A stretch of 64,000 bases of DNA, from the NCBI RefSeq assembly GCF_003018255.1, contig NZ_CP027440.1. One strand, given 5' to 3'. Shown here piece after piece: positions 1 to 64,000 of the stretch. Origin of the DNA: Escherichia coli. Lineage in GTDB: Bacteria; Pseudomonadota; Gammaproteobacteria; Enterobacterales; Enterobacteriaceae. The notes beneath the pieces are model-generated. The model worked only from the letters and a program-made list of their open reading frames with translations, ran no database searches and was not told where the DNA came from. The position numbers were made by a program, and so were the translations under genes. Numbering within the stretch: the stretch's first letter is position 1; the number at the start of each line of letters is the position of its first letter.

Positions 1-116
1 ATCGCACCGTCGATACCCACATTAAAACGCTGCGTGCCAAGCTGCGCGCCATCAACCCCGATCTTTCACCGATTAATACTCATCGCGGCATGGGATATAG
101 CCTGAGGGGCCTGTAA
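1..116 (+). CDS. creB: Two-component response regulator CreB, C-terminal fragment (5' end outside window)
   Basis: Frame 3 reads ...RTVDTHIKTLRAKLRAINPDLSPINTHRGMGYSLRGL*, an OmpR-family winged-helix C-terminus; stop overlaps the creC ATG (TAATG). Confidence 0.85.
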   Translation, partial: RTVDTHIKTLRAKLRAINPDLSPINTHRGMGYSLRGL

Positions 117-1540
117 TGCGTATCGGCATGCGGTTGTTGCTGGGCTATTTTTTACTGGTGGCGGTGGCGGCCTGGTTCGTACTGGCTATTTTTGTCAAAG
201 AAGTTAAACCGGGCGTGCGAAGAGCAACCGAGGGGACGTTAATCGACACCGCAACGTTGCTGGCGGAGCTGGCGCGTCCCGATTTGCTCTCTGGGGACCC
301 AACGCATGGGCAACTGGCGCAGGCGTTTAATCAGCTACAACATCGCCCGTTTCGCGCCAATATCGGTGGCATTAACAAAGTGCGCAACGAATATCATGTC
401 TATATGACCGATGCGCAGGGCAAAGTATTGTTCGATTCGGCAAATAAAGCCGTTGGACAGGATTATTCGCGCTGGAATGACGTCTGGCTAACGTTGCGTG
501 GTCAGTATGGTGCGCGCAGCACGTTGCAAAATCCTGCCGATCCCGAAAGTTCTGTGATGTATGTTGCCGCGCCGATTATGGACGGCTCGCGGCTTATTGG
601 CGTTTTGAGCGTAGGCAAACCGAACGCGGCGATGGCTCCGGTCATTAAGCGTAGCGAGCGGCGAATTTTATGGGCCAGCGCCATTTTGTTGGGGATTGCA
701 CTGGTGATTGGCGCAGGCATGGTTTGGTGGATCAACCGCTCTATTGCCCGGCTCACTCGCTATGCTGATTCCGTCACTGACAATAAGCCCGTTCCTCTCC
801 CCGATCTCGGTAGTAGCGAGTTGCGTAAACTCGCGCAGGCGCTGGAAAGTATGCGCGTGAAGCTGGAAGGGAAAAACTATATTGAGCAGTATGTTTATGC
901 GTTAACTCATGAGCTAAAAAGCCCACTGGCGGCGATTCGTGGCGCGGCGGAAATTTTACGCGAAGGTCCGCCGCCGGAAGTGGTGGCTCGTTTTACCGAC
1001 AACATTCTGACGCAAAATGCGCGAATGCAGGCACTGGTGGAAACGTTACTACGCCAGGCAAGACTGGAGAATCGTCAGGAAGTCGTTCTGACTGCTGTTG
1101 ATGTGGCGGCATTATTTCGCCGCGTCAGCGAAGCGCGCACCGTGCAGTTGGCAGAAAAAAACATCACTTTGCATGTTATGCCTACTGAGATTAACGTTGC
1201 TGCTGAACCGGCGTTACTGGAGCAGGCGCTGGGGAATTTACTGGATAACGCCATCGATTTTACTCCCGAGAGCGGTCGCATAACGCTAAGCGCCGAAGTG
1301 GATCAGGAATACGTCACCCTTAAGGTGCTGGATACCGGTAGTGGGATTCCTGACTACGCGCTGTCACGTATTTTTGAACGCTTTTACTCTTTGCCGCGTG
1401 CAAATGGGCAAAAAAGCAGCGGTCTGGGGTTGGCGTTTGTCAGTGAGGTCGCCCGTTTGTTTAACGGCGAAGTCACGCTGCGCAACGTGCAGGAAGGTGG
1501 CGTGCTGGCCTCGCTTCGACTTCACCGTCACTTCACATAG
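116..1540 (+). CDS. creC: Sensor histidine kinase CreC
   Basis: 474-aa ORF with N-terminal TM segment, H-box (LTHELKSPLAAIRGAAE) and ATPase motifs (DTGSGIP, GLGLAFV); position after creB and before creD. Confidence 0.95.
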   Translation: MRIGMRLLLGYFLLVAVAAWFVLAIFVKEVKPGVRRATEGTLIDTATLLAELARPDLLSGDPTHGQLAQAFNQLQHRPFRANIGGINKVRNEYHVYMTDAQGKVLFDSANKAVGQDYSRWNDVWLTLRGQYGARSTLQNPADPESSVMYVAAPIMDGSRLIGVLSVGKPNAAMAPVIKRSERRILWASAILLGIALVIGAGMVWWINRSIARLTRYADSVTDNKPVPLPDLGSSELRKLAQALESMRVKLEGKNYIEQYVYALTHELKSPLAAIRGAAEILREGPPPEVVARFTDNILTQNARMQALVETLLRQARLENRQEVVLTAVDVAALFRRVSEARTVQLAEKNITLHVMPTEINVAAEPALLEQALGNLLDNAIDFTPESGRITLSAEVDQEYVTLKVLDTGSGIPDYALSRIFERFYSLPRANGQKSSGLGLAFVSEVARLFNGEVTLRNVQEGGVLASLRLHRHFT

Positions 1541-1597
1541 CTTCAAATTCTTCCCACATAGCCTTCGTATCCTGCTGCCATTGCAAAGGAGAAGACT

Positions 1598-2950
1598 ATG
1601 TTGAAATCCCCCCTGTTCTGGAAAATGACCACCTTGTTTGGTGCAGTATTGCTGTTGTTGATTCCGATAATGCTGATTCGGCAGGTGATTGTCGAACGTG
1701 CCGATTACCGTAGCGATGTGGAAGATGTGATTCGCCAAAGTACCAGCGGGCCGCAAAAACTCGTTGGGCCGCTCATCGCTATTCCTGTGACCGAGCTTTA
1801 TACGGTGCAGGAAGACGATAAAACCGTGGAGCGGAAACGAAGTTTTATTCATTTTTGGTTACCTGAGTCATTGATGGTTGATGGCAATCAGAACGTGGAA
1901 GAACGCAAGATAGGCATCTATACCGGTCAGGTCTGGCACAGTGATTTAACGCTAAAAGCCGATTTCGATGTTTCGCGTCTTAGCGAACTCGACGCGCCAA
2001 ATATCACCTTAGGCAAGCCATTTATTGTGATTAGCGTCGGGGATGCGCGTGGTATTGGTGTGGTGAAAGCGCCTGAAGTTAACGGTACGGCGCTGACCAT
2101 TGAACCCGGCACCGGGTTAGAGCAAGGCGGGCAGGGCGTGCATATCCCTTTACCCGAAGGGGACTGGCGCAAGCAGAACCTGAAGCTGAATGTGGCGCTG
2201 AATTTAAGCGGTACCGGCGATCTTTCTGTGGTGCCTGGCGGGCGTAATAGCGAAATGACCTTAACCAGCAACTGGCCGCATCCCAGTTTTTTAGGTGATT
2301 TTCTACCAGCCAAACGGGAAGTTAGCGAGTCAGGTTTTCAGGCGCAATGGCAAAGTAGTTGGTTTGCTAATAATCTCGGTGAGCGTTTTGCTTCAGGCAA
2401 TGATACCGGCTGGGAAAACTTCCCCGCGTTTAGCGTCGCAGTGACGACGCCAGCCGATCAATACCAATTAACGGACCGGGCGACTAAGTACGCCATTCTG
2501 CTGATTGCGCTGACTTTTATGGCATTCTTTGTTTTTGAAACGCTCACCGCGCAACGTTTACACCCAATGCAATATTTGCTGGTGGGGCTGTCATTGGTGA
2601 TGTTTTATTTGCTCTTGCTGGCGCTTTCTGAACATACCGGTTTTACTGTGGCATGGATAATCGCCAGTCTGATTGGGGCGTTAATGAACGGTATTTATTT
2701 GCAGGCGGTATTGAAAGGCTGGCGTAATAGCATGTTGTTTACCCTCGCGCTGTTGTTGCTGGATGGTGTGATGTGGGGACTGCTCAACTCTGCCGATAGC
2801 GCGCTGTTGTTGGGAACCAGTGTGCTGGTGGTGGCGCTGGCCGGCATGATGTTTGTGACCCGTAATATCGACTGGTATGCGTTTTCACTGCCGAAAATGA
2901 AAGCCAGTAAAGAAGTTACAACGGACGATGAATTACGTATCTGGAAATAA
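1598..2950 (+). CDS. creD: Inner membrane protein CreD
   Basis: 450-aa ORF, multiple hydrophobic segments, matches CreD length and context. Confidence 0.95.
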   Translation: MLKSPLFWKMTTLFGAVLLLLIPIMLIRQVIVERADYRSDVEDVIRQSTSGPQKLVGPLIAIPVTELYTVQEDDKTVERKRSFIHFWLPESLMVDGNQNVEERKIGIYTGQVWHSDLTLKADFDVSRLSELDAPNITLGKPFIVISVGDARGIGVVKAPEVNGTALTIEPGTGLEQGGQGVHIPLPEGDWRKQNLKLNVALNLSGTGDLSVVPGGRNSEMTLTSNWPHPSFLGDFLPAKREVSESGFQAQWQSSWFANNLGERFASGNDTGWENFPAFSVAVTTPADQYQLTDRATKYAILLIALTFMAFFVFETLTAQRLHPMQYLLVGLSLVMFYLLLLALSEHTGFTVAWIIASLIGALMNGIYLQAVLKGWRNSMLFTLALLLLDGVMWGLLNSADSALLLGTSVLVVALAGMMFVTRNIDWYAFSLPKMKASKEVTTDDELRIWK

Positions 2951-2960
2951 GGTTGAAAAA

Positions 2961-2991
2961 TAAAAACGGCGCTAAAAAGCGCCGTTTTTTT
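2961..2991. terminator. Bidirectional rho-independent terminator between convergent creD and arcA
   Basis: Hairpin AACGGCGC-taaaaa-GCGCCGTT flanked by an A-run upstream and a T-run downstream. Confidence 0.8.
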
Positions 2992-3008
2992 GACGGTGGT
3001 AAAGCCGA

Positions 3009-3725
3009 TTAATCTTCCAGATCACCGCAGAAGCGATAACCTTCACCGTGAATGGTGGCGATGATTTCCGGCGTATCCGGCGTAGATTCGAAATGTTTAC
3101 GAATACGGCGGATCGTCACGTCTACAGTACGGTCGTGCGGTTTCAGCTCACGGCCGGTCATTTTCTTCAGCAGTTCAGCACGGGACTGAATTTTGCCTGG
3201 GTTTTCACAGAAGTGAAGCATGGCGCGGAACTCACTGCGCGGCAGCTTGTACTGCTCGCCATCAGGGCCGATCAAAGAACGGCTGTTGATGTCCAGTTCC
3301 CAACCATTGAACTTGTAGCTTTCAACGCTACGACGTTCTTCGCTGACAGTACCCAGATTCATGGTACGGGACAGCAGGTTGCGTGCACGAATAGTCAGTT
3401 CACGCGGGTTGAACGGTTTGGTGATGTAGTCATCTGCACCGATTTCGAGGCCGAGAATTTTATCGACTTCGTTGTCACGGCCAGTCAGGAACATCAACGC
3501 AACATTCGCCTGCTCGCGCAGTTCACGCGCTAACAGAAGACCGTTTTTACCCGGCAGATTGATATCCATGATCACCAGGTTGATGTCATATTCAGAGAGG
3601 ATCTGATGCATTTCCGCGCCATCTGTCGCTTCGAAAACATCATAGCCTTCCGCTTCGAAAATACTTTTCAACGTGTTGCGTGTTACCAACTCGTCTTCAA
3701 CGATAAGAATGTGCGGGGTCTGCAT
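3009..3725 (-). CDS. arcA: Response regulator ArcA (aerobic respiration control)
   Basis: 238-aa [33 protein letters not shown]...; receiver domain plus OmpR-type DNA-binding domain. Confidence 0.97.
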
Positions 3726-3820
3726 GTTTGCTACCTAAATTGCCAACTAAATCGAAACAGGAAGTACAAAAGTCCCTGACCTGCCTGATGCATGCTGCAA
3801 ATTAACATGATCGGCGTAAC

Positions 3821-3961
3821 ATGACTAAAGTACGTAATTGCGTTCTTGATGCACTTTCCATCAACGTCAACAACATCATTAGCTTGGTCGTGGGTACTTT
3901 CCCTCAGGACCCGACAGTGTCAAAAACGGCTGTCATCCTAACCATTTTAACAGCAACATAA
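3821..3961 (+). CDS. yjjY: Small protein YjjY (46 aa), uncharacterized
   Basis: ORF MTKVRNCVLDALSINVNNIISLVVGTFPQDPTVSKTAVILTILTAT read directly from sequence; too short for the supplied ORF track; lies in the arcA upstream region. Confidence 0.6.
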   Translation: MTKVRNCVLDALSINVNNIISLVVGTFPQDPTVSKTAVILTILTAT

Positions 3962-4310
3962 CAGGCTAAGAGGGGCCGGACACCCAATAAAACTACGCTT
4001 CGTTGACATATATCAAGTTCAATTGTAGCACGTTAACAGTTTGATGAAATCATCGTATCTAAATGCTAGCTTCCGTCACATTATTTTAATAATCCAACTA
4101 GTTGCATCATACAACTAATAAACGTGGTGAATCCAATTGTCGAGATTTATTTTTTATAAAATTATCCTAAGTAAACAGAAGGATATATAGCATTTTTTAA
4201 CAATTCAACCGTTAGTACAGTCAGGAAATAGTTTAGCCTTTTTTAAGCTAAGTAAAGGGCTTTTTCTGCGACTTACGTTAAGAGTTTGTAAATTTGCACC
4301 GCGTAATAAG

Positions 4311-4340
4311 TTGACAGTGATCACCCGGTTCGCGGTTATT
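4311..4340 (+). promoter_or_regulatory. Putative sigma70 promoter upstream of lasT
   Basis: TTGACA at 4311-4316 followed at ~18 bp by a weak -10-like element (GGTTAT/TATTTG), about 25 bp upstream of the lasT RBS. Confidence 0.3.
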
Positions 4341-4360
4341 TGATCAAGAAGAGTGGCAAT

Positions 4361-5047
4361 ATGCGTATAACGATTATTCTGGTCGCACCCGCCAGAGCAG
4401 AAAATATTGGGGCAGCGGCGCGGGCAATGAAAACGATGGGGTTTAGCGAGCTGCGGATTGTCGATAGTCAGGCACACCTGGAGCCAGCCACCCGCTGGGT
4501 CGCACATGGATCTGGTGATATTATTGATAATATTAAAGTTTTCCCGACACTGGCTGAATCGTTACACGATGTCGATTTCACTGTCGCCACCACTGCGCGC
4601 AGTCGGGCGAAATATCATTACTACGCCACGCCAGTAGAACTGGTGCCGCTGTTAGAGGAAAAATCTTCATGGATGAGCCATGCCGCGCTGGTGTTTGGTC
4701 GCGAAGATTCCGGGCTGACTAACGAAGAGTTAGCGTTGGCTGACGTTCTTACTGGTGTGCCGATGGTGGCGGATTATCCTTCGCTCAATCTGGGGCAGGC
4801 GGTGATGGTCTATTGCTATCAATTAGCAACATTAATACAACAACCGGCGAAAAGTGACACAACGGCAGACCAACATCAACTGCAAGCTTTACGCGAACGA
4901 GCCATGGCACTGCTGACGACTCTGGCAGTGGCAGATGACATAAAACTGGTCGACTGGTTACAACAACGCCTGGGGCTTTTAGAGCAACGAGACACGGCAA
5001 TGTTGCACCGTTTGCTGCATGATATTGAAAAAAATATCACCAAATAA
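4361..5047 (+). CDS. lasT: SpoU-family tRNA/rRNA methyltransferase LasT (YjtD)
   Basis: 228-aa ORF starting MRITIILVAPARAENIGAAARAMKTMGF...; conserved start chosen over the upstream in-frame ATG at 4340. Confidence 0.9.
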   Translation: MRITIILVAPARAENIGAAARAMKTMGFSELRIVDSQAHLEPATRWVAHGSGDIIDNIKVFPTLAESLHDVDFTVATTARSRAKYHYYATPVELVPLLEEKSSWMSHAALVFGREDSGLTNEELALADVLTGVPMVADYPSLNLGQAVMVYCYQLATLIQQPAKSDTTADQHQLQALRERAMALLTTLAVADDIKLVDWLQQRLGLLEQRDTAMLHRLLHDIEKNITK

Positions 5048-5257
5048 AAAACGCCTTAGTAAGTATTTTTCAGCTTTTCATTCTGACTGCAACGGGCAAT
5101 ATGTCTCTGTGTGGATTAAAAAAAGAGTGTCTGATAGCAGCTTCTGAAATGGTTACCTGCCGTGAGTAAATTAAAATTTTATTGACTTAGGTCACTAAAT
5201 ACTTTAACCAATATAGGCATAGCGCACAGACAGATAAAAATTACAGAGTACACAACA

Positions 5258-5326
<69 letters not shown>

Positions 5327-5344
5327 CGCGTACAGGAAACACAG

Positions 5345-5380
5345 AAAAAAGCCCGCACCTGACAGTGCGGGCTTTTTTTT
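5345..5380 (+). terminator. thr attenuator (rho-independent terminator)
   Basis: Hairpin GCCCGCAC-ctgaca-GTGCGGGC followed by an 8-T run, between thrL and thrA. Confidence 0.9.
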
Positions 5381-5406
5381 CGACCAAAGGTAACGAGGTA
5401 ACAACC

Positions 5407-7869
5407 ATGCGAGTGTTGAAGTTCGGCGGTACATCAGTGGCAAATGCAGAACGTTTTCTGCGGGTTGCCGATATTCTGGAAAGCAATGCCAGGCAGGGGC
5501 AGGTGGCCACCGTCCTCTCTGCCCCCGCCAAAATCACCAACCACCTGGTGGCGATGATTGAAAAAACCATTAGCTGCCAGGATGCTTTACCCAATATCAG
5601 CGATGCCGAACGTATTTTTGCCGAACTTTTGACGGGACTCGCCGCCGCCCAGCCGGGGTTCCCGCTGGCGCAATTGAAAACTTTCGTCGATCAGGAATTT
5701 GCCCAAATAAAACATGTCCTGCATGGCATTAGTTTGTTGGGGCAGTGCCCGGATAGCATCAACGCTGCGCTGATTTGCCGTGGCGAGAAAATGTCGATCG
5801 CCATTATGGCCGGCGTATTAGAAGCGCGCGGTCACAACGTTACCGTTATCGATCCGGTCGAAAAACTGCTGGCAGTGGGGCATTACCTCGAATCTACCGT
5901 CGATATTGCTGAGTCCACCCGCCGTATTGCGGCAAGTCGTATTCCGGCTGATCACATGGTGTTGATGGCAGGTTTCACCGCCGGTAATGAAAAAGGCGAA
6001 CTGGTGGTGCTTGGACGTAACGGTTCCGACTACTCCGCGGCGGTGCTGGCTGCCTGTTTACGCGCCGATTGTTGCGAGATTTGGACGGACGTTGACGGGG
6101 TCTATACCTGCGACCCGCGTCAGGTGCCCGATGCGAGGTTGTTGAAGTCGATGTCCTACCAGGAAGCGATGGAGCTTTCCTACTTCGGCGCTAAAGTTCT
6201 TCACCCCCGCACAATTACCCCCATCGCCCAGTTCCAGATCCCTTGCCTGATTAAAAATACCGGAAATCCTCAAGCACCAGGTACGCTCATTGGTGCCAGC
6301 CGTGATGAAGACGAATTACCGGTCAAGGGCATTTCCAATCTGAATAACATGGCAATGTTCAGCGTTTCTGGTCCGGGGATGAAAGGGATGGTCGGCATGG
6401 CGGCGCGCGTCTTTGCAGCGATGTCACGCGCCCGTATTTCCGTGGTGCTGATTACGCAATCATCTTCCGAATACAGTATCAGTTTCTGCGTTCCACAAAG
6501 CGACTGTGTGCGAGCTGAACGGGCAATGCAGGAAGAGTTCTACCTGGAACTGAAAGAAGGCTTACTGGAGCCGCTGGCGGTGACGGAACGGCTGGCCATT
6601 ATCTCGGTGGTAGGTGATGGTATGCGCACCTTGCGTGGGATCTCGGCGAAATTCTTTGCCGCGCTGGCCCGCGCCAATATCAACATTGTCGCCATTGCTC
6701 AGGGATCTTCTGAACGCTCAATCTCTGTCGTGGTAAATAACGATGATGCGACCACTGGCGTGCGCGTTACTCATCAGATGCTGTTCAATACCGATCAGGT
6801 TATCGAAGTGTTTGTGATTGGCGTCGGTGGCGTTGGCGGTGCGCTGCTGGAGCAACTGAAGCGTCAGCAAAGCTGGTTGAAGAATAAACATATCGACTTA
6901 CGTGTCTGCGGCGTTGCCAACTCGAAGGCTCTGCTCACCAATGTACATGGCCTTAATCTGGAAAACTGGCAGGAAGAACTGGCGCAAGCCAAAGAGCCGT
7001 TTAATCTCGGGCGCTTAATTCGCCTCGTGAAAGAATATCATCTGCTGAACCCGGTCATTGTTGACTGCACCTCCAGCCAGGCAGTGGCGGATCAATATGC
7101 CGACTTCCTGCGCGAAGGTTTCCACGTCGTCACGCCGAACAAAAAGGCTAACACCTCGTCGATGGATTACTACCATCTGTTGCGTCATGCGGCGGAAAAA
7201 TCGCGGCGTAAATTCCTCTATGACACCAACGTTGGGGCTGGATTACCGGTTATTGAGAACCTGCAAAATCTGCTCAATGCAGGTGATGAATTGATGAAGT
7301 TCTCCGGCATTCTTTCTGGTTCGCTTTCTTATATCTTCGGCAAGTTAGACGAAGGCATGAGTTTCTCCGAGGCGACCACGTTGGCGCGGGAAATGGGTTA
7401 TACCGAACCGGATCCGCGAGATGATCTTTCTGGTATGGATGTGGCGCGTAAACTATTGATTCTCGCTCGTGAAACGGGACGTGAACTGGAGCTGGCGGAT
7501 ATTGAAATTGAACCTGTGCTACCCGCTGAGTTTAACGCCGAGGGTGATGTTGCCGCTTTTATGGCGAATCTGTCACAGCTCGATGATCTCTTTGCCGCTC
7601 GTGTGGCGAAGGCCCGTGATGAAGGAAAAGTTTTGCGCTATGTTGGCAATATTGATGAAGATGGCGTCTGCCGCGTGAAGATTGCTGAAGTGGATGGCAA
7701 CGATCCGCTGTTCAAAGTGAAAAACGGCGAAAACGCCCTGGCCTTCTATAGCCACTATTATCAGCCGCTGCCGTTGGTGCTGCGCGGATATGGTGCGGGC
7801 AATGACGTTACAGCTGCCGGTGTCTTTGCCGATCTGCTACGTACCCTCTCATGGAAGTTAGGAGTCTGA
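5407..7869 (+). CDS. thrA: Bifunctional aspartokinase I / homoserine dehydrogenase I
   Basis: 820-aa product [17 protein letters not shown]...; start at the conserved ATG rather than the in-frame upstream extension from 5365. Confidence 0.98.
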
Positions 7870-7870
7870 C

Positions 7871-8803
7871 ATGGTTAAAGTTTATGCCCCGGCTTCCAGT
7901 GCCAATATGAGCGTCGGGTTCGATGTGCTCGGGGCGGCGGTGACACCCGTTGATGGTGCATTGCTCGGAGATGTAGTCACGGTTGAGGCGGCAGAGACAT
8001 TCAGTCTCAATAACCTCGGACGCTTTGCCGATAAGCTGCCGTCAGAACCTCGGGAAAATATCGTTTATCAGTGTTGGGAGCGTTTTTGCCAGGAGCTGGG
8101 TAAGCAAATTCCAGTGGCGATGACCCTGGAAAAGAATATGCCGATCGGCTCGGGCTTAGGCTCCAGCGCCTGCTCAGTGGTCGCGGCGCTGATGGCGATG
8201 AATGAACACTGCGGCAAGCCGCTTAATGACACCCGTTTGCTGGCTTTGATGGGCGAGCTGGAAGGGCGTATCTCCGGCAGCATTCATTACGACAACGTGG
8301 CACCGTGTTTTCTCGGTGGTATGCAGTTGATGATCGAAGAAAACGACATCATCAGCCAGCAAGTGCCAGGGTTTGATGAGTGGCTGTGGGTGCTGGCGTA
8401 TCCGGGGATTAAAGTCTCGACGGCAGAAGCCAGGGCTATTTTACCGGCGCAGTATCGCCGCCAGGATTGCATTGCGCACGGGCGACATCTGGCAGGCTTT
8501 ATTCACGCCTGCTATTCCCGTCAGCCTGAGCTTGCCGCGAAGCTGATGAAAGATGTTATCGCTGAACCCTACCGTGAACGGTTACTGCCAGGCTTCCGGC
8601 AGGCGCGGCAGGCGGTCGCGGAAATCGGCGCGGTAGCGAGCGGTATCTCCGGCTCCGGCCCGACTTTGTTCGCTCTGTGTGACAAGCCGGATACCGCCCA
8701 GCGCGTTGCCGACTGGTTGGGTAAGAACTACCTGCAAAATCAGGAAGGTTTTGTTCATATTTGCCGGCTGGATACGGCGGGCGCACGAGTACTGGAAAAC
8801 TAA
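7871..8803 (+). CDS. thrB: Homoserine kinase
   Basis: 310-aa [27 protein letters not shown]..., GHMP kinase motif [10 protein letters not shown]. Confidence 0.98.
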
Positions 8804-10090
8804 ATGAAACTCTACAATCTGAAAGATCACAATGAGCAGGTCAGCTTTGCGCAAGCCGTAACCCAGGGGTTGGGCAAAAATCAGGGGCTGTTTTTCCCGC
8901 ACGACCTGCCGGAATTCAGCCTGACTGAAATTGATGAGATGCTGAAGCTGGATTTTGTCACCCGCAGTGCGAAGATCCTCTCGGCGTTTATTGGTGATGA
9001 AATCCCGCAGGAAATCCTGGAAGAGCGCGTACGCGCGGCGTTTGTCTTCCCGGCTCCGGTCGCCAATGTTGAAAGCGATGTCGGTTGTCTGGAATTGTTC
9101 CACGGGCCAACGCTGGCATTTAAAGATTTCGGCGGTCGCTTTATGGCACAAATGCTGACCCATATTGCGGGCGATAAGCCAGTGACCATTCTGACCGCGA
9201 CCTCCGGTGATACCGGAGCGGCAGTGGCTCATGCTTTCTACGGTTTGCCGAATGTGAAAGTGGTTATCCTCTATCCACGAGGCAAAATCAGTCCACTGCA
9301 AGAAAAACTGTTCTGTACATTGGGCGGCAATATTGAAACTGTTGCCATCGACGGCGATTTCGATGCCTGTCAGGCGCTGGTGAAGCAGGCGTTTGATGAT
9401 GAAGAACTGAAAGTGGCGCTGGGGCTAAACTCAGCTAACTCGATTAACATCAGCCGTTTGCTGGCGCAGATTTGCTACTACTTTGAAGCTGTTGCGCAGC
9501 TGCCGCAGGAGGCGCGCAACCAGCTGGTTGTCTCGGTGCCAAGCGGAAACTTCGGCGATTTGACGGCGGGTCTGCTGGCGAAGTCACTCGGTCTGCCGGT
9601 GAAACGTTTTATTGCTGCGACCAACGTGAACGATACCGTGCCACGTTTCCTGCACGACGGTCAGTGGTCACCCAAAGCGACTCAGGCGACGTTATCCAAC
9701 GCGATGGACGTGAGTCAGCCGAACAACTGGCCGCGTGTGGAAGAGTTGTTCCGCCGCAAAATCTGGCAACTGAAAGAGCTGGGTTATGCAGCCGTGGATG
9801 ATGAAACCACGCAACAGACAATGCGTGAGTTAAAAGAACTGGGCTACACTTCGGAGCCGCACGCTGCCGTAGCGTATCGTGCACTGCGTGACCAGTTGCA
9901 TCCAGGCGAATATGGCTTGTTCCTCGGCACCGCGCATCCGGCGAAATTTAAAGAGAGCGTGGAAGCGATTCTCGGTGAAACGTTGGATCTGCCAAAAGAG
10001 CTGGCAGAACGTGCCGATTTACCCTTGCTTTCACATAATCTGCCCGCCGATTTTGCTGCGTTGCGTAAATTGATGATGAATCATCAGTAA
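8804..10090 (+). CDS. thrC: Threonine synthase
   Basis: 428-aa ORF MKLYNLKDHNEQVSFAQAVTQGL...; immediately follows thrB. Confidence 0.98.
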   Translation: MKLYNLKDHNEQVSFAQAVTQGLGKNQGLFFPHDLPEFSLTEIDEMLKLDFVTRSAKILSAFIGDEIPQEILEERVRAAFVFPAPVANVESDVGCLELFHGPTLAFKDFGGRFMAQMLTHIAGDKPVTILTATSGDTGAAVAHAFYGLPNVKVVILYPRGKISPLQEKLFCTLGGNIETVAIDGDFDACQALVKQAFDDEELKVALGLNSANSINISRLLAQICYYFEAVAQLPQEARNQLVVSVPSGNFGDLTAGLLAKSLGLPVKRFIAATNVNDTVPRFLHDGQWSPKATQATLSNAMDVSQPNNWPRVEELFRRKIWQLKELGYAAVDDETTQQTMRELKELGYTSEPHAAVAYRALRDQLHPGEYGLFLGTAHPAKFKESVEAILGETLDLPKELAERADLPLLSHNLPADFAALRKLMMNHQ

Positions 10091-10110
10091 TATCTATTCA
10101 TTATCTCAAT

Positions 10111-10146
10111 CAGGCCGGGTTTGCTTTTATGCAGCCCGGCTTTTTT
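10111..10146 (+). terminator. thr operon terminator
   Basis: GC-rich hairpin (GCCGGGTTTGC...GCAGCCCGGC) followed by TTTTTT. Confidence 0.8.
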
Positions 10147-10303
10147 ATGAAGAAATTATGGAGAAAAACGACAGGGAAAAAGGAGAAATGCTCAATAAAT
10201 GCGGTAACTTAGAGATTAGGATTGCGGAGAATAACAACTGCCGTTCTCATCGCGTAATCTCCGGATATCGACCCATAACGGGCAATGATAAAAGGAGTAA
10301 CCT

Positions 10304-10600
10304 GTGAAAAAGATGCAATCTATCGTACTCGCACTTTCCCTGGTTCTGGTCGCTCCCATGGCTGCGCAGGCTGCGGAAATGACGTTAGTCCCGTCAGTAA
10401 AATTACAGATAGGCGATCGTGATAATCGTGGCTATTACTGGGATGGCGGTCACTGGCGCGACCACGGCTGGTGGAAACAACATTATGAATGGCGAGGCAA
10501 TCGCTGGCACCCATATGGACCGCCGCCATCGCCGCGCCATAACAAGCACAATGATCATCGTGGCGATCATCGTCCGGGGCCTGACAAACATCATCGCTAA
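10304..10600 (+). CDS. yaaX: Small secreted His/Trp/Arg-rich protein YaaX (DUF2502)
   Basis: 98-aa ORF with signal peptide [23 protein letters not shown], then a low-complexity H/W/R/G/D-rich mature region. Confidence 0.85.
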
Positions 10601-10607
10601 ATATCAA

Positions 10608-10627
10608 TGCCGGATTGCCATCCGGCA
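10608..10627. terminator. Palindromic hairpin between convergent yaaX and yaaA (putative bidirectional terminator)
   Basis: Perfect inverted repeat TGCCGGAT-tgcc-ATCCGGCA in a 39-bp intergenic gap; no strong U-tract. Confidence 0.4.
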
Positions 10628-10639
10628 TTGACTGCAAAC

Positions 10640-11416
10640 TTAACGCTGCTCGTAGCGTTTAAACACCAGTTCGCCGTTGCTGGAGGAAGCTTCATCAAAG
10701 AAGTAACCTTCGCTATTAAAACCAGTCAGTTGCTCTGGTTTGGTCAGCCGATTTTCAATAATGAAACGACTCATCAGACCGCGTGCTTTCTTAGCGTAGA
10801 AGCTGATGATCTTAAATTTGCCGTTCTTCTCATCGAGGAACACCGGCTTGATAATCTCGGCATTCAATTTCTTCGGCTTCACCGATTTAAAATACTCATC
10901 TGACGCCAGATTAATCACCACATTATCGCCTTGTGCTGCGAGCGCCTCGTTCAGCTTGTTGGTGATGATATCTCCCCAGAATTGATACAGATCTTTCCCT
11001 CGGGCATTCTCAAGACGGATCCCCATTTCCAGACGATAAGGCTGCATTAAATCGAGCGGGCGCAGTACGCCATACAAGCCGGAAAGCATTCGCAAATGCT
11101 GTTGGGCAAAATCGAAATCGTCTTCGCTGAAGGTTTCGGCCTGCAAGCCGGTGTAGACATCACCTTTGAATGCCAGAATCGCCTGGCGGGCATTCTCCGG
11201 CGTGAAATCTGGCTGCCAGTCATGAAAGCGAGCGGCGTTGATACCCGCCAGTTTGTCGCTGATGCGCATCAGCGTGCTAATCTGCGGAGGCGTCAGTTTC
11301 CGCGCTTCATGGATCAACTGCTGGGAATTGTCTAACAGCTCCGGCAGCGTATAGCGCGTGGTGGGCAACGGGCTTTGGTAATCGAGCGTTTTCGCAGGTG
11401 AAATAAGAATCAGCAT
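10640..11416 (-). CDS. yaaA: Peroxide stress resistance protein YaaA (DUF328)
   Basis: 258-aa [20 protein letters not shown]... Confidence 0.93.
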
Positions 11417-11485
11417 ATCCAGTCCTTGCAGGAAATTTATGCCGACTTTAGCAAAAAAAGAGAATGAGTTGATCGATAGTTGTGA

Positions 11486-12916
11486 TTACTCCTGCGAAAC
11501 ATCATCCCACGCGTCCGGAGAAAGCTGGCGACCGATATCCGGATAACGCAACGGATCAAACACCGGGCGCACGCCGAGTTTACGCTGGCGTAGATAATCA
11601 CTGGCAATGGTATGAACCACAGGCGAGAGCAGTAATATGGCGGTCAAATTGGTAATAGCCATGCAGGCCATTATGATATCTGCCAGTTGCCACATCAGCG
11701 GAAGACTTAGCAAGGTGCCGCCGATGACCGTTGCGAAGGTGCAGATCCGCAGACACCAGATCGCTTTAGGGTTGTTCAGGCGTAAGAAGAAGAGATTGTT
11801 TTCGGCATAAATGTAGTTGGCAACGATGGAGCTGAAGGCAAACAGAATAACCACGAGGGTAACAAACTCAGCACCCCAGGAACCCATGAGTACCCGCATC
11901 GCCTTCTGGATAAGCTGAATACCTTCCAGCGGCATGTAGGTTGTGCCGTTACCCGCCAGTAATATCAGCATGGCGCTTGCCGTACAGATGACCAGGGTGT
12001 CGATAAAAATGCCAATCATCTGGACAATTCCTTGCGCTGCGGGATGCGGAGGCCAGGACGCAGCCGCCGCTGCCGCGTTTGGCGTCGACCCCATTCCCGC
12101 CTCATTGGAAAACATACTGCGCTGAAAACCGTTAGTAATCGCCTGGCTTAAGGTATATCCCGCCGCGCCGCCTGCCGCTTCCTGCCAGCCAAAAGCACTC
12201 TCAAAAATAGACCAAATGACGTGGGGAAGTTGCCCGATATTCATTACGCATATTACCAGGCTGGTCAGTACCCAGATTATCGCCATCAACGGGACAAACC
12301 CCTGCATGAGCCGGGCGACGCCATGAAGACCGCGAGTGATTGCCAGCAGAGCAAAGACAGCAAGAATAATGCCTGTCACCAGCGGGGGAAAATCAAAAGA
12401 AAAACTCAGGGCTCGGGCAACGGCGTTCGCCTGAACTCCGCTGAAAATTATGCCGTAGGCGATGAGCAAAAAGAGGGCGAACAGAACGCCCATCCAGCGC
12501 ATCCCCAGCCCGCGCGCCATATACCATGCCGGTCCGCCACGAAACTGCCCATTAACGTCACGTTCTTTATAAAGTTGTGCAAGGGAACATTCGGCAAACG
12601 AGGTCGCCATGCCGATAAACGCGGCAACCCACATCCAGAAGACGGCACCTGGTCCACCGGTGGTAATAGCCAGCGCAACGCCAGCCAGGTTGCCGCTACC
12701 CACGCGCGCCGCAAGACTGGTACACAATGACTGAAATGAGGTTAAACCGCCTGGCTGTGGATGAATGCTATTTTTAAGACTTTTGCCAAACTGGCGGATG
12801 TAGCGAAACTGCACAAATCCGGTGCGAAAAGTGAACCAACAACCTGCGCCGAAGAGCAGGTAAATCATTACCGATCCCCAAAGGACGCTGTTAATAAAGG
12901 AGAAAAAATCTGGCAT
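11486..12916 (-). CDS. yaaJ: Sodium:alanine symporter family transporter
   Basis: 476-aa polytopic membrane ORF MPDFFSFINSVLWGSVMIYLLFGAG... Confidence 0.93.
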   Translation of the reverse strand: MPDFFSFINSVLWGSVMIYLLFGAGCWFTFRTGFVQFRYIRQFGKSLKNSIHPQPGGLTSFQSLCTSLAARVGSGNLAGVALAITTGGPGAVFWMWVAAFIGMATSFAECSLAQLYKERDVNGQFRGGPAWYMARGLGMRWMGVLFALFLLIAYGIIFSGVQANAVARALSFSFDFPPLVTGIILAVFALLAITRGLHGVARLMQGFVPLMAIIWVLTSLVICVMNIGQLPHVIWSIFESAFGWQEAAGGAAGYTLSQAITNGFQRSMFSNEAGMGSTPNAAAAAASWPPHPAAQGIVQMIGIFIDTLVICTASAMLILLAGNGTTYMPLEGIQLIQKAMRVLMGSWGAEFVTLVVILFAFSSIVANYIYAENNLFFLRLNNPKAIWCLRICTFATVIGGTLLSLPLMWQLADIIMACMAITNLTAILLLSPVVHTIASDYLRQRKLGVRPVFDPLRYPDIGRQLSPDAWDDVSQE

Positions 12917-13194
12917 GCATATCCCTCTTATTGCCGGTCGCGATGACTTTCCTGTGTAAACGTTACCAATTGTTTAAGAAGTATATACGCTACGAGGTAC
13001 TTGATAACTTCTGCGTAGCATACATGAGGTTTTGTATAAAAATGGCGGGCGATATCAACGCAGTGTCAGAAATCCGAAACAGTCTCGCCTGGCGATAACC
13101 GTCTTGTCGGCGGTTGCGCTGACGTTGCGTCGTGATATCATCAGGGCAGACCGGTTACATCCCCCTAACAAGCTGTTTAAAGAGAAATACTATC

Positions 13195-14148
13195 ATGACG
13201 GACAAATTGACCTCCCTTCGTCAGTACACCACCGTAGTGGCCGACACTGGGGACATCGCGGCAATGAAGCTGTATCAACCGCAGGATGCCACAACCAACC
13301 CTTCTCTCATTCTTAACGCAGCGCAGATTCCGGAATACCGTAAGTTGATTGATGATGCTGTCGCCTGGGCGAAACAGCAGAGCAACGATCGCGCGCAGCA
13401 GATCGTGGACGCGACCGACAAACTGGCAGTAAATATTGGTCTGGAAATCCTGAAACTGGTTCCGGGCCGTATCTCAACTGAAGTTGATGCGCGTCTTTCC
13501 TATGACACCGAAGCGTCAATTGCGAAAGCAAAACGCCTGATCAAACTCTACAACGATGCAGGGATTAGCAACGATCGTATTCTGATCAAACTGGCTTCTA
13601 CCTGGCAGGGTATCCGTGCTGCAGAACAGCTGGAAAAAGAAGGTATTAACTGTAACCTGACCCTGCTGTTCTCCTTCGCTCAGGCTCGTGCTTGTGCGGA
13701 AGCGGGCGTGTTCCTGATCTCGCCGTTTGTTGGCCGTATTCTTGACTGGTACAAAGCGAATACCGACAAGAAAGAGTACGCTCCGGCAGAAGATCCGGGC
13801 GTGGTTTCTGTATCTGAAATCTACCAGTACTACAAAGAGCACGGTTATGAAACCGTGGTGATGGGCGCAAGCTTCCGTAACATCGGCGAAATTCTGGAAC
13901 TGGCAGGCTGCGACCGTCTGACCATCGCACCGGCGCTGCTGAAAGAGCTGGCTGAGAGCGAAGGGGCTATCGAACGTAAACTGTCTTACACCGGCGAAGT
14001 GAAAGCGCGTCCGGCGCGTATCACTGAGTCCGAGTTCCTGTGGCAGCATAACCAGGATCCAATGGCAGTAGATAAACTGGCGGAAGGTATCCGTAAGTTT
14101 GCTGTTGACCAGGAAAAACTGGAAAAAATGATCGGCGATCTGCTGTAA
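13195..14148 (+). CDS. talB: Transaldolase B
   Basis: 317-aa product [40 protein letters not shown]...; conserved start preferred over the upstream ATG at 13132. Confidence 0.97.
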
Positions 14149-14156
14149 TCATTCTT

Positions 14157-14190
14157 AGCGTGACCGGGAAGTCGGTCACGCTACCTTTTC
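14157..14190 (+). terminator. talB rho-independent terminator
   Basis: Hairpin AGCGTGACCG-ggaagtc-GGTCACGCT followed by a T-rich tract. Confidence 0.75.
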
Positions 14191-14262
14191 TGAAGCCTGT
14201 CTGTCACTCCCTTCGCAGTGTATCATTCTGTTTAACGAGACTGTTTAAACGGAAAAATCTTG

Positions 14263-14850
14263 ATGAATACTTTACGTATTGGCTTAGTTTCCATCTCTGA
14301 TCGCGCATCCAGCGGCGTTTATCAGGATAAAGGCATCCCTGCGCTGGAAGAATGGCTGACATCGGCGCTAACCACGCCGTTTGAACTGGAAACCCGCTTA
14401 ATCCCCGATGAGCAGGCGATCATCGAGCAAACGTTGTGTGAGCTGGTGGATGAAATGAGTTGCCATCTGGTGCTCACCACGGGCGGAACTGGCCCGGCGC
14501 GTCGTGACGTAACGCCCGATGCGACGCTGGCAGTAGCGGACCGCGAGATGCCTGGCTTTGGTGAACAGATGCGCCAGATCAGCCTGCATTTTGTACCAAC
14601 TGCGATCCTTTCGCGTCAGGTGGGCGTGATTCGCAAACAGGCGCTGATCCTTAACTTACCCGGTCAGCCGAAGTCGATTAAAGAGACGCTGGAAGGCGTG
14701 AAGGACGCTGCGGGTAACGTTGTGGTGCATGGTATTTTTGCCAGCGTACCGTACTGCATTCAGTTGCTGGAAGGGCCATACATTGAAACGGCACCGGAAG
14801 TGGTTGCAGCATTCAGACCGAAGAGTGCAAGACGCGACGTTAGCGAATAA
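14263..14850 (+). CDS. mog: Molybdopterin adenylyltransferase
   Basis: 195-aa ORF MNTLRIGLVSISDRASSGVYQDKGIPALEEWL... Confidence 0.95.
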   Translation: MNTLRIGLVSISDRASSGVYQDKGIPALEEWLTSALTTPFELETRLIPDEQAIIEQTLCELVDEMSCHLVLTTGGTGPARRDVTPDATLAVADREMPGFGEQMRQISLHFVPTAILSRQVGVIRKQALILNLPGQPKSIKETLEGVKDAAGNVVVHGIFASVPYCIQLLEGPYIETAPEVVAAFRPKSARRDVSE

Positions 14851-14877
14851 AAAAATCCCCCCGAGCGGGGGGATCTC
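14848..14877. terminator. Bidirectional terminator between convergent mog and satP
   Basis: A-run followed by hairpin ATCCCCCC-gagc-GGGGGGAT. Confidence 0.7.
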
Positions 14878-14884
14878 AAAACAA

Positions 14885-15451
14885 TTAATGGGATTCACCA
14901 ATCGGCAGAACGGTGCGACCAAACTGCTCGTTCAGTACTTCACCCATCGCCAGATAGATTGCGCTGGCACCGCAGATCAGACCAATCCAGCCGGCAAAGT
15001 GGATGATTGCGGCGTTACCGGCAATGTTACCGATCGCCAGCAGGGCAAACAGCACGGTCAGGCTAAAGAAAACGAATTGCAGAACGCGTGCGCCTTTCAG
15101 CGTGCCGAAGAACATAAACAGCGTAAATACGCCCCACAGACCCAGGTAGACACCAAGGAACTGTGCATTTGGCGCATCGGTCAGACCCAGTTTCGGCATC
15201 AGCAGAATCGCAACCAGCGTCAGCCAGAAAGAACCGTAAGAGGTGAATGCGGTTAAACCGAAAGTGTTGCCTTTTTTGTACTCCAGCAGACCAGCAAAAA
15301 TTTGCGCGATGCCGCCGTAGAAAATGCCCATGGCAAGAATAATACCGTCCAGAGCAAAATAACCCACGTTGTGCAGGTTAAGCAGAATGGTGGTCATGCC
15401 GAAGCCCATCAGGCCCAGCGGTGCCGGATTAGCCAACTTAGTGTTGCCCAT
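14885..15451 (-). CDS. satP: Succinate-acetate/proton symporter SatP (YaaH)
   Basis: 188-aa membrane ORF MGNTKLANPAPLGLMGFGMTTILLNLHN... (GPR1/FUN34/YaaH family). Confidence 0.95.
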   Translation of the reverse strand: MGNTKLANPAPLGLMGFGMTTILLNLHNVGYFALDGIILAMGIFYGGIAQIFAGLLEYKKGNTFGLTAFTSYGSFWLTLVAILLMPKLGLTDAPNAQFLGVYLGLWGVFTLFMFFGTLKGARVLQFVFFSLTVLFALLAIGNIAGNAAIIHFAGWIGLICGASAIYLAMGEVLNEQFGRTVLPIGESH

Positions 15452-15599
15452 AATTCCTCAAAAATCATCATCGAATGAATGGTGAAATAATTTCCCTGAA
15501 TAACTGTAGTGTTTTCAGGGCGCGGCATAATAATCAGCCAGTGGGGCAGTGTCTACGATCTTTTGAGGGGAAAATGAAAATTTTCCCCGGTTTCCGGTA

Positions 15600-16313
15600 T
15601 CAGACCTGAGTGGCACTAACCATCCGGCGCAGGCAGGCGATTTGCAGTACGGCTGGAATTGTCACGCGATAGGCACTGCCGCTGACCGCTTTAACCCCAT
15701 TTAGTGCCGCGCCTACAGGGCCTCCCAGCCCCGCGCCGCGAAGCAAACCATGCCCAAGTACGCTCATTGCTGCGTGGGTGCGTAAAATGCGGGTCAATTG
15801 GCTGGAAAGCAAATGCGACACGCCTTTTGCCAATAATTTGTCTTTCATCAGCAGCGGCAGCAGCTCTTCCAGCTCATTCACCCTGGCATCGACCGCGTGC
15901 AGAAACTCCTGCTTATGTTCCTCGTCCATTTTCTTCCAGGTATTACGCAGAAATTGTTCCAGTAACTGTTGCTCAATTTCAAACGTAGACATCTCTTTGT
16001 CGGCTTTCAGCTTCAATCGTTTTGAAACATCGAGCAAAATGGCCCGATACAATTTACCGTGTCCGCGCAGTTTGTTGGCGATACTATCGCCACCAAAATG
16101 TTGTAATTCTCCGGCAATCAGCTGCCAGTTGCGGCGGTGTTGCTCGGGATGTCCTTCCATCGATTTAAACAGTTCGTTGCGCATCAGTACGCTGGAGAGG
16201 CGAGTTTTGCCTTTTTCATTATGGGTGAGCAGCCGGGCGAAATTTGCCAGTTGTTCCTCACTACAATGCTGGAGAAAATCCAGATCTGAATCATTCAGGT
16301 AATTAACATTCAT
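15600..16313 (-). CDS. yaaW: UPF0174 family protein YaaW
   Basis: 237-aa ORF MNVNYLNDSDLDFLQHCSEEQLANFARLL... Confidence 0.9.
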   Translation of the reverse strand: MNVNYLNDSDLDFLQHCSEEQLANFARLLTHNEKGKTRLSSVLMRNELFKSMEGHPEQHRRNWQLIAGELQHFGGDSIANKLRGHGKLYRAILLDVSKRLKLKADKEMSTFEIEQQLLEQFLRNTWKKMDEEHKQEFLHAVDARVNELEELLPLLMKDKLLAKGVSHLLSSQLTRILRTHAAMSVLGHGLLRGAGLGGPVGAALNGVKAVSGSAYRVTIPAVLQIACLRRMVSATQV

Positions 16314-16338
16314 TTTTTGTGGCTTCTATATTCTGGCG

Positions 16339-16743
16339 TTAGTCGTCGCCGATAATTTTCAGCGTGGCCATATCCGATGAGTTCACCGTATGACCAGAAA
16401 AGGTGATTTTTGAGACGCAGCGTTTATTGTCGTTATCGCTGTTAATGTTGATCCAGTCAGTGGTTTGCCCTTCTTTTATTTCTGAAGGAATATTCAGGGT
16501 CTGACTGGCGCTACGGGCGGCTTTGAAATAAACCGATGCACCGCTTAACTGTAAATCGCCATGGTCGGCTGAGAGTTGTATGCGTTTAACAATTCGGCAA
16601 ACAGGAAGTTTCAGCGCCAGATCGTTGGTTTCGTTACGTGGCATTGCAATGACGCCGAGGATTTTATGGTCGTTTGCCTGCGCCGTGCAGCACAGCAGCA
16701 GGCTAATCGCCAGGCTGGCGGAAAGCGTAAAAACGGATTTCAT
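16339..16743 (-). CDS. yaaI: Periplasmic DUF2541 protein YaaI
   Basis: 134-aa [26 protein letters not shown]... with signal peptide; conserved start inside the longer 148-aa track ORF. Confidence 0.85.
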
Positions 16744-16960
16744 AAGGATTCTCTTAGTGGGGAGAGGTAGGGGATGAATACCCACTAGTTTACTGCTGAT
16801 AAAGAGAAGATTCAGGTACGTAATATTTTCTTTTTATTACAATTTTTCTATGAATGTCTTGTCTGCTATTCATTCTCTATATGAATAAAATTGCTGTCAG
16901 TTTCATGTCTTGTTCTGGCATATCGCGAAATTTCTGCGCAAAAGCACAAAAAATTTTTGC

Positions 16961-17000
16961 ATCTCCCCCTTGATGACGTGGGTTACGACCCCATTTAGTA
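16961..17000 (+). promoter_or_regulatory. dnaK P1 heat-shock (sigma32) promoter
   Basis: TCTCCCCCTTGATGA (-35) and GACCCCATTTAGTA (-10), matching the sigma32 consensus CTTGAA...CCCCATNT. Confidence 0.85.
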
Positions 17001-17042
17001 GTCAACCGCAGTGAGTGAGTCTGCAAAAAAATGAAATTGGGC

Positions 17043-17073
17043 AGTTGAAACCAGACGTTTCGCCCCTATTACA
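17043..17073 (+). promoter_or_regulatory. dnaK P2 heat-shock (sigma32) promoter
   Basis: TTGAAA at 17045-17050 with CCCCTATTA about 13 bp downstream. Confidence 0.7.
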
Positions 17074-17118
17074 GACTCACAACCACATGATGACCGAATA
17101 TATAGTGGAGACGTTTAG

Positions 17119-19035
17119 ATGGGTAAAATAATTGGTATCGACCTGGGTACTACCAACTCTTGTGTAGCGATTATGGATGGCACCACTCCTCGTGTACTGG
17201 AGAACGCCGAAGGCGATCGCACCACGCCTTCTATCATTGCCTATACCCAGGATGGTGAAACTCTGGTTGGTCAGCCGGCTAAACGTCAGGCAGTGACGAA
17301 CCCGCAAAACACCCTGTTTGCGATTAAACGCCTGATTGGCCGCCGCTTCCAGGACGAAGAAGTACAGCGTGATGTTTCCATCATGCCGTTCAAAATTATT
17401 GCTGCTGATAACGGCGACGCATGGGTCGAAGTTAAAGGCCAGAAAATGGCACCGCCGCAGATCTCTGCTGAAGTGCTGAAAAAAATGAAGAAAACCGCTG
17501 AAGATTACCTGGGTGAACCGGTAACTGAAGCTGTTATCACCGTACCGGCATACTTTAACGATGCTCAGCGTCAGGCAACCAAAGACGCAGGCCGTATCGC
17601 TGGTCTGGAAGTAAAACGTATCATCAACGAACCGACCGCAGCTGCGCTGGCTTACGGTCTGGACAAAGGTACTGGCAACCGTACTATCGCGGTTTATGAC
17701 CTGGGTGGTGGTACTTTCGATATTTCTATTATCGAAATCGACGAAGTTGACGGCGAAAAAACCTTCGAAGTTCTGGCAACCAACGGTGATACCCACCTGG
17801 GTGGTGAAGACTTCGACAGCCGTCTGATCAACTACCTGGTTGAAGAATTCAAGAAAGATCAGGGCATTGACCTGCGCAACGATCCGCTGGCAATGCAGCG
17901 CCTGAAAGAAGCGGCAGAAAAAGCGAAAATCGAACTGTCTTCCGCTCAGCAGACCGACGTTAACCTGCCGTACATCACTGCAGACGCGACCGGTCCGAAA
18001 CACATGAACATCAAAGTGACTCGTGCGAAACTGGAAAGCCTGGTTGAAGATCTGGTAAACCGTTCCATTGAGCCGCTGAAAGTTGCACTGCAGGACGCTG
18101 GCCTGTCCGTATCTGATATCGACGACGTTATCCTCGTTGGTGGTCAGACTCGTATGCCAATGGTTCAGAAGAAAGTTGCTGAGTTCTTTGGTAAAGAGCC
18201 GCGTAAAGACGTTAACCCGGACGAAGCTGTAGCAATCGGTGCTGCTGTTCAGGGTGGTGTTCTGACTGGTGACGTAAAAGACGTACTGCTGCTGGACGTT
18301 ACCCCGCTGTCTCTGGGTATCGAAACCATGGGCGGTGTGATGACGACGCTGATCGCGAAAAACACCACTATCCCGACCAAGCACAGCCAGGTGTTCTCTA
18401 CCGCTGAAGACAACCAGTCTGCGGTAACCATCCATGTGCTGCAGGGTGAACGTAAACGTGCAGCTGATAACAAATCTCTGGGTCAGTTCAACCTGGATGG
18501 TATCAACCCGGCACCGCGCGGCATGCCGCAGATCGAAGTTACCTTCGATATCGATGCTGACGGTATCCTGCACGTTTCCGCGAAAGATAAAAACAGCGGT
18601 AAAGAGCAGAAGATCACCATCAAGGCTTCTTCTGGTCTGAACGAAGATGAAATCCAGAAAATGGTACGCGACGCAGAAGCTAACGCCGAAGCTGACCGTA
18701 AGTTTGAAGAGCTGGTACAGACTCGCAACCAGGGCGACCATCTGCTGCACAGCACCCGTAAGCAGGTTGAAGAAGTGGGCGACAAACTGCCGGCTGACGA
18801 CAAAACTGCTATCGAGTCTGCACTGACTGCACTGGAAACTGCTCTGAAAGGTGAAGACAAAGCCGCTATCGAAGCGAAAATGCAGGAACTGGCACAGGTT
18901 TCCCAGAAACTGATGGAAATCGCCCAGCAGCAACATGCCCAGCAGCAGACTGCCGGTGCTGATGCTTCTGCAAACAACGCGAAAGATGACGATGTTGTCG
19001 ACGCTGAATTTGAAGAAGTCAAAGACAAAAAATAA
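17119..19035 (+). CDS. dnaK: Molecular chaperone DnaK (Hsp70)
   Basis: 638-aa [24 protein letters not shown]... Confidence 0.99.
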
Positions 19036-19123
19036 TCGCCCTATAAACGGGTAATTATACTGACACGGGCGAAGGGGAATTTCCTCTCCGCCCGTGCATT
19101 CATCTAGGGGCAATTTAAAAAAG
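19036..19123 (+). ncRNA. tpke11: dnaK-dnaJ intergenic stem-loop region (position of the reported tpke11 transcript)
   Basis: Hairpin ACGGGCGAAGGGG-aatttc-CTCTCCGCCCGT in the 88-bp spacer; the sRNA assignment is from recalled literature and is uncertain. Confidence 0.3.
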
Positions 19124-20254
19124 ATGGCTAAGCAAGATTATTACGAGATTTTAGGCGTTTCCAAAACAGCGGAAGAGCGTGAAATCAAAAAGGCCTACAA
19201 ACGCCTGGCCATGAAATACCACCCGGACCGTAACCAGGGTGACAAAGAGGCCGAGGCGAAATTTAAAGAGATCAAGGAAGCTTATGAAGTTCTGACCGAC
19301 TCGCAAAAACGTGCGGCATACGATCAGTATGGTCATGCTGCGTTTGAGCAAGGTGGCATGGGAGGCGGCGGTTTCGGCGGCGGCGCAGACTTCAGCGATA
19401 TTTTTGGTGACGTTTTCGGCGATATTTTTGGCGGCGGACGTGGTCGTCAACGTGCGGCGCGCGGTGCTGATTTACGCTATAACATGGAGCTCACCCTCGA
19501 AGAAGCTGTACGTGGCGTGACCAAAGAGATCCGCATTCCGACTCTGGAAGAGTGTGACGTTTGCCACGGTAGCGGTGCAAAACCAGGTACACAGCCGCAG
19601 ACCTGTCCGACCTGTCATGGTTCTGGTCAGGTGCAGATGCGCCAGGGTTTCTTTGCCGTGCAGCAGACCTGTCCACACTGTCAGGGCCGCGGTACGCTGA
19701 TCAAAGATCCGTGCAACAAATGTCATGGTCATGGTCGTGTTGAGCGCAGCAAAACGCTGTCCGTTAAAATCCCGGCAGGGGTGGACACTGGAGACCGCAT
19801 CCGTCTTGCGGGCGAAGGTGAAGCGGGCGAGCATGGCGCACCGGCAGGCGATCTGTACGTTCAGGTTCAGGTTAAACAGCACCCGATTTTCGAGCGTGAA
19901 GGCAACAACCTCTATTGCGAAGTCCCGATCAACTTCGCTATGGCGGCGCTGGGTGGCGAAATCGAAGTACCGACCCTTGATGGTCGCGTCAAACTGAAAG
20001 TGCCTGGCGAAACCCAGACCGGTAAGCTGTTCCGTATGCGCGGTAAAGGCGTCAAGTCTGTCCGCGGTGGCGCACAGGGTGATTTGCTGTGCCGCGTTGT
20101 CGTCGAAACACCGGTAGGCCTGAACGAGAAGCAGAAACAGCTGCTGCAAGAGCTGCAAGAAAGCTTCGGTGGCCCAACCGGCGAGCACAACAGCCCGCGC
20201 TCAAAGAGCTTCTTTGATGGTGTGAAGAAGTTTTTTGACGACCTGACCCGCTAA
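19124..20254 (+). CDS. dnaJ: Co-chaperone DnaJ (Hsp40)
   Basis: 376-aa product [38 protein letters not shown]..., J-domain, G/F-rich region, four CxxCxGxG zinc-finger repeats. Confidence 0.99.
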
Positions 20255-20260
20255 TCTCCC

Positions 20261-20290
20261 CAAAAGCCTGCCCGTGGGCAGGCCTGGGTA
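20261..20290. terminator. Hairpin terminator shared by convergent dnaJ and hokC transcripts
   Basis: GCCTGCCC-gtg-GGCAGGC hairpin with an A-run on the + strand, giving a U-run after the hairpin on the hokC strand. Confidence 0.65.
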
Positions 20291-20357
20291 AAAATAGGGT
20301 GCGTTGAAGATATGCGAGCACCTGAAAAGTGGCGGGGATCACTCCCCGCCGTTGCTC

Positions 20358-20510
20358 TTACTCGGATTCGTAAGCCGTGAAAACAGCAACCTCCGTCTGG
20401 CCAGTTCGGATGTGAACCTCACAGAGGTCTTTTCTCGTTACCAGCGCCGCCACTACGGCGGTGATACAGATGACGATCAGGGCGACAATCATCGCCTTAG
20501 GCTGCTTCAT
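20358..20510 (-). CDS. hokC: Hok/Gef family type I toxin HokC (50 aa)
   Basis: MKQPKAMIVALIVICITAVVAALVTRKDLCEVHIRTGQTEVAVFTAYESE: single TM helix plus conserved C-terminal motif. Confidence 0.9.
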   Translation of the reverse strand: MKQPKAMIVALIVICITAVVAALVTRKDLCEVHIRTGQTEVAVFTAYESE

Positions 20511-20567
20511 TGCTCTCTTCTCCTTGACCTTACGGTCAGTAAGAGGCACTCTACATGTGTTCTGCAT
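20358..20567 (-). CDS. mokC: MokC, overlapping reading frame that mediates hokC translation
   Basis: 69-codon frame MQNTCRVPLTDRKVKEKRA... running into hokC in the same frame. Confidence 0.7.
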   Translation of the reverse strand: MQNTCRVPLTDRKVKEKRAMKQPKAMIVALIVICITAVVAALVTRKDLCEVHIRTGQTEVAVFTAYESE

Positions 20568-20615
20568 ATAGGGGGCCTCGGGTTGATAGTAAAATATCAC
20601 TCGGGGCTTTTCTCT
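20555..20615 (+). ncRNA. sokC: Putative Sok antisense RNA (sokC) overlapping the mokC start
   Basis: Placed by homology of position with the K-12 hokC/sokC locus; exact 5'/3' ends not determinable from sequence alone. Confidence 0.45.
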
Positions 20616-21095
20616 ATCTGCCGTTCAGCTAATGCCTGAGACAGACAGCCTCAAGCACCCGCCGCTATTATATCGCTCTCTTTAACCCATTCTGTTTTAT
20701 CGATTCTAATCCTGAAGACGCCTCGCATTTTTATGGCGTAATTTTTTAATGATTTAATTATTTAACTTTAATTTATCTCTTCATCGCAATTATTGACGAC
20801 AAACTGGATTATTTTTGAAGTATTGGCCTAACAAACATCGCCGACTGACAACAAATTAATTATTACTTTTCCTAATTAATCCCTCAGAAATCCTGACCTT
20901 AAGCTATGATTATCAGGGCTTAGGGTCACACGTCAGCGCTTACAGCCGTCAAAAACTCATCTCATCACTGATGACGCAAATCCTTCAATGCCTCGTAAAA
21001 AGCGAATTATTCCTACACTATAATCTGATTTTAACGATGATTCGTGCGGGGTAAGATAGTAAAAACGATCTATTCACCTGAAAGAGAAATAAAAA

Positions 21096-22262
21096 GTGAA
21101 ACATCTGCATCGATTCTTTAGCAGTGATGCCTCGGGAGGCATTATTCTTATCATTGCCGCTATCCTGGCGATGATTATGGCCAACAGCGGCGCAACCAGT
21201 GGATGGTATCACGACTTTCTGGAGACGCCGGTTCAGCTCCGGGTTGGTTCACTCGAAATCAACAAAAACATGCTGTTATGGATAAATGACGCGCTGATGG
21301 CGGTATTTTTCCTGTTAGTCGGTCTGGAAGTTAAACGTGAACTGATGCAAGGATCGCTAGCCAGCTTACGCCAGGCTGCATTTCCAGTTATCGCCGCTAT
21401 TGGTGGGATGATTGTGCCGGCATTACTCTATCTGGCCTTTAACCATGCCGATCCGATTACCCGCGAAGGGTGGGCGATCCCGGCGGCTACTGACATTGCT
21501 TTTGCACTTGGTGTGCTGGCGCTGTTGGGAAGTCGTGTTCCGTTAGCCCTGAAGATCTTTTTGATGGCTCTGGCTATTATCGACGATCTTGGGGCCATCA
21601 TTATCATCGCATTGTTCTACACTAATGACTTATCGATGGCCTCTCTTGGCGTCGCGGCTGTAGCAATTGCGGTACTCGCGGTATTGAATCTGTGTGGTGT
21701 ACGCCGCACGGGCGTCTATATTCTGGTTGGCGTGGTGTTGTGGACTGCGGTGTTGAAATCGGGGGTTCACGCAACCCTGGCGGGGGTAATTGTCGGCTTC
21801 TTTATTCCTTTGAAAGAGAAGCATGGGCGTTCTCCAGCGAAGCGACTGGAGCATGTGTTGCACCCGTGGGTGGCGTATCTGATTTTACCGCTGTTTGCAT
21901 TTGCTAATGCTGGCGTTTCACTGCAAGGCGTCACGCTGGATGGCTTGACCTCCATTCTGCCATTGGGGATCATCGCTGGCTTGCTGATTGGCAAACCGCT
22001 GGGGATTAGTCTGTTCTGCTGGTTGGCGCTGCGTTTGAAACTGGCGCATCTGCCTGAGGGAACGACTTATCAGCAAATTATGGCGGTGGGGATCCTGTGC
22101 GGTATCGGTTTTACTATGTCTATCTTTATTGCCAGCCTGGCCTTTGGTAGCGTAGATCCAGAACTGATTAACTGGGCGAAACTCGGTATCCTGGTCGGTT
22201 CTATCTCTTCGGCGGTAATTGGATACAGCTGGTTACGCGTTCGTTTGCGTCCATCAGTTTGA
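21096..22262 (+). CDS. nhaA: Na+/H+ antiporter NhaA
   Basis: 388-aa membrane [33 protein letters not shown]... Confidence 0.98.
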
Positions 22263-22276
22263 CAGGACGGTTTACC

Positions 22277-22303
22277 GGGGAGCCATAAACGGCTCCCTTT
22301 TCA
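22277..22303 (+). terminator. Hairpin downstream of nhaA (partial terminator/attenuator before nhaR)
   Basis: GGGGAGCC-ataaac-GGCTCCC followed by TTTTC. Confidence 0.5.
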
Positions 22304-22321
22304 TTGTTATCAGGGAGAGAA

Positions 22322-23227
22322 ATGAGCATGTCTCATATCAATTACAACCACTTGTATTACTTCTGGCATGTCTATAAAGAAGGTTCCGTGGTTGGCGCAG
22401 CGGAGGCGCTTTATTTAACACCACAAACCATTACCGGACAGATTCGGGCGCTGGAAGAGCGCCTGCAAGGCAAATTATTTAAGCGCAAGGGACGTGGCCT
22501 CGAGCCCAGCGAGCTGGGAGAGCTGGTCTATCGCTATGCCGATAAAATGTTCACCTTAAGCCAGGAAATGCTGGATATCGTCAACTATCGCAAAGAGTCC
22601 AACTTATTGTTTGATGTTGGTGTGGCAGATGCACTTTCCAAACGTCTGGTCAGCAGTGTTCTGGATGCCGCAGTTGTGGAAGACGAGCAGATCCATCTAC
22701 GCTGTTTCGAATCGACGCACGAGATGCTTTTAGAGCAGTTGAGTCAGCATAAACTGGATATGATCATCTCTGACTGTCCGATCGATTCCACTCAGCAGGA
22801 AGGGCTGTTTTCCATGAAAATTGGCGAATGTGGTGTCAGTTTCTGGTGCACTAACCCACTACCAGAAAAGCCGTTTCCTGCCTGTCTTGAAGAGCGTCGT
22901 TTACTTATTCCGGGGCGTCGCTCAATGTTGGGGCGTAAGCTATTAAACTGGTTTAACTCCCAGGGCTTGAACGTCGAAATTTTGGGTGAGTTTGATGATG
23001 CTGCGTTGATGAAAGCCTTTGGGGCGACGCATAACGCTATTTTCGTTGCACCTTCGCTTTACGCTAATGATTTCTATAACGATGACTCGGTTGTGGAGAT
23101 AGGCCGTGTTGAGAACGTGATGGAAGAGTACCACGCGATTTTTGCCGAAAGGATGATTCAGCACCCTGCAGTACAGCGTATCTGCAATACAGACTATTCT
23201 GCGCTGTTTACTCCAGCTTCAAAATAA
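22322..23227 (+). CDS. nhaR: LysR-type transcriptional activator NhaR
   Basis: 301-aa product [46 protein letters not shown]... with HTH. Confidence 0.97.
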
Positions 23228-23270
23228 ACATTTGTACTTTGCAGGCCGAATTTTGGCCTGCAGATGGATA

Positions 23271-23300
23271 TAAAAAAACCCGCCAGAGCGGGTTTTTTTA
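23271..23300. terminator. Bidirectional rho-independent terminator between convergent nhaR and rpsT
   Basis: AAAAAAACCCGCCAGAGCGGGTTTTTTT, a symmetric hairpin with A- and T-runs; a second hairpin GCAGGCC-gaatttt-GGCCTGC lies at 23241-23261. Confidence 0.85.
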
Positions 23301-23322
23301 CAAAGCTGACAACAACAGGCAA

Positions 23323-23607
<285 letters not shown>

Positions 23608-23688
23608 CTATATGGACAATTCAAAGGCCGAGGAATATGCCCTTTTAGCCTTCTTTTGTCAATGGATTTGTGCAAATAAGCGCCGTTA

Positions 23689-23907
23689 ATGTGCCGGCAC
23701 TCGTTACGTAGTGATGGCGCAGGATTCTACCAGCTTGCGGGGTGTGAATACAGCTTTTCCGCGAGAAAAATTGCAGCAGGCGGTCAGTTTCTTCCCATGA
23801 TTTGCGCCATAGCAATGAAAAGCCACTTCTTTCTGATTTCGGTACTCAATCGCCGGTTAACCTTGACCGCTGTACAAGGTATACTCGGACGATTTTCACT
23901 GTTTTGA
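23689..23907 (+). CDS. yaaY: Uncharacterized small protein YaaY (72 aa)
   Basis: ORF MCRHSLRSDGAGFYQLAGCEY... immediately upstream of ribF; weak coding signal. Confidence 0.5.
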   Translation: MCRHSLRSDGAGFYQLAGCEYSFSARKIAAGGQFLPMICAIAMKSHFFLISVLNRRLTLTAVQGILGRFSLF

Positions 23908-23914
23908 GCCAGAC

Positions 23915-24856
23915 ATGAAGCTGATACGCGGCATACATAATCTCAGCCAGGCCCCGCAAGAAGGGTGTGTGCTGACTATTGGTAATTTCGACGGCGTGCA
24001 TCGCGGTCATCGCGCGCTGTTACAGGGCTTGCAGGAAGAAGGGCGCAAGCGCAACTTACCGGTGATGGTGATGCTTTTTGAACCTCAACCACTGGAACTG
24101 TTTGCTACTGATAAAGCCCCGGCACGGCTCACCCGGCTGCGGGAAAAACTGCGTTATCTTGCAGAGTGTGGTGTTGATTACGTGCTGTGCGTGCGTTTTG
24201 ACAGGCGTTTTGCGGCGTTAACCGCGCAAAACTTCATCAGTGATCTTCTGGTGAAGCACTTGCGGGTAAAATTTCTTGCCGTAGGTGACGATTTCCGCTT
24301 TGGCGCTGGTCGTGAAGGCGATTTCTTGTTATTACAGAAAGCGGGCATGGAATACGGCTTCGATATCACCAGCACGCAAACTTTTTGCGAAGGTGGCGTG
24401 CGTATCAGCAGCACCGCCGTGCGTCAGGCGCTTGCGGATGACAATCTGGCTCTGGCAGAAAGTTTACTGGGGCACCCGTTTGCTATCTCCGGGCGTGTAG
24501 TCCACGGTGATGAATTAGGGCGCACTATAGGTTTCCCGACGGCGAATGTACCGCTACGCCGTCAGGTTTCCCCGGTGAAAGGGGTTTATGCGGTAGAAGT
24601 GTTGGGCCTTGGCGAAAAGCCGTTACCCGGCGTTGCAAACATCGGAACACGCCCAACGGTTGCCGGTATTCGCCAGCAACTGGAAGTGCATTTGTTAGAT
24701 GTTGCAATGGACCTTTATGGTCGCCATATACAAGTAGTGCTGCGTAAAAAAATACGCAATGAGCAGCGATTTGCATCGCTGGACGAACTGAAAGCGCAGA
24801 TTGCGCGTGATGAATTAACCGCCCGCGAATTTTTTGGGCTAACAAAACCGGCTTAA
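23915..24856 (+). CDS. ribF: Bifunctional riboflavin kinase / FMN adenylyltransferase
   Basis: 313-aa ORF MKLIRGIHNLSQAPQEGCVLTIGNFDGVHRGHRALL... Confidence 0.98.
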   Translation: MKLIRGIHNLSQAPQEGCVLTIGNFDGVHRGHRALLQGLQEEGRKRNLPVMVMLFEPQPLELFATDKAPARLTRLREKLRYLAECGVDYVLCVRFDRRFAALTAQNFISDLLVKHLRVKFLAVGDDFRFGAGREGDFLLLQKAGMEYGFDITSTQTFCEGGVRISSTAVRQALADDNLALAESLLGHPFAISGRVVHGDELGRTIGFPTANVPLRRQVSPVKGVYAVEVLGLGEKPLPGVANIGTRPTVAGIRQQLEVHLLDVAMDLYGRHIQVVLRKKIRNEQRFASLDELKAQIARDELTAREFFGLTKPA

Positions 24857-24898
24857 GCCTGTTATGTAATCAAACCGAAATACGGAACCGAGAATCTG

Positions 24899-27715
24899 AT
24901 GAGTGACTATAAATCAACCCTGAATTTGCCGGAAACAGGGTTCCCGATGCGTGGCGATCTCGCCAAGCGCGAACCGGGAATGCTGGCGCGTTGGACTGAT
25001 GATGATCTGTACGGCATCATTCGTGCAGCTAAAAAAGGCAAAAAAACCTTCATTCTGCATGATGGCCCTCCTTATGCGAATGGCAGTATTCATATTGGTC
25101 ACTCGGTTAACAAGATTCTGAAAGACATTATCATTAAGTCCAAAGGGCTTTCTGGATATGACTCGCCGTATGTGCCTGGCTGGGACTGTCATGGTCTGCC
25201 AATCGAGCTGAAAGTAGAGCAAGAATACGGTAAGCCGGGGGAGAAATTCACCGCCGCTGAGTTCCGCGCCAAGTGCCGCGAATACGCTGCGACCCAGGTT
25301 GACGGTCAGCGCAAAGACTTTATCCGTCTGGGCGTGCTGGGCGACTGGTCGCACCCGTACCTGACCATGGACTTCAAAACTGAAGCCAACATCATCCGCG
25401 CGCTGGGCAAAATCATCGGCAACGGTCACCTGCACAAAGGCGCGAAGCCGGTGCACTGGTGCGTTGACTGCCGTTCTGCACTGGCAGAAGCGGAAGTTGA
25501 GTATTACGACAAAACTTCTCCGTCCATCGACGTCGCTTTCCAGGCGGTCGATCAGGATGCGCTTAAAACGAAATTTGGCGTAAGCAATGTTAACGGCCCA
25601 ATTTCGCTGGTTATATGGACCACCACGCCGTGGACGCTGCCTGCTAACCGCGCAATCTCCATCGCACCTGATTTTGATTATGCGCTGGTGCAAATCGACG
25701 GTCAGGCCGTGATCCTCGCGAAAGATCTGGTTGAAAGCGTAATGCAGCGTATCGGCGTTAGCGATTACACCATTCTTGGCACGGTGAAAGGTGCCGAGCT
25801 GGAACTGTTGCGCTTTACCCATCCGTTTATGGACTTCGATGTTCCGGCAATTCTCGGCGACCACGTTACGCTGGATGCCGGTACCGGTGCCGTTCATACC
25901 GCGCCAGGCCACGGTCCGGACGACTATGTGATCGGTCAAAAATATGGTCTGGAAACCGCTAACCCGGTTGGCCCGGACGGCACTTATCTGCCGGGTACTT
26001 ACCCGACTCTGGATGGCGTTAACGTCTTCAAAGCGAACGATATTGTCATTGCGTTGTTGCAGGAAAAAGGCGCACTGTTGCACGTTGAGAAAATGCAACA
26101 CAGCTATCCGTGCTGCTGGCGTCATAAAACGCCGATCATCTTCCGCGCGACGCCGCAGTGGTTCGTCAGCATGGATCAGAAAGGTCTGCGTGCGCAGTCA
26201 CTGAAAGAGATCAAAGGCGTGCAGTGGATCCCTGACTGGGGCCAGGCGCGTATCGAGTCGATGGTTGCTAACCGTCCTGACTGGTGTATCTCTCGTCAGC
26301 GTACCTGGGGCGTGCCGATGTCACTGTTCGTGCACAAAGACACAGAAGAACTGCATCCGCGTACTCTCGAACTGATGGAAGAAGTGGCAAAACGCGTTGA
26401 AGTTGACGGCATTCAGGCGTGGTGGGATCTCGATGCGAAAGAGATCCTCGGCGACGAAGCTGACCAGTATGTGAAAGTACCGGATACGCTGGATGTATGG
26501 TTTGACTCCGGATCTACCCACTCTTCCGTTGTTGATGTGCGTCCGGAATTTGCCGGTCACGCAGCGGACATGTATCTGGAAGGTTCTGACCAACACCGTG
26601 GCTGGTTCATGTCTTCCCTGATGATCTCTACCGCGATGAAGGGCAAAGCGCCATATCGTCAGGTACTGACTCACGGCTTTACCGTGGATGGTCAGGGGCG
26701 CAAGATGTCTAAATCCATCGGTAACACCGTTTCGCCGCAGGATGTGATGAACAAACTGGGTGCGGATATTCTGCGTCTGTGGGTGGCATCAACCGACTAC
26801 ACTGGCGAAATGGCCGTTTCTGACGAGATCCTGAAACGTGCTGCCGACAGCTATCGTCGTATCCGTAACACCGCGCGCTTCCTGCTGGCAAACCTGAACG
26901 GTTTTGATCCGGCAAAAGATATGGTGAAACCGGAAGAGATGGTGGTACTGGATCGCTGGGCCGTAGGTTGTGCGAAAGCGGCACAGGAAGACATCCTCAA
27001 AGCGTACGAAGCATACGATTTCCACGAAGTGGTACAGCGTCTGATGCGCTTCTGCTCCGTTGAGATGGGGTCCTTCTACCTCGACATCATCAAAGACCGT
27101 CAGTATACCGCCAAAGCGGACAGCGTGGCGCGTCGTAGCTGCCAGACTGCGCTGTATCACATCGCAGAAGCGCTGGTTCGCTGGATGGCACCAATCCTCT
27201 CCTTCACCGCTGATGAAGTGTGGGGTTACCTGCCGGGCGAACGTGAAAAATACGTCTTCACCGGTGAGTGGTACGAAGGCCTGTTTGGTCTGGCAGACAG
27301 TGAAGCAATGAACGATGCGTTCTGGGACGAGCTGTTGAAAGTGCGTGGCGAAGTGAACAAAGTCATTGAGCAAGCGCGTGCCGATAAGAAAGTGGGCGGC
27401 TCGCTGGAAGCGGCAGTAACCTTGTATGCAGAACCGGAACTGGCGGCGAAACTGACCGCGCTGGGCGATGAATTACGATTTGTCCTGTTGACCTCCGGCG
27501 CTACCGTTGCAGACTATAACGACGCACCTGCTGACGCCCAGCAGAGCGAAGTCCTCAAAGGGCTGAAAGTCGCGTTGAGTAAAGCCGAAGGTGAGAAGTG
27601 CCCACGCTGCTGGCACTACACCCAGGATGTCGGCAAGGTGGCGGAACACGCAGAAATCTGCGGCCGCTGTGTCAGCAACGTCGCCGGTGACGGTGAAAAA
27701 CGTAAGTTTGCCTGA
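24899..27715 (+). CDS. ileS: Isoleucyl-tRNA synthetase
   Basis: 938-aa ORF with class I aaRS HIGH ([11 protein letters not shown]) and KMSKS motifs; C-terminal zinc-binding cysteines. Confidence 0.99.
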
Positions 27716-28209
27716 TGAGTCAATCGATCTGTTCAACAGGGCTACGCTGGCTGTGGCTGGTGGTAGTCGTGCTGATTATCGATCTGGGCAGCAAATACCT
27801 GATCCTCCAGAACTTTGCTCTGGGGGATACGGTCCCGCTGTTCCCGTCGCTTAATCTGCATTATGCGCGTAACTATGGCGCGGCGTTTAGTTTCCTTGCC
27901 GATAGTGGCGGCTGGCAGCGTTGGTTTTTTGCCGGTATTGCGATTGGTATTAGCGTGATCCTGGCAGTGATGATGTATCGCTCGAAGGCCACGCAGAAGC
28001 TAAACAATATCGCTTACGCGCTGATTATTGGCGGCGCGCTGGGCAACCTGTTCGACCGCCTGTGGCACGGCTTCGTTGTCGATATGATCGACTTCTATGT
28101 CGGCGACTGGCACTTCGCCACCTTCAACCTTGCCGATACTGCCATTTGTGTCGGTGCGGCACTGATTGTGCTGGAAGGTTTTTTACCTTCTAAAGCGAAA
28201 AAACAATAA
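27715..28209 (+). CDS. lspA: Lipoprotein signal peptidase (signal peptidase II)
   Basis: 164-aa membrane [33 protein letters not shown]...; ATG overlaps the ileS stop by 1 nt. Confidence 0.98.
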
Positions 28210-28214
28210 TAAAC

Positions 28215-28288
28215 CCTGCCGGATGCGATGCTGACGCATCTTATCCGGCCTACAGATTGCTGCGAAATCGTAGGCCGCATCCGGCAAA
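28215..28288. repeat. REP/BIME palindromic unit pair in the lspA-fkpB spacer
   Basis: GCCGGATGCGATGCTGACGCATCTTATCCGGCCTAC and inverted GTAGGCCGCATCCGGCA match the REP consensus. Confidence 0.85.
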
Positions 28289-28316
28289 AATCCTCAAAAT
28301 ATAAGAGCAAACCTGC

Positions 28317-28766
28317 ATGTCTGAATCTGTACAGAGCAATAGCGCCGTCCTGGTGCACTTCACGCTGAAACTCGATGATGGCACCACCGCTGAGTCTACC
28401 CGCAACAACGGTAAACCGGCGCTGTTCCGCCTGGGTGATGCTTCTCTTTCTGAAGGGCTGGAGCAACACCTGCTGGGGCTGAAAGTGGGCGATAAAACCA
28501 CCTTCTCGCTGGAGCCTGATGCGGCGTTTGGCGTGCCGTCACCGGACCTGATTCAGTACTTCTCCCGCCGTGAATTTATGGATGCAGGCGAGCCAGAAAT
28601 TGGCGCAATCATGCTTTTTACCGCAATGGATGGCAGTGAGATGCCTGGCGTGATCCGCGAAATTAACGGCGACTCCATTACCGTTGATTTCAACCATCCG
28701 CTGGCCGGGCAGACCGTTCATTTTGATATTGAAGTGCTGGAAATCGATCCGGCACTGGAGGCGTAA
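28317..28766 (+). CDS. fkpB: FKBP-type peptidyl-prolyl cis-trans isomerase FkpB (SlpA)
   Basis: 149-aa [43 protein letters not shown]... Confidence 0.97.
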
Positions 28767-28767
28767 C

Positions 28768-29718
28768 ATGCAGATCCTGTTGGCCAACCCGCGTGGTTTT
28801 TGTGCCGGGGTAGACCGCGCTATCAGCATTGTTGAAAACGCGCTGGCCATTTACGGCGCACCGATATATGTCCGTCACGAAGTGGTGCATAACCGCTACG
28901 TGGTCGATAGCTTGCGCGAGCGTGGGGCTATCTTTATTGAGCAGATTAGCGAAGTACCGGACGGCGCGATCCTGATTTTCTCCGCACACGGTGTTTCTCA
29001 GGCAGTACGTAACGAAGCGAAAAGCCGCGATTTGACGGTGTTTGATGCCACCTGTCCGCTGGTGACCAAAGTGCATATGGAAGTCGCCCGCGCCAGCCGT
29101 CGTGGTGAAGAATCTATTCTCATCGGTCACGCCGGGCACCCGGAAGTGGAAGGGACGATGGGCCAGTACAGCAACCCGGAAGGGGGAATGTATCTGGTCG
29201 AATCGCCAGACGATGTGTGGAAACTGACGGTCAAAAACGAAGAGAAGCTCTCCTTTATGACCCAAACCACGCTGTCGGTGGATGACACGTCTGATGTGAT
29301 CGACGCGCTGCGTAAACGCTTCCCGAAAATTGTCGGTCCGCGCAAAGATGACATCTGCTACGCCACGACTAACCGTCAGGAGGCGGTACGCGCCCTGGCA
29401 GAGCAGGCGGAAGTAGTACTGGTGGTTGGTTCGAAAAACTCCTCCAACTCCAACCGTCTGGCGGAACTGGCCCAGCGTATGGGCAAACGCGCATTTTTGA
29501 TTGACGATGCGAAAGATATCCAGGAAGAGTGGGTAAAAGGCGTGAACTGCGTTGGCGTGACTGCGGGCGCATCGGCTCCGGATATTCTGGTGCAGAATGT
29601 GGTGGCACGTTTGCAACAGCTGGGCGGTGGTGAAGCCATTCCGCTGGAAGGTCGTGAAGAAAACATTGTTTTCGAAGTGCCGAAAGAGCTGCGTGTCGAT
29701 ATTCGTGAAGTCGATTAA
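28768..29718 (+). CDS. ispH: 4-hydroxy-3-methylbut-2-enyl diphosphate reductase (LytB)
   Basis: 316-aa product [42 protein letters not shown]...; conserved start inside the longer track ORF. Confidence 0.98.
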
Positions 29719-29742
29719 GTCATTAGCAGCCTAAGTTATGCG

Positions 29743-29773
29743 AAAATGCCGGTCTTGTTACCGGCATTTTTTA
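29743..29773 (+). terminator. ispH operon terminator
   Basis: Hairpin ATGCCGGT-cttgtta-CCGGCAT followed by TTTTTT. Confidence 0.8.
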
Positions 29774-29783
29774 TGGAGAAAAC

Positions 29784-30698
29784 ATGCGTTTACCTATCTT
29801 CCTCGATACAGACCCCGGCATTGACGATGCCGTTGCCATTGCCGCCGCGATTTTTACCCCCGAACTCGATCTGCAACTGATGACCACTGTCGCGGGTAAT
29901 GTTTCGGTAGAGAAAACGACCCGCAACGCCCTGCAACTGCTGCATTTCTGGAATGCGGAGATTCCGCTTGCCCAGGGCGCTGCCGTACCACTGGTTCGTG
30001 CGCCGCGCGATGCGGCATCTGTACACGGTGAATCGGGAATGGCTGGCTATGACTTTGTTGAACACAACCGTCAGCCACTGGGTATACCGGCGTTTCTGGC
30101 AATTCGTGATGCCCTGATGCGTGCGCCAGAGCCCGTTACCCTGGTGGCCATCGGCCCGTTAACCAATATTGCGCTGTTACTTTCACAATGCCCGGAATGT
30201 AAGCCGTATATTCGCCGTCTGGTGATCATGGGCGGTTCTGCTGGTCGCGGCAACTGCACACCAAACGCCGAGTTTAATATCGCTGCCGATCCAGAAGCGG
30301 CAGCCTGTGTCTTCCGTAGCGGCATCGAAATCGTCATGTGCGGTCTGGATGTCACCAATCAGGCAATATTAACCCCTGACTATCTCGCTACCTTGCCGGA
30401 GTTGAATCGCACCGGAAAAATGCTCCACGCCCTGTTTAGTCACTACCGTAGCGGCAGTATGCAAAGTGGACTGCGAATGCACGATCTCTGCGCCATCGCC
30501 TGGCTGGTGCGCCCGGACCTGTTCACTCTCAAGCCGTGTTTTGTGGCAGTGGAAACGCAGGGCGAATTTACCTCTGGCACGACGGTGGTTGATATCGACG
30601 GTTGCCTGGGCAAACCAGCCAATGTACAGGTGGCATTGGATCTGAATGTAAAAGGCTTCCAGCAGTGGGTAGCTGAGGTGCTGGCTCTGGTGCCGTAA
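29784..30698 (+). CDS. rihC: Non-specific ribonucleoside hydrolase RihC
   Basis: 304-aa [27 protein letters not shown]... (IU-nucleoside hydrolase DTDPGIDD motif). Confidence 0.97.
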
Positions 30699-30849
30699 CC
30701 TGTCACATGTTATCGGCATGCAGTCATTCATCGACTCATGCCTTTCACTGATATCCCTCCCTGTTTATCATTAATTTCTAATTATCAGCGTTTTTGGCTG
30801 GCGGCGTAGCGATGCGCTGGTTACTCTGAAAACGGTCTATGCAAATTAA

Positions 30850-31686
<837 letters not shown>

Positions 31687-32089
31687 CCACAAAATATTTA
31701 TAGTGATGCAAAAATAACACATTTAATGCATTGAATATAAAGGGCTTTAATTTTTAGCCCTTTTATTTTTGGTGTTATGCTTTTAAATTTAATGCAAGTG
31801 CTGAAAATTACATGTTTTGTATTCTGTTTTTGTTGTTTTAATGTAAATTTTGACCATTTGGTCCACTTTTTTCTGCTCATTTTGATTTCATGCAATCTTC
31901 TTGCTGCGCAAGCGTTTTCCAGAACATGTTATATGATCTTTTTGTCGCTTAATGCCTGTAAAACATGCATGAGCCACAAAATAATATAAAAAATCCCGCC
32001 ATTAAGTTGACTTTTAGCGCCCATATCTCCAGAATGCCGCCGTTTGCCAGAAATTCGTCGGTAAGCAGATTTGCATTGATTTACGTCAT

Positions 32090-32135
32090 CATTGTGAATT
32101 AATATGCAAATAAAGTGAGTGAATATTCTCTGGAG
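32090..32135 (+). promoter_or_regulatory. carAB P2 region with tandem ARG boxes (ArgR operator)
   Basis: Two adjacent 18-bp elements resembling the ARG box consensus (TGTGAATTAATATGCAAA and GTGAGTGAATATTCTCTG) just upstream of the carA UUG start. Confidence 0.7.
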
Positions 32136-32141
32136 GGTGTT

Positions 32142-33290
32142 TTGATTAAGTCAGCGCTATTGGTTCTGGAAGACGGAACCCAGTTTCACGGTCGGGCCAT
32201 AGGGGCAACAGGTTCGGCGGTTGGGGAAGTCGTTTTCAATACTTCAATGACCGGTTATCAAGAAATCCTCACTGATCCTTCCTATTCTCGTCAAATCGTT
32301 ACTCTTACTTATCCCCATATTGGTAATGTCGGCACTAATGACGCCGATGAAGAATCTTCTCAGGTACATGCACAAGGTCTGGTGATTCGCGACCTGCCGC
32401 TGATTGCCAGCAACTTCCGTAATACCGAAGACCTCTCTTCTTACCTGAAGCGCCATAACATCGTGGCGATTGCCGATATCGATACCCGTAAGCTGACGCG
32501 TTTACTGCGCGAGAAAGGCGCACAGAATGGCTGCATTATCGCAGGCGATAACCCGGATGCGGCGCTGGCATTAGAAAAAGCCCGCGCGTTCCCAGGTCTG
32601 AACGGCATGGATCTGGCAAAAGAAGTGACCACCGCAGAAGCCTATAGCTGGACACAAGGGAGCTGGACGTTGACCGGCGGCCTGCCAGAAGCGAAGAAAG
32701 AAGACGAGCTGCCGTTCCATGTTGTGGCTTATGATTTTGGTGCCAAGCGCAACATCCTGCGCATGTTGGTGGATAGAGGCTGTCGTCTGACCATCGTTCC
32801 GGCGCAAACTTCTGCGGAAGACGTGCTGAAAATGAATCCAGACGGCATCTTCCTCTCCAACGGTCCTGGCGACCCGGCCCCGTGCGATTACGCCATTACC
32901 GCCATCCAGAAATTCCTCGAAACCGATATTCCGGTATTCGGCATCTGCCTCGGTCATCAGCTGCTGGCGCTGGCGAGCGGTGCGAAGACTGTAAAAATGA
33001 AATTTGGTCACCACGGCGGCAACCATCCGGTTAAAGATGTTGAGAAAAATGTGGTGATGATTACCGCCCAGAACCACGGTTTTGCGGTGGATGAAGCAAC
33101 ATTACCTGCAAACCTGCGTGTCACACATAAATCCCTGTTCGACGGTACGTTACAGGGCATTCATCGTACCGATAAACCGGCGTTCAGCTTCCAGGGACAC
33201 CCGGAAGCCAGCCCTGGTCCACACGACGCCGCGCCGTTGTTTGACCACTTTATCGAGTTAATTGAGCAGTACCGTAAAACCGCTAAGTAA
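32142..33290 (+). CDS. carA: Carbamoyl-phosphate synthase small (glutaminase) subunit
   Basis: 382-aa product (L/M)[23 protein letters not shown]... initiating at TTG (known non-AUG start); class I glutamine amidotransferase motif GICLGHQ. Confidence 0.97.
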
Positions 33291-33307
33291 TCAGGAGTAA
33301 AAGAGCC

Positions 33308-36529
<3,222 letters not shown>

Positions 36530-36582
36530 TAGCGTGTCATGGCGGATATTTTTCATCCGCTAATTTGATCGAATAACTAATA

Positions 36583-36610
36583 CGGTTCTCTGATGAGGAC
36601 CGTTTTTTTT
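36583..36610 (+). terminator. carAB terminator
   Basis: Hairpin CGGTTCTC-tgat-GAGGACCG followed by TTTTTTTT. Confidence 0.8.
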
Positions 36611-36789
36611 GCCCATTAAGTAAATCTTTTGGGGAATCGATATTTTTGATGACATAAGCAGGATTTAGCTCACACTTATCGACGGTGAAGTTGCATACTA
36701 TCGATATATCCACAATTTTAATATGGCCTTGTTTAATTGCTGCAAAACGAGTCATAGCCAGACTTTTAATTTGTGAAACTGGAGTTCGT

Positions 36790-37185
36790 ATGTGTGAAGG
36801 ATATGTTGAAAAACCACTCTACTTGTTAATCGCCGAATGGATGATGGCTGAAAATCGGTGGGTGATAGCAAGAGAGATCTCTATTCATTTCGATATTGAA
36901 CACAGCAAGGCGGTTAATACCCTGACTTATATTCTGTCGGAAGTCACAGAAATAAGCTGCGAAGTTAAGATGATCCCTAATAAGCTGGAAGGGCGGGGAT
37001 GCCAGTGTCAGCGACTGGTTAAAGTGGTCGATATCGATGAGCAAATTTACGCGCGCCTGCGCAATAACAGTCGGGAAAAATTAGTCGGCGTAAGAAAGAC
37101 GCCACGTATTCCTGCCGTTCCGCTCACGGAACTTAACCGCGAGCAGAAGTGGCAGATGATGTTGTCAAAGAGTATGCGTCGTTAA
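36790..37185 (+). CDS. caiF: Transcriptional activator CaiF of the cai/fix operons
   Basis: 131-aa product MCEGYVEKPLYLLIAEWMMAENRWVIAREISIHFDIEHSKAVNTLTYILSEV... Confidence 0.95.
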   Translation: MCEGYVEKPLYLLIAEWMMAENRWVIAREISIHFDIEHSKAVNTLTYILSEVTEISCEVKMIPNKLEGRGCQCQRLVKVVDIDEQIYARLRNNSREKLVGVRKTPRIPAVPLTELNREQKWQMMLSKSMRR

Positions 37186-37214
37186 TGTCGTTTCGTTGAT
37201 ACCGTGCGACCTGG

Positions 37215-37299
37215 TCGCCGGATGCGATGCTGGCGCATCTTATACGGCCTACGGTTCCTTTCCAGCCAGGTCGGATAAGGCGTTTACGCCGCATCCGGA
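37215..37299. repeat. REP/BIME palindromic units between caiF and caiE
   Basis: CGCCGGATGCGATGCTGGCGCATCTTATACGGCCTACG plus inverted AGGTCGGATAAGGCGTTTACGCCGCATCCGG. Confidence 0.85.
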
Positions 37300-37303
37300 A
37301 AGA

Positions 37304-37894
37304 TCACCGTTTCGGCGTCACATCCGTCGTCCCCTGCAAACGGGGGCGATTTTCCTCCATTTGCCTCAGTGGCTGCGTTTCATGTAATGATGCATGACAG
37401 CGCCCGACAAGATCCTTATACTCTTTGGTATTCAACCGTTTCCAGTGTAACTCGTCGTCACTCACGCTGCGTACAGCGCGGGCTGGCGTACCCATCAACA
37501 ACTGGCGTTTCTCGCCGCGAAAGCCCGCTTTGACAAAGCTCATAGCGGCAACAATGCTCTCTTCGCCAATGATCGCGCCATCCATAATCACGCTGTTCAT
37601 CCCGACCAGTGCATCGCGACCAATCACACAACCATGCAGGATCGCTCCGTGCCCGATATGGCCGTTTTCCCCAACGATGGTGTCAGTGTCGCAGTAGCCA
37701 TGCATAATGCAGCCATCCTGAATATTGGCTCCCGCTTGCACGATCAACCGCCCGTAGTCACCACGCAGTGAGGCGAGTGGGCCGATGTAGACACCGGCTC
37801 CCACAATCACATCGCCAATCAATACTGCACTGGGATGGACAAACGCCGTCGGGTGAACCACCGGAATTAATCCCTCAAAGGCGTAATAGCTCAC
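37304..37894 (-). CDS. caiE: Carnitine operon protein CaiE (hexapeptide-repeat acyltransferase-like)
   Basis: 196-aa product (GTG start) ...[33 protein letters not shown]... with left-handed beta-helix repeats; an in-frame ATG 21 bp upstream (37915) would give 203 aa. Confidence 0.9.
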
Positions 37895-37899
37895 GGTTG

Positions 37900-38685
37900 T
37901 TAACGTCCTTTCCACACCGGATCGCGCTTCTCGGCAAACGCCAGCGGCCCTTCAATGGCATCTTCCGAATGCAGAACCGATGGATAGTGTTTCAACACGC
38001 CGCTGCGAATATAGCGATACGCTTCTTCTACCGGCATTTCGCTGGTGGTGCGGTAGATCTCTTTCAGCGCCGCAATCGCCAGTGGAGCGCTGTTAACCAG
38101 CTGCTGCGCCAGTTCGCGGGCGTTATCCATCAGTTCCGCCTGGCTAACCACGCGGTTGACTATCCCCCAACGCTGCGCCTCTTCTGCGCCCATTCGTCTG
38201 CCGGTCATCACCATTTCATTGACGATGGCAGGCGGCAGGATCTTCGGCAGACGCAGCACGCCGCCGCTGTCAGGAACGATGCCCAGTTTGGCTTCCGGCA
38301 GGGCGAAGCTGGCATTATCGGCACAAACAATAAAATCTGCCGCCAGCGCCAGTTCGAAACCGCCGCCAAAGGCGTAGCCGTTCACAGCTGCGATAACCGG
38401 TTTGTCGAGATTGAAAATTTCGGTTAATCCCGCAAAACCTCCCGGGCCAAAGTCAGCATCCGGTGCTTCGCCTTCTGCTGCCGCTTTTAAATCCCAGCCC
38501 GCGGAAAAGAATTTCTCTCCGGCACCGGTAATAATGGCGACACGTAATTGCGGATCGTCACGGAAATTTAGAAATACTTCGCCCATTTCAAAGCTGGTTT
38601 TTGCATCAATAGCATTCGCTTTTGGACGATCAAGGGTAATTTCCAGAATTGATCCATTGCGGGTCAGATGTAATGATTCACTCAT
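37900..38685 (-). CDS. caiD: Carnitinyl-CoA dehydratase (crotonase family)
   Basis: 261-aa product [38 protein letters not shown]...; the track ORF extends to 38793 (297 aa) but the conserved enoyl-CoA hydratase start is at MSESL. Confidence 0.93.
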
Positions 38686-38793
38686 TCCTTTTCTCCATTT
38701 TTGCTTTTTCAGGGACGACAACATCCCTGCAAAAAATGCATATTGTTTTAGAGCGTGATTATTAGCTGACAGGGTAGTTCCCTGCCGTTTCAT

Positions 38794-40347
38794 TTATTTC
38801 AGATTCTTTCTAATTATTTTCCCCGAGCAATTACGTGGCAGATCTTTTCTGATCTCCAGATAAGAGGGCACTTTAAATTTCGCCATATTCTGTTCACAGA
38901 AGCAGAAGAATTCCTCTTCGCTCAATGTTTCACCTTCATTCAGCACCACAAATGCTTTGATGGCTTCATCGCGAATCGAATCTTTAATACCCACAACCAC
39001 GATATCCTGAATTTTTGGATGGGTGGCGATGATATTTTCGAGCTCCACGCAGGAGACATTCTCGCCACCGCGTTTGATCATATTGCAGCGGCGATCGACG
39101 AAATAAAAAAAGCCCTCTTCGTCGCGGTATCCGGTATCGCCGGTATGTAGCCAGCCATCGGCTTCCAGCACTTTCGCAGTGGCTTTCGGGTTGAGAAAAT
39201 ACTCTTTGAAGATGGTTTTCCCTGGTACGCCTTTAATACAGATTTCACCGAGCTCACCAGCCGGGAGGGGACGATTGTGATCGTCGCGGATCTCCGCTTC
39301 GTAGCAAAAGCCCGCCCGACCAATCGACGGCCAGCGCCGTTTATCGCCAGGGCGATCGCCGATAATGCCCACAATGGTTTCCGTCATCCCATAAGACGTC
39401 AGCAAGCGAACGCTGAAGCGTTCACAAAACGCGTCTTTTTCCTGCTCCGACAGGTTGAGATAAAACATCACTTCCCGCAGGCAGTGTTGCCGATCGTTGG
39501 CTGAAGGCGGCTGCACCATCAACGTACGAATCATCATCGGAATACATTCGGTAATGGTGGCGCGGTACTTCTGCACCTGTCCCCAGAAGGCGCGGGCGCT
39601 GTATTTCTCGACCAGCACAAAGGTGGCCCCGGCAGAAAACGCCGCCATCGCCGCAGTACACTGGCAATCGATATGAAACGCAGGCATTACCGTCAGGTAG
39701 ACGTCATCGTCACGCAGTGCACACTGCCAGGCGGAGTAATATCCAGCGAAGCGCAGGTTGTAATGAGTTATCACCACCCCTTTCGGTCGGGAGGTGGTGC
39801 CGGAGGTGAAGAGAATTTCCGCCGTATCGTCAGTCGATAGCGGCGGTGCATAGCACAAGGTGGCAGGTTGTTGATTTTTCCGTTGAGTAAACGAACTCAC
39901 GCCATCATCAGCGGGAAGTACCATATCTGTCAGGCAAATGTGCCGCAACTGAGAGGCATCTTCCTGCTGAATCTGTTGATACATAGGATAAAATTGCGCA
40001 CTGGTCACCAGCAGGCACGCCTGGCTATTTTGCAGGATCCACGTGCTTTCTTCGCGCAACAGGCGGGCGTTAATCGGCACCATAATCGCGCCAATTTTTG
40101 CCAACCCGAACCAGCAAAAGATAAATTCCGGGCAGTTGTCGAGATGTAGAGCAACCTTGTCGCCTTTGCGAATCCCCAGCACATAAAACAGGTTTGCCGT
40201 GCGGTTAATCTCCTGATTTAACTCAAGATAACTATACCGGTTAACGACTCCGCTGCTGGATTCACAAATCAGCGCCGTTTTATGACCGTAAACGTCCGCC
40301 AGATCGTCCCACATTTGACGTAGATGTTGTCCGCCAATGATATCCAT
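38794..40347 (-). CDS. caiC: Crotonobetaine/carnitine-CoA ligase
   Basis: 517-aa adenylate-forming enzyme [29 protein letters not shown]... with AMP-binding motif [11 protein letters not shown]. Confidence 0.95.
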
Positions 40348-40419
40348 TGCACCTCTATCCATTTTGTTCGTTTGTTATTGAGCGGGCGCTAGTCAGGCAA
40401 GCTGACTGACGCCACGCGT

Positions 40420-41655
<1,236 letters not shown>

Positions 41656-41669
41656 TTATGTAGCGCATG

Positions 41670-41757
41670 ACTGCCGGATGCGGCGTAAACGCTTTATCCG
41701 GCCTACATTCGTGCTCCCGTAGGTCTGATAAGACGCGTCAGCGTCGCATCAGGCAGC
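41670..41757. repeat. REP/BIME palindromic units between caiB and caiA
   Basis: GCCGGATGCGGCGTAAACGCTTTATCCGGCCTAC and GTAGGTCTGATAAGACGCGTCAGCGTCGCATCAGGCA. Confidence 0.85.
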
Positions 41758-41765
41758 GCACGGAC

Positions 41766-42908
41766 TTAGCGGTATTGCTTCAGCACCGCGCGACCCAGCG
41801 TCAGGATCTGCATTTCGTCAGATCCCCCGGAAACGCGGTCTACACGCAGGTCACGCCAGAAGCGGCTGATGCGGTGGTTGCCCGCAATCCCGACACCGCC
41901 CAGCACCTGCATTGCGCTATCCACCACTTCAAATGCCGCATTGGCGCAGAAGTATTTGCACATCGCTGCATCGCCAGAGGTGATGGTGCCGTTGTCTGCT
42001 TTCCACGCTGCTTCATACAGCATGTTTTTCATGGAGTTTAATTTGATCGCCATGTGGGCGAATTTTTCCTGAATCAACTGGAAACGACCAATAGCCTCGC
42101 CAAACTGCACGCGCTGGTTGGCGTAGCGCGCCGCATCTTCAAAGGCGCACATCGCCGTACCGTAGTTGGTCAGGGCTACCAGGAAACGTTCATGGTCGAA
42201 CTCTTCTTTGACGCGGTTAAAGCCGTTACCTTCCCGACCGAACATGTCTTTCTCGTCCAGTTCCACGTCGTCAAAAGTGATTTCACAGCAGCTATCCATA
42301 CGCAGACCGAGCTTTTCAAGTTTGGTCACTTTGATGCCCGGTTTGCTCATATCAACAAACCATTCGGTGTAGACAGGTTTGTCCGGAGAAGCCCCGTCGC
42401 GCGCCATCACCACGATGTACGGGGTGTAGGCGCTACTGGTAATAAAACACTTACTACCATTAAGATAAATCTTACCATTTCTACGGGTATAAGTCGTTTT
42501 CAGGCTACCCACGTCGGAGCCTGCGCCCGGTTCGGTAATTGCTGAGTTCCACATCTGCTTACCGGTGCCGCGGAAAGCCATGATCTTGTCGATCTGCTCT
42601 TGCGTACCTTCACGCAGGAAGGTGTTAAACCCGCCCGGTAACTGATACAGCACGTAAGTTGGCGCTCCCAGACGACCCAGTTCCATCCACACGGCGGCGA
42701 GAGTAACAAACCCCGCGTCCAGACCACCGTGTTCTTCCGGGATCAGCAGACTGTCGATACCCATATCCGCCAGGGCTTTGACAAAACGTTCCGGGTAGAC
42801 GCTGTCACGGTCGCACTCGGCAAAATAGGCCTCCCAGTTTTCGCTGGCCATCAGTTCGCGGATACCGGCGACAAACAGTTCCTGCTCATCATTTAAATTA
42901 AAATCCAT
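41766..42908 (-). CDS. caiA: Crotonobetainyl-CoA reductase (acyl-CoA dehydrogenase family)
   Basis: 380-aa [38 protein letters not shown]... Confidence 0.97.
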
Positions 42909-42938
42909 CTTTCAACCTCTTGATATTTTGGGGGTTAA

Positions 42939-44456
<1,518 letters not shown>

Positions 44457-44705
44457 TTAATTCCACTGTGAAAACGAATATTTATTTTGCGTTCCCGTTT
44501 GTTTTATTTTTGTTAACATTTAATATAATTATTATTAACCTCGTGGACGCGTTAATGGCTAACTCATAATGGGTATTCAATAAGCTGCATTCTGTGATTG
44601 TTATCACATTTTTGTTTCGGGTGAATAGAGGGCATTTTTTTCGTTAATTTTGATTATTAATCAGTTTGTTATGCTCTGTTGTGAGTAAAAAAATAGCATC
44701 TGACT

Positions 44706-44836
44706 TTCAATATTGGTGATCCATAAAACAATATTGAAAATTTCTTTTTTCTACGCCATGTTTTCAATATTGGTGAGGAGCTTAACAATATTGAAAGTTG
44801 GATTTATCTGCGTGTGACATTTTCAATATTGGTGAT
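44706..44836. promoter_or_regulatory. cai/fix divergent control region: two complete CaiF-type sites plus a third half-site
   Basis: TTTCAATATTG-N13-CAATATTGAAA occurs twice (44706-44739 and 44763-44796); a third TTTCAATATTGGTGA copy lies at 44821-44835. Matches the reported CaiF site architecture (11-bp inverted half-sites, 13-bp spacer). Confidence 0.75.
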
Positions 44837-44926
44837 TAAAGTTTTATTTCCAAATTAAAGGGCGTGATATCTGTAATTAACACCACCGATATGAACGACG
44901 TTTCCTTCATGATTTCTGGAGATGCA

Positions 44927-45697
44927 ATGAAGATTATTACTTGCTATAAGTGCGTGCCTGATGAACAGGATATTGCGGTCAATAATGCTGATGGTTCATT
45001 AGACTTCAGCAAAGCCGATGCCAAAATAAGCCAATACGATCTCAACGCTATTGAAGCGGCTTGCCAGCTAAAGCAACAGGCAGCAGAGGCGCAGGTGACG
45101 GCCTTAAGTGTGGGCGGTAAAGCCCTGACCAACGCCAAAGGGCGTAAAGATGTGCTATCGCGCGGTCCGGATGAACTGATTGTGGTGATTGATGACCAGT
45201 TCGAGCAGGCACTGCCGCAACAAACGGCGAGCGTACTTGCTGCAGCCGCTCAGAAAGCAGGCTTTGATTTGATCCTCTGTGGCGATGGTTCTTCCGACCT
45301 TTATGCCCAGCAGGTTGGTTTGCTGGTAGGCGAAATCCTTAATATTCCGGCAGTTAACGGCGTCAGCAAAATTATCTCCCTGACTGCAGATACCCTCACC
45401 GTTGAGCGCGAACTGGAAGATGAAACAGAAACCTTAAGCATTCCGCTGCCTGCGGTTGTTGCTGTTTCCACTGATATCAACTCCCCACAAATTCCTTCGA
45501 TGAAAGCCATTCTCGGCGCGGCGAAAAAGCCAGTCCAGGTATGGTCGGCGGCGGATATCGGTTTTAACGCAGAGGCAGCCTGGTCAGAACAACAGGTTGC
45601 TGCGCCGAAACAGCGCGAGCGTCAGCGCATCGTGATTGAAGGCGACGGCGAAGAACAGATCGCCGCATTTGCTGAAAATCTTCGCAAAGTCATTTAA
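44927..45697 (+). CDS. fixA: Electron transfer flavoprotein beta-subunit homolog FixA
   Basis: 256-aa product [27 protein letters not shown]...; the upstream in-frame extension (44864) is not conserved. Confidence 0.95.
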
Positions 45698-45711
45698 TTA
45701 CAGGGGATGCT

Positions 45712-46653
45712 ATGAACACGTTTTCTCAAGTCTGGGTATTCAGCGATACCCCTTCTCGTCTGCCGGAACTGATGAACGGTGCGCAGGCTTTAGCTAATCA
45801 AATCAACACGTTCGTCCTCAATGATGCCGACGGCGCACAGGCAATCCAGCTCGGCGCTAATCATGTCTGGAAATTAAGCGGCAAACCGGACGAGCGGATG
45901 ATCGAAGATTACGCCGGTGTCATGGCTGACACTATTCGCCAGCACGGCGCAGACGGTCTGGTGCTGTTGCCAAACACCCGTCGCGGCAAATTACTGGCGG
46001 CGAAACTGGGTTACCGCCTTAACGCGGCGGTGTCTAACGATGCCAGCGCTGTTAGCGTGCAGGACGGTAAAGCGACAGTGAAACACATGGTTTACGGCGG
46101 TCTGGCGATTGGCGAAGAACGCATTGCCACGCCGTATGCGGTTCTGACCATCAGCAGCGGCACGTTCGATGTGGCTCAGCCAGACGCGTCACGCACTGGC
46201 GAAACGCACACCGTGGAGTGGCAGGCTCCGGCTGTGGCGATTACCCGCACGGCAACCCAGGCGCGTCAGAGCAACAGCGTCGATCTCGACAAAGCCCGCC
46301 TGGTGGTCAGCGTTGGTCGCGGTATTGGCAGCAAAGAGAACATTGCGCTGGCAGAACAGCTTTGCAAGGCGATAGGTGCGGAGTTGGCCTGTTCTCGTCC
46401 GGTGGCGGAAAACGAAAAATGGATGGAGCACGAACGCTATGTCGGTATCTCCAACCTGATGCTGAAACCTGAACTGTACCTGGCGGTGGGGATCTCCGGG
46501 CAGATCCAGCACATGGTTGGCGCTAATGCGTCGCAAACCATTTTCGCCATCAACAAAGATAAAAATGCGCCGATCTTCCAGTACGCGGATTACGGCATTG
46601 TTGGCGACGCCGTGAAGATCCTTCCGGCACTGACCGCAGCTTTAGCGCGTTGA
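45712..46653 (+). CDS. fixB: Electron transfer flavoprotein alpha-subunit homolog FixB
   Basis: 313-aa [33 protein letters not shown]... Confidence 0.97.
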
Positions 46654-46703
46654 TCCACTCTGGCAGGGCTGCATTTTGGCCCTGCCGCTGACAGGGAGCT
46701 CTT

Positions 46704-47990
46704 ATGTCCGAAGATATCTTTGACGCCATCATCGTCGGTGCAGGGCTTGCCGGTTCGGTTGCCGCACTGGTGCTCGCCCGCGAAGGGGCGCAAGTGTTAG
46801 TTATCGAGCGAGGCAATTCCGCTGGTGCCAAGAACGTCACCGGCGGGCGTCTCTATGCCCACAGTCTGGAACACATTATTCCTGGTTTCGCTGACTCCGC
46901 CCCCGTAGAACGCCTGATCACCCATGAAAAACTCGCGTTTATGACGGAAAAGTCTGCGATGACTATGGACTACTGCAACGGTGACGAAACCTCACCATCC
47001 CAGCGTTCTTACTCCGTTTTGCGCAGTAAATTTGATGCCTGGCTGATGGAGCAGGCCGAAGAAGCGGGTGCGCAGTTAATTACCGGGATTCGTGTCGATA
47101 ACCTCGTACAGCGCGATGGCAAAGTTGTCGGCGTAGAAGCCGATGGCGATGTAATTGAAGCGAAAACGGTGATCCTTGCTGACGGGGTGAACTCCATCCT
47201 TGCCGAAAAGCTGGGGATGGCAAAACGCGTTAAACCGACGGATGTGGCGGTTGGCGTGAAGGAACTGATCGAATTACCGAAGTCGGTTATCGAAGACCGT
47301 TTTCAGTTGCAGGGTAATCAGGGTGCGGCTTGCCTGTTTGCGGGTTCCCCCACTGATGGCCTGATGGGCGGCGGCTTTCTTTATACCAATGAAAACACCC
47401 TGTCGCTGGGGCTGGTTTGTGGTTTGCATCATCTGCATGACGCAAAAAAATCGGTGCCGCAAATGCTGGAAGATTTCAAACAACATCCGGCCGTTGCACC
47501 GCTGATCGCGGGCGGCAAGCTGGTGGAATATTCCGCTCACGTAGTGCCGGAAGCAGGTATCAACATGCTGCCGGAGTTGGTTGGTGACGGCGTATTGATT
47601 GCCGGTGATGCTGCCGGAATGTGTATGAACCTCGGTTTTACCATTCGCGGTATGGATCTGGCGATTGCCGCCGGGGAAGCAGCAGCAAAAACTGTGCTTT
47701 CAGCGATGAAAAGCGACGATTTCAGTAAGCAAAAACTCGCGGAATATCGTCAGCATCTTGAGAGTGGCCCGCTGCGCGATATGCGCATGTACCAGAAACT
47801 ACCGGCGTTCCTTGATAACCCACGCATGTTTAGCGGCTACCCGGAACTGGCGGTGGGCGTGGCGCGTGACCTGTTCACCATTGACGGCAGTGCGCCGGAA
47901 CTGATGCGCAAGAAAATCCTCCGCCACGGCAAGAAAGTGGGCTTCATCAATCTGATCAAGGATGGCATGAAAGGAGTGACCGTTTTATGA
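46704..47990 (+). CDS. fixC: FAD-dependent oxidoreductase FixC (ETF-QO-like)
   Basis: 428-aa ORF MSEDIFDAIIVGAGLAGSVAALVLAREGAQVLVIERG... (Rossmann GxGxxG). Confidence 0.97.
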   Translation: MSEDIFDAIIVGAGLAGSVAALVLAREGAQVLVIERGNSAGAKNVTGGRLYAHSLEHIIPGFADSAPVERLITHEKLAFMTEKSAMTMDYCNGDETSPSQRSYSVLRSKFDAWLMEQAEEAGAQLITGIRVDNLVQRDGKVVGVEADGDVIEAKTVILADGVNSILAEKLGMAKRVKPTDVAVGVKELIELPKSVIEDRFQLQGNQGAACLFAGSPTDGLMGGGFLYTNENTLSLGLVCGLHHLHDAKKSVPQMLEDFKQHPAVAPLIAGGKLVEYSAHVVPEAGINMLPELVGDGVLIAGDAAGMCMNLGFTIRGMDLAIAAGEAAAKTVLSAMKSDDFSKQKLAEYRQHLESGPLRDMRMYQKLPAFLDNPRMFSGYPELAVGVARDLFTIDGSAPELMRKKILRHGKKVGFINLIKDGMKGVTVL

Positions 47991-48274
47991 CTTCTCCCGT
48001 CAATGTGGACGTCAAACTGGGCGTCAATAAATTCAATGTCGATGAAGAGCATCCGCACATCGTTGTGAAGGCCGATGCCGATAAACAGGCCCTGGAGCTG
48101 CTGGTGAAAGCGTGCCCCGCAGGTCTGTACAAGAAGCAGGATGACGGCAGTGTGCGCTTCGATTACGCCGGATGTCTGGAGTGCGGCACCTGTCGCATTC
48201 TGGGGCTGGGGTCGGCGCTGGAACAGTGGGAATACCCGCGCGGCACCTTTGGTGTGGAGTTCCGTTACGGCTGA
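47987..48274 (+). CDS. fixX: Ferredoxin-like protein FixX
   Basis: 95-aa ORF MTSPVNVDVKLGVNKFNVDEEHPHIVVKADADKQALELLVKACPAGLYKKQDDGSVRFDYAGCLECGTCRILG...; overlaps the fixC stop by 4 nt. Confidence 0.95.
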   Translation: MTSPVNVDVKLGVNKFNVDEEHPHIVVKADADKQALELLVKACPAGLYKKQDDGSVRFDYAGCLECGTCRILGLGSALEQWEYPRGTFGVEFRYG

Positions 48275-48332
48275 TGTTGGTTTGATACGTAATGCCGTAC
48301 TGACTCTCATTGCAAAAAAACAGGAATAACCC

Positions 48333-49664
48333 ATGCAACCGTCCAGAAACTTTGATGATCTTAAATTCTCCTCTATTCACCGCCGCATTTTGCTGTGGGG
48401 AAGCGGTGGTCCGTTTCTGGATGGTTATGTACTGGTAATGATTGGCGTGGCGCTGGAGCAACTGACTCCGGCGCTGAAACTGGACGCTGACTGGATTGGC
48501 TTGCTGGGCGCGGGAACGCTCGCCGGGCTGTTCGTTGGCACATCGCTGTTTGGCTATATCTCCGATAAAGTCGGACGGCGCAAAATGTTCCTCATTGATA
48601 TCATCGCCATCGGCGTGATATCGGTGGCGACGATGTTTGTCTCATCCCCCGTCGAACTGTTAGTGATGCGGGTACTCATCGGCATTGTCATCGGTGCAGA
48701 TTATCCCATCGCCACTTCGATGATCACTGAGTTCTCCAGTACCCGTCAGCGGGCGTTTTCCATCAGCTTTATTGCCGCGATGTGGTATGTCGGCGCGACC
48801 TGCGCCGATCTGGTCGGTTACTGGCTTTATGATGTGGAAGGTGGTTGGCGCTGGATGCTGGGTAGCGCAGCGATCCCCTGTTTGTTGATTTTGATTGGTC
48901 GATTCGAACTGCCTGAATCTCCCCGCTGGTTGTTACGCAAAGGGCGAGTAAAAGAGTGCGAAGAGATGATGATCAAACTGTTTGGCGAACCGGTGGCTTT
49001 CGATGAAGAGCAGCCGCAGCAAACCCGTTTTCGCGATCTGTTTAATCGCCGCCATTTTCCTTTTGTTCTGTTTGTTGCCGCCATCTGGACCTGCCAGGTG
49101 ATCCCGATGTTCGCCATCTACACCTTTGGCCCGCAAATCGTTGGTTTGTTGGGATTGGGTGTTGGCAAAAACGCGGCACTGGGGAACGTGGTGATTAGCC
49201 TGTTCTTTATGCTCGGCTGTATTCCACCGATGCTGTGGCTAAACACTGCCGGACGGCGTCCATTGTTGATTGGCAGCTTTGCCATGATGACGCTGGCGCT
49301 GGCGGTTTTGGGGCTGATCCCGGATATGGGGATCTGGCTGGTAGTGATGGCATTTGCGGTGTATGCCTTTTTCTCTGGCGGGCCGGGTAATTTGCAGTGG
49401 CTCTATCCTAATGAACTCTTCCCGACGGATATCCGCGCCTCTGCCGTGGGCGTGATTATGTCCTTAAGCCGTATTGGCACTATTGTTTCGACCTGGGCAC
49501 TGCCGATCTTTATCAATAATTACGGTATCAGTAACACGATGCTAATGGGGGCGGGTATCTCGCTGTTTGGCTTGTTGATTTCCGTAGCGTTTGCCCCGGA
49601 GACTCGAGGGATGTCACTGGCGCAGACCAGCAATATGACGATCCGCGGGCAGAGAATGGGGTAA
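48333..49664 (+). CDS. yaaU: MFS-family transporter YaaU
   Basis: 443-aa ORF with 12 predicted TM segments and sugar-transporter-like motifs. Confidence 0.93.
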   Translation: MQPSRNFDDLKFSSIHRRILLWGSGGPFLDGYVLVMIGVALEQLTPALKLDADWIGLLGAGTLAGLFVGTSLFGYISDKVGRRKMFLIDIIAIGVISVATMFVSSPVELLVMRVLIGIVIGADYPIATSMITEFSSTRQRAFSISFIAAMWYVGATCADLVGYWLYDVEGGWRWMLGSAAIPCLLILIGRFELPESPRWLLRKGRVKECEEMMIKLFGEPVAFDEEQPQQTRFRDLFNRRHFPFVLFVAAIWTCQVIPMFAIYTFGPQIVGLLGLGVGKNAALGNVVISLFFMLGCIPPMLWLNTAGRRPLLIGSFAMMTLALAVLGLIPDMGIWLVVMAFAVYAFFSGGPGNLQWLYPNELFPTDIRASAVGVIMSLSRIGTIVSTWALPIFINNYGISNTMLMGAGISLFGLLISVAFAPETRGMSLAQTSNMTIRGQRMG

Positions 49665-49771
49665 TTTGTTCAGATTTCTCTCTTTTCTGAATCAATATTA
49701 TTGACTATAAGCCGCGTGAATATATGACTACACTTTGTGGGAAAACAAAGGCGTAATCACGCGGGCTACCT

Positions 49772-50294
49772 ATGATTCTTATAATTTATGCGCATCCGTA
49801 TCCGCATCATTCCCATGCGAATAAACGGATGCTTGAACAGGCAAGGACGCTGGAAGGCGTCGAAATTCGCTCTCTTTATCAACTCTATCCTGACTTCAAT
49901 ATCGATATTGCCGCCGAGCAGGAGGCGCTGTCTCGCGCCGATCTGATCGTCTGGCAGCACCCGATGCAGTGGTACAGCATTCCTCCGCTTCTTAAACTTT
50001 GGATCGATAAAGTCTTCTCGCACGGCTGGGCTTACGGTCACGGCGGCACGGCGCTGCATGGCAAACATTTACTGTGGGCGGTGACGACCGGCGGTGGGGA
50101 AAGCCATTTTGAGATTGGTGCGCATCCGGGCTTTGATGTGCTGTCACAGCCGCTACAGGCGACGGCAATCTACTGCGGGCTGAACTGGCTGCCACCGTTT
50201 GCCATGCACTGCACCTTTATTTGTGACGACGAAACCCTCGAAGGGCAGGCGCGGCACTATAAGCAACGTCTGCTGGAATGGCAGGAGGCACATC

Positions 50295-50302
<8 letters not shown>
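49772..50302 (+). CDS. kefF: KefC ancillary subunit / quinone oxidoreductase KefF
   Basis: 176-aa [48 protein letters not shown]... Confidence 0.97.
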
Positions 50303-52828
<2,526 letters not shown>

Positions 52829-52849
52829 GTTTGTATAGAATTTACGGCT

Positions 52850-52905
52850 AGTGCCGGATGCGACGCCGGTCGCGTCTTATCCGGCCTTCCTGTATCAGGC
52901 TGTGT
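52850..52905. repeat. REP palindromic unit(s) between convergent folA and apaH
   Basis: GCCGGATGCGACGCCGGTCGCGTCTTATCCGGCC and a flanking partial unit. Confidence 0.8.
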
Positions 52906-53748
52906 TTAAGACGCCGCCGCTTCGCCCAAATCCTTATGCCGGTTCGACGGCTGGACAAAATAGTGTTTATCTTCCCAGCGCAGGCAGGTTAATGTACCAC
53001 CCCAGCAGCAGCCAGTATCCAGCGCGTAAATACCTTCCGGCGTACCTTTGCCTTCCAGCGATGCCCAGTGACCAAAGGCGATGCTGTACTCTTCAGCGAC
53101 AGGGCCAGGAATCGCAAACCACGGTTTCAGTGGGGCAGGGGCCTCTTCCGGCGATTCTTTGCTGTACATATCCAGTTGACCGTTCGGGAAGCAAAAACGC
53201 ATACGGGTAAAGGCGTTGGTGATAAACCGCAGTCTTCCCAGCCCCCGCAATTCCGGTGACCAGTTATTTGGCATATCGCCGTACATGGCATCAAGGAAGA
53301 AGGGGTAGGAGTCGCTCGACAGCACCGCTTCTACATCGCGCGCGCACTCTTTGGCGGTCTGTAGATCCCACTGTGGCGTGATCCCGGCGTGGGCCATCAC
53401 CAGCTTTTTCTCTTCGTCGATTTGCAGCAGAGGCTGGCGACGCAGCCAGTTAAGCAGCTCGTCGGCATCCGGCGCTTCCAGCAGCGGTGTCAGGCGATCT
53501 TTCGGTTTATTGCGGCTGATCCCGGCAAATACCGCCAGCAGATGCAGATCGTGATTGCCCAGCACCAGACGTACGCTGTCGCCTAAGGATTTCACATAGC
53601 GCAGAACATCCAGCGAACCCGGGCCGCGCGCGACCAGATCGCCCGTCAGCCAGAGGGTATCTTTCCCAGGGGTAAATTCTACTTTATGCAGCAATGCGAT
53701 CAGTTCATCGTAACAACCATGAACGTCGCCAATAAGGTATGTCGCCAT
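52906..53748 (-). CDS. apaH: Diadenosine tetraphosphatase (symmetrical Ap4A hydrolase)
   Basis: 280-aa [46 protein letters not shown]... (metallophosphatase GDVHG motif). Confidence 0.98.
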
Positions 53749-53754
53749 ATTCTT

Positions 53755-54132
53755 TTAATGAATGAGTGTGGGAACGGCGAGTCGGAATACGGGAATGTCG
53801 ATGCTGAAAGGGACGCCATTTTCATCGATCATTTCGTAGTGACCCTGCATGGTGCCCAGCGGGGTTTCAATGATTGCACCGCTGGTGTACTGGTACTCTT
53901 CGCCAGGTGCGATAAGTGGCTGGACGCCAACCACTCCTTCGCCCTGGACTTCGGTTTCACGGCCATTGCCATTGGTGATCAGCCAGTAACGCCCCAACAA
54001 CTGCACTGGCGCTCGCCCCAGATTGCGTATGGTTACGGTATAAGCAAAAACGTAACGTTCATTATCAGGTGAAGATTGTGCCTCAATGTAGACGCTTTGA
54101 ACCTGAATACACACTCGGGGCGAATTGATCAT
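53755..54132 (-). CDS. apaG: ApaG (DUF525) protein
   Basis: 125-aa product [39 protein letters not shown]... Confidence 0.95.
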
Positions 54133-54134
54133 CG

Positions 54135-57228
<3,094 letters not shown>

Positions 57229-57280
57229 ACTTTTTCCATTTCAATTAACCGCACTGCGGATTACGTGGTAAATCAACAAA

Positions 57281-59635
57281 TCACAAAGTGTTTTGATACG
57301 GCAGAATGTTCGAACGCAGCATCTCTTGCGTACCCAGACCGTAGTTGGAGCTCAGGCCGCGAAGTTCGATGTTAAAGCCGATTGCGTTGTCATATACCGC
57401 ATGTTGTTTATCGTTATCCCAACCGTTCAGCTTCCGCTCGTAACCGACGCGAATTGCATAGCAGCAGGAGCTGTATTGCACACCTAACATAGAGTCGGCT
57501 TGCTTGTTCGCATTGGTGTCGTAGTAGTAGGCCCCAACAATTGACCAACGATCGGCAATTGGCCAGCTGGCGACGGCACCTACCTGCGAAATACCATTCT
57601 TATATTGCTCAGCAGTGGAATAGTACTTAGGCAGCGTAGCCTGAATATATTCCGGGCTGGCGTAACGGTAATTCAGCTGTACCAGACGGTCTTCATCCCG
57701 ACGGTATTCAATGCTGGAGTTACTGGTCGCTACGTTATCCAGACGTGTATCGTACTGAATTCCGCCACGCAATCCCCAACGCTCTGAGATACGCCAGTAA
57801 GTATCGCCTGCCCACACCAGTGAGCCCGTTTTGTCGTCATTCTCCCATGTTATGTTGTCATCGCCAGTGCGAGACTCCGTGAAATAGTAGATTTGACCAA
57901 CGGAAATATTAAAACGTTCAACGGCAGCATCATCATATATGCGAGATGTGACACCGGTCGTCACCTGGTTAGCGGAGGCAATACGGTCAAGACCGCCGTA
58001 AGTCCGGTCCCGGAACAGGCCAGAGTAGTCAGATTGCAGCAGAGACGAGTCGTAGTTATAGATGTCGCTCTGATCGCGATACGGCACGTATAAATACTGC
58101 GCGCGCGGTTCCAGCGTTTGGGTATAACCCGGCGCCAGCATTTCCATATCGCGTTCAAAGACCATTTTGCCGTCAACTTTGAATTGCGGCATTACGCGGT
58201 TAACGGATTCGTCCAGCTTGGTTGTGTTTCTGGAGTTATACCAGTCAAGATTAGTTTGCTGATAATGGGTTGCCAGCAACTTCGCTTCGGTATTGATGCT
58301 GCCCCAGTTATTAGAGAGCGGCAAATTGATGGTCGGTTCCAGGTGAACACGGGTTGCTTCAGGCATGTCGTCTCTGGTGTTAACAAAGTGCACTGCCTGG
58401 CCGTAAATGCGTGTATCAAACGGACCAACATCATTCTGGTAGTAGTTAACGTCTAACTGCGGCTCTGCCGAGTAGCTACTGGTGTTCTGCTCGCTGAAGA
58501 CCTGGAACTGCTTGGTTGAAACGGTGGCATTGAAGTTTTGCACCGCATAGCCAACGCTGAATTTTTGCGTTGCGTAGCCGTCAGTACTGGAACCGTACTT
58601 GTTATCAAAATCATTGAAGTAGCTAGGATCGCTGACCTTGGTGTAGTCGACGTTGAAACGCCACACCTGATCCATGACCCCGGAGTGGTTCCAGTAGAAT
58701 AACCAACGACGTGAACTGTCATCGTTCGGGTGTTCATCTTCATAGACTTTATCTGAAGGCAGATAGTCCAGTTCCATCAAGCCAGCGCCCGCCTGGGAGA
58801 GGTAGCGGAATTCGTTCTCCCACATGATATTGCCACGACGATGCATATAATGCGGCGTGATGGTGGCATCCATATTTGGCGCGATGTTCCAGTAATATGG
58901 CAGGTAGAACTCAAAGTAGTTGGTGGTGGTGTACTTGGCGTTCGGGATCAAGAAACCAGAGCGACGTTTGTCACCCACCGGCAACTGCAAATAGGGGCTA
59001 TAAAAGATCGGTACCGGACCCACCTTAAAGCGGGCGTTCCAGATCTCCGCAACTTGTTCTTCGCGGTCATGAATAATTTCGCTGCCTACCACGCTCCAGG
59101 TGTCAGAACCCGGCAGACAGGAGGTAAAGCTACCGTTATCCAGAATGGTATAGCGGTTTTCGCCACGTTGTTTCATCAGGTCCGCTTTACCGCGACCCTG
59201 GCGACCCACCATCTGGTAATCACCCTCCCAGACGTTGGTATCTTTGGTGTTCAGATTCGCCCAGCCTTTCGGCCCTTTGAGGATCACCTGGTTATCGTCG
59301 TAATGGACATTACCGAGCGCATCAACGGTACGTACCGGCTCTGGTTGTCCTGGCGCCTCTTTTTGATGGAGCTGCACTTCGTCGGCCTGCAGACGGCTGT
59401 TACCCTGCATGATATCCACGCTGCCAGTAAACACGGCGTCATCCGGGTAGTCCCCTTTCGCGTGGTCAGCATTGATAGTCACGGGTAAGTCATTGGTATC
59501 GCCCTGTACCAGAGGACGGTCATAGCTTGGCACGCCCAACATGCACTGTGAGGCGAGGTCGGCTGCCAGTCCCTGTTGACTATAAAGGGCGGTGGCAATC
59601 ATGGTGGCCAGGAGAGTGGGGATACGTTTTTTCAT
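57281..59635 (-). CDS. lptD: LPS-assembly outer membrane protein LptD (Imp/OstA)
   Basis: 784-aa [46 protein letters not shown]... with signal peptide and beta-barrel-rich C-terminus. Confidence 0.98.
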
Positions 59636-59889
59636 ACGTTGATTTTATTGTTCCATCATCGGTAACGTTGCGCGTGACAAACGGTCAGAGACTAACGTAC
59701 TCGTCATCTCTACGCTAGTGTTAATCCTGTCCGAATAGCGTCAGTGGTGTTAGGCACGGCATTGAATGACAGGTATGATAATGCAAATTATAGGCGATGT
59801 CCCACAATTGACCGCAGCCGGAAAACGGTAAAAGCACCTTTATATTGTGGGAGATAGCCCTGATATCCGTGTGTCGATTTGGGGAATAT

Positions 59890-60705
59890 ATGCAGTATTG
59901 GGGAAAAATCATTGGCGTGGCCGTGGCCTTACTGATGGGCGGCGGCTTTTGGGGCGTAGTGTTAGGCCTGTTAATTGGCCATATGTTTGATAAAGCCCGT
60001 AGCCGTAAAATGGCGTGGTTCGCCAACCAGCGTGAGCGTCAGGCGCTGTTTTTTGCCACCACTTTTGAAGTGATGGGGCATTTAACCAAATCCAAAGGTC
60101 GCGTCACGGAGGCTGATATTCATATCGCCAGCCAGTTGATGGACCGAATGAACCTTCATGGCGCTTCCCGTACTGCGGCGCAAAACGCGTTCCGGGTGGG
60201 AAAATCAGACAATTACCCGCTGCGCGAAAAGATGCGCCAGTTTCGCAGTGTCTGCTTTGGTCGTTTTGACTTAATTCGTATGTTTCTGGAGATCCAGATT
60301 CAGGCGGCGTTTGCTGATGGTTCACTGCACCCGAATGAACGGGCTGTGCTGTATGTCATTGCTGAAGAATTAGGGATCTCCCGCGCCCAGTTTGACCAGT
60401 TTTTGCGCATGATGCAGGGCGGTGCACAGTTTGGCGGCGGTTATCAGCAGCAATCTGGCGGTGGTAACTGGCAGCAAGCGCAGCGTGGCCCAACGCTGGA
60501 AGATGCCTGTAATGTGCTGGGCGTGAAGCCGACGGATGATGCGACCACCATCAAACGTGCCTACCGTAAGCTGATGAGTGAACACCATCCCGATAAGCTG
60601 GTGGCGAAAGGTTTGCCGCCTGAGATGATGGAGATGGCGAAGCAAAAAGCGCAGGAAATTCAGCAGGCCTATGAATTGATTAAGCTGCAGAAAGGGTTTA
60701 AATAA
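59890..60705 (+). CDS. djlA: Membrane-anchored DnaJ-like co-chaperone DjlA
   Basis: 271-aa product [36 protein letters not shown]... with C-terminal J-domain (HPD motif in EHHPDKL). Confidence 0.96.
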
Positions 60706-60713
60706 GTTTCAAC

Positions 60714-60802
60714 GTGTAGGCCTGATAAGACGCGGCCCGCGTCGCATCAGGCAATCGGCGCAAAATTGCCGGATGCGGCGTGAACGCCTTCTCCGGCCTA
60801 CC
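60714..60802. repeat. REP/BIME palindromic unit pair between djlA and rluA
   Basis: GTAGGCCTGATAAGACGCGGCCCGCGTCGCATCAGGC and GCCGGATGCGGCGTGAACGCCTTCTCCGGCCTAC in inverted orientation. Confidence 0.85.
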
Positions 60803-60822
60803 GAACTTCGCCAGCGTGACTA

Positions 60823-61482
60823 TTAAAAATCCGCTGGTGCTTTAAACGTCATACTATTGCCATACGCCGGATGGGTAATCGTCAGCATCTCTGCATGTAG
60901 CAACAAACGTGGTGCCATTGCTCTCGCTTCTGGTGATGCATAAAAACGATCGCCGAGAATCGGATGACCCAGCGCCAGCATATGCACACGCAGCTGATGC
61001 GAACGCCCGGTAATCGGTTTTAACACCACTCTTGCCGTGTTATCCGCCGCATATTCCACCACTTCATACTCCGTCTGCGCAGGTTTACCTGTTTCGTAAC
61101 AGACTTTCTGTTTCGGGCGGTTTGGCCAGTCGCAAATCAGCGGCAGATCCACCAGACCTTCCGCAGGGGATGGATGCCCCCAGACGCGGGCCACATACTG
61201 TTTTTTAGGCTCGCGCTCGCGGAACTGGCGTTTTAACTCCCGCTCCGCGGCTTTGGTCAGCGCCACTACAATCACGCCGCTGGTAGCCATATCCAGACGA
61301 TGCACCGATTCTGCCTGCGGATAATCACGCTGAATGCGCGTCATCACGCTGTCTTTGTGCTCTTCCAGACGACCCGGCACAGACAACAAACCGCTCGGCT
61401 TGTTGACCACCATAATATGGTCATCCTGATACAGGACAACCAGCCAGGGTTCCTGCGGCGGATTGTAGTTTTCCATCCCCAT
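60823..61482 (-). CDS. rluA: 23S rRNA / tRNA pseudouridine synthase RluA
   Basis: 219-aa ORF MGMENYNPPQEPWLVVLYQDDHIMVVNKPSGLLSVPGR...HRLDMATSGVIVVA... (RluA-family catalytic Asp motif). Confidence 0.97.
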   Translation of the reverse strand: MGMENYNPPQEPWLVVLYQDDHIMVVNKPSGLLSVPGRLEEHKDSVMTRIQRDYPQAESVHRLDMATSGVIVVALTKAAERELKRQFREREPKKQYVARVWGHPSPAEGLVDLPLICDWPNRPKQKVCYETGKPAQTEYEVVEYAADNTARVVLKPITGRSHQLRVHMLALGHPILGDRFYASPEARAMAPRLLLHAEMLTITHPAYGNSMTFKAPADF

Positions 61483-61493
61483 CTTCGGCTCCG

Positions 61494-64000
61494 TTACTGA
61501 TGCGTCACAACGATCAAACGCAGGGCATCCAGACGCCAGCCTGCCTGATCCAGGCTTTCCATTACCTGCTGACGGTTGCTCTCAATGGCGGTCAGTTCGT
61601 CGTCACGAATGTTCGGGTTAACTGCACGCAGCGCTTCCAGACGAGACAGCTCGGCAGACAGTTTTTCGTCGGCTTCGTTACGTGCGGCATCAATCAATGC
61701 ACGGGCAGATTTCTCGATCTGCGCTTCCCCCAGCTGAAGGATAGCGTGAACATCCTGCTGCACGGCGTTAACCAGCTTGCTGCCGGTGTGACGGTTAACC
61801 GCGTTAAGCTGGCGGTTAAAGGTTTCAAACTCTACCTGCGCCGCCAGGTTGTTGCCGTTTTTATCCAGCAGCATACGTACCGGCGTCGGTGGCAGGAAGC
61901 GGTTGAGCTGCAACTGCTTCGGAGCCTGGGCTTCAACCACATAAATCAGTTCCACCAACAGCGTACCTACCGGCAACGCTTTGTTTTTCAACAGTGAAAT
62001 CGTGCTGCTACCGGTATCGCCAGAAAGGATCAGATCCAGACCGTTGCGGATCAGCGGATGCTCCCAGGTAATAAACTGTGCATCTTCACGCGCCAGCGCC
62101 ACTTCACGGTCGAAGGTGATGGTGATGCCATCTTCCGACAGGCCAGGGAAGTCCGGCACCAGCATATGATCGGACGGCGTCAGCACGATCATGTTGTCGC
62201 CGCGATCGTCCTGATTGATACCGATAATATCGAACAGGTTCATGGCGAAGGCGATCAGGTTGGTATCGTCATCCTGCTCTTCAATGCTTTCTGCCAGTGC
62301 CTGGGCTTTTTCGCCACCGTTGGAATGGATTTCCAGCAGGCGGTCACGACCTTGTTCCAGCTGTGCTTTCAGCGCTTCATGTTGCTCGCGGCAGTTTTTG
62401 ATCAGATCGTCAAAGCCTTCGGTTTGATCCGGTGAAGCCAGATAGTTAATCAGATCGTTGTATACACTATCGTAAATAGTGCGTCCGGTCGGGCAGGTGT
62501 GCTCGAATGCATCCAGACCTTCGTGATACCAGCGCACCAGCACCGACTGAGCAGTTTTTTCCAGATAAGGCACATGGATCTGAATATCGTGCGCCTGACC
62601 GATACGATCCAGACGACCAATACGCTGCTCCAGCAGATCCGGGTTGAATGGCAGGTCAAACATCACCATGTGGCTGGCGAACTGGAAGTTACGTCCTTCA
62701 GAACCGATTTCCGAGCACAGCAGTACCTGCGCACCGGTGTCTTCTTCAGCAAACCAGGCGGCAGCGCGGTCACGTTCGATAATCGACATGCCTTCGTGGA
62801 ACACAGCAGCGCGGATACCTTCACGTTCGCGCAGTACTTGCTCCAGTTGCAGCGCAGTGGCAGCTTTGGCGCAGATCACCAGCACTTTCTGAGAGCGATG
62901 GCTGGTCAGGTAGCCCATCAGCCATTCAACGCGCGGATCGAAGTTCCACCAGGTGGCGTTATCGCCTTCAAATTCCTGATAAATACGCTCCGGGTAGAGC
63001 ATATCGCGAGCGCGATCTTCCGCACTTTTACGTGCGCCCATAATGCCGGAGACTTTAATAGCGGTCTGATACTGCGTCGGCAGTGGCAGCTTAATAGTAT
63101 GCAGCTCGCGTTTCGGGAAGCCTTTCACACCGTTACGCGTGTTACGGAACAGCACGCGGCTGGTGCCGTGGCGATCCATCAGCATCGAAACCAGTTCCTG
63201 ACGGGCGCTCTGGGCATCTTCGCTGTCGCTGTTTGCTGCTTGCAACAGCGGCTCGATATCCTGCTCGCCGATCATCTCACCGAGCATGTTCAGTTCATCA
63301 TTGCTCAGTTTGTTACCTGCCAGCAGCATGGCAACGGCGTCCGCAACCGGACGATAATTTTTCTGCTCTTCAACGAATTGCGCAAAATCGTGGAAACGGT
63401 TCGGGTCCAGCAGACGCAGACGGGCGAAGTGGCTTTCCATCCCCAGCTGTTCCGGGGTTGCGGTCAGCAGCAGAACGCCCGGCACGTGCTCTGCCAGTTG
63501 TTCAATGGCCTGATATTCGCGGCTCGGCGCATCTTCGCTCCACACCAGGTGATGGGCTTCATCGACCACCAGCAGATCCCATTCGGCTTCACAGAGATGT
63601 TCCAGACGCTGTTTGCTACGACGAGCAAAATCCAGCGAGCAAATCACCAGCTGTTCGGTATCGAACGGGTTGTAAGCATCGTGCTGAGCTTCGGCATAAC
63701 GCTCATCATCAAACAGAGCAAAGCGCAGGTTGAAACGGCGCAGCATTTCTACCAGCCACTGATGCTGTAAGGTTTCCGGGACGATAATCAGCACACGTTC
63801 AGCAGCGCCAGAGAGCAGTTGCTGATGCAGGATCATCCCGGCTTCAATGGTTTTCCCTAAACCCACTTCGTCAGCCAGCAGGACGCGCGGCGCGTGGCGG
63901 CGGCCAACATCATGAGCGATGTTGAGCTGGTGCGGGATCAGGCTGGTACGCTGACCGCGCAGGCCGCTGTACGGCATACGGAACTGTTCGCTGGAATACT
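61494..64000 (-). CDS. rapA: RNA polymerase-associated SWI2/SNF2 ATPase RapA (HepA), C-terminal ~835 codons (5' end beyond window edge)
   Basis: Minus-strand ORF running to the window edge with helicase motifs ([11 protein letters not shown] Walker A; DEAH box LVVDEAHHL); the ATG at 63977 is internal and the true start lies off-window. Confidence 0.95.

Follow-up and report, generated by a model that had tools for sequence, protein, structure and literature searches.

The yjjY-yjtD intergenic region of Escherichia coli was analysed within a stretch of 64 kb, hereafter the window, which spans the point where the E. coli chromosome map ends and begins anew. The region is bounded by the stop codon of yjjY (3961) and the ATG of yjtD, also known as lasT (4361), and the features found in and around it are listed in Table 1. 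The counterpart of this gap in K-12 MG1655 is colinear (4640543-4640941) and differs by five SNPs and no indels, all five SNPs being located in the fast-evolving right part. Window coordinates are converted to those of NC_000913.3 by the addition of 4,636,581. A 701-bp query across the gap has matches in 5423 of 5426 complete E. coli genomes with 95-100% identity, and it is uninterrupted in 5421 of them.

The initial annotation of this DNA described an AT-rich gap of about 400 bp with several A/T tracts between yjjY and lasT. This description is accurate, as the gap of 399 bp has a GC content of 35.6% compared with 52.2% for the window, and it contains four T tracts of five to six bases. The GC content is 41.6% in 3962-4050, 31.5% in 4051-4310 and 46% in 4311-4360, and 1.3% of the 399-bp windows in the 64 kb are equally AT-rich. 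Two TTGACA hexamers are found in the gap, at 4003-4008 and 4311-4316. Three ORFs of at least 20 amino acids touch the gap (25, 22, and 100 aa), and all three lack family matches and conservation across genera. The longest begins with an ATG, runs antisense to the start of yjtD and has 156 nt inside the gap. It was rejected as a gene, because the lack of a family match and of conservation makes it almost certainly spurious. The view that the gap holds no ORF of meaningful size is nearly correct, and it needs amendment for ytjE, a 17-codon ORF that falls below the usual cut-off and is annotated in K-12.

Table 1. Genes, conserved sequences and predicted elements in and around the yjjY-yjtD gap (window coordinates).
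Feature	Position	Strand	Details
creD	1598-2950	+	
arcA	3009-3725	-	
yjjY	3821-3961	+	
yjjY-yjtD intergenic region	3962-4360		399 bp, 35.6% GC
yjtD/lasT	from 4361	+	followed by thrL and thrA
Ultra-conserved block	3726-4050	-	from arcA ATG; arcA leader, yjjY, FNR site, GTTAACAG
p19 dsRNA stretch	3766-4187		overlapping sense and antisense transcripts
FNR-activated arcA promoter	3935-3940; 3959-3964	-	-10 TAGGAT, 18-bp spacer, -35 CTGTTA; TSS 3927
ArcA-type direct repeat TGTTATGTTGCTGTTA	3948-3963	-	two TGTTA 11 bp apart; overlaps -35
Repressor-type footprint, -64 to -56	3983-3991	-	attributed to CpxR by Reg-Seq (literature data)
FNR site TTGACATATATCAA	4003-4016		inverted repeat TTGAT-N4-ATCAA, 9 of 10 consensus positions
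Predicted arcA upstream promoter	4022-4030; 4045-4050	-	extended -10 TGcTACAAT, 17-bp spacer, -35 ATTTCA; TSS ~4015; PWM 8.6; 10/10 genera
ORF, 25 aa	4041-4118	+	
ORF, 22 aa	4102-4170	+	
ORF, 100 aa	4205-4507	-	
Invariant island TGAAATC	4045-4051		
Invariant island TCACA	4076-4080		
Invariant island CAAnnnnTTGC	4095-4105		
Invariant island GAATCCAA	4129-4136		
Invariant island TTAACA	4197-4202		
Invariant island AATAGTTTAG	4227-4236		
Invariant island GTAAATT	4288-4294		
Invariant island GCGnAAnAnG	4301-4310		
Invariant island GCGTAATA			
ytjE (b4824)	4137-4190	+	K-12 4640718-4640771; 17 codons, TTG start, TAG 4188-4190
T tracts of 5-6 bases	4150-4155; 4193-4198; 4239-4244; 4261-4265		
Predicted distal minus-strand promoter TTGAAT-17-TATCCT	4180-4208	-	TSS ~4173; PWM 8.8; 6/10 genera
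Weak hairpin AGCCTTTT/AAAGGGCT, then TTTTCTG	4235-4268	+	hairpin 4235-4261; -7.6 kcal/mol, z = -1.5
Predicted -10 TAAATT in GTAAATT island	4289-4294	+	predicted TSS ~4301; 8/10 genera (PWM)
Candidate yjtD promoter	4311-4316; 4334-4339	+	TTGACA, 17 bp, GGTTAT; PWM 6.8; 4/10 genera
Invariant island AAGAG, yjtD Shine-Dalgarno	4349-4353	+	invariant

The E. coli locus was compared with the loci of E. albertii, Salmonella, two Citrobacter species, Pseudocitrobacter, Scandinavium, an Enterobacter, Klebsiella aerogenes, and Raoultella. The more distant loci of Serratia, Tatumella, Yersinia, Photorhabdus, and Vibrio were added later. The matches listed by a search of contigs with ArcA were mostly distant response regulators, and the usable ones were from Citrobacter, Photorhabdus, Vibrio, Shewanella, and Haemophilus; other loci were found by exact-protein look-up of YjtD and ArcA relatives. 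Variation within E. coli was followed in a sample of seven strains, which comprised five strains from the divergent end of the identity ranking, K-12 and the window.

A block of about 330 bp that begins at the arcA ATG (3726) and ends at about 4050 is nearly invariant. In the alignment of ten enterobacterial genera, about 90% of its columns are invariant, while the corresponding values for third codon positions are 33% in arcA and 7% in yjtD. The last 89 bp of the block (3962-4050) fall within the gap and its sole variable patch is at 3972-3980. The right-hand 310 bp of the gap (4051-4360) are divergent, with 0-48% invariant columns per 25 bp, and keep short islands. The SNP density in the seven E. 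coli strains follows the same boundary, with 0.8-1.1% in the block versus 7.1% in 4051-4360. These SNPs avoid the islands, with the exception of a C/G polymorphism at 4051, where TGAAATC ends. Positions 4095-4104 form a perfect 10-bp palindrome, CAACTAGTTG, which is kept as CAAnnnnTTGC in the ten genera, and a second CAACTA (4112-4117) is found 16 bp downstream of it.

The spacer between the arcA ATG and the yjtD ATG measures 632-636 bp in eleven genera (635 bp in Serratia) and 558 bp in Tatumella. Its length is steady from Escherichia to Serratia though about half of the sequence diverges, so the spacing or phasing of the conserved islands relative to one another may be constrained. A core that consists of a -10-like element, an FNR box and a TGTTA-N6-TGTTA repeat is recognisable as far as Serratia, Yersinia, Tatumella, Photorhabdus, and Vibrio. 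The gene yjtD is absent beside arcA in Yersinia mollaretii and Photorhabdus. In Yersinia, the region upstream of arcA extends for about 950 bp to thrL and retains the FNR, ArcA and TACAAT core.

The FNR site TTGACATATATCAA is the only match to TTGAYN4RTCAA in the 64 kb, where 0.40 matches are expected by chance. It is invariant in the ten genera and is kept in Serratia, Yersinia, Tatumella (TTGATATAAGTCAA), Photorhabdus (TTGATGTACGTCAA), and Vibrio (TTGATATAAATCAA). In the Reg-Seq study, positions -115 to +45 were mutagenised around a minus-strand arcA TSS at K-12 4640508, which is window position 3927 (Ireland et al., 2020). The Reg-Seq supplement cites Compan and Touati (1994) for this TSS. 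The smoothed anaerobic footprint has peaks at -90 to -86 and -80 to -76, and FNR was identified by mass spectrometry (Ireland et al., 2020). We mapped these peaks to 4013-4017 and 4003-4007, which are the two half-sites of the FNR palindrome. The RNA polymerase peaks (-37 to -34 and -14 to -11) land on the CTGTTA and TAGGAT of the FNR-activated arcA promoter, and our position weight matrix (PWM) scan also recovers this promoter; only its -35 extends into the gap. The TGTTA direct repeat TGTTATGTTGCTGTTA is a single match in 64 kb versus 0.11 expected. It is kept in Serratia, Yersinia, Photorhabdus, and Vibrio and not in Tatumella, and it is presumed to be a site of arcA autoregulation.

Activation of class I by FNR/CRP-type regulators takes place from sites at about -61.5, -71.5, and -82.5, and most natural FNR promoters belong to class II (-41.5). 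The centre of the arcA FNR site is 82.5 bp upstream of the TSS used in Reg-Seq, a distance that rests on one literature TSS, and -82.5 shares its helical face with -61.5 and -72.5. Two predicted -10 elements nearby, TATGTT and TAAAAT, would match spacings of -61.5 and -72.5. Compan and Touati reportedly described five arcA promoters spread over about 530 bp. The Reg-Seq supplement likewise calls its arcA promoter "one of many". The gap shares its locus, FNR palindrome, TSS and activator footprint with the known arcA multi-promoter region (EcoCyc/RegulonDB, Reg-Seq) and does not differ from it in kind; the differences are the SNPs relative to K-12 and the TGcTACAAT promoter, which is a prediction made here.

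Further promoters were predicted by a PWM scan that was combined with a conservation filter. Matches of this kind are common in AT-rich DNA and are to be read as predictions only; a simple consensus scan found no promoter in the gap. The predicted start of the TGcTACAAT promoter (about 4015) falls within the FNR palindrome. The sequence TGCTACAAT is invariant out to Photorhabdus, being intact in Serratia, Yersinia, and Photorhabdus, and reads TGCTACACT in Tatumella and a degenerate TGTTACATT in Vibrio. The predicted distal promoter overlaps the 3' end of ytjE and is located near the right edge (4187) of a dsRNA cluster that is described below.

These elements can be arranged into a switch. Published data show that under anaerobiosis FNR binds TTGACATATATCAA and, from about -82.5, activates the arcA promoter whose -35 CTGTTA overlaps the ArcA direct repeat. 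The TGcTACAAT promoter would start transcription inside the FNR site, and because of this predicted start, bound FNR may block it and at the same time switch on the downstream promoter at 3927. The remaining 310 bp of the gap may carry further weak leftward promoters of arcA along with a rightward promoter of yjtD.

The TTGACA near 4311 that was singled out in the initial annotation does exist, and the hexamer is polymorphic and not conserved. It is a perfect -35, and its best -10, GGTTAT, is weak (3/6) and was missed by the consensus scan. Positions 4316 and 4317 are polymorphic in the seven E. coli strains and 4321-4345, with zero invariant columns in the ten genera, is the least conserved stretch. 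The TTGACA-GGTTAT elements are present in 4/10 genera and polymorphic in E. coli, and so are not conserved. In terms of the PWM model they are a possible Escherichia-specific promoter of yjtD, whereas the best conserved predicted -10 candidate for this gene is the TAAATT at 4289-4294. The same TTGACA opens the sequence TTGACAGTGATCAC (4311-4324), which as a 14-mer is 79% identical to the FNR site. It was considered as a second FNR/CRP-like site and dropped, as its conservation is confined to Escherichia and Citrobacter koseri. The invariant AAGAG points to the ATG at 4361, and not the upstream TTG at 4340, as the start of yjtD.

Published p19 capture identified an RNase III-dependent dsRNA cluster, S-383, at 4,638,370-4,638,791 in an older K-12 numbering. 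Its position in the window was deduced, since the assignment of the cluster to arcA/yjjY fits the older K-12 numbering alone; the net offset to the window is -4,634,604. The dsRNA over 3766-4187 implies transcription of both strands in the left and central parts of the gap. The region is also a recurrent target of insertions. Adaptive IS insertions in the yjjY/yjtD gap recur in the mouse gut and raise anaerobic arcA expression, with s of about 0.09. Across laboratory and mouse-gut evolution, IS186 or IS5 repeatedly enter this same gap, and one IS186 insertion in a long-term evolution line is at K-12 4640557 (window 3976), at +15 after yjjY. Oriented Tn5 insertions in yjjY alter fitness via arcA expression. 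In the natural isolate E. coli IAL7255, an IS element (integrase-core ORF, 1074 nt) is found after window position ~4058, where it parts the distal gap from arcA. The proposal that the gap carries upstream control elements of arcA on the minus strand is borne out by the Reg-Seq footprints at the FNR site and the -35 and by the deep conservation, and it gains further from the insertions that alter arcA expression and fitness and from the transcription of both strands to about 4187.

Transcription of both strands also allows an antisense reading. According to it, plus-strand RNA that starts at the yjjY promoter and continues through ytjE regulates the long arcA leader transcripts, either by transcriptional interference or by RNase III cleavage in an excludon-like manner, and translation of ytjE merely stabilises or marks the RNA. 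The RNase III-dependent dsRNA, which is listed for the full yjjY CDS and was observed in two independent studies, is consistent with such regulation, as are the predicted convergent promoters on both strands and the fitness shift through arcA expression that is caused by oriented Tn5 insertions in yjjY. However, existing experiments do not separate antisense effects from simple disruption of promoters, and we regard the antisense reading as fairly unlikely. It does not compete with the explanation of the gap as an upstream control region of arcA; both may hold. The locus resembles excludon-like pairs in the long arcA leader that is transcribed against yjjY/ytjE and in the captured dsRNA; the likeness is one of arrangement and not of demonstrated regulation.

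A long non-coding gap in which both strands are transcribed might also encode a small RNA of its own or a structured cis-acting RNA, and the initial annotation had kept an unannotated small RNA in view. A covariance-model scan with Rfam 15 (E <= 10, both strands) gave nothing credible in 3962-4360 apart from one chance match to a human lncRNA model; elsewhere it found the thr leader, downstream of the gap. The fold of the 201-nt central region is no more stable than those of its shuffles (z = -0.6), and RNAalifold on 4040-4360 in the ten genera (320 nt) found no conserved structure, with consensus energies of -4.15 kcal/mol (plus strand) and -0.8 kcal/mol (minus strand). A structured RNA in 4040-4360 was rejected for either strand on the basis of folding and RNAalifold. 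There is no ncRNA annotation at the gap in K-12, and published Term-seq in three conditions has no 3' end in K-12 4640500-4640999. What could still favour a small RNA is the weak hairpin with its T-run at 4235-4268, which has three covarying pairs only. By eye, each genus seemed to show a hairpin ahead of TTTTC, but the folding z ranges from -3.6 to +0.5, so that the stability of the hairpin is not conserved across genera. A consensus scan found no intrinsic terminator in the gap, and a conserved terminator after ytjE was rejected owing to the weak and inconsistent stability of this hairpin and the lack of a Term-seq 3' end. An independent small RNA is already largely refuted by these results, and that the gap encodes one, or a structured cis-acting RNA, is extremely improbable.

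Plus-strand RNA that passes through the gap is translated in K-12 at ytjE. This ORF is annotated in NC_000913.3 and is absent from PGAP-annotated genomes, including the closest match of the window. PGAP omits ytjE in nearly all E. coli genomes, and gaps that look empty can therefore hide documented sORFs. It is the Figure 1 example of Stringer, Smith, Mangano and Wade, who detected it by Ribo-RET, Ribo-Api/Pmn and western blot of a SPA-tagged protein and found an nLuc fusion to be active (Stringer et al., 2021). The coordinates, TTG start and 17 codons are the same in the window, and the last residue differs: the peptide is MSRFIFYKIILSKQKDI here, with a terminal Ile in place of the Met of K-12, where it ends in DM. 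The suggestion of an unannotated small protein in the gap was therefore right as to the protein, which was validated by Ribo-RET/Ribo-Api and western blot, and wrong as to its being unannotated, since K-12 already carries it.

The ytjE ORF could be a genuine selected small-protein gene, with the central gap existing to express it. Its annotation in K-12, an SD-like GGTG 7 nt upstream of the TTG and an E. albertii ORF that is identical save for the same I/M terminal residue are what one would expect of such a gene. However, only E. coli and E. albertii have an intact ORF; in 8/8 non-Escherichia genera it is disrupted, either by lack of the start or by in-frame stops. Within E. coli, position 4139 is polymorphic and the start codon is TTG in 4/7 strains and TTA in 3/7; an in-frame TGA 9 nt upstream leaves the TTA strains with no alternative start. 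On these counts the ORF shows neither conservation nor a sign of purifying selection. Furthermore, the island GAATCCAA stops right at the start codon and conservation falls inside the ORF, and most novel sORFs of this kind are judged to be free of purifying selection (Stringer et al., 2021). A selected ytjE is, on this balance, quite improbable. Motifs VLLT and NSLV recur in other genera owing to the conservation of the islands GTTAACA and AATAGTTTAG, and an alternative conserved ORF in the frame of ytjE was rejected, as stops intervene in Salmonella and Citrobacter. We conclude that ytjE is translated in K-12 and not maintained by selection. The ORF is of recent origin, occurs only in Escherichia and is one that part of the species can do without. 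Most likely it is not a selected gene and arises as a by-product when AT-rich DNA is transcribed; given a protein that is detectable by western blot, it is possible that YtjE has a function in the strains that keep the ORF. The loss of the start codon in part of the species makes ytjE a clean case of an ORF that is translated yet unselected.

In all probability, the interval 3962-4360 serves as the control region upstream of arcA, overlaps in this role with the beginning of yjtD, and holds no new kind of element. The left quarter of the gap (3962-4050) is the distal end of the nearly invariant arcA promoter and leader block. The other 310 bp, which are AT-rich, fast-evolving outside the short islands and constant in length, would be shared with the promoter region of yjtD. 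The region, the FNR site and ytjE are already present in the literature and the K-12 annotation, so that the gap is known and ordinary and its significance as a discovery is little.

The block upstream of arcA is among the most conserved non-coding stretches in enterobacterial genera, and its conservation up to 4050 is greater than the mapped protein-binding sites can account for. A stable fold of the arcA leader was rejected as the cause, because the predicted 290-nt leader that begins at the TSS near 4015 has a fold z of -0.29; thermodynamic structure hence fails to explain the conservation. The combination of overlapping promoters, binding sites for FNR, ArcA and CpxR, the yjjY gene and antisense constraints may be enough, and a sequence-specific role of the leader RNA is possible. 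Because the block is both highly conserved and a recurrent target of adaptive IS elements, its unexplained conservation merits a specialist's look.

Term-seq data contain very abundant minus-strand 3' ends in the 5' UTR of arcA at K-12 4640397 and 4640415 (window 3816 and 3834). The former was seen in LB at OD 0.4 and scored as not Rho-dependent, and the latter was seen in LB at OD 2.0 with 231,175 reads and also in M63. These ends go undiscussed in the main text of the Term-seq paper, and they may represent leader-derived RNA. Both are located just past the hairpin TTGATGgaaagtgCATCAA. One could go further and propose that transcripts from the TGcTACAAT promoter yield a functional arcA-leader RNA, which acts either as a small RNA derived from the leader or as a leader that regulates in cis, with ends at 3816/3834, in which the sequence and not the fold is selected, and which FNR toggles and antisense yjjY/ytjE counteracts. 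We consider this unlikely.

Substitutions in yjjY among Enterobacteriaceae are few; they include the non-synonymous changes T to S and Q to L and almost no synonymous ones. The start codon is ACG instead of ATG in Serratia fonticola, the ORF is broken in Tatumella and Photorhabdus, and in Yersinia it is intact with differences at 14/46 residues. An NCBIfam model, NF052365, exists for YjjY. Judged from such comparisons, the constraint on yjjY looks to be at the nucleotide level, imposed by the arcA leader and promoters, and not at the protein level. Minus-strand ORFs of 25-27 aa that begin with ATG or TTG are present at 3802-3879 and 3904-3987, and they are fused as a 61-aa ORF in Citrobacter werkmanii. 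The RIBOSS preprint reports a translated Salmonella sORF upstream of arcA and opposite yjjY, in which arcA is labelled as arginine deiminase, apparently through a mix-up of names; this sORF would correspond to about 3802-3987 on the minus strand of the window.

Follow-up and report, generated by a model that had tools for sequence, protein, structure and literature searches.

The thr operon leader region

The window, by which we mean the whole 64,000-nucleotide stretch of Escherichia coli DNA that was analysed, carries the thr operon with the leader peptide gene thrL, an attenuator hairpin and its T tract located ahead of thrA, thrB and thrC (Table 1). Eight threonine and four isoleucine codons were counted in thrL, and the annotations of ATCC 8739 and JNE23-011 have this gene at the corresponding position. 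Pfam records on the identical genes of L125 included Leader_Thr for thrL as well as domains for thrA.

Table 1. Features of the thr operon and its attenuator in the window
Feature	Position	Strand	Basis
thrL, 21-aa thr operon leader peptide	5261..5326	+	ORF list; same translation as thrL of MG1655
Thr_leader RNA element (Rfam RF00506), comprising the upstream leader helix and the terminator hairpin	5262..5381	+	
Attenuator (intrinsic terminator) hairpin	5343..5380	+	Fold energy and conservation
U/T tract of the attenuator, exactly 8 T, polymorphic homopolymer	5373..5380	+	Direct reading
5' UTR from the T tract to the thrA ATG, 26 nt	5381..5406	+	Direct reading
thrA, aspartate kinase I / homoserine dehydrogenase I, 820 aa	5407..7869	+	Translation comparison
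thrB	7871-8803	+	ORF list; protein identical to that of JNE23-011
thrC	8804-10090	+	ORF list; protein identical to that of JNE23-011

The Thr_leader model was matched over its full length (model positions 1-118) by cmscan with 121 bits relative to a gathering score of 55 (E=1.1e-24), and the thr attenuator at 5262-5381 is far from a chance match. The minimum free energy fold of 5219-5382 contained both the upstream helix and the terminator. Within the terminator hairpin a GC-rich core of 8 bp was formed between 5351-5358 and 5365-5372, closing a 6-nt loop at 5359-5364, and the A run at 5344-5349, upstream of the core, could pair with the T run and lengthen the stem. The hairpin at 5343-5380 had a folding energy of -24.3 kcal/mol (z=-7.3 compared with shuffled sequences) and its core was kept in 116 Enterobacterales species among the matches listed. 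An earlier note on this DNA had described exactly 8 T after the attenuator hairpin, and direct reading of 5373-5380 bore this out, the order being AAAAAAGCCCGCACCTGACAGTGCGGGC, then the eight T and then CGACC. A Shine-Dalgarno-like GAGG is located at 5395-5398 within the 5' UTR.

The region thus described combines the covariance model score with a Thr- and Ile-coding leader ORF and a terminator with a U tract before thrA, followed by thrB and thrC, all of which belong to a Thr_leader element. Canonical Rho-independent terminators have a GC-rich stem-loop with a U tract of 7-9 nt directly after it (PMC3643576, PMC3993855), and the hairpin and U-rich tract of the window had the same arrangement. 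The upstream A run that mirrors the U run is also shared with canonical intrinsic terminators, whereas the thr attenuator is regulated and lies inside a leader and the canonical terminators lie at operon ends. The stretch 5261-5406 is the classical thr operon attenuator, an element already known.

A simple terminator scan called the hairpin on the minus strand only (5345-5378). This call was rejected as a tool artefact, as the scan of the plus strand takes the A:U extension as stem and is left with too few tail T. The A6 run upstream, mirroring the T run, gives the hairpin the shape of a bidirectional terminator, and no converging gene is present. According to the title of a 1995 paper by Yang, Scott and Gardner, listed among the references of PMC4824070, termination does not require the upstream A residues.

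Comparison with K-12 and near relatives

In MG1655 (NC_000913.3) thrL is located at 190-255 and thrA begins at 337, with 9 T at 302-310 and a spacer of 81 nt. The window has 80 nt (5327-5406) between the thrL stop (5326) and the thrA ATG (5407), and alignment with MG1655 placed the one-base difference wholly inside the T run. The K-12 tract of 9 T and the spacer lengths of 80 and 81 nt that the earlier note had given were therefore correct, and the alignment it proposed found 9 T in the reference rather than 8 T in both. From the transcription start, which following EcoCyc we take to be at 148 in K-12 and at 5219 in the window, to the thrA ATG the leader was the same as in MG1655 except for the one T. 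No difference from MG1655 was seen in thrL, in the 26-nt 5' UTR or in the GAGG, and the 9-T version of the hairpin had the same structure and energy (-24.3 kcal/mol).

The thr attenuators of K-12 and the window share their locus, leader peptide, hairpin, leader sequence and downstream thrABC genes, and differ in having 9 T and 8 T, respectively, and in the thrABC coding sequence, where approximately 70 substitutions relative to MG1655 (approximately 1.3% divergence) indicate that the window is not K-12. The nearest complete genomes were those of JNE23-011 and JNE112863, human isolates from Japan with 99.8% identity over thrABC. JNE23-011 has 8 T, its ungapped alignment with the window passing straight through the tract, and thrA of JNE112863 starts at record position 336, as in the 8-T records.

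The window also agreed in its 8 T with the thr attenuators of O157:H7, ATCC 8739, strain C, ATCC 25922, Salmonella and Citrobacter, and in the 8-T E. coli strains the entire 80-nt spacer was identical to that of the window. Outside Escherichia the loop was usually one base longer (e.g. GCCCGCACCTGAACAGTGCGGGC) and the 5' UTR differed.

T-tract length in E. coli and the Enterobacterales

The exact spacer of each T length was searched against 5426 complete E. coli genomes. The 8-T spacer was matched in approximately 3725 of 5421 genomes (~69%), the 9-T spacer in approximately 1652 (~30%), the 7-T spacer in 16 and the 10-T spacer in 12, each class including about seven partial-coverage records. 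This sample of complete genomes is biased, with many K-12 derivatives or laboratory strains and clinical clones; despite this bias and the partial records, most E. coli clearly carry the 8-T allele. Strains with 8 T included O157:H7, O55:H7, ATCC 25922, HS, IAI39, strain C, ATCC 8739 (Crooks) and a strain labelled B-ZidR, while 9 T was found in K-12 derivatives (MG1655, C600, MC4100) and on a haplotype common to an O25b:H4-ST131 strain.

When species-representative genomes were scanned for the hairpin core, at least 120 loci were identified, 116 of which had a thrA start (M[RK][VI]LKFGG...) no more than 120 nt downstream. Among the matches listed, these 116 loci had 8 T in 98 cases, 9 T in 15, mostly from Yersinia and Rahnella, and 7 T in three. 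The listed matches with 8 T included E. whittamii, Salmonella enterica subsp. arizonae and diarizonae, most Citrobacter and Enterobacter and the GTDB representative of E. coli. E. albertii also had 8 T, on a contig ending at the tract. The 26 nt that separate the end of the T tract from thrA in the window were the commonest distance in the outgroups as well (47 of the 116 species among the matches listed).

The framing of the earlier note implied that the 8 T of the window was an oddity and a departure from the norm. This view did not survive the comparison, since 8 T is carried by about 69% of the complete E. coli genomes as opposed to about 30% with 9 T, and by 98 of the 116 Enterobacterales species among the matches listed. 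The 8 T found here is ordinary natural variation. Its prevalence across the Enterobacterales argues that 8 T is conserved and most likely the ancestral state, with the 9 T of K-12 as a derived minority allele. K-12 is the minority form at this tract, with 9 T where about two thirds of E. coli and most related species have 8 T, and a one-base difference from K-12 in the thr T homopolymer should not be taken for a mutation, engineering or an error. The thr attenuator of the window is a textbook element with the commonest allele, and the difference matters little.

Attenuation and termination with 8 T and 9 T

Ribosome-mediated attenuation of the thr operon is established for K-12, and the sequence identity between the two leaders suggests that the same mechanism operates in the window. 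With an ample supply of charged tRNA-Thr and tRNA-Ile, the ribosome would translate the Thr- and Ile-rich thrL quickly, the hairpin at 5343-5380 would form with its U tract and RNA polymerase would terminate before thrA. Stalling of the ribosome in thrL would instead allow an alternative pairing that blocks the terminator, and thrABC would be transcribed. The antiterminator pairing itself is predicted for the window from its identity with the K-12 leader.

We consider it very likely that the locus is the known thrLABC attenuator of a non-K-12 strain, in which 8 T is the common and ancestral form, 9 T has been derived by slippage and the two lengths terminate about equally. A near equality of 8 T and 9 T in termination efficiency would follow from the unchanged hairpin, from the normal release of the transcript 7-9 nt after the stem and from the wide distribution of both lengths in nature. 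The attenuated leader RNA of K-12 is about 162 nt long and would thus end between the 7th and the 9th U. With a leader of that length the ninth T would lie at or past the release point, and little or no difference between the 8-T and 9-T forms would be expected.

Alternatively, the shorter 8-U tract could measurably change termination, such that basal thrABC expression in 8-T strains differs from that of K-12, although we regard this as unlikely. It is accepted that termination efficiency depends on the length and composition of the U tract (PMC5558911, PMC4824070). Sequences at the edge of the transcription bubble also matter, as described by a GC(U)7RU motif and the phase of the U-tract flanks, and one U inserted in lambda tR2 increased termination by approximately 50% with a better GC(U)7RU phase (bioRxiv 10.64898/2026.05.29.728758). 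By our reading of the sequence, the site 11 nt past the closing G of the thr stem would be U with 9 T and C with 8 T, and the GC(U)7RU motif would slightly favour 9 T (U at -1). The elemental-pause consensus has Y at -1 and G at +1 and, opposite to the GC(U)7RU argument, would slightly favour 8 T (C at -1, G at +1). As the two motif arguments are opposed, the direction of any effect of 8 T relative to 9 T is not predictable. Against a change in termination, the hairpin energy is the same and the rest of the leader identical, both lengths fall inside the canonical range of 7-9 nt, and 8 T is the form both of most E. coli and of most of the outgroup species among the matches listed. Since 8 T is conserved and in the majority, if an effect exists then 8 T would be the norm and K-12 the strain that departs from it.

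A single T may have a modest, context-dependent effect on termination. If it is true that read-through differs between 8 T and 9 T, comparisons of basal threonine-pathway expression between K-12 and chassis strains such as C and Crooks (ATCC 8739) would be affected. The length of the T tract at the thr attenuator was the subject of a primary study by Lynn, Kasper and Gardner in 1988 (J Biol Chem 263:472), and Sipos et al. 2007 is reportedly a T-tract mutagenesis study of pyrBI. The papers searched that cite these studies made general statements, with nothing quantitative on the thr attenuator.

Origin of the length difference

Tracts of 9 T were found on two haplotypes, represented by MG1655 and FDAARGOS_1266, which differ at 46 of 1500 sites downstream of the tract. 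The flanks of FDAARGOS_1266 are identical to those of an O25b:H4-ST131 strain, and each of the two 9-T haplotypes has close relatives with 8 T. Differences of one T were also present on identical flanks. The T run was the only difference over 5464 bp between the window (8 T) and the draft genome GCA_031299525.2 (7 T), and FDAARGOS_1266 (9 T) had the same flanks as ST131 strain 4224 (NZ_CP103592.1) with 10 T. The K-12 derivative DH1 (NC_017638.1, 256-337) is recorded with 10 T while its close relatives have 9 T. A further T run at 44635-44642 in the caiT-fixA intergenic region has 7 T in the window and 6 T in JNE23-011, and the T run at 44635 was the only other indel between these two in 49.5 kb.

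The occurrence of 9 T on two unrelated haplotypes together with the one-T differences on identical flanks argues for recurrent slippage, and the variation in the tract from 7 to 10 T points to the same process in this homopolymer. Replication slippage within the run would repeatedly have changed its length. The 10 T of DH1 and of ST131 strain 4224 would be either recent slippage or assembly error, and assembly error may contribute to some of the rare-class (7-T and 10-T) calls. It has also been considered that the T tract serves as a mutational tuning knob, in which slippage would slightly shift basal thrABC read-through, selection would favour different settings in different niches and the 9 T of K-12 would be one setting, an idea we find very doubtful.

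It is very improbable that the 8 T of the window is itself a homopolymer sequencing or assembly error in a strain that truly has 9 T. Homopolymer length errors are frequent in some assemblies, and the 7 T of the draft that otherwise matches the window exactly over 5.4 kb and the 10 T recorded for DH1 suggest that some deposited counts are unreliable. However, JNE23-011 as the closest complete genome likewise carries 8 T, the thrA position in JNE112863 agrees with this length, and 8 T is found in approximately 3700 independent genomes and in most outgroup species among the matches listed. The tract can be accounted for without an error, and an assembly error was rejected given the 8 T of the closest relative and of the majority of genomes.

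ThrA differences and an upstream substitution

The amino acid differences from K-12 that the earlier note seemed to see in ThrA are real. Only three were found relative to MG1655, namely G57C (in TISCQD) and Q591L and Y594H (in YYHLLRH). L591 and H594 are common to ATCC 8739 and JNE23-011 and by this comparison are common alleles. G57C results from a G>T substitution at 5575 in thrA codon 57, and Gly57 was present in 112 of the 116 Enterobacterales species among the matches listed. Cys57 (5575T) was absent from all 5424 matching complete E. coli genomes. The same was true, in a set of the same size, of a second substitution, 5149 C>A, which is located approximately 70 nt upstream of the position we take to be the K-12-equivalent thr transcription start and is probably a neutral lineage marker. 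Both substitutions are carried by GCA_031299525.2, and the exact ThrA protein was found on 55 contigs of public assemblies. Both substitutions mark a rare natural lineage, C57 being its allele at a conserved glycine, and neither is a sign of engineering. On the ThrA differences this agrees with the earlier note, which had ascribed them to ordinary strain polymorphism.

A thr control region altered deliberately or selectively at the T tract, 5149 and codon 57, as in a threonine-producer lineage, deserves almost no credence, since publicly deposited assemblies of isolates carry this haplotype: 5149A and 5575T do fall within 430 bp around the control region, are absent from the complete E. coli genomes and in the latter case affect a conserved glycine, but the exact ThrA allele comes from assemblies deposited as ordinary E. 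coli isolates, one draft genome equals the window over 5464 bp with both SNPs included and differs by its 7 T, the nearest complete genome is that of a human isolate, and hairpin, leader peptide gene and 5' UTR all have their intact wild-type form. The positions of S345F and G433R, which we take to be feedback-resistance sites of thrA, are unchanged in the ThrA of the window, and no vector or marker sequence was evident in the thr region.

Differences from JNE23-011 along the window

Approximately 99 differences between the window and JNE23-011 were located before position 5830 and a single one in 5830-15490, and the window matches MG1655 between 5575 and 5844. This pattern of differences around 5830, together with the match to MG1655, places a recombination breakpoint inside thrA and makes the window a mosaic typical of E. 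coli. Over 5830-64000 the window was separated from JNE23-011 by seven SNPs scattered along the sequence, by a single homopolymer indel and by a recombination patch of 825 bp. The last of these was located at 45433-46257 in fixA-fixB, where 28 substitutions in 825 bp stood within an otherwise near-identical 49.5 kb, and looks like a short recombination patch.

At 10537-10619 the 3' end of yaaX and the yaaX-yaaA spacer are approximately 110 nt shorter than in MG1655 (K-12 5467-5661) and contain several substitutions. The extra sequence of K-12 may be a repeat element present in K-12 only. JNE23-011 has the same yaaX-yaaA version as the window.

Follow-up and report, generated by a model that had tools for sequence, protein, structure and literature searches.

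Small exported proteins of the Rcs envelope-stress response

Ivy and MliC are Rcs-controlled lysozyme inhibitors, the His-rich loop of ZnuA, the N-terminus of ZinT and ZraP are His/Asp-rich metal-handling periplasmic segments, and hydrophilins and LEA-like proteins are recognised by a Gly content above 6% together with very high hydrophilicity. The fifth gene of the Escherichia coli K-12 chromosome, yaaX (b0005), is still without an assigned function, and its annotation agrees on this point with an earlier sequence-only reading of the DNA described here. Both yaaX and its family, DUF2502, are already known and annotated, and the locus is that of an ordinary y-gene.

In published work yaaX is listed in the RcsB regulon, being raised 1.9-fold on RcsB overproduction in K-12 (PMC2731931), it is induced by a log2 value of 4.12 after colicin M (PMC3599342), and it rises 8-12-fold with a LolCDE inhibitor, where it carries the label ‘RpoS stress induced’ (PMC5105897); across these experiments it is co-induced with colanic-acid and osmoprotection genes (PMC2731931, PMC3599342, PMC5105897). 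The paralog ypeC is raised 42-60-fold by the same LolCDE inhibitor (PMC5105897), falls 23.7-fold in rcsB-disrupted O157:H7 (PMC5343319) and is a MarA/SoxS target (PMC5684230). Similarly, in an Rcs-on mutant the promoter of the Serratia DUF2502 homolog SMDB11_2817 gains several log10 in activity, an effect that requires rcsB (PMC8470065). According to these published transcriptomes, yaaX, ypeC and the Serratia homolog belong to the Rcs envelope-stress response, a response that affects antibiotic tolerance and virulence, and yaaX and ypeC are among its more strongly induced unknowns. The sequence-only reading had suggested an interaction with the envelope; a link to the envelope gains indirect support from the induction of yaaX by RcsB overproduction, colicin M and the LolCDE inhibitor, and from the Rcs dependence of ypeC and of the Serratia homolog.

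No membership of yaaX in a metal regulon was found, the sole hint being that it changes along with zraP and the cus genes in constitutive cusS mutants (PMC10920338). Two further papers give yaaX no more than a place in a list or a speculative remark (PMC5638813, PMC7093028); the matches to ‘YpeCntM’ (PMC9175090) and ‘YAAxxx’ (PMC2559885) are false, and a search with ‘b0005’ returned reference-anchor noise only. No data on YaaX binding, localisation or phenotype were found in the literature searched.

The yaaX locus and its conservation

The DNA analysed here, called the window, is a stretch of 64,000 nucleotides from E. coli contig NZ_CP027440.1. Its yaaX reading frame lies at 10304..10600 on the plus strand, starts with GTG and encodes 98 amino acids, its translation being identical to the protein string of the sequence-only reading. 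The features of the yaaX unit are listed below.

10112..10146, plus strand: thr operon terminator, a G+C-rich hairpin (dG -20 kcal/mol, z -4.3) followed by UUUUUU; the 5' boundary of the yaaX unit
10148..10303, plus strand: conserved non-coding upstream region of yaaX (promoter and 5' UTR), purine-rich in its first 60 nt, from an alignment of 20 sequences from ~15 genera
10216..10221, plus strand: TTAGGA, candidate half-site for an Rcs-dependent activator, with conserved spacing to the -10-like element
10255..10260, plus strand: TAATCT, candidate -10 hexamer; an alignment of 22 sequences shows no variation at the T, A, C and T of TAnnCT
10292..10297, plus strand: Shine-Dalgarno sequence AAGGAG, 6 nt 5' of the GTG and kept in cross-genus alignments
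10304..10372, plus strand: signal peptide of 23 codons, read from the sequence, with predicted cleavage between AQA and AE; the pattern is kept in orthologs
10373..10507, plus strand: conserved DUF2502 core, mature residues 1-45, delimited by Pfam PF10697, pN/pS (0.16), pLDDT and invariant G, D, W and R columns
10508..10597, plus strand: His/Asp/Arg/Pro-rich tail of 30 aa with PPP at 10520-10528; pLDDT <55, composition conserved
10598..10600, plus strand: stop codon TAA
10604..10631, both strands: hairpin with a 12-bp stem between the convergent yaaX and yaaA (-19.3 kcal/mol on the plus strand, -24.4 on the minus strand, z about -5.5 on both)

RefSeq annotation gives the gene order thrA-thrB-thrC, ‘DUF2502 domain-containing protein’, yaaA, yaaJ, tal, and the K-12 counterpart of the window gene is yaaX, b0005. 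Over 610 bases around the gene, identity of the window is 100% with strain JNE23-011 and 98.4% with IAI39. The profile search for DUF2502 that had been proposed as a check returned Pfam PF10697 over residues 25-72 at 51.6 bits, above the gathering threshold of 27 (E 1.1e-13), and this match, together with the RefSeq placement of the gene between thrC and yaaA, confirms the earlier identification as YaaX; NCBIfam gave only sub-threshold matches to YaaX, all of them in the signal peptide.

The yaaX region, counted as present where at least 80% of it was covered, occurs in 5419 of 5426 complete E. coli genomes. Across 39 orthologs, pN/pS calculated from proportions of differences is 0.16 in the 45-residue core, 0.42 in the signal peptide and 0.28 in the tail, with synonymous sites of the core near saturation (pS 0.68), and purifying selection thus acts on the core. 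The sequence-only reading had named lack of expression as evidence that would count against it; transcripts of yaaX respond to stress, and a proline-related ribosome pause has been reported within the K-12 gene by two methods (PMC13410324), which means that the gene is translated. yaaX is a genuine conserved gene of the thrABC-yaaX-yaaA-yaaJ region, and we regard the identity of YaaX and its division into two modules as practically certain.

Export and composition

At the N-terminus of YaaX a KK n-region precedes a hydrophobic core of 12 residues, and positions -3/-1 carry A-x-A. The protein has neither a twin arginine nor a cysteine, and hence no lipobox of the form L-[AS]-[GA]-C; a lipoprotein was ruled out on the same ground, as there is no cysteine anywhere in the protein. 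By inspection all sequence features of a Sec/SPase I substrate are present, in agreement with the canonical signal peptide proposed earlier, and export of YaaX is predicted to be of this type.

The mature protein has 75 residues (9 kDa), of which H makes up 13.3, G 12, R 12, P 10.7, D 9.3 and W 8%, with a GRAVY of -1.94 and a pI of 9.8. It contains 10 His against 1.7 expected (P=8e-6) and 6 Trp against 1.15 expected (P=1e-3), these expectations resting on average E. coli frequencies; on this scale His and Trp stand at 5-6 times the E. coli average. The description of the mature part as His/Trp/Arg-rich therefore holds, H, W, R, G and D together accounting for 54.7% of it, and so does the mention of short repeats, given two copies of Y-x-W-x-G-x-x-W in the core and two of GATCATCGT in the tail. 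The label ‘low-complexity mini-protein’ hides two modules, a conserved core that is predicted to fold and a tail that is predicted to be disordered and conserves its composition.

The DUF2502 core

AlphaFold2, run on an 87-sequence alignment, gave a pLDDT of 83-91 at mature residues 11-50 and below 55 in the tail; the core, rich in Trp, Arg, Tyr and Gly, is thus predicted to fold and the tail to be disordered. After the signal peptide YaaX carries the DUF2502 pattern IGDRDxxGxYWDGxxWR...W, and 16 diverse members agree without exception at fourteen residues (I36, G37, D38, R39, D40, G43, W46, D47, G48, W51, R52, W57, W63 and W68). The two copies of the Y-x-W-x-G-x-x-W unit in the core, YYWDGGHW and YEWRGNRW, align with a local score of 38, matched by 0.9% of shuffles, and more distant DUF2502 relatives have two full tandem copies of RDxRGYYWDGxxWRDxxWW.

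The DUF2502 profile also matches four very large proteins through many repeats. These giant metagenomic proteins (P0209, P0218, P0224 and P0225; 422-2114 aa) consist of Ig-like repeats of the Big_13, Big_7 and Big_3_2 families. Like DUF2502, the Big_13/Big_7 repeats have the pattern V-x-[LV]-x-I-x6-7-YW[DN]G-x2-W-x4-5-W, and hhalign relates DUF2502 to the Ig-like repeats with a probability of 85.6% (E 5.6e-6) over 39 columns; the Pfam DUF2502 model passes its own threshold on P0209, and its score on one such protein, summed over the repeats, is 50.5 bits. A Big_13/Big_7 domain has about 100 residues, however, of which YaaX spans less than half, no Big_* Pfam match was obtained on YaaX or any of 87 relatives, and the predicted model of the YaaX core matched no solved structure and showed no Ig fold. 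A signal to DUF2510 is weak (E 0.11, 2 of 87 members) and involves the string YWDGxxW. We treat the likeness between DUF2502 and the Ig-like repeats as a shared hairpin motif, which may have arisen by remote homology or by convergence.

The disordered tail

The tail of YaaX keeps its composition and drifts in sequence and length. Across 39 orthologs it varies from 23 to 46 aa and aligns poorly, and its pooled composition is H 27.6, D 19.1, R 15.5, P 11.6 and G 9.2%. The tail encoded in the window has 7 His in 30 residues and holds the two copies of GATCATCGT 12 nt apart (DHRG-DHRP). The median charge of the tail across orthologs is -0.5 at pH 7.5 and +6.2 at pH 5.5.

A high density of His with Asp/Glu ligands is a mark of His-rich metal-binding proteins, and the tail has it in its His and Asp. 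Analysis of His spacing in the tails gave no positive metal-site signature, H-x-H being depleted (z -5.6) and other spacings at or below expectation. Metal binding, which the sequence-only reading had suggested for the mature protein, is plausible from composition, and would concern the His/Asp tail and not the conserved core.

The tail also contains a polyproline run, PPPSP in the window (10520-10534) and PPPPP in K-12. The run of PPP or longer that marks substrates of EF-P-dependent stalling is thus present in YaaX; it is specific to Escherichia rather than a feature of the family.

Allelic variation and the 3' end of yaaX

Compared with K-12, the first two thirds of the window yaaX have a pS of 0.039 and the tail a pS of 0.44 and a pN of 0.11, and the divergent patch covers the C-terminal tail and the 3' intergenic region (10505-10640). 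When the tail of the window plus the short intergenic region was counted at 95% identity or more, this type accounted for 1387 of the 5426 complete E. coli genomes (~26%), including Nissle 1917, UM146 and IAI39, and the remaining E. coli genomes have the K-12-type tail. E. albertii is likewise of K-12 type, and the tails of cryptic-clade Escherichia and of other genera are closer to that of the window. Such a distribution suggests that the dimorphism is old or that a patch was exchanged by recombination.

The hairpin between yaaX and yaaA could serve as a 3'-end hairpin on both strands, and has no U-run on the plus strand. In K-12 (L002 1032-1183) and the K-12-type genomes sampled, an insertion of ~112 bp lies between yaaX and yaaA that is absent from the window (10601-10640), and which we take to be REP/BIME sequence.

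The upstream region and a candidate promoter

The thr terminator hairpin is conserved in most genera, and was missed by a consensus scan because its apical region exceeds the loop limit of that scan. Over the 156 bases from the terminator to the yaaX start, majority-base identity is 0.80 across ~15 genera, far above that of the synonymous sites of yaaX. Neither this upstream region nor the paralog ypeC figures in the sequence-only reading. This conservation has no 3-nt periodicity (0.82/0.79/0.83), so the region is not coding. Nor did RNAalifold detect a conserved RNA structure in it (-3.67 kcal/mol), and Rfam returned nothing meaningful on 9800-11000. A possible pairing of CUCC with GGAG that would mask the Shine-Dalgarno sequence was rejected: covariation is all but lacking, and the local fold does not reach significance (z -1.6).

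The thrC-yaaX intergenic region contains purine-rich blocks, such as TGGAGAAAATAAGGAGAAA and CAGGGAAAAAGGAGAAATTCCCAATAAATGCGG, the distal ones at 10148-10205. An upstream frame of 49 aa at 10158..10307 on the plus strand, whose TGA overlaps the GTG of yaaX (GTGA), was considered and rejected on account of the missing periodicity and of its ATG, which is absent in other genera (ATAAGG); its length is not kept there either. A 21-codon frame (10145-10210, plus strand) starts right 3' of the thr terminator; neither its start nor its length is conserved in other genera, and it is probably not a gene.

Within the conserved region, TTA[AG]GA stands exactly 39 nt 5' of a -10-like TAnn[CA]T in 30 of 38 yaaX-type loci, and 38-39 nt 5' of the -10-like element in 30 of 41 ypeC-type loci. 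A direct comparison of the yaaX upstream sequence (10216-10260) with that of K-12 ypeC (L083 6910-6955) reveals a common TTA[AG]GA plus CGTAAT(C/A)T element. This arrangement is a candidate for an Rcs-dependent promoter layout common to yaaX and ypeC. A sigma-70 consensus scan called no plus-strand promoter upstream of yaaX, as would be expected of an activator-dependent promoter with a poor -35, and from the sequence we infer a promoter of this kind with a candidate half-site near -50.

The consensus of the RcsB box is TN(G/A)GAN4TC(T/C)NA (PMC7913699), of which TTAGGA matches only the left half (TNRGA). With up to two mismatches allowed, no RcsB box was found in 10148-10303, where 2.1 would be expected by chance. 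Since there is no canonical box upstream, Rcs control of yaaX may be indirect, or else heteromeric or non-canonical.

The DUF2502 family and the paralog YpeC

DUF2502 is a small family, found mostly in Enterobacterales. A profile search of 1.84 billion cluster representatives returned 124 proteins at E <= 0.001, and Pfam DUF2502 matches all 87 aligned relatives. Members also occur in the betaproteobacteria Jeongeupia and Deefgea (P0134, P0172). Should DUF2502 be confined to Enterobacteriaceae in its Pfam description, these two members make the family wider than described.

When one genome per species was scanned, 80 loci were obtained, which fall into two groups of paralogs, yaaX-type and ypeC-type; the yaaX-type loci always lie between thrC and yaaA. 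Like YaaX, YpeC has a signal peptide, a common core starting EITL(L/V) and a basic, His-rich, low-complexity C-terminus, and it is Rcs-dependent with the same promoter layout. Unlike YaaX, it contains a further conserved segment, HRGWDKRxAYERGYREGWxDRDD, and ends in (GH)n, and its gene (b2390 in K-12) adjoins mntH and is a target of MarA/SoxS; the YaaX tail, for its part, is His/Asp/Arg/Pro-rich and variable, with the polyproline run in Escherichia.

Gene neighbourhoods, those of distant members included, contained no recurring functional partner, yaaX simply following thrC. A DUF2502 protein with two tandem core repeats (P0174) has the same ypeC-mntH-nupC arrangement as K-12 ypeC, so the adjacency to mntH, which encodes a Mn/Fe transporter, is conserved over larger distances, in convergent orientation. 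With the genes facing each other, this adjacency may be plain synteny.

Possible functions of YaaX

The reading that we favour, though tentatively and as something short of probable, is that YaaX is a stress-induced periplasmic binder, with a core that docks on an envelope partner and a tail that chelates metals or switches with pH. Transcription of yaaX rises on envelope damage, and the protein would be exported to the periplasm, where the folded core, built on its two Y-x-W-x-G-x-x-W units, would dock on an anionic polymer or a protein of the envelope. The tail would behave as a polyampholyte with almost no net charge at pH 7.5 and a strongly positive one near pH 5.5. Its His and Asp side chains could chelate divalent transition metals, and for as long as the envelope is compromised the tail would either buffer metal ions or change its binding with pH. 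As no solved structural relative of the core was detected, any ligand proposed for it is a guess. The case against this proposal is substantial, and includes an Arg content of 15% in the tail, unusual for dedicated metal-binding His tracts, and the depletion of H-x-H together with the failure to find a link to a metal regulon.

A second possibility, with no part for metals, is that YaaX works as a ‘hydrophilin’ that binds polyanions or glycans. Its Trp/Arg core would adhere to anionic envelope polymers (colanic acid, LPS, osmoregulated glucans, peptidoglycan), and YaaX would protect or organise the envelope under osmotic, desiccation or envelope stress, the His-rich tail merely tuning charge. 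The low GRAVY, the Gly content, the high pI and the co-induction with colanic-acid and osmoprotection genes are all in keeping with such a protein, as are the pH-dependent charge of the tail and the YWDGxxW hairpin pattern that the core has in common with the Ig-like repeats. Yet that similarity is confined to 39 columns, neither YaaX nor its relatives match a glycan-binding family in Pfam, and charge tuning alone leaves the strong, conserved enrichment of His together with Asp unexplained. We consider this explanation unlikely, if worth keeping in mind.

By analogy with Ivy and MliC, YaaX might instead be a proteinaceous inhibitor or regulator that blocks a host or bacterial envelope enzyme or modulates a periplasmic sensor domain. 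YaaX is small, Rcs-induced and predicted to be periplasmic, its conserved, predicted-folded core could be a protein-binding surface, and the rapid evolution of the tail and its two old E. coli alleles could reflect an arms race; yet a tail pN/pS of 0.28 gives no sign of positive selection, YaaX has no disulfides and resembles no known inhibitor family in sequence or fold, and no conserved partner gene lies nearby. These points make an inhibitor improbable.

The frames that overlap yaaX bear on a last alternative. On the minus strand there are frames of 105, 63 and 47 aa and on the plus strand of 70 and 45 aa, and the longest, at 10320..10637 on the minus strand, exceeds yaaX itself. The sequence-only reading had called such frames spurious and put them down to the repeats. 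They are indeed present on both strands, but long open off-frames occur in 38 of 38 orthologs (medians of 86, 101 and 85 codons in three frames, range 63-139), probably because codons for His, Asp, Arg, Gly, Trp and Pro rarely create off-frame stops, and codon composition appears to explain them better than the repeats do. Antisense or dual coding was rejected, as selection on the yaaX frame (core pN/pS 0.16) and near-saturated synonymous sites (pS 0.68) exclude a conserved antisense protein. That the yaaX frame is non-functional, being a compositional artefact, a decaying gene or the reverse side of a real gene at 10320..10637, thus has next to no chance of being right, despite the low-complexity look of the region, the greater length of the antisense frame and the off-frames open in all orthologs, given that the substitution pattern of the core is incompatible with it, that the Pfam match, the signal peptide and the Shine-Dalgarno sequence all belong to the sense frame, and that yaaX is near-universal in E. 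coli with published expression and a ribosome pause.

To return to the periplasmic binder, a more far-reaching version of it can be framed for the family as a whole, although we would call it a long shot. DUF2502 would be a minimal, free-standing form of the YWDGxxW beta-hairpin that also occurs in Ig-like surface repeats and weakly in DUF2510. In Enterobacterales the two paralogs YaaX and YpeC, under a common non-canonical Rcs promoter, would serve as periplasmic polyampholytes switchable by pH or metal, binding to anionic glycans of the envelope and protecting it when it is damaged. If true, this would define a previously unrecognised class of envelope-stress effector. Knowing a function for YaaX and YpeC would close a small gap in our understanding of the way enteric bacteria deal with envelope damage, and the two-module architecture, the conserved 150-bp control region without a canonical RcsB box and the promoter layout in common with ypeC are testable leads towards it.

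Comparison with known systems

Several small, exported, Rcs-induced proteins with a protective role or none assigned (OsmB, YmgD, YmgG, Ivy, Spy, Bdm and YaiY) resemble YaaX in these respects and are co-induced with it in the same published experiments. None has a sequence relationship to YaaX, the NCBIfam match to Spy being to the signal peptide only (E 0.1, residues 1-29).

The segments of ZnuA, ZinT and ZraP are like the YaaX tail in being periplasmic, disordered and dominated by His and Asp, with composition kept over sequence. Each of them, however, is attached to a domain whose metal site is defined, and is part of the Zur or Zra regulon; YaaX lacks a domain of this sort, is rich in Arg and is under Rcs control. 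With hydrophilins and LEA-like proteins YaaX has in common its Gly content of 12%, its GRAVY of -1.94, its induction by stress and a largely disordered state, as predicted; it differs from them in being exported, in having a conserved aromatic core and in carrying no LEA motifs.

Follow-up and report, generated by a model that had tools for sequence, protein, structure and literature searches.

The genes yaaX and yaaA converge in the window (the whole stretch of 64,000 nucleotides of Escherichia coli DNA that we analysed; NCBI RefSeq assembly GCF_003018255.1, contig NZ_CP027440.1). The features of the junction are given in Table 1. The spacer between the two stop codons contains one perfect 28-nt palindrome with two 12-nt arms, complementary at 12 of 12 positions, around a 4-nt loop. 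As a hairpin it starts 3 nt past the yaaX stop and 8 nt past the yaaA stop. An earlier reading of this DNA, made from the sequence only, had pointed to the short gap and had quoted TGCCGGATtgccATCCGGCA as a single perfect palindrome; this sequence is present, and the arms are in fact longer.

Table 1. Features of the yaaX-yaaA junction and neighbouring genes, in positions of the window
Feature	Position	Strand	Remarks
thrC	8804-10090		ORF list
yaaX (DUF2502 protein, 98 aa)	10304-10600	+	ORF list; strain 1190 has the identical sequence, annotated in RefSeq
Hyperdivergent haplotype block	10505-10619		approximate limits; abuts the BIME site
yaaX stop	10598-10600	+	ORF list
yaaX-yaaA spacer	10601-10639		39 bp, ATATCAATGCCGGATTGCCATCCGGCATTGACTGCAAAC; sequence and ORF list
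Palindrome, left arm	10604-10615		12 nt, TCAATGCCGGAT
REP-foot-like core	10608-10627		TGCCGGAT-tgcc-ATCCGGCA; inside the palindrome
Palindrome, loop	10616-10619		4 nt, TGCC
Palindrome, right arm	10620-10631		12 nt, ATCCGGCATTGA
10-mer ATCCGGCATT	10620-10629	+	one copy in the window, within the right hairpin arm
yaaA (peroxide stress protein, 258 aa)	10640-11416	-	convergent with yaaX
yaaA stop	10640-10642	-	8 nt from the hairpin foot
yaaJ	11486-12916	-	ORF list

A scan of the window for perfect hairpins (arms of 10 nt or more, loops of 3-8 nt) found six places, compared with 0.54 hits expected from first-order Markov simulations, in which the expectation falls to 0.05 when the arms must reach 12 nt or more. 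In simulated sequence, palindromes as good as this one are rarer by about 100-fold, and the yaaX-yaaA palindrome is no chance feature. Four of the five other perfect hairpins look, by our reading of the scan, like canonical terminators with A-tract and T-tract. A perfect palindrome at 29743-29770 (AAAATGCCGGT-cttgtt-ACCGGCATTTT) is an apparent bidirectional terminator with proper A and T runs, and its core, ATGCCGG...CCGGCAT, is nearly that of the spacer hairpin.

RNA folding in a 60-nt context gave -19.8 kcal/mol (z -3.6) for the plus strand and -28.7 kcal/mol (z -5.8) for the minus strand, and no shuffled sequence equalled either value. The yaaA-sense RNA (10593-10648, minus strand) reaches its -28.7 kcal/mol with a stem lengthened by pairing of the yaaA stop region GCGUUAAGU with the complement of the yaaX stop region AUUUAGCG. 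An Rfam scan of 10000-11000 (E<=1) detected only two weak and meaningless matches (snoRNA and lncRNA), and a literature search on yaaX revealed nothing on the yaaX-yaaA spacer.

The K-12 allele and the distribution of the two forms

In K-12 (NCM3722) yaaX ends at position 451 of the locus and yaaA starts at 604, leaving a gap of 152 bp. An identical 39-bp spacer in K-12, named beforehand as the outcome that would speak against the sequence-only reading, is therefore not what the alignment revealed, and its estimate of a spacer about 113 bp shorter than in K-12 is right to the base pair. After the yaaX stop, K-12 carries a homologue of the window hairpin, AAATGCCGGGTAACAATCCGGCATT, followed by CAGC and a Z1-type REP, GCCTGATGCGACGCTGGCGCGTCTTATCAGGCCTAC, then a 35-nt linker and an inverted Y-type REP, GTAGGCAGGATAAGGCGTTCACGCCGCATCCGGCA. 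Past the Y REP, K-12 rejoins the window exactly. The 113-bp unit is flanked by a 10-bp direct repeat of ATCCGGCATT, copy 1 being the right arm of the hairpin and copy 2 the tail of the Y REP, and in window positions the BIME junction of K-12-type genomes lies between 10629 and 10630. The BIME is predicted to fold with -55 to -56 kcal/mol. Its annotation in K-12 is REP1, for a REP element that contains two REP sequences, and it belongs to the type BIME-1, which Bachellier and Gilson reportedly defined as well.

BIME-1 consists of a z1 REP, a long L linker and an inverted y REP (Ton-Hoang et al. 2012, PMC3333891). Two inverted REPs with a long linker are absent from the yaaX-yaaA spacer of the window and present in the K-12-type allele, and by this sequence layout the extra 113 bp of K-12 are a REP/BIME element of BIME-1 type. 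The Z1 REP of K-12 is identical to the published REP GCCTGATGCGACGCTGGCGCGTCTTATCAGGCCTACG, one of the three REP queries of Durrant et al. 2024 (PMC11208160). An assignment of the left K-12 REP as Z2 was rejected; it is of the long Z-type (z1) by the definitions and sequences in PMC3333891 and PMC11208160.

Long-allele genomes (K-12, O157, E. albertii and others) have the hairpin AATGCCGG[G/A]TAACAATCCGGCATT directly 3' of yaaX and the BIME 3' of the hairpin; in some genomes of the long haplotype the hairpin is perfect, AATGCCGGATaacaATCCGGCATT. Both alleles thus have the hairpin, which is therefore no remnant of the K-12 BIME. The spacer difference is an ordinary and already known kind of strain polymorphism, because K-12 carries an extra 113-bp BIME beside the same hairpin. 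BIMEs are reportedly a major source of intergenic polymorphism, as Bachellier et al. are said to have described in 1997 in Genetics.

The short family was found with a 100-bp junction query in 1,316 of 5,426 complete E. coli genomes. A 41-nt short-spacer query was covered to at least 80% in 1,199 genomes, most of which have the one-copy 39-bp form, the count also taking in alleles with extra tandem copies whose pieces were joined, e.g. EcN. On these figures, about 22-24% of the complete E. coli genomes carry the short allele; the K-12-type hairpin was detected in 3,899 of the 5,426. We saw the short form in ST131 (O25b:H4), EcN (Nissle 1917), SMS-3-5 and IAI39, and the long form in K-12, IAI1, 042 and O157:H7. 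We take ST131 and EcN to be phylogroup B2, SMS-3-5 and IAI39 F, K-12 A, IAI1 B1, 042 D and O157 E. The spacer is identical in strain 1190, near-identical in SMS-3-5 and in the Escherichia record L009, and the gap of IAI39 also measures 39 bp. Within the short family the outermost two stem pairs vary, and the 10-mer ATCCGGCATT occurs in tandem, with one copy in the window (39 bp), two in N47 (49 bp), three in EcN (59 bp) and five in ECAMP047 (79 bp; locus record L090, 2551-2600); 111 genomes fall within the identity band of the two-copy form.

These counts dispose of the suggestion that the hairpin is a strain-specific terminator. That it is such a terminator, or a palindrome that arose by chance in this genome only, is suggested by the contrast with K-12 alone and is extremely improbable: about 1,200-1,300 complete E. 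coli genomes, as well as two other Escherichia lineages, have the same or a near-identical spacer, and simulated sequence yields palindromes of this quality far too rarely.

Comparison with K-12 also revealed that the two alleles differ beyond the BIME. Identity between window and K-12 is 97-100% across thrC, yaaA and yaaJ, and drops to 79-82%, with two 6-bp indels, over the block at about 10505-10619. The block covers the 3' portion of yaaX and runs into the left side of the spacer; the last 60-90 nt or so of yaaX belong to the short (S) haplotype. The C-terminus of YaaX differs by haplotype, the long (L) form ending in ...RHHKKAPHDHHGGHGPGKHHR. The S block is accompanied by a 38-39-bp spacer in two other Escherichia records (L009 and Escherichia sp. 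E1V33), and the L block by the BIME in E. albertii and Escherichia sp. MOD1-EC7003. K-12 and E. albertii share 95% identity in the block and 96.5% in the BIME, compared with 85-90% in the flanks, so that within the block K-12 is nearer to E. albertii (95%) than to the E. coli of this window (79-82%). The dimorphism is therefore old or was exchanged between lineages, and the sequence comparison suggests a block whose haplotype, whether old or exchanged, goes together with the BIME.

In 660 of 5,424 genomes the locus was not spanned in one piece, and both of these that we opened, R1 and RMDEC465, carry IS621 there. In these strains IS621, a bridge-RNA recombinase element, lies in the Z1 REP at ATCAGGCCT^AC, a published natural IS621 target (Durrant et al. 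2024, PMC11208160); a junction query for IS621 at this locus is confounded by IS621 copies in Z1 REPs elsewhere. In E. coli 042 (locus record L091, 640-700) the sequence reads as IS1397 in the loop of the Y REP.

Likeness of the hairpin to REPs

The REP foot GCCGGAT...ATCCGGC is found in the palindrome at 10609-10626 and in three true REPs of the window, with 0.01 matches expected by chance (REP consensus sequences: PMC11208160). Compared with the true Y-type REPs of the window, the palindrome has the same outer stem and an interior of 4 nt instead of 16-19 nt, so that the REP-like core amounts to 18-20 nt. REPs are imperfect palindromes of 30-40 nt, and a mismatch in the stem is required for binding and cleavage by TnpA-REP (PMC3333891); the spacer palindrome, in contrast, is 28 nt long and paired at every position of its stem. 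Neither GTAG nor CTAC was found beside the hairpin foot on either strand (flanks ATATCAAT... and ...ATTGACTG). In the true REPs at 28218 and 41673, CTAC follows directly, and other REPs, at 41719 and 60716, contain GTAG. The 41-nt query detected one locus per genome, the "2 places" reported being most likely a self-match of the palindrome on both strands, whereas REPs are multi-copy. The hairpin is thus not a bona fide REP and shares only the foot with true REPs.

The BIME at 28218-28291 appears to contain a second REP (about 28275-28291, GTAGGCCGCATCCGGCA) that is internally deleted, with GTAG and foot kept and the interior missing; reduction of REPs to little more than the foot does occur in this genome. 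In Citrobacter, single REP-like palindromes of 31-33 nt with the same foot lie beside the yaaA stop, e.g. TGCCGGATGAGGCGTTAGCCGTCATCCGGCA. Because these full-length palindromes share both foot and place, the Escherichia hairpin may be a shortened descendant of a Citrobacter-like REP palindrome.

It could further be argued that an old single Y-type REP lost its interior by deletion and decayed to the foot, so that the palindrome is nothing more than this foot and has no role of its own. The foot TGCCGGAT/ATCCGGCA, identical to that of Y REPs, the palindromes at the orthologous position in Citrobacter, the deleted REP at about 28275-28291 and the missing U-tract all fit this proposal. We nevertheless consider it very unlikely. 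Stable hairpins of unrelated sequence occupy exactly this position in dozens of genera, an argument that the structure is under selection. The stem is perfect or near-perfect in both Escherichia haplotypes despite about 20% local divergence, and one stem pair shows a double change, being C-G in the window and A-T in locus record L012.

Outgroup spacers and the direction of change

A YaaA scan of the genome collection revealed 80 Enterobacteriaceae loci, none of them from E. fergusonii, E. marmotae, E. ruysiae or E. whittamii. Among 40 non-Escherichia loci with yaaX present and a spacer of 5-60 bp, 38 have spacers of 22-47 bp with one hairpin each, the folding energies ranging from -14.5 to -26 kcal/mol. 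Many of these spacers are canonical bidirectional terminators, as in Kluyvera (AAAAAAAAGCCCGGCATTGCCGGGCTTTTTTT), Enterobacter (AAAACCCCGCCAGCTGGCGGGGTTTGTTT) and Buttiauxella (AAAACGCCAGCATTGCGCTGGCGTTTTGTT); their A and T runs were judged from the sequences, since A-runs pair with T-runs and make U-tract counts derived from minimum free energy folds unreliable. The S-type YaaX tail matches the DHRPGPD[R/W]KHH of 16 outgroup loci from several genera, whereas the L-type yaaX tail lacks 6 bp that are present in outgroup loci. A chimeric query of S-type hairpin and BIME found no full-length match of at least 99% identity among the 5,426 genomes; it also aligned to long-type genomes at 90-93% identity, the 92.9% class being a variant of the long-type hairpin.

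With the single-hairpin state of the outgroups, the outgroup-like S tail and no genome combining S hairpin and BIME, we are fairly confident that the short single-hairpin spacer is ancestral and that the BIME allele is derived.

Salmonella, most Citrobacter, Klebsiella, Trabulsiella and some Kosakonia lack yaaX, and there the thrC-yaaA spacer contains a terminator or REP/BIME elements (outgroup loci L013-L088). In Salmonella and in many or most Citrobacter without yaaX, REP/BIME elements adjoin the yaaA stop, BIMEs of the same layout among them. REP-like insertions were also seen in yaaX-bearing Lelliottia and Buttiauxella agrestis (three loci). The presence of such elements in several outgroups indicates that the convergent junction was colonised by repeats several times.

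How a BIME could have been joined to the hairpin is visible where the long allele passes from hairpin to BIME on the left side. The junction there, ATCCGGCA-TTCAGC-GCCTGATGCG, is an ordinary tail-to-tail junction of Y REP and Z1 REP as in tandem BIME arrays. A query of full Y tail and junction had a match of 97.7% identity in 2,765 genomes, and the same Y-tail-TTCAG(C/T)-Z1 junction lies inside the array between wcaK and wzxC (...GCCGCATCCGGCATTCAGTGCCTGATGCG...). With a standard Y/Z1 junction at this end, the right arm of the hairpin behaves as a Y REP tail. The BIME unit would have been joined to this arm as if to a Y REP tail, which would leave the 10-bp direct repeat ATCCGGCATT. The difference between S and L is one array unit added or removed, a known mode of variation at BIME loci (PMC3333891).

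By the opposite course, an ancestor of the short lineage would have had hairpin and BIME and lost exactly 113 bp by slippage or recombination between the ATCCGGCATT copies, aided by the long inverted repeat of the BIME. A loss had also been suggested in the sequence-only reading, by which the palindrome could be the footprint of a lost REP/BIME-like element. That reading was right in that the extra sequence of K-12 is a BIME and that the core of the palindrome is a Y REP foot. The repeat bounding the 113 bp is perfect, deletion between its copies would give the short architecture exactly, and the predicted fold of the BIME is strong. Searching with a chimeric query, in which the L-type hairpin was joined directly to GACTGCAAAC, we found three K-12-type genomes with the precise deletion, HH97, HH45 and AJ6. 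We opened HH97 and AJ6: in both, the yaaX tail is of the L type and the spacer measures 40 bp and has no BIME, and their yaaX alleles differ from each other. Precise loss between the 10-bp repeats thus occurs in nature and is mechanistically possible. The long allele is moreover present in E. albertii and another Escherichia lineage, and since BIMEs of Salmonella and Citrobacter adjoin the yaaA stop, an older BIME may have existed at the yaaX-yaaA junction.

However, the deletion is rare (3 of 3,899 genomes). The short allele is tied to an outgroup-like block of about 100 bp, with 20% divergence from its counterpart in the long haplotype, and it is therefore not derived from the present long haplotype. 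A short-type hairpin next to a BIME was found in none of the 5,426 genomes, yaaX-bearing outgroups are almost always single-hairpin, and loss takes one event more than a gain in the long lineage. We consider loss unlikely, and the direction given in the sequence-only reading is probably wrong.

More tentatively, and with less than even support, the difference could be described as a two-state haplotype of about 215 bp that crosses species boundaries and comprises a yaaX tail diverged by about 20%, the hairpin and the presence or absence of BIME-1. Phylogroups A, B1, D and E would share the BIME state with E. albertii, and B2, F and the two Escherichia lineages would have the ancestral state. 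The mini-hairpin with its Y REP foot would then have been the docking point for a BIME unit via the Y-tail/Z1 junction, and the BIME allele would have spread by homologous recombination and not by transposition.

Possible 3'-end role and comparison with known systems

As in terminator stem-loops, a GC-rich 12-bp stem lies directly downstream of both stop codons, and the stem of the short allele is stronger than that of K-12. The sequence-only reading had noticed that a strong U-tract is missing. A terminator scan requiring at least 5 T in 8 nt indeed called the hairpin on neither strand, because no stretch of 8 nt contained as many. Past the stem, the tail of the plus strand, CUGCAAAC, has no U-run, and that of the minus strand, UAUUUAGC, has a partial U-tract, UAUUUAG. 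With these tails the hairpin is at best a weak intrinsic terminator, whereas many of its positional counterparts in the 38 single-hairpin outgroup loci have A and T runs.

In K-12, the curated Term-seq 3' ends of Adams et al. 2021 (PMC7815308) include none assigned to yaaX or yaaA. Their supplementary file 2 contains a Rho termination region on the minus strand at MG1655 5300, antisense to yaaX (Rho score 2.95, p 6e-5), which corresponds to about position 10370 of the window. Minus-strand transcription, from the yaaA side, therefore crosses the long spacer of K-12 at least partly and is ended by Rho beyond it.

From its position, its stability, its maintenance in both haplotypes and the terminators of the outgroups, the hairpin is likely a weak bidirectional terminator or a stem-loop protecting 3' ends. 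RNA from either strand would form a stable hairpin, shared by both genes as a 3'-end structure, which would give some protection against 3'-5' exonucleases and would pause or weakly terminate RNA polymerase. The effect is expected to be stronger for yaaA, with its UAUUUAG tail, than for yaaX.

Given the observed anatomy, allele frequencies, haplotype structure and outgroup states, the 39-bp spacer is a common, BIME-free and probably ancestral allele. Its 28-nt palindrome with the Y REP foot as core would be the Escherichia version of the single GC-rich stem-loop found between yaaX and yaaA in almost all yaaX-bearing Enterobacteriaceae, K-12 having the same hairpin plus one 113-bp BIME unit. 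K-12 is then no neutral reference for intergenic lengths, the inserted element being in the laboratory strain and the default architecture in the "short" strain. Strains with the short allele lack one natural landing site of IS621, with its bridge recombinase, and of IS1397. The pair of alleles offers a natural experiment on what a BIME contributes to read-through, antisense transcription and mRNA stability at a convergent junction, and the rare precise deletions, together with the 10-bp repeat in 1-5 copies, illustrate how such a junction changes.

Bidirectional intrinsic terminators between convergent genes are well established, and Ju, Li and Liu are said to have described them by SEnd-seq in 2019. 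The spacer resembles them in having one GC-rich perfect palindrome a few nt past both stops, and the hairpin at this place in Enterobacter, Kluyvera, Buttiauxella, Leclercia and others is a canonical arrangement of A-tract, stem and T-tract. It differs in having no A and T runs beside the stem, whose outer arms read UCAAU/AUUGA, and in falling short of a standard U-tract threshold, and the K-12 data indicate Rho-dependent termination further on, antisense to yaaX.

REPs within about 15 nt of a stop codon reportedly affect translation, a finding attributed to Liang, Rudd and Deutscher in 2015. REPs also act as stabilisers of mRNA 3' ends and as transcription attenuators (introduction of PMC3333891). 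Like these, the spacer contains a stable hairpin with a REP foot less than 15 nt from two stop codons; however, this hairpin is too short, perfectly paired, without GTAG and single-copy.

The BIME locus of K-12 has the same intergenic position, a homologous hairpin and an identical right flank from CATCCGGCATTGACTGCAAAC on. The window lacks the whole 113-bp unit there and therefore also the IS621 target ATCAGGCCTAC and the IS1397 target.

The closest parallel in kind is the polymorphism of BIMEs in presence, absence and copy number (Ton-Hoang et al., PMC3333891), in which likewise one unit is gained or lost beside a REP-type foot and this foot forms the repeat at both ends. At the yaaX-yaaA junction, in contrast, the left partner "REP" is only a mini-palindrome of 20-28 nt without GTAG, and the indel lies in a diverged block of about 100 bp that is common to Escherichia species.

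Follow-up and report, generated by a model that had tools for sequence, protein, structure and literature searches.

Among the long antisense overlapping genes of E. coli, htgA/mbiA is the oldest example and the one cited most often, and its reality bears on the number of such genes in bacteria. Working in EHEC, Fellner et al. 2014 reportedly described promoter activity and assigned biofilm and metabolome phenotypes to an htgA mutant that was strand-specific and translationally arrested; the study is said to have used the O157:H7-type long MbiA form. For the work of Missiakas et al. 1993, the account in Delaye 2008 (PMC2268670) names cloning, Northern blots, protein labelling, and promoter mapping of htgA, and its discussion refers to a later study in which htgA was not sigma-32 induced. 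An intragenic htgA/yaaW promoter was predicted by PlatProm and was active in vitro (PMC2731890), and a 2020 preprint lists mbiA/yaaW among the overlapping pairs verified by phenotype (10.1101/2020.11.18.388249). Antisense overlapping genes are contested, as an earlier note on the present DNA had remarked, in agreement with the literature (PMC2268670 discussion; PMC3454372).

In K-12 MG1655, mbiA (htgA, htpY; b0012) encodes 161 aa and is annotated in RefSeq; MbiA is also held in Swiss-Prot (Q8XA70/P28697), with the O157:H7 protein (Q8XA70) at 171 aa. Here, we analyzed the copy of this locus in a 64,000-nucleotide stretch of E. coli DNA, hereafter the window.

Results

The earlier note had placed a 174-codon plus strand ORF, resembling htgA, entirely inside yaaW on the opposite strand. 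The ORF list agrees, giving a GTG start and 174 aa plus stop at 15778..16302 (+), wholly within yaaW at 15600..16313 (-). Gene order tal-mog-satP-yaaW-yaaI-dnaK is common to the window and K-12, and the ORF sits between satP and yaaI-dnaK. With an offset of 4957 between the K-12 coordinates of b0012 (10830..11315) and b0011 (10643..11356) and those of the window, K-12 mbiA corresponds to 15787..16272, with the same locus, strand, frame, and ATG, and 98% identity across the common 161 residues. The protein matched annotated HtgA/MbiA at E = 1.6e-99 and 98-99% identity, in a cluster that includes K-12, O157:H7, UTI89, and Shigella flexneri MbiA. Coordinates, alignment, and near-identical annotated proteins thus place the htgA locus opposite yaaW, and the ORF is the already catalogued htgA/mbiA (b0012) in a common long form; nothing about the ORF itself is new.

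The coordinates of the features are collected in Table 1. Relative to yaaW, mbiA lies in the '123/213' (-2) antisense phase, in which third codon positions of both strands face each other; the phase that we calculated from the coordinates is the one given for htgA/yaaW in PMC2268670. The two htgA starts of Delaye 2008 (PMC2268670), at yaaW nt 632 and nt 527, correspond to 15682 and 15787, and the CTG at the former was remarked on by CAMBer (PMC3194237). Annotated lengths of 171 (Q8XA70), 174 (ADD54668.1), and 206 aa (EDL933 AAG54312.1) correspond to the starts ATG15787, GTG15778, and CTG15682. The ATG is conserved across Escherichia (17 alleles), including Escherichia sp. E1V33 and E. albertii, where the GTG at 15778 is replaced by GTC and GTA, respectively.

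Table 1. Coordinates of the htgA/mbiA locus and its frame-setting sites in the window
Feature	Position	Strand	Description
yaaW (mother gene)	15600..16313	-	237-aa ORF; K-12 b0011
In-frame TAG bounding the open frame upstream	15670..15672	+	Arises from YaaW Tyr215 after GCC
Legacy htgA/htpY reading, CTG start	15682..16302	+	206 aa here; old K-12 annotation 196 aa (591 nt)
CCCCATTTA, sigma-32-like -10 nonamer	15695..15703	+	Perfect consensus match; 84 nt upstream of ATG15787
GTG-start version of the mbiA frame	15778..16302	+	174 codons; ADD54668.1 (O55:H7 CB9615) also 174 aa
mbiA/htgA from the currently annotated ATG	15787..16302	+	171 codons plus TAA; long O157:H7-type allele
AAA here, TAA in non-Escherichia relatives	16096..16098	+	YaaW His72-Tyr73 stop; Escherichia has Phe73
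Premature TGA site, CFT073/Nissle-type strains	16102..16104	+	MbiA shortened to 105 aa; open in the window
Premature TGA site, ETEC4068-type strains and E. albertii	16222..16224	+	MbiA shortened to 145 aa; open in the window
Polymorphic site, TGG (here) or TGA (K-12)	16270..16272	+	ORF of 171 codons with TGG, 161 with TGA
TAA stop of the long allele	16300..16302	+	From yaaW Asn4 (AAT) then Tyr5 (TAC)

The frame had also been expected to overrun the K-12 stop by about 10 codons, and the overrun is exactly 10. In the alignment, K-12 CTGAAG stands against CTGGAG in the window, such that the K-12 TGA reads TGG here and translation from the ATG would yield 171 rather than 161 aa. The extra codons are due to one base, 16272, the third position of yaaW Leu14 (CTC here, CTT in K-12), a change that is silent in yaaW; over its 714 nt, yaaW differs from that of K-12 at 16 nucleotides. 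The stop codon and the added residues, WRKSRSESFR, are shared with the O157:H7, O55:H7, UTI89, and chi7122 forms, UTI89 being annotated over the same span as 15787..16302 and chi7122 at 206 aa. O157:H7-type MbiA is 98% identical to the product of the window and differs from it at a few residues, for example 4 (N/S), 9 (K/R), and 155 (S/N). Comparison with Shigella, which the earlier note had proposed, showed that the annotated S. flexneri 2457T protein ends like that of K-12. Exact 60-mers of the TGG form occurred in at least 2101, and those of the K-12 (TGA) form in at least 1500, of 5426 complete E. coli genomes. Hence, the extension is an ordinary non-K-12 allele, found in O157:H7, B2, and many other lineages and already in UniProt/GenBank.

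The mother gene is well founded. YaaW (UPF0174) carries Ubiq_cyt_C_chap (PF03981; 7.7e-16, 58.9 bits, cut-off 21.5) and DUF3944 (PF13099; 1.2e-14, 54.3 bits, cut-off 24) domains, and K-12 b0011 is annotated as 'putative enzyme-specific chaperone YaaW'. Our scan of genome contigs returned 17 orthologous loci at 71-99% identity, in the same neighbourhood in other Enterobacteriaceae, with no E. fergusonii or Shigella locus among the loci returned. YaaW was intact in 17/17 Escherichia alleles, with a naive omega of 0.04-0.08. The converse proposal, that yaaW rather than htgA is the spurious frame, was rejected given these Pfam domains, the wide orthology, and an omega of ~0.05.

In the -2 antisense phase, a stop requires either a YaaW Tyr whose preceding codon has T or C as its last base, or a His or Gln whose preceding codon has T there. 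The His and Gln residues of YaaW are mostly preceded by Glu, Gln, Lys, or Trp, none of which has a codon with T in last place, and this leaves room for few antisense stops. When the YaaW protein sequence was synonymously recoded (20,000 trials), ORFs of at least 174 codons arose with P = 0.09-0.15, and open runs at least as long as the observed 209 codons (15673..16299) with P = 0.06-0.08; recoded sequences held a mean of 3.9-4.2 stops vs. 3 observed. The probability of an open run of at least 174 codons was 0.06-0.21 for Escherichia sequences and ~0 for non-Escherichia genera. Given the YaaW protein, the length of the mbiA ORF is therefore only marginally above chance. Embedded antisense ORFs of at least 174 codons numbered 8 in 36 genes of the window, two of them in the phase of mbiA. 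Stop density in the window was 0.018 per codon in the -1 (123/321) phase vs. 0.035 in the -2 phase, and the 209-codon run was the longest -2 open run among 36 genes with verified coordinates.

The predicted product mirrors YaaW. Of its 171 residues, 42 are Ser and 16 are Cys. This Ser/Cys-rich character, which the earlier note had recognized, reflects the Leu/Glu/Gln/His content of YaaW, with Glu/Asp and CTN-Leu giving rise to Ser, and His and Gln to Cys and Trp. For a cytoplasmic protein of E. coli, a Cys content of 9% is unusually high. A Pfam and NCBIfam search with the MbiA product gave no family match, and the codon-usage score of the frame was average for an antisense frame (rank 18/36). 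Anti-SD pairing upstream of ATG15787 (-3.9 kcal/mol) fell between the gene median (-6.1) and the random-position median (-2.4) and was absent upstream of GTG15778 (+0.6 kcal/mol). AlphaFold2 run on the single sequence gave a pLDDT of 28.5 and no secondary structure, a result that fits an unfolded product and is uninformative for an orphan that has no alignment. A 201-aa metagenome protein (P0002; 52% identical) was considered as an independent distant homologue and rejected as an assembly artefact, because the contig that encodes it is E. coli DNA in which satP and dnaK are fragmented and 723 nt hold 13 indels.

Selection was assessed on 17 alleles, with segregating sites counted on the consensus and no tree. 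Changes that are synonymous in yaaW were distributed in the mbiA frame as 22 synonymous, 7 nonsynonymous, and 2 nonsense in E. coli, and as 77, 29, and 2 in Escherichia, against a neutral expectation of 0.727, 0.254, and 0.019; nonsense changes were not depleted (2 seen vs. 0.6 expected). Conditional omega of the mbiA frame, based on yaaW-synonymous changes only, was 0.7-1.4. An omega of 0.5 was rejected for the Escherichia set (P = 0.02 to 1e-5) and an omega of 0.2 in both sets. The naive omega of mbiA (0.16-0.25) was reproduced by yaaW constraint alone, which also predicted 80 mbiA-synonymous changes where 81 were observed. PMC4182739 cautions that a mother gene can make its -2 frame look conserved as an artefact. 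The dN/dS comparison of both frames that the earlier note had suggested thus set a strongly constrained yaaW beside an mbiA frame with conditional omega ~1, and together with the recoding test it largely accounts for conservation of the frame through yaaW codon constraints, the sequence-based half of the outcome named there as speaking against a gene. These tests lend no support to MbiA as a selected protein; weak selection (omega ~0.7) would still be compatible with them.

Among 14 E. coli alleles, the mbiA frame was 171, 161, 145, or 105 codons long, and YaaW was intact in all. The 105-aa allele was seen in CFT073, in which the nonsense mutation was noted by Delaye 2008 (PMC2268670), and in FDAARGOS_1293; its exact 60-mer occurred in 154 genomes, including Nissle 1917. 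The TGA giving 145 codons is synonymous in yaaW, and its 60-mer occurred in 245 genomes. Shortening to 145 or 105 codons proceeded by yaaW-silent or near-silent changes in other healthy lineages, and the frame is not kept intact across its carriers, with stops at 16270, 16222, and 16102 in at least 1500, 245, and 154 genomes, respectively. The TGA at 16270..16272 also occurs in Salmonella, Citrobacter Res13, P. vulneris, and others; this site therefore flips repeatedly. Outside Escherichia, a TAA at 16096..16098 closes the frame in Citrobacter, Salmonella, UBA7338, ESNIH1, and P. vulneris. This stop is unavoidable with His72-Tyr73 and is gone in Escherichia because Phe73 replaces Tyr73 (Y73F).

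Codons 1-105 were open in all 17 Escherichia alleles read. Furthermore, the yaaW-silent transition 15801 G>A (W5*) was absent from 5426 genomes when both local haplotypes were searched, and a control 31-mer matched 2533. These observations would suit a real young gene that arose by overprinting and encodes a 171-aa Ser/Cys-rich biofilm modulator of which only the ~105 N-terminal residues matter, such that C-terminal length drifts. So would the conserved ATG, the standing of the open frame as a -2 outlier in the window, the annotation of b0012 in MG1655 RefSeq and Swiss-Prot, the E. coli-specific sigma-32 -10 described below, and the published phenotype claims for htgA, in so far as these are conveyed by Delaye 2008 (PMC2268670) and by the citations of Fellner 2014 in PMC4683798 and 10.1101/2020.11.18.388249. 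However, only four yaaW-silent nonsense changes are available to codons 1-105, namely 15801 G>A, 15816 C>A, 15900 C>A, and 16062 T>A, and all but the first are transversions; an intact N-terminal part therefore carries little evidential weight. Likewise, ~0.8 of these four early stops would be expected under neutrality (extrapolated from the 17-allele sample), so the W5* null carries little. A conditional omega of ~1 with nonsense not depleted, an ORF length expected in 9-15% of recodings, conservation that may be a mother-gene artefact, the high Cys content, the weak SD, the lack of a homologue, domain, or confident fold, and the later report of no sigma-32 induction all argue against a real young gene, which we consider unlikely.

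The sigma-32 -10 consensus is CCCCATNTA. Its perfect match upstream of the ORF, CCCCATTTA, occurred only twice in the 64 kb, the identical second copy lying at 16989-16997 (+), ~120 nt upstream of dnaK. Shuffled sequences held a mean of 1.32 matches window-wide and 36/100 reached 2, and the two matches are thus no excess. The nonamer was invariant in 14 E. coli alleles and read CGCCGTTTA or CACCGTTTA in two cryptic-clade representatives and E. albertii. Within it, the change CCCCAT to CGCCGT is yaaW-silent, CGCCGT being the natural cryptic-clade Escherichia state. No convincing -35 element partnering the 15695..15703 nonamer was seen by inspection. A sigma-70 promoter scan gave no plus strand site upstream of the ORF, its sole plus strand site lying downstream at 16303-16332, and an Rfam search of 15300-17200 on both strands (E <= 1) returned no family. 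The E. coli-specific nonamer would nonetheless be one point in favour of real transcription.

Should a plus strand transcript begin within yaaW, downstream of this nonamer, the functional product, if any, might be the RNA itself, acting antisense to the yaaI-yaaW message or reading towards the dnaK promoter region. In that case, the reported htgA/htpY heat-shock and biofilm phenotypes would stem from this RNA or from yaaW effects, with the ORF incidental. An RNA function is consistent with a nonamer that is the same as that upstream of dnaK, fixed in E. coli and absent from sister clades, with the in vitro activity of the PlatProm-predicted promoter (PMC2731890), and with the orientation shared by the plus strand ORF and dnaK-dnaJ, ~820 nt downstream. 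Set against this are the missing -35 element and the empty sigma-70 scan at the site, the Rfam result, a nonamer count matched by shuffles, and the later study that found no sigma-32 induction (PMC2268670 discussion). This proposal appears very unlikely to us.

Discussion

The ORF is the known htgA/mbiA locus in its long allele and is, in our judgement, probably for the most part a 'shadow ORF' that coding for YaaW generates as a by-product; if translated at all, it would give an unconstrained proto-gene product rather than a protein that purifying selection maintains. In Escherichia, Y73F removed the unavoidable His72-Tyr73 stop, and any mbiA-strand transcript may start downstream of the E. 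coli-specific sigma-32-like -10 at 15695-15703. The same changes could be read as a gene in the act of birth, whereby the frame was opened by the single replacement Y73F in an ancestor of Escherichia, a dnaK-like sigma-32 -10 that conferred heat-responsive expression was then made by two yaaW-silent changes in E. coli proper, and the ~105 N-terminal codons began to matter as the C-terminus drifted between 105, 145, 161, and 171 codons. Such a history seems to us distinctly improbable.

The useful outcome is a negative one, in that YaaW constraint alone suffices to reproduce the length, composition, and apparent conservation of the ORF, which natural lineages freely truncate. Earlier sequence arguments for htgA, namely a slower yaaW rate and a dN/dS below 1, are thereby weakened, and the case for htgA therefore rests on expression and phenotype experiments. 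The analysis also provides clean genetic reagents in the form of four yaaW-silent changes that create stops and one yaaW-silent change that destroys the -10.

Within the window, one parallel to mbiA is a 678-codon shadow ORF opposite dnaK, likewise a long stop-free antisense frame that follows from the amino acids and codons used in the sense gene. Long shadow ORFs opposite highly expressed genes bear no evidence of selection of their own, as is the case for mbiA; however, most of them lie in the -1 (123/321) phase, whereas mbiA lies in the -2 phase, where long runs are rarer. The EHEC antisense genes nog1/citC, pop/ompA, asa, laoB, and ano rest on RNA-seq and Ribo-seq; in contrast, mbiA was judged here from sequence alone, and constraint was not found. 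In arrangement mbiA resembles them, each being a taxonomically restricted frame that is embedded antisense in a conserved mother gene and for which an origin by overprinting has been proposed (PMC4683798, PMC7103648, PMC6294744, PMC5810103, PMC5960689).

Identification of the Open Frame Opposite yaaW

The gene order tal-mog-satP-yaaW-yaaI-dnaK-dnaJ in the window is that of K-12, and the yaaW region is 100% identical to that of JNE23-011 (L020) and 96.9 to 99.6% identical to that of almost every other complete E. coli genome. The window and JNE23-011 have common coordinates as far as caiT; from fixA on, JNE23-011 coordinates give no intact genes in the window and 4051 position-wise mismatches (about 44,500-50,000), which implies either an indel or another allele around 44.5-44.9 kb.

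A mechanical ORF list confirmed the 174-codon plus-strand ORF that the earlier note had placed within yaaW at the position of htgA, and K-12 mbiA (htgA) maps onto 15787..16272 (offset 4957). Third codon positions of the two strands are opposed, the '123/213' or -2 phase already described for htgA/yaaW (PMC2268670; PMC4182739). Over a 714-nt alignment, yaaW of the window and of K-12 differ at 16 positions. A>G at 16272 (K-12 to window) turns TGA into TGG and adds 10 codons (WRKSRSESFR) up to the TAA at 16300-16302, so the extension of about 10 codons proposed earlier is exactly 10; in yaaW, this substitution is silent (Leu14, CTT>CTC). The observation correctly recovers an already known and disputed locus in its common long allele.

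Coordinates of features in the window and in MG1655
Feature	Coordinates	Strand	Remark
yaaW	15600..16313	-	237 aa
Antisense ORF, GTG start	15778..16302	+	174 aa; wholly within yaaW
Stop-free run of mbiA frame	15673..16299	+	209 codons; limits TAG 15670, TAA 16300
CCCCATTTA, copy 1	16989-16997	+	~120 nt upstream of dnaK
CCCCATTTA, copy 2	15695-15703	+	inside yaaW, 84 nt upstream of mbiA ATG
dnaK	17119-19035	+	
ORF antisense to dnaK	17077-19113	-	678 aa; exceeds dnaK in length
yaaW b0011, MG1655 RefSeq	10643..11356	-	annotation
mbiA b0012 'uncharacterized protein MbiA', MG1655 RefSeq	10830..11315	+	annotation

RefSeq/PGAP calls yaaW 'msyB: acidic protein MsyB' in the majority of the ~70 listed records (e.g., NZ_AP045067.1, NC_004431.1). 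The equivalog model NCBIfam NF007593, which bears the MsyB name, covers YaaW over its full length (520 bits). The genuine MsyB (b1051, 124 aa) fits a different model, NF008544, and BLASTP shows no relationship to YaaW (E = 2.6). The label looks like a propagated naming error.

Length, Composition, and Origin of the Frame

A stop on the antisense strand in the -2 phase requires a sense Tyr after a T- or C-ending codon, or a His or Gln after a T-ending codon. There are 3 Tyr and 23 His/Gln in YaaW; in the site table, the residue before His/Gln is mostly Glu, Gln, Lys, or Trp, none of which has a codon ending in T. Under two null models, with synonymous codons permuted within yaaW or redrawn from window codon usage (20,000 recodings each), the mbiA frame carried a mean of 3.9 to 4.2 stops vs. 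3 observed; an open run reached 209 codons or more with a probability of 0.06 to 0.08, and an ORF counted from a start codon reached 174 codons or more with a probability of 0.09 to 0.15. The mbiA ORF is real, yet statistically unremarkable given its mother protein. Among 36 coordinate-verified neighbouring genes, the yaaW run was the longest in the -2 phase, followed by dnaK (183 codons), with an average stop density in this phase of 0.035 per codon. Counting all phases, the same genes hold 8 antisense ORFs of 174 codons or more that lie wholly inside them, those of carB and ileS included.

The antisense frames of dnaK, carB, ileS, dnaJ, caiB, and ispH provided internal controls for shadow-ORF frequency, with long embedded ORFs in carB (637 codons), ileS (403), dnaJ (238), and caiB (218). 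The -1 antisense frame is stop-free in dnaK and entirely open in ispH.

The predicted product has 42 Ser and 16 Cys among its 171 residues, in line with the richness in both that was noted earlier. This composition results from the -2 phase opposite YaaW, a protein high in Leu, Glu, Gln, and His: sense GAN (Glu/Asp) becomes TCN (Ser), CTN (Leu) becomes AGN (Ser/Arg), and CAN (His/Gln) becomes TGN (Cys/Trp/stop).

Orthologues of yaaW from 14 other genomes were compared. In E. coli, two cryptic-clade representatives, and E. albertii the mbiA frame has 3 to 5 stops and is open for 183 to 209 codons; in Citrobacter, Salmonella, Kluyvera, Pseudescherichia, and others it has 5 to 9 stops and longest runs of 59 to 102 codons. 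Most non-Escherichia genomes with a 714-nt yaaW have in common a TAA at 16096 that arises from YaaW His72-Tyr73 and is unavoidable whatever the codons; Escherichia has Phe73. After recoding, an open run of 174 codons or more had a probability of ~0 for non-Escherichia vs. 0.06 to 0.21 for Escherichia proteins, and therefore a single YaaW residue change made a long antisense frame likely. These sequence comparisons place the origin of the frame in the genus Escherichia, widening the 'E. coli/Shigella' origin proposed by Delaye (PMC2268670).

Tests for Selection on the mbiA Frame

YaaW was intact in all 17 alleles read, 14 from E. coli and 3 from other Escherichia. The E. coli set has 37 segregating changes over 15787..16299 and the Escherichia set 125. 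The yaaW-silent changes were synonymous, nonsynonymous, and nonsense in the mbiA frame in 22, 7, and 2 cases in E. coli and in 77, 29, and 2 cases in Escherichia, against a neutral expectation (kappa = 2) of 72.7%, 25.4%, and 1.9%. Counted among yaaW-synonymous changes, mbiA conditional omega was 0.7 to 1.4; in this tree-free test on a small sample (17 alleles), with sites counted on the consensus sequence, omega = 0.2 was rejected for both sets and omega = 0.5 for the Escherichia set (P = 0.02 to 1e-5). Naive omega of the mbiA frame (0.16 to 0.25) resembles purifying selection, the pattern reported by Delaye for htgA (PMC2268670). Constraint on yaaW alone (omega = 0.04 to 0.08) yields this value, with ~80 mbiA-synonymous changes expected vs. 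81 observed. The dN/dS check of both frames suggested in the earlier note thus reproduced mbiA conservation from yaaW alone, and conservation of a -2 frame has been described as possibly a pure mother-gene artefact (PMC4182739).

Only 7 yaaW-silent one-step stops are possible in mbiA, 4 in codons 1-105 and 3 in the C-terminal part. Two of the latter three are common polymorphisms. None of the former four occurs in the 17 alleles, and 15801 G>A, the sole transition among them, was found in 0 of 5426 genomes, a null result that is weak evidence. Anti-SD pairing is -3.9 kcal/mol at the ATG and absent at the GTG. Codon usage in the mbiA frame has a score typical of antisense frames (rank 18 of 36); its product has no Pfam or NCBIfam match and an AlphaFold2 model with a pLDDT of 28.5. 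On the sequence evidence, the mbiA ORF probably exists because of the YaaW sequence and drifts freely; a young functional protein seems unlikely.

Candidate Sigma-32 Element and Transcription

The sigma-32 -10 consensus is CCCCATNTA. It has only two matches in the 64-kb window, both reading CCCCATTTA, a number within shuffle range window-wide. The copy upstream of dnaK sits where the dnaK P1 promoter lies. Every E. coli allele read (14 of 14) has the copy inside yaaW unchanged. Its counterpart is CGCCGTTTA or CACCGTTTA in E. albertii and the cryptic-clade representatives, where two yaaW-silent positions differ; no -35 element was seen by inspection for the copy inside yaaW. As a motif match, this sigma-32-like nonamer would be a point in favour of mbiA transcription. 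htgA/htpY was reportedly described in 1993 as a heat-shock regulator, and the name mbiA is said to have followed an EHEC phenotype study by Fellner in 2014. An intragenic htgA/yaaW promoter was active in vitro (PMC2731890), and htgA was not sigma-32 induced in a later study, according to Delaye's discussion (PMC2268670). A functional antisense transcript at this locus is, in our reading, improbable. The locus is contested, as the earlier note had stated of overlapping antisense genes in general: htgA was treated as a case of overprinting with its existence explicitly flagged as controversial (PMC2268670), and some annotations have dropped it 'due to conflicting data' (PMC3454372).

Length Alleles and Annotated MbiA Proteins

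Four length alleles were counted by exact 60-mers in 5426 genomes, all counts being lower bounds because extra SNPs within the 60-mer divide haplotypes. The window type (TGG, 171 codons from the ATG) is found in O157:H7 and ST131 (at least 2101 genomes); TGA at 16270 gives 161 codons in K-12, MIN9, and BE2-5 (at least 1500), TGA at 16222 gives 145 codons in ETEC4068 and also E. albertii (at least 245), and TGA at 16102 gives 105 codons in CFT073 and Nissle 1917 (at least 154). The 10-codon extension is an ordinary non-K-12 allele. The 16270 TGA is also present in Salmonella, Citrobacter, and P. vulneris but absent from E. albertii and the E1V33 clade, which indicates repeated flipping of a silent site. 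In NZ_CP180600.1 (strain PS2Canimalfeces12), yaaW is interrupted by an IS1X2 insertion and annotated as two fragments, so at least one isolate tolerates its loss, together with that of any mbiA.

In the protein collection, a single 90% cluster of 14 sequences contains MbiA, and no homologues were found there outside E. coli/Shigella, artefacts aside. Two partial 'Pseudomonas aeruginosa' hypothetical proteins in this cluster (P0009 and P0011, on 241-nt and 327-nt contigs) probably stem from E. coli contamination of those assemblies. A further source of an apparent homologue, ENA ERZ11448917 contig_355 (L033), was rejected as an error-rich E. coli metagenome assembly, with 13 indels over 723 nt and dnaK broken into four genes. 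Its gene caller picked the antisense mbiA-like frame instead of yaaW, illustrating a route by which spurious antisense-ORF 'homologues' enter protein databases.

Annotated MbiA has 161 aa in K-12 and BL21/REL606, 171 aa in O157:H7 (Swiss-Prot Q8XA70, 'MbiA, modifier of biofilm') and UTI89, 174 aa in O55:H7 CB9615, 199 aa in Shigella flexneri 2457T, and 206 aa in EDL933 and chi7122, from the old CTG start (window 15682). The stop position, which the earlier note had proposed comparing with K-12 and Shigella, lies 10 residues earlier in both. In the protein alignment, the window C-terminus is like the O157:H7, O55:H7, UTI89, and chi7122 forms, whereas those of K-12, BL21, and S. flexneri are 10 residues short of it.

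Follow-up and report, generated by a model that had tools for sequence, protein, structure and literature searches.

The closest described relatives of the locus reported here are the hok/mok/sok system of plasmid R1 together with flm of plasmid F, the hokC (gef) locus of Escherichia coli K-12 and the hokC/sokC locus of strain ECOR24. For R1, the mechanism of hok and its tac/ucb switch have been described (PMC9841398). For the chromosomal gene, a 2012 paper states, citing Pedersen and Gerdes 1999, that ECOR24 carries hokC, and in contrast presents K-12 gef as having IS186 downstream, which is thought to disrupt the fold-back inhibition (fbi) element and the mRNA processing (PMC3562002). A 2020 survey reported IS-free hokC, hokE and hokA in the AIEC strain NRG857c (PMC7232551), and a 2025 paper describes hokA, hokC and hokE of K-12 as inactivated by IS elements (PMC12214031). 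Wild-type hokC loci were described in Pedersen and Gerdes 1999 (Mol Microbiol 32:1090), which PMC3562002, PMC7232551 and PMC12214031 cite, and in the descriptions given by the citing papers the ECOR24 form has the usual fbi element and mRNA processing. An uninterrupted hokC locus has already been known since 1999, and it is the common form.

We analysed a 64-kb stretch of DNA (64,000 nucleotides, called the window below), which is E. coli chromosome and matches K-12 MG1655 from about position 4,636,581, over the numbering origin and past 50,000 (the end of the K-12 sequence used in the alignment), with 94.6-98.6% identity per block. Its dnaJ ORF runs to 20254 and nhaA begins at 21096; between them, positions 20255-20672 of the dnaJ-hokC-nhaA spacer hold, on the minus strand, a hokC/mokC/sokC type I toxin-antitoxin locus that is complete. 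Outside the IS element of K-12 the synteny is kept, with 97-98% identity. The locus is very probably the wild-type, ancestral E. coli form of hokC/mokC/sokC, whose activity would follow from homology with R1. Its features are as follows.

20262..20287, minus strand: terminator hairpin of the hokC mRNA, GCCUGCCC..GGGCAGGC and then UUUU, the predicted 3' end (sequence, MFE folds, identical in E. fergusonii)
20297..20309, minus strand: fbi element CUUCAACGCACCC, mRNA nt 352-364 (pairing with nt 1-12, invariant in 10 E. coli strains and E. fergusonii)
20331..20350, no strand assigned: post-stop GC hairpin of the hokC mRNA and empty IS186 hot spot, with the core GGGGATCACTCCCC at 20334-20347 (K-12 junctions, opposite-orientation junctions, genome counts, paralogue hairpins)
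20358..20510, minus strand: hokC coding sequence, Hok/Gef toxin of 50 aa (ORF list, Pfam HOK_GEF, K-12 SNP comparison, allele counts)
20358..20567, minus strand: mokC leader ORF of 69 aa, in frame with hokC, L2Q relative to K-12 (K-12 annotation transfer, open frame)
20520..20525, minus strand: hokC Shine-Dalgarno AAGGAG, mRNA nt 136-141 (sequence, same in K-12)
20525..20553, plus strand: presumed sokC promoter, TTGACC, 17-nt spacer, CACTCT (position relative to the K-12 sokC start, same in K-12)
20559..20617, plus strand: sokC antisense RNA gene, ending in a terminator hairpin (K-12 sokC annotation transfer)
20576..20579, minus strand: mokC Shine-Dalgarno GAGG, mRNA nt 82-85 (sequence, pairs with the ucb region in the full-length fold)
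20603..20609, minus strand: ucb-like box AAGCCCC, mRNA nt 52-58 (fold prediction)
20649..20660, minus strand: tac element and 5' end of the hokC mRNA, GGGUGCUUGAGG (Rfam model position 1, pairing with fbi, invariant in E. coli and E. fergusonii)
20667..20672, minus strand: hokC promoter -10 box TATAAT, 6 nt from the predicted 5' end (sequence, start of the conservation between E. coli and E. fergusonii)

An earlier note, made from the letters of this DNA, had claimed that the dnaJ-hokC spacer is only about 100 bp and lacks the IS186 found in K-12, and that the hokC ORF, the mokC frame, the sokC region and a 3' hairpin with U-tract are all present. Both claims held: the spacer measures 103 bp, counted to the hokC stop codon at 20358-20360 (minus strand), the K-12 alignment shows IS186A at this place, and every component was recovered from the ORF list, the K-12 transfer and the folds. 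Compared by description, ECOR24 has the same chromosomal gene, which lies between dnaJ and nhaA in the window, with no IS186 and with fbi and terminator still attached, while the window allele bears a rare H4P change. K-12 hokC (gef)/mokC/sokC (sof) (b4412/b0018/b4413) shares the mokC frame, the sokC region and the -10 box with the window, but within its post-stop hairpin it contains IS186A (annotated length 1,345 bp), which separates fbi and terminator from the gene, and its HokC and MokC differ (H4P, L2Q). The R1 and F systems, represented here by an IncF locus (L003), have in common with hokC the 5' tac, a mok leader ORF, a Hok/Gef toxin, a GC hairpin after the stop codon followed by UUUUCAGG, an fbi just 5' of the terminator and a similar transcript length (about 400 nt for hokC), as well as a ucb and a Sok target at the mok start, both of which are predicted features in hokC. 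They differ in that the proteins share 44% identity and in that the plasmid mok is in another frame, whereas mokC is in the hokC frame; besides, hokC is chromosomal, so the plasmid-stabilisation role is not directly applicable to it.

The HokC translation is MKQPKAMIVALIVICITAVVAALVTRKDLCEVHIRTGQTEVAVFTAYESE (ORF 20358-20510). It matches Pfam PF01848 HOK_GEF with E = 8.2e-24 over model positions 1-42 of 42 and is 98% identical to K-12 HokC, with residue 4 alone different, and it is thus a small hydrophobic toxin of the Hok/Gef family. The mokC leader overlaps it as an open frame of 69 codons, with its ATG at 20567 and GAGG 8 nt upstream. Rfam RF01794 matches 20508-20660 on the minus strand with 118.8 bits. 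Although the family is named 'sok antitoxin', its match lies on the hok-sense strand and stops at the hok AUG. What it describes is the leader of the hok mRNA and not the Sok RNA, so strand calls made from RF01794 need care.

On the opposite strand, the 5' tail of sokC is complementary to the mokC start region. Relative to K-12, sokC has 3 SNPs, two of which are common to other E. coli strains, while at the third K-12 is the odd one out. Its predicted fold has -23.6 kcal/mol compared with -21.6 for K-12, and the terminator hairpin is kept. The putative sokC promoter is a weak match to consensus with a weak -10 box (CACTCT), and in the region upstream of the sokC start the window has the K-12 sequence.

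We set the 5' end of the hokC mRNA at 20660, which is position 1 of the Rfam model and 6 nt from TATAAT, and the 3' end near 20262, giving a predicted transcript of about 400 nt. In the full-length fold, nt 1-12 pair with nt 352-364 with pair probabilities of 0.94-1.0, which is the tac/fbi pairing of hok mRNAs. In each of four intact plasmid paralogues, too, the 5' end pairs best with a stretch directly 5' of the terminator, and the tac/fbi pairs of the plasmid paralogues show two compensatory changes, C-G to U-A and U-A to G-C. The MAFFT alignment of the 5' end and 3' UTR of the five paralogues put the hokC fbi out of register, and the pairs were tabulated by hand. For the hokC duplex of 5' 14-mer and 3' UTR, the energy by itself is not significant (34 of 300 shuffles reach it), so the support for tac/fbi comes from position, conservation and covariation.

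In the full-length fold, the partner of the ucb-like box is the mokC Shine-Dalgarno region (GAGG, nt 82-85). When the RNA is cut to 340 nt, its 5' end is predicted to re-pair with the ucb-like box, and in the predicted folds of intermediate truncations (346-358 nt) it takes a weaker, G-U-rich partner at nt 334-345 instead. These folds are suggestive of a tac/ucb switch step in the hokC mRNA, and the predicted switch agrees with that described for R1 (PMC9841398). Of the fold-back elements whose presence the earlier note had left to be checked, fbi and tac are found in the locus, and ucb is there as a predicted box.

A scan of the locus found no consensus promoter for hokC or sokC, and no good -35 box for hokC; its sole plus-strand promoter match (20642-20671) and its sole terminator match (20416-20428, inside the hokC coding sequence) are at chance level. 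The hokC terminator, whose hairpin proper is at about 20264-20287 on the hok strand, was not called by the scanner, as it is followed by four U against a threshold of five. These misses are likely due to the lack of a hokC -35 box beside the perfect TATAAT, the weak sokC -10 box and the terminator with four U. Ten E. coli strains showed no variation in tac, fbi, hairpin and terminator, and E. fergusonii almost none. Between the two species, the conserved stretch has a sharp edge at the -10 box and extends across the 3' UTR and the terminator. The hokC promoter is far more variable than the transcript: strains Z1323HEC0067 and R8 have a strongly divergent allele directly upstream of the -10 box (window 20673-20711), and in strain EC5502 TATAAT has become TCTAAT (window 20671).

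The palindrome GGCGGGGATCACTCCCCGCC is located at 20331-20350. Work on the lon promoter hot spot reportedly gives the IS186 target as a G-run, a short spacer and a C-run, and GGGGATCACTCCCC has this form with a spacer in the range of 3-6 nt. It is the sole GGGG-N3-6-CCCC motif within the 64-kb window, where chance alone would give about 2.35 such motifs, so one motif is not statistically unusual. The K-12 junctions (marked by a slash) read ...GGCGGGGATCACTCCC/ATAAGCGC...GCGCTTAT/GGGATCACTCCCCGCC, or in longer form ...GTGGCGGGGATCACTCCC/ATAAGCGC...(IS186A)...GCGCTTAT/GGGATCACTCCCCGCCG..., so the palindrome, which the earlier note had proposed as an IS186 target, is the exact insertion point of IS186A in K-12. 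GGGATCACTCCC flanks IS186A on both sides in K-12 and is present as a single copy in the window, where GTGGCGGGGATCACTCCCCGCCG also occurs once; the single unduplicated target copy means that the IS186 site is empty. Other genomes also use this site with a target-site duplication. Strains YZ22MPE54 and 1000C-3 were confirmed to have IS186 in the opposite orientation. The target duplication was read in these two and in K-12, and it is the same in all three. With IS186 in both orientations, there were at least two independent insertions at the hokC site. Compared with the hot spot at the lon promoter (SaiSree et al. 2001, J Bacteriol 183:6943), hokC has a target of the same G-run/spacer/C-run form (GGGGATCACTCCCC), a 10-12 bp duplication and both orientations; the lon hot spot is a promoter, whereas at hokC it is a structured part of a toxin mRNA. 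Strain 1000C-3 (L015, 2776-4148) has, in addition to IS186 in the hairpin, an IS150 on the other side of the gene at about window 20585, inside the sokC/hokC leader.

Besides being an IS target, the palindrome is the conserved post-stop-codon hairpin of hok-family mRNAs. In the MFE fold of the hokC mRNA it forms a hairpin 10 nt past the stop codon. An equivalent hairpin (a G-run, a short loop, a C-run and then UUUUCAGG-like sequence) is found in the hok paralogues of IncF, IncI2, K. aerogenes IncFII and IncHI2 plasmids, where it lies 8-17 nt past the stop codon and the stems differ in a compensatory way. All hok paralogues examined have it. IS186 was found inside the equivalent hairpin in K-12 hokE (K-12 607300-609700), in a hokD-like locus of an IncY plasmid (L016, 680) and in a hok gene of a Salmonella IncHI2 plasmid (L021, 684), of which L020 is the uninterrupted homologue. 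L016 and L021 had been candidates for intact paralogues and were dropped, both being cut by IS186. Together with hokC, where both orientations occur and about 30% of E. coli genomes are affected, these loci make up the set of repeated hits. We take K-12 to contain three copies of IS186, in which case two of the three lie in hok hairpins. The fbi is on the dnaJ side of the IS186 site, and the K-12 insertion therefore severs fbi and terminator from the gene.

To describe how common each state is, we used 5,426 complete E. coli genomes and counted a site as uninterrupted when at least 80% of 20150-20750 was present in one piece.

Uninterrupted site: about 3,791 of 5,426 genomes (about 70%)
IS186 junction in the K-12 orientation: 710 of 5,426 genomes (13%)
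IS186 junction in the opposite orientation: 957 of 5,426 genomes (18%)

In the remaining genomes outside the uninterrupted class, the match breaks at window 20335. Among these complete genomes, uninterrupted hokC is the majority state. E. fergusonii also has an uninterrupted dnaJ-hokC-nhaA region with the same arrangement and with identical hairpin, tac and fbi, which indicates that the empty state is ancestral.

The alignment to MG1655 that the earlier note had called for revealed six single-base differences in 20255-20660.

20255: directly past the dnaJ stop codon
20325: 3' UTR, between hairpin and fbi
20500: HokC H4P
20563: MokC L2Q, also in the 5' tail of Sok
20573: sokC
20588: sokC

None of the six is in tac, ucb, the Shine-Dalgarno sequences or fbi, nor upstream of the sokC start, and so none touches the presumed sokC promoter or the activation elements. 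The alleles at 20325, 20563 and 20588 are common to other strains; at 20573, and also in the hokC -35 region at 20692, K-12 alone deviates among ten strains; 20500 and 20255 are private to the window allele in this ten-strain sample.

Some differences from K-12 were also observed elsewhere in the window. In the 3' half of nhaR (window 22435-23217) the identity falls to 83-89%, in contrast to 96-99.7% for the segment from hokC to 5' nhaR and about 98% for the dnaK/dnaJ block, and this half looks like a divergent or recombinant allele ending at the nhaR-rpsT spacer. In that spacer, K-12 19610-20762 (IS1A and about 330 bp of flank) corresponds to only about 53 bp in the window (23217-23270), so the window is without the K-12 insertion sequence there too. 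The yaaX-yaaA gap is about 100 bp longer in K-12 (5560-5662) than in the window (10619-10629), which may be a small repeat-element insertion or deletion, and the caiF-caiE intergenic region has a small indel (window 37243-37290, K-12 34753-34767).

The residue 4 difference noticed in the earlier note is real: HokC reads MKQPKAM... in the window and MKQHKAM... in K-12, owing to one A-to-C change on the hok strand at 20500 (codon CCT). The 61-mer around codon 4 is found exactly in 4 of the 5,426 complete genomes, and nearly all others are one base off. The P4 protein occurs on 645 contigs in a large collection, which means that a clone carries the allele. E. fergusonii and nearly all E. coli have His at this position, and the E. 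fergusonii residue indicates that H4P is derived. Residue 4 is outside the Pfam HOK_GEF match, IncF plasmid Hok reads MKLPRSS... with Pro at position 4, and the base change shifts the predicted mRNA fold by 4 base pairs. We infer that H4P is tolerated. Elsewhere in the gene, the Tyr47 codon (20370-20372, minus strand) sits in CUUACGAA (20367-20375), which is intact here. It resembles the motif in the anticodon loop of tRNA-Arg that is associated with A-to-I editing. Edited hok transcripts have been reported, among them hokC of K-12 at about 9% (PMC12214031).

By homology with hok/sok of plasmid R1, we infer that the window locus is transcribed, that its mRNA is processed and controlled by Sok, and that its product is toxic. 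From the weak promoter (TATAAT, 20672-20667), a transcript of about 400 nt would start at 20660 and reach the terminator near 20262, and pairing of its 5' end (tac) with fbi near the 3' end would produce a closed form, in which the mokC ribosome-binding site is held by the ucb box and neither translation nor Sok binding takes place. Slow trimming from the 3' end would strip fbi, upon which the 5' end would re-pair with ucb and expose the mokC start region. The short-lived SokC (20559-20617, plus strand) would then bind this region and lead to mRNA decay, while in the absence of SokC, translation of mokC would drive translation of the HokC membrane toxin. IS186 in the hairpin, as in K-12 and about 30% of E. 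coli, parts fbi and terminator from the gene; the window site has never been occupied.

Other readings of the site itself are conceivable. The palindrome lies in the 3' flank of dnaJ and its motif is expected by chance at the rate given above, which would fit a chance GC-rich inverted repeat or a part of the dnaJ terminator, unrelated to hokC and used by IS186 incidentally; yet no U-tract follows it in the dnaJ direction, it is predicted to fold within the hokC mRNA, and plasmid hok paralogues have at the corresponding place a hairpin of the same form, with UUUUCAGG-like sequence after it and with compensatory stem differences, so we hold this reading to be very improbable. It is just as hard to believe that the empty site is secondary, IS186 having once been present and later excised precisely with restoration of a single target copy. 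The element is frequent at this site and many lineages have been exposed to it, but precise excision removing exactly one copy of the duplication is rare, the hairpin is unblemished and identical to the one in E. fergusonii, and with the uninterrupted form being the majority and common to E. fergusonii, parsimony favours the ancestral state.

The locus might also be intact in sequence but functionally silent, a conserved inert relic in which H4P weakens HokC or expression is too low to kill. H4P is derived and confined to 4 of the 5,426 complete genomes, the hokC and sokC promoters both match consensus weakly, and N-terminal changes can matter, as K2E in R1 Hok abolished detectable protein in a published screen (PMC9841398). 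On the other hand, position 4 varies among toxic paralogues, with Pro in plasmid Hok, and is outside the Pfam core; the presence of the P4 allele on 645 contigs shows that it persists in a successful clone; every regulatory element is the same as in the majority E. coli allele; and the whole transcript including its UTRs is visibly constrained back to E. fergusonii. A silent locus is thus unlikely in our view, and the wild-type, ancestral hokC/mokC/sokC locus is the reading we prefer. We would give rather little weight to the idea that the repeated IS186 hits on hok hairpins reflect, beyond target fit, selection silencing hok toxins or co-evolution of IS and toxin, or, separately, that HokC P4 alters potency or membrane insertion in its clone.

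In conclusion, the survey puts numbers on a known picture by counting the three states of the site. What is mildly new is limited to this population count and to the finding that IS186 recurs in one and the same hairpin across several hok paralogues; the practical value is small and no new question is opened. Because K-12 is atypical at hokC, work on chromosomal hok genes in persistence, phage exclusion or genome stabilisation should use strains like the one analysed here, which have kept fbi and terminator joined to the gene.

Follow-up and report, generated by a model that had tools for sequence, protein, structure and literature searches.

As is well known, IS1A of K-12 neighbours the rpsT terminator at the nhaR locus, and this terminator is said to have been covered by Mackie's work on rpsT mRNA. 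It has been called a strong Rho-independent terminator that adjoins IS1A "at the nhaR locus" (PMC12428005). Termination in both directions between convergent genes of E. coli is likewise a well-known subject. According to Lescat et al. [quoted passage not shown] The same study describes mobile modules that flank nhaAR and are gained and lost, namely adhesin/fimbrial and type III effector modules, reports nhaA recombinants among low-virulence B2 strains, and ties the locus to extra-intestinal virulence. The locus studied here resembles that description in the divergence of nhaR and in the downstream fimbrial and effector modules that come and go; it differs in that the window strain carries a non-B2-like nhaA. 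Relative to this description, our analysis adds the exact boundaries of a divergent block, an allele with a GH31 glycoside hydrolase and an MFS transporter (GH31+MFS), allele counts in 5,426 genomes, the compact layout of the whole family and the assignment of the K-12 flanks to the island ends. Relative to that text, the nhaR-rpsT spacer is ordinary and mostly already published; the additions are refinements, include no new kind of feature and do not challenge current understanding.

The window is the whole stretch of E. coli DNA analyzed (64,000 nucleotides), and positions refer to it unless another sequence is named. From the ORF list, nhaA occupies 21096-22262 on the + strand. It is followed by nhaR (22322-23227, + strand), a LysR-type activator gene identified by its ORF, its translation and the RefSeq annotation of 100%-identical genomes. 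Convergent with nhaR is rpsT (23323-23586, - strand; ORF and annotation), which encodes ribosomal protein S20, and the gene list places yaaY (DUF2575; 23689-23907, + strand) and ribF (23915-24856, + strand) beyond it. The nhaR TAA stop codon spans 23225-23227 and rpsT ends at 23323; by these ORF coordinates the spacer is 23228-23322, exactly the 95 bp given in the preliminary description. The searched nhaR–yaaY stretch, 22800-23900, shows 100% identity to E. coli ATCC 11775 (= DSM 30083). Upstream of rpsT, a promoter-like TTGACA-17-CATATT is found at 23634-23662 (- strand), which we take to be the position expected for one known rpsT promoter.

Two hairpins had been noticed in the spacer, one of them with the shape of a symmetric bidirectional terminator, and both do fold, on either strand, far below shuffled sequence. 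The terminator-shaped module reads identically in outline on both strands and consists of A7 (23272-23278), CCCGC (23279-23283), the loop CAGA, GCGGG (23288-23292) and T7 (23293-23299). Its folding energy is -16.8 kcal/mol on the + strand and -19.2 kcal/mol on the - strand (z about -7), while the whole 95-bp spacer gives z = -5.7 (+ strand) and -6.2 (- strand). Each strand presents the stem-loop and U-tract of an intrinsic terminator, CCCGC-CAGA-GCGGG-T7 on the + strand and CCCGC-UCUG-GCGGG-U7 on the - strand. The position also fits convergent genes, as the A-tract starts 44 nt past the nhaR stop and the module lies 23 nt from the rpsT stop. The stem has only five G-C pairs, which counts against a terminator. 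A consensus terminator scan did not list 23272-23299, and direct folding was used in its place; the scan probably missed the module by extending the stem into the A/T runs, which would leave no free T-tail. A search of Rfam at a permissive E-value returned no family at its gathering threshold, the best match being STnc370, which scored 32 bits where its gathering score is 54. The sub-threshold matches were to unrelated families, generic in their terminator-like shape and present on both strands, and Rfam family membership was dropped for the spacer since all matches fell below threshold. We propose that the single A7-stem-loop-T7 module (23272-23299) would act as a Rho-independent terminator for both the rpsT (- strand) and nhaAR (+ strand) transcripts; termination on either strand in the window strain is predicted from the sequence, its conservation and the K-12 literature.

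The closest counterpart is the rpsT terminator of K-12. It likewise lies ~23 nt past the rpsT stop and has the same order of A-run, CCCGC...GCGGG and T-run, with a stem identical to that of the window. In contrast, its loop is TTGC rather than CAGA, and the rpsT 3' UTR also differs; in the window the latter covers 23300-23322 (- strand), from the stop codon to the terminator, as delimited by the sequence and the family alignment. A by-eye comparison counted 12 differences over the 56 bases of the module, rpsT 3' UTR and stop codon. The surroundings differ as well: the 44 nt between the nhaR stop and the module predict direct termination of nhaAR in the window, whereas in K-12 the two are separated by ~1.1 kb of island remnant and IS1. 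Despite the differing 3' UTR and loop, rpsT itself is 99-100% identical to K-12. The rpsT 3' UTR/terminator sequence GACAACAACAGGCAATTA, common to the window, R8 and S88, is nearer to the Enterobacteriaceae consensus than the K-12 version.

To place this layout in the family, GTDB species representatives were scanned for NhaR, which yielded the 80 best loci across Enterobacteriaceae, with rpsT inside the fetched DNA in 68. The spacer is at most 200 bp in 58 of these 68 loci, ranging from 47 to 200 bp and typically measuring 57-75 bp, and in many genera the module lies just a few bases past the nhaR stop. All 58 short spacers contain ATAAAAAAACCCGC-loop-GCGGGTTTTTT, with about 22 nt between it and the rpsT stop. 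In an alignment of 65 distinct Enterobacteriaceae sequences, 100% of the cells at the five stem pairs are paired, and the loop varies in sequence and length. Compensatory double changes occur at two of the five pairs (9 cells), from C-G to G-C in Buttiauxella and one Enterobacter, plus one more. By comparison, registers slid by 1-3 columns are only 22-45% paired, and none of 500 shuffles matched the observed paired fraction or covariation score. Because the module and its pairing are kept across the family, the compact tail-to-tail junction with one common terminator is the ancestral, selected enterobacterial layout. For annotation, this means that the short spacer is the normal enterobacterial arrangement and that the K-12 reference shows a degraded form, with island stumps and IS1.

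The length of the K-12 spacer was then accounted for. In MG1655, nhaR ends at 19620, IS1A is annotated at 19796-20563 and rpsT at 20815-21078; the spacer therefore measures 1194 bp (175 + 768 + 251), which exceeds the window by 1099 bp. The preliminary description had named the IS1 copy and had given this shortfall by coordinate arithmetic, and its K-12 coordinates agree with the annotated ones. It had also remarked that 1099 bp is more than IS1 plus a target duplication, and had offered two explanations, extra flanking sequence in K-12 or an additional deletion in the window strain. The plainest model behind such a comparison is a simple insertion, in which K-12 has the window spacer plus IS1 (768 bp) and a 9-bp duplication, with ~300 bp of slack. 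IS1A does occupy the same nhaR-rpsT site in K-12 and is absent from the window, as this model says. However, the alignment with MG1655 showed a length gap unequal to IS1 plus a duplication. Homology between the window and K-12 ends at 23217, ten bases short of the nhaR end, and restarts at 23270, the first base of ATAAAAAAACCCGC; across comparisons with K-12, O55:H7, BL21 and R8, it stops at 23217-23221 and resumes at 23270. In a global alignment of the window with K-12, only scattered chance blocks of 3-11 bp were found in 23218-23269, which indicates non-homology, and the implied picture of one common spacer with or without IS1 fails in this interval. The non-homologous segments measure 1151 bp in K-12 (10 + 175 + 768 + 198) and 52 bp in the window (10 + 42), and their difference is again 1099 bp.

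The K-12 flanks of IS1A match another allele. In O55:H7 CB9615, the spacer is 6,931 bp long and contains a chaperone-usher fimbrial cluster of four genes together with espX1, a type III effector gene. The left 175 bp of K-12 are 100% identical to the first 175 bp past nhaR in this genome (positions 123-297 of the O55:H7 stretch), and the right 251 bp, made up of 198 bp without and 53 bp with homology to the window, are 98.4% identical to the 249 bp that immediately precede rpsT there (positions 6803-7051 of the O55:H7 stretch). The 373 bases that K-12 has in excess of IS1 are thus the two ends of the 6.9-kb fimbrial/espX1 island, and the option of extra flanking sequence in K-12 is borne out. 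A simple IS1 insertion would leave an 8-9-bp duplication and flanks that are contiguous in the empty allele. Here, the sequences bordering IS1A, GTAATTGCT and TACCTCAAT, contain no target duplication, which fits an IS1-associated deletion, and the two flanks lie 6.5 kb apart in the intact O55:H7 island. Since the duplication is missing and the flanks are island ends (98-100% identical to O55:H7) without homology to the window spacer, the K-12 spacer is best described as stumps plus IS1, and simple insertion is extremely improbable. Collectively, these comparisons indicate that IS1A replaced 6,505 bp of the K-12 island and left two stumps. BL21 has an independently degraded copy of the island with IS1 in the opposite orientation. 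In island alleles, nhaR is followed by a hairpin of its own (CTCCCCC...GGGGGAG; NC_000913 19621-19664) in the left end of the island, convergent with the last gene of the fimbrial cluster, which presumably takes over as the nhaR-proximal terminator. A further degraded fimbrial/espX1 island, with a BL21-type nhaR, was seen in the MAG contig CASFSC010000151.1 ("uncultured Alistipes sp."). Its nhaR is 100% identical to K-12 in the 5' third and 99.5% in the 3' part, and the contig almost certainly represents E. coli DNA that was mis-binned into a Bacteroidota MAG.

Among 5,426 complete E. coli genomes, three alleles were counted at this site, and they sum to 5423. The fimbrial/espX1 island or its remnants are present in 4,227 genomes (1,193 of them at least 80% complete), a 3.8-kb GH31+MFS cassette in 640, e.g. 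strain R8 and ST131, and the compact allele, contiguous and with the divergent block at 99% identity or more, in 556. The three alleles are mutually non-homologous and together cover nearly all sequenced E. coli. In population-genetic terms, nhaR-rpsT is a clean case of three deep non-homologous alleles, one of which is tied to a foreign nhaR C-terminal domain. In R8, the cassette occupies 5168-9000 of its stretch, at an insertion site common to several genera; GH31+MFS is also found at the nhaR-rpsT site in Escherichia sp. E1V33, Citrobacter werkmanii, C. youngae, C. portucalensis and Klebsiella spallanzanii. Escherichia sp. MOD1-EC7003 carries a fourth cargo downstream of nhaR, composed of a LacI-family regulator, an enolase-superfamily (MR/MLE) enzyme and an MFS transporter (5956-10251 of its stretch). 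The nhaR 3' allele of this strain, again a foreign one, is 78% identical both to K-12 and to the window and groups with Kluyvera by neighbour-joining.

The compact allele is linked to a divergent haplotype block, delimited by pairwise comparisons at 22654-23269 (+ strand) and comprising nhaR nt 333-906 and 42 bp of unique spacer. The block is present at 99% identity or more in 556 of the 5,426 genomes, and a 43-bp query spanning the 42-bp unique sequence matched 557 genomes, once each. The window is 98-100% identical to K-12 through nhaA and the first third of nhaR; over the rest of nhaR, from about 22600 on, identity is only 74-86%. Similarly, compact S88 differs from R8, which has GH31+MFS, by 114 mismatches that all lie from nhaR nt 333 on; the two are identical upstream and beyond 23270. 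We take genomes of the S88/R8 type to belong to phylogroup B2. The block is roughly equidistant from everything sampled, at 77-82% identity to Escherichia, Citrobacter and Salmonella alike; individual values are 80.7% for K-12, 79% for E. albertii, 80.9% for Citrobacter Cu233 and 76-77% for Salmonella. In contrast to the block, the K-12-type nhaR 3' end tracks the genus, with identities of 96% in R8, 91% in SCPM-8794 and 87% in E. albertii. The divergence of about 20% over the adjoining 574 bp of nhaR is mostly synonymous, and the G+C content of the block is unremarkable. At the protein level, the NhaR tail of the window, ALFTPASK, is like the TPxSK of compact-spacer Citrobacter and Salmonella diarizonae and unlike the SPAxR of Escherichia. 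A neighbour-joining tree places the block outside E. coli, the cryptic clades and E. albertii with weak support, whereas the 5' third of nhaR nests inside E. coli; Biopython bootstraps were unreliable after rerooting, and only the topology and raw identities were used.

Two explanations would keep the compact allele within the lineage. In the first, the window lineage lost the island or GH31+MFS by a clean local deletion that left 95 bp, which corresponds to the additional deletion offered earlier. R8, with the same flanks as S88, does have GH31+MFS at the same boundaries, and deletions are common at this site, as in BL21, K-12 and a class with 64% coverage. However, neither cargo has left a remnant in 23228-23269, and the adjoining 574 bp of nhaR differ from R8 at 114 sites but are identical beyond the block. 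Furthermore, a compact spacer with an Escherichia-type nhaR 3' end is absent among the 5,426 genomes, in which the 557 carriers of the 42-bp unique spacer sequence agree in number with the 556 block carriers. A divergence of ~20% in the adjacent 574 bp is beyond what a local deletion can make, so homologous replacement is the best reading, and we regard local deletion as improbable. The earlier suggestion of a deletion in the window strain is not supported, as no island or cassette remnant is present and the nhaR 3' end is ~20% diverged; overall, the preliminary interpretation is partly supported.

In the second explanation, the site was never occupied: the compact allele and its nhaR 3' end came down by vertical inheritance from the ancestor of Escherichia, and the other alleles were inserted later. 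This is compatible with the compact layout as the family norm and with a 3' tree in which the block branches beside, not inside, other genera. On the other hand, the block falls outside the clade of E. albertii and E. coli and is equally far from K-12 (80.7%) and Citrobacter (80.9%), while the 5' part of nhaR is 97% identical to K-12, and a vertical polymorphism of this kind would predate the genus. The same-site GH31+MFS of Escherichia sp. E1V33, Citrobacter and Klebsiella spallanzanii also argues against it. Vertical descent is therefore unlikely, though slightly less so than local deletion.

Homologous replacement, rather than local deletion, most likely produced the compact allele. Most E. 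coli carry the 6.9-kb fimbrial-operon and espX1 island or its remnants between the last nhaR codons and the terminator, and the window carries a minority "empty" allele that travels with a nhaR 3' segment of foreign ancestry. In the scenario that we propose, the replacing DNA would have come from a lineage that lies outside the E. coli/E. albertii group and possessed the ancestral compact layout; the direction of the replacement is one that we infer. Taken as a whole, a standard enterobacterial junction, with island stumps and IS1 in K-12 and allelic replacement in the window, is in our judgment a highly probable account. A more specific version, to which we give an even chance, is that a xenologous patch of ~0.62 kb, from nhaR nt 333 to the rpsT terminator, came from an unsampled lineage outside E. 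coli and E. albertii through the nhaR and terminator/rpsT flanks and erased the 3.8-kb GH31+MFS. In this version, the junction would be a family-wide docking site for at least four unrelated cargoes (nothing, GH31+MFS, fimbriae with espX1, and LacI-family regulator with enolase-superfamily enzyme and MFS transporter), which would be swapped by flanking homology without integrases and would drag foreign nhaR 3' ends along. The donor search reached at most about 82% DNA identity in the 80 best nhaR loci of GTDB species representatives. When metagenome contigs were scanned for exact matches to the other hairpin of the spacer, hairpin 1, the hits were a single E. coli-like contig, which has this compact spacer too, and two chance hairpins that are unrelated. 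Neither search identified a donor.

Upstream of the block, nhaA and the first ~200 nt of nhaR in the window (20850-22520) are of the non-B2 type, with 98.8-100% identity to K-12 and about 93% to S88. Further upstream, the window has hokC (20358-20510, - strand) where S88 has a sulfatase module. Because of this non-B2-type nhaA and 5' nhaR, and of hokC in place of the sulfatase module, the nhaAR region of the window is a three-way mosaic. A divergent nhaA (90-95%) is present in about 1042 genomes.

Hairpin 1 (23238-23264, + strand) was identified by folding and belongs to the compact allele only. Its core stem is TGCAGGCC/GGCCTGCA, and it folds at -18.7 kcal/mol (z = -5.5 against shuffled sequence). 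Since it lacks a U-tract on both strands, it is not a terminator by itself. Within the window, a search for a second copy matched only the element itself on both strands, and hairpin 1 occurs at one place per genome in 557 of the 5,426 complete E. coli genomes. A REP/BIME or other dispersed repeat was considered and ruled out on these grounds, as the element is single-copy and allele-specific. It is an allele-specific stem-loop within the nhaR 3' UTR, and it might at most protect the 3' end or act as a pause structure. In STLEFF_47, which has the compact allele, a 1.3-kb IS3-family element is present between hairpin 1 and the terminator (5689-7000 of its stretch), flanked by a 3-bp ATG target duplication that corresponds to window positions 23264-23266.

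Follow-up and report, generated by a model that had tools for sequence, protein, structure and literature searches.

Within the window (the whole 64-kb stretch of Escherichia coli DNA that was analysed), the genes for signal peptidase II (lspA), whose product is the target of globomycin, and for an FKBP-type peptidyl-prolyl isomerase (fkpB) are separated by a spacer at positions 28210–28316, which, going by the ORF list, is 107 bp long. The RefSeq annotation of SK1144 gives the gene order as ribF-ileS-lspA-fkpB-ispH, and this arrangement has been described as one operon (PMC10783499). Lying between two coding sequences, and thus extragenic, are an intact REP (REP1), a short linker, and the remainder of a second, inverted REP (iREP2), the coordinates of which are collected in Table 1.

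Table 1. Features of the lspA-fkpB spacer and its flanking genes, in window coordinates.
Feature	Position	Strand	Basis
lspA (signal peptidase II)	27715–28209	+	ORF list; RefSeq annotation of identical SK1144 sequence
lspA stop codon TAA; second in-frame TAA	28207–28209; 28210–28212	+	Sequence
REP1, intact 37-nt REP	28217–28253	-	Inverted repeat, pattern match
Composite RNA hairpin, predicted	28217–28286	+	Inverted repeats; minimum free energy -42.6 kcal/mol, z -5.9
16-nt linker AGATTGCTGCGAAATC between inverted REPs	28254–28269	.	Sequence, minimum-energy structures
iREP2 stub GTAGGCCGCATCCGGCA, 17 nt	28270–28286	+	Alignments
Putative deletion junction, sole remaining GCCG copy	28274–28277	+	Alignments
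CCTCAAAAT, ancestral state of second K-12 difference	28292–28300	+	Allele catalogue with outgroups
fkpB ribosome-binding region	28303–28319	+	Shine-Dalgarno-like AAGAG 28303–28307, ATG 28317–28319; annotated start
fkpB (FKBP-type peptidyl-prolyl isomerase)	28317–28766	+	ORF list; RefSeq annotation

REPs of E. coli have been described as imperfect palindromes of 20–50 nt with an AA-GC mismatch and a GTAG directly on their 5′ side, the y and z2 units being 35 and 37 nt in length (PMC8266576). REP1 reads GTAGGCCGGATAAGATGCGTCAGCATCGCATCCGGCA on the - strand (TGCCGG...GGCCTAC on the + strand), where its GTAG corresponds to the CTAC at 28250–28253, and it has a palindrome of the size described. Its hairpin stem extends over 28218–28249, with the arms GCCGGATGCGATGC and GCATCTTATCCGGC placing a GC opposite a TT, i.e., the AA-GC mismatch that is typical of E. 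coli REPs. When folded alone, REP1 gives -21.5 kcal/mol (z -5.7). The linker is conserved in all of the E. coli alleles that we catalogued, and its GAUU/AAUC pairing is predicted to make up the tip of the composite hairpin. The iREP2 stub is what remains of a 35-nt, y-length REP, whose K-12 form is GTAGGCCGGATAAGGCGTTTACGCCGCATCCGGCA. Here, the GTAG (28270–28273) and the 3′ arm are retained, while 18 nt of the 5′ arm and loop are lacking; the stub does not form a palindrome of the kind described and shows no independent fold (-5.6 kcal/mol, z -0.8). While the lengths of the K-12 iREP2 (35 nt) and REP1 (37 nt) match those of y and z2 units, which alternate, with characteristic linkers, in BIME-2 (a DNA gyrase target), this is an agreement in length only, with both units having the GCCGGAT core.

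A complete BIME is found in the K-12, E. albertii, and Escherichia sp. MOD1-EC7003 alleles, but not in that of the window, where the inverted REP is without 18 of its 35 nt; what lies here is a BIME remnant, i.e., one REP plus a stub. As for copy number, a query with the K-12 allele and its full iREP2 matched a median of at least 30 places per genome. Further REPs occur in the window at 41673–41706, 52853–52885, and 60720–60752, of which the first is closely similar to the y-type REP found in shortened form at lspA-fkpB, and half REP motifs are seen near 37217–37252, 48167, 52735, 60768–60801, and 60866. No second 17-nt stub of the iREP2 kind was found in the 64-kb window. Moreover, an Rfam scan of 27000–29500 returned naRNA4 (RF02564), a REP-derived RNA, at 28177–28250, scoring 42 bits (+ strand) and 32 bits (- strand). 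Both scores fall below the gathering threshold of this family, 59.5 bits, and a specific sRNA was rejected in favor of a generic REP resemblance.

Differences between the window and K-12 spacers

The annotated lspA-fkpB spacer of MG1655 is 124 bp, and in K-12 records with standard-origin numbering the matching 328-bp segment is found at 25602–25929, which therefore puts the K-12 spacer at 25702–25825. The original prediction had named exactly this MG1655 interval for alignment and held the window spacer to be about 17 bp shorter; alignment and annotation both bear this out, the reference spacer differing from that of the window (124 versus 107 bp). It had further called for a small indel in an operon-internal REP and, in fact, alignment with K-12 revealed a gap of 18 bp (GCCGGATAAGGCGTTTAC) in the second (inverted) REP of the window, within the gene order given above. 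In K-12, this 18-bp block is flanked by a 4-bp direct repeat, GCCG, such that the K-12 junction reads GTAG(GCCG)GATAAGGCGTTTAC(GCCG)CATCC and that of the window GTAG(GCCG)CATCC. Read to its end, the second REP of K-12 is GTAG(GCCG)GATAAGGCGTTTAC(GCCG)CATCCGGCA, and its counterpart in the window is GTAG(GCCG)CATCCGGCA.

A second difference lies just downstream and combines a C/T substitution with a 1-bp change in an A-run, the window having CCTCAAAAT against CCTT-AAAT in K-12, with strain S1 being intermediate (CCTC-AAAT). This C/T and A-run variant (28292–28300) is linked to the REP alleles. Since the CTCAAAAT of the window is common to the outgroups, the 1-bp A-run loss of K-12 can be taken as derived in the K-12 lineage. 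Separate losses of 18 bp in the window lineage and 1 bp in the K-12 lineage thus account for the net difference (-18 + 1 = -17). Here, the prediction of a single indel, made by coordinate arithmetic, was right in its net length but not in its number of events, and, by the same token, its mention of a REP pair is true of K-12 but not of the window, with its one intact REP and 17-nt stub.

Alleles, outgroups, and polarity of the difference

Sequence searches of about 5,425 complete E. coli genomes, which included stub-specific 45-mers, sorted the spacer into four architectures, depending on whether REP1 and iREP2 are full or cut down to a stub. The K-12 type (full/full, 124 bp), as in MG1655 and S1, accounts for about 1,719 genomes (32%), this count being the remainder after the other three classes; the window type (full/stub, 107 bp), as in UTI89, UM146, and BEN2908, for about 1,477 (27%); the stub/full type (104 bp), as in E24377A, for 21 (0.4%); and the stub/stub type (86–88 bp), as in O157:H7, for 2,208 (41%). 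All four combinations of full and stub units therefore occur in E. coli, with that of K-12 being only one of them. At a finer level, the 311-bp segment of the window was matched by 1,478 records at 95% identity or more, and by 961 at 99% or more. The window allele is one of three common alleles and, as such, an ordinary standing strain polymorphism. The REP1 stub itself takes more than one form, these being the ‘AA’ form TGCCGGATAAGGCCTAC in 1,544 genomes (the 21 of the E24377A type included), the ‘GC’ form TGCCGGATGCGGCCTAC in 487, and other forms in about 198 (e.g., H9). For the O157-type ‘AA’ stub, a simple deletion was rejected as its origin, because AA replaces GC there.

Over a larger region of 22 kb (18000–40000), only two of the 5,425 complete genomes, JNE23-011 and JNE112863, are 100% identical to the window, with the next best at 98.6%; with so few close matches, the window lineage appears sparsely sampled, though its spacer allele is common. 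Within this region, the rihC-dapB spacer (30699–30864) is another variable spot, where the form in the window is short and K-12-like, while SK1144 has an extra DUF805 gene (locus L021, 7584–8009) and a non-coli Escherichia has about 7.4 kb inserted (locus L006, 3500–10963).

For outgroups, a single genome of each species was scanned with a search pattern, which yielded six loci and missed E. fergusonii, E. marmotae, and E. ruysiae, probably on account of codon differences in the pattern. In both E. albertii and MOD1-EC7003, with flanking identities to the window of 92% and 94%, the two REPs are full, and each carries lineage-specific substitutions. An inverted REP pair is also present in the lspA-fkpB spacer of Pseudocitrobacter, so REP occupancy of this spacer extends beyond Escherichia. 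The Pseudocitrobacter pair differs in its sequence (P. vendiensis, locus L009, about 3735–3900; locus L007, about 1490–1600), and a third GC-rich palindrome, GCCCGCTGAGCGTAGCGCTTCCGGGC, precedes fkpB in P. vendiensis.

Given these full-REP outgroups, together with a stub that keeps both ends of the REP (GTAG and CATCCGGCA) at the direct repeat, a deletion in the lineage of the window allele is the best reading, and these sequences make it most likely that the window carries the deleted form. However, the outgroups disagree, in that the window-type stub is found with its own flanking SNPs in L006 (labelled E. coli, though about 92–93% identical to the window) and E. whittamii has both REPs as stubs, which means that the same deletion endpoints are seen in separate species. 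These shared endpoints may stem from recurrence at a hotspot, or else from an old polymorphism (the allele being older than E. coli) or introgression. In principle, gene conversion from another REP copy could also rebuild a full REP and so reverse the polarity.

The account that we consider probable is one of a decayed BIME, in which the second REP was shortened by 18 bp in the window lineage and K-12 separately lost one A, with the outcome being a common and nearly neutral polymorphism. By this account, the ancestral spacer would have had two full REPs, one of 37 nt and, in inverted orientation, one of 35 nt, with a 16-nt linker between them; the window lineage would then have lost 18 bp of the second REP between the GCCG repeats, leaving the 17-nt stub, most likely through replication slippage at a hairpin-forming sequence. 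K-12 would have kept both REPs and independently lost one A from the nearby A-run. Another candidate cause, excision by TnpA-REP, appears unlikely, as the reported cuts at CT sites flank the entire REP structure on its 5′ or 3′ side (PMC8266576), whereas the GTAG and stem base are kept here and the interior is lost.

Stub alleles in two divergent Escherichia species, the majority share of the iREP2 stub in E. coli (about 68%), and the greater richness in REPs of clade A genomes compared with others (PMC3333891) would each suit the opposite polarity, in which the second REP was short to begin with and the K-12 lineage gained the full REP by insertion, whether via gene conversion or via proliferation driven by TnpA-REP, the REP-associated transposase. 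Yet the full iREP2 of E. albertii and MOD1-EC7003 bears lineage-specific substitutions, and the stub consists of exactly the two REP ends meeting at a 4-bp direct repeat, the pattern that marks a deletion. Moreover, for an exact insertion of the missing 18 internal bases, conversion is, to our knowledge, the sole known mechanism. An insertion in the K-12 lineage is therefore unlikely.

Predicted transcript structure and its consequences

In the predicted fold of the window transcript, the outer stem of the composite hairpin is formed by UGCCGGAUGCG (28217–28227) pairing with CGCAUCCGGCA (28276–28286), and it encloses a branch made by the top of REP1 as well as a GGCCUAC/GUAGGCC inner stem. The inverted-repeat search likewise found the 3′ arm of the stub to be perfectly complementary to the 5′ arm of REP1. 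Against the value for the window in Table 1, the predicted stability of the composite is -61.2 kcal/mol (z -7.9) for the K-12 allele and -33.5 kcal/mol (z -5.3) for the short O157 allele, so that the K-12 and window alleles are about 19 kcal/mol apart in total. In the folds of all three alleles, pairing begins 7 nt past the lspA stop (at 28217 in the window), and neither the outer stem nor its spacing from the fkpB ribosome-binding site varies. Alignment also showed the fkpB ribosome-binding region to be invariant. The predicted probability that the fkpB Shine-Dalgarno sequence is unpaired is 0.63 in the window versus 0.27 in K-12, though the lower accessibility in K-12 arises because the C/T and A-run change creates a weak 4-bp hairpin and is not due to the 18-nt deletion.

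The hairpin does not resemble an intrinsic terminator, since no U-tract follows it and the + strand instead continues as AAAAAUCC. A promoter and terminator scan found no terminator-like site in 28210–28316, and promoter-like hits were at chance level (2 versus 1.0 expected). The lack of a U-tract and of terminator-like sites here is consistent with an operon-internal position. In a 1.1-kb scan that took in the 3′ end of lspA, there were four terminator-like sites versus 1.4 expected; terminator-like hairpins with a T-run (GGTTTTTT) lie within the lspA 3′ end at 28151–28183 on the + strand, and these are probably a matter of chance or coding constraint.

According to earlier work, REPs stabilise the mRNA upstream of them and differ from strain to strain, as do BIMEs (PMC3333891; PMC8266576), and where a REP lies within 15 nt of a stop codon, the preceding gene is reported to be translated less (Liang, Rudd and Deutscher 2015, quoted in PMC12306157). 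At the locus studied here, the stem begins 7 nt beyond the lspA stop, which ends at 28209, and so lies within that 15-nt distance. With the REP1 hairpin and outer stem unchanged, the element would still act as a non-terminating stem-loop that shields ileS-lspA mRNA from 3′ exonucleases, and, being 7 nt past the stop, it might dampen translation termination of lspA. These predicted folds retain what should count for mRNA protection and lspA termination, and the deletion, as the REP1 hairpin and outer stem are kept, is expected to be nearly neutral, though a modest effect on lspA, fkpB, and ispH expression is possible. Altered differential mRNA decay, which the original prediction had raised, is a general property of REPs, and the effect of the deletion here would probably be small.

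It could instead be argued that the length alleles are functionally distinct and under selection, tuning lspA, fkpB, and ispH via hairpin stability, be it through exonuclease blocking, ribosome stalling at the lspA stop, or Rho/BIME attenuation. Three alleles do stand at intermediate frequency (27%, 32%, and 41%), in keeping with such selection, but phylogroup structure predicts such frequencies equally well, with UTI89 and UM146 being of the window type and O157 of the short type. While the predicted stabilities do differ (-61, -43, and -34 kcal/mol), and the stem, at 7 nt from the stop, falls inside the range for which reduced translation is reported in the quoted portion of Liang et al. (2015), the outer stem, the stop distance, and the distance to the fkpB ribosome-binding site are identical across alleles. 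The shift in Shine-Dalgarno accessibility (0.63 versus 0.27) that accompanies the linked C/T and A-run change also speaks for selection. Altogether, we regard selection on the length alleles as quite improbable.

A related thought comes from the cutting of both REPs to 17-nt stubs that keep the GTAG, in near mirror symmetry and with identical endpoints in Escherichia about 7% diverged. There appear to have been at least three separate cutting events, i.e., the 18-bp loss from iREP2 and those behind the ‘GC’ and ‘AA’ stubs of REP1. These might point to a specific and possibly enzyme-assisted excision of REP hairpin tops (e.g., processing by SbcCD or TnpA-REP, then template switching), or to alleles selected to tune the output of LspA, FkpB, and IspH, but we find this very doubtful. 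As for a sequencing or assembly artefact from a collapsed palindromic repeat, to which polymerase and assembly errors at palindromes could lead, its likelihood is practically nil, refuted as it is by the same allele in about 1,477 independent complete genomes (961 at 99% identity or more) and in a second Escherichia species, whose flanks carry SNPs of their own.

Comparison with known elements

Our literature search on lspA, fkpB, and REP found nothing specific to the REP of the lspA-fkpB spacer. For this spacer, K-12 holds no privileged position as a reference. The locus has some practical value, in that the four discrete length classes of the spacer (about 124, 107, 104, and 87 bp) offer a possible and cheap lineage marker. 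In addition, as lspA and ispH are essential genes, the natural allele series suits a test of what share an operon-internal REP hairpin has in differential expression.

Among known systems, the REP/BIME elements with their y, z1, and z2 palindromic units, reportedly described by Stern in 1984, by Bachellier in 1994–1999, and by Ton-Hoang in 2012, are like the lspA-fkpB element in having GTAG, an imperfect palindrome of 35–37 nt, an AA-GC mismatch, and two inverted units with a short linker, as well as in their intergenic position just past a stop codon and in strain variation at a fixed locus. The departure from this pattern is that the second unit in the window is only a 17-nt stub. REPINs, said to be REP doublets that Bertels and Rainey recognised, mostly in Pseudomonas, as the unit mobilised by RAYT transposases, are comparable in that two inverted REPs fold into one long hairpin whose arms decay and are corrected together, though the lspA-fkpB locus shows no evident mobility and is fixed across Escherichia. 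With the REPs of Liang, Rudd and Deutscher (2015), in so far as they are quoted, the lspA-fkpB REP shares a stem at 7–8 nt past the upstream stop, the limit being 15 nt.

Template switching at quasipalindromes turns imperfect palindromes into perfect ones (Ripley; Lovett laboratory; PMC7202029). Here, the REP1 ‘GC’ stub of 487 E. coli genomes and E. whittamii is the exact reverse complement of the iREP2 stub, so the composite palindrome is perfect, which is the outcome that template switching predicts; such mirror-image stubs make for a natural illustration of quasipalindrome correction, if a minor curiosity. In contrast, the deletion in the window made the palindrome less perfect, for which direct-repeat slippage fits better, and a simple switch does not account for the commoner ‘AA’ stub.

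The decayed BIME of the window, taken alone, has very little significance and is a further instance of the small intergenic length differences between E. coli strains for which REP/BIME elements are the main source. In fact, the difference is of an already known kind, i.e., a REP/BIME length polymorphism, and about 1,477 complete genomes in public databases carry its allele. Polymorphism of this class has been described as accounting for a major part of the intergenic variation in E. coli (Bachellier, Clement, Hofnung and Gilson 1997, Genetics 145:551, as cited in PMC3333891), with the emphasis, in the relevant portion of PMC3333891, being on copy number, linker variation, and IS insertion. 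Unlike the cases stressed in that portion, the window has an internal hairpin-top deletion that leaves a stub, but it is like them in being a strain-to-strain difference in intergenic length that lies wholly within a REP/BIME.
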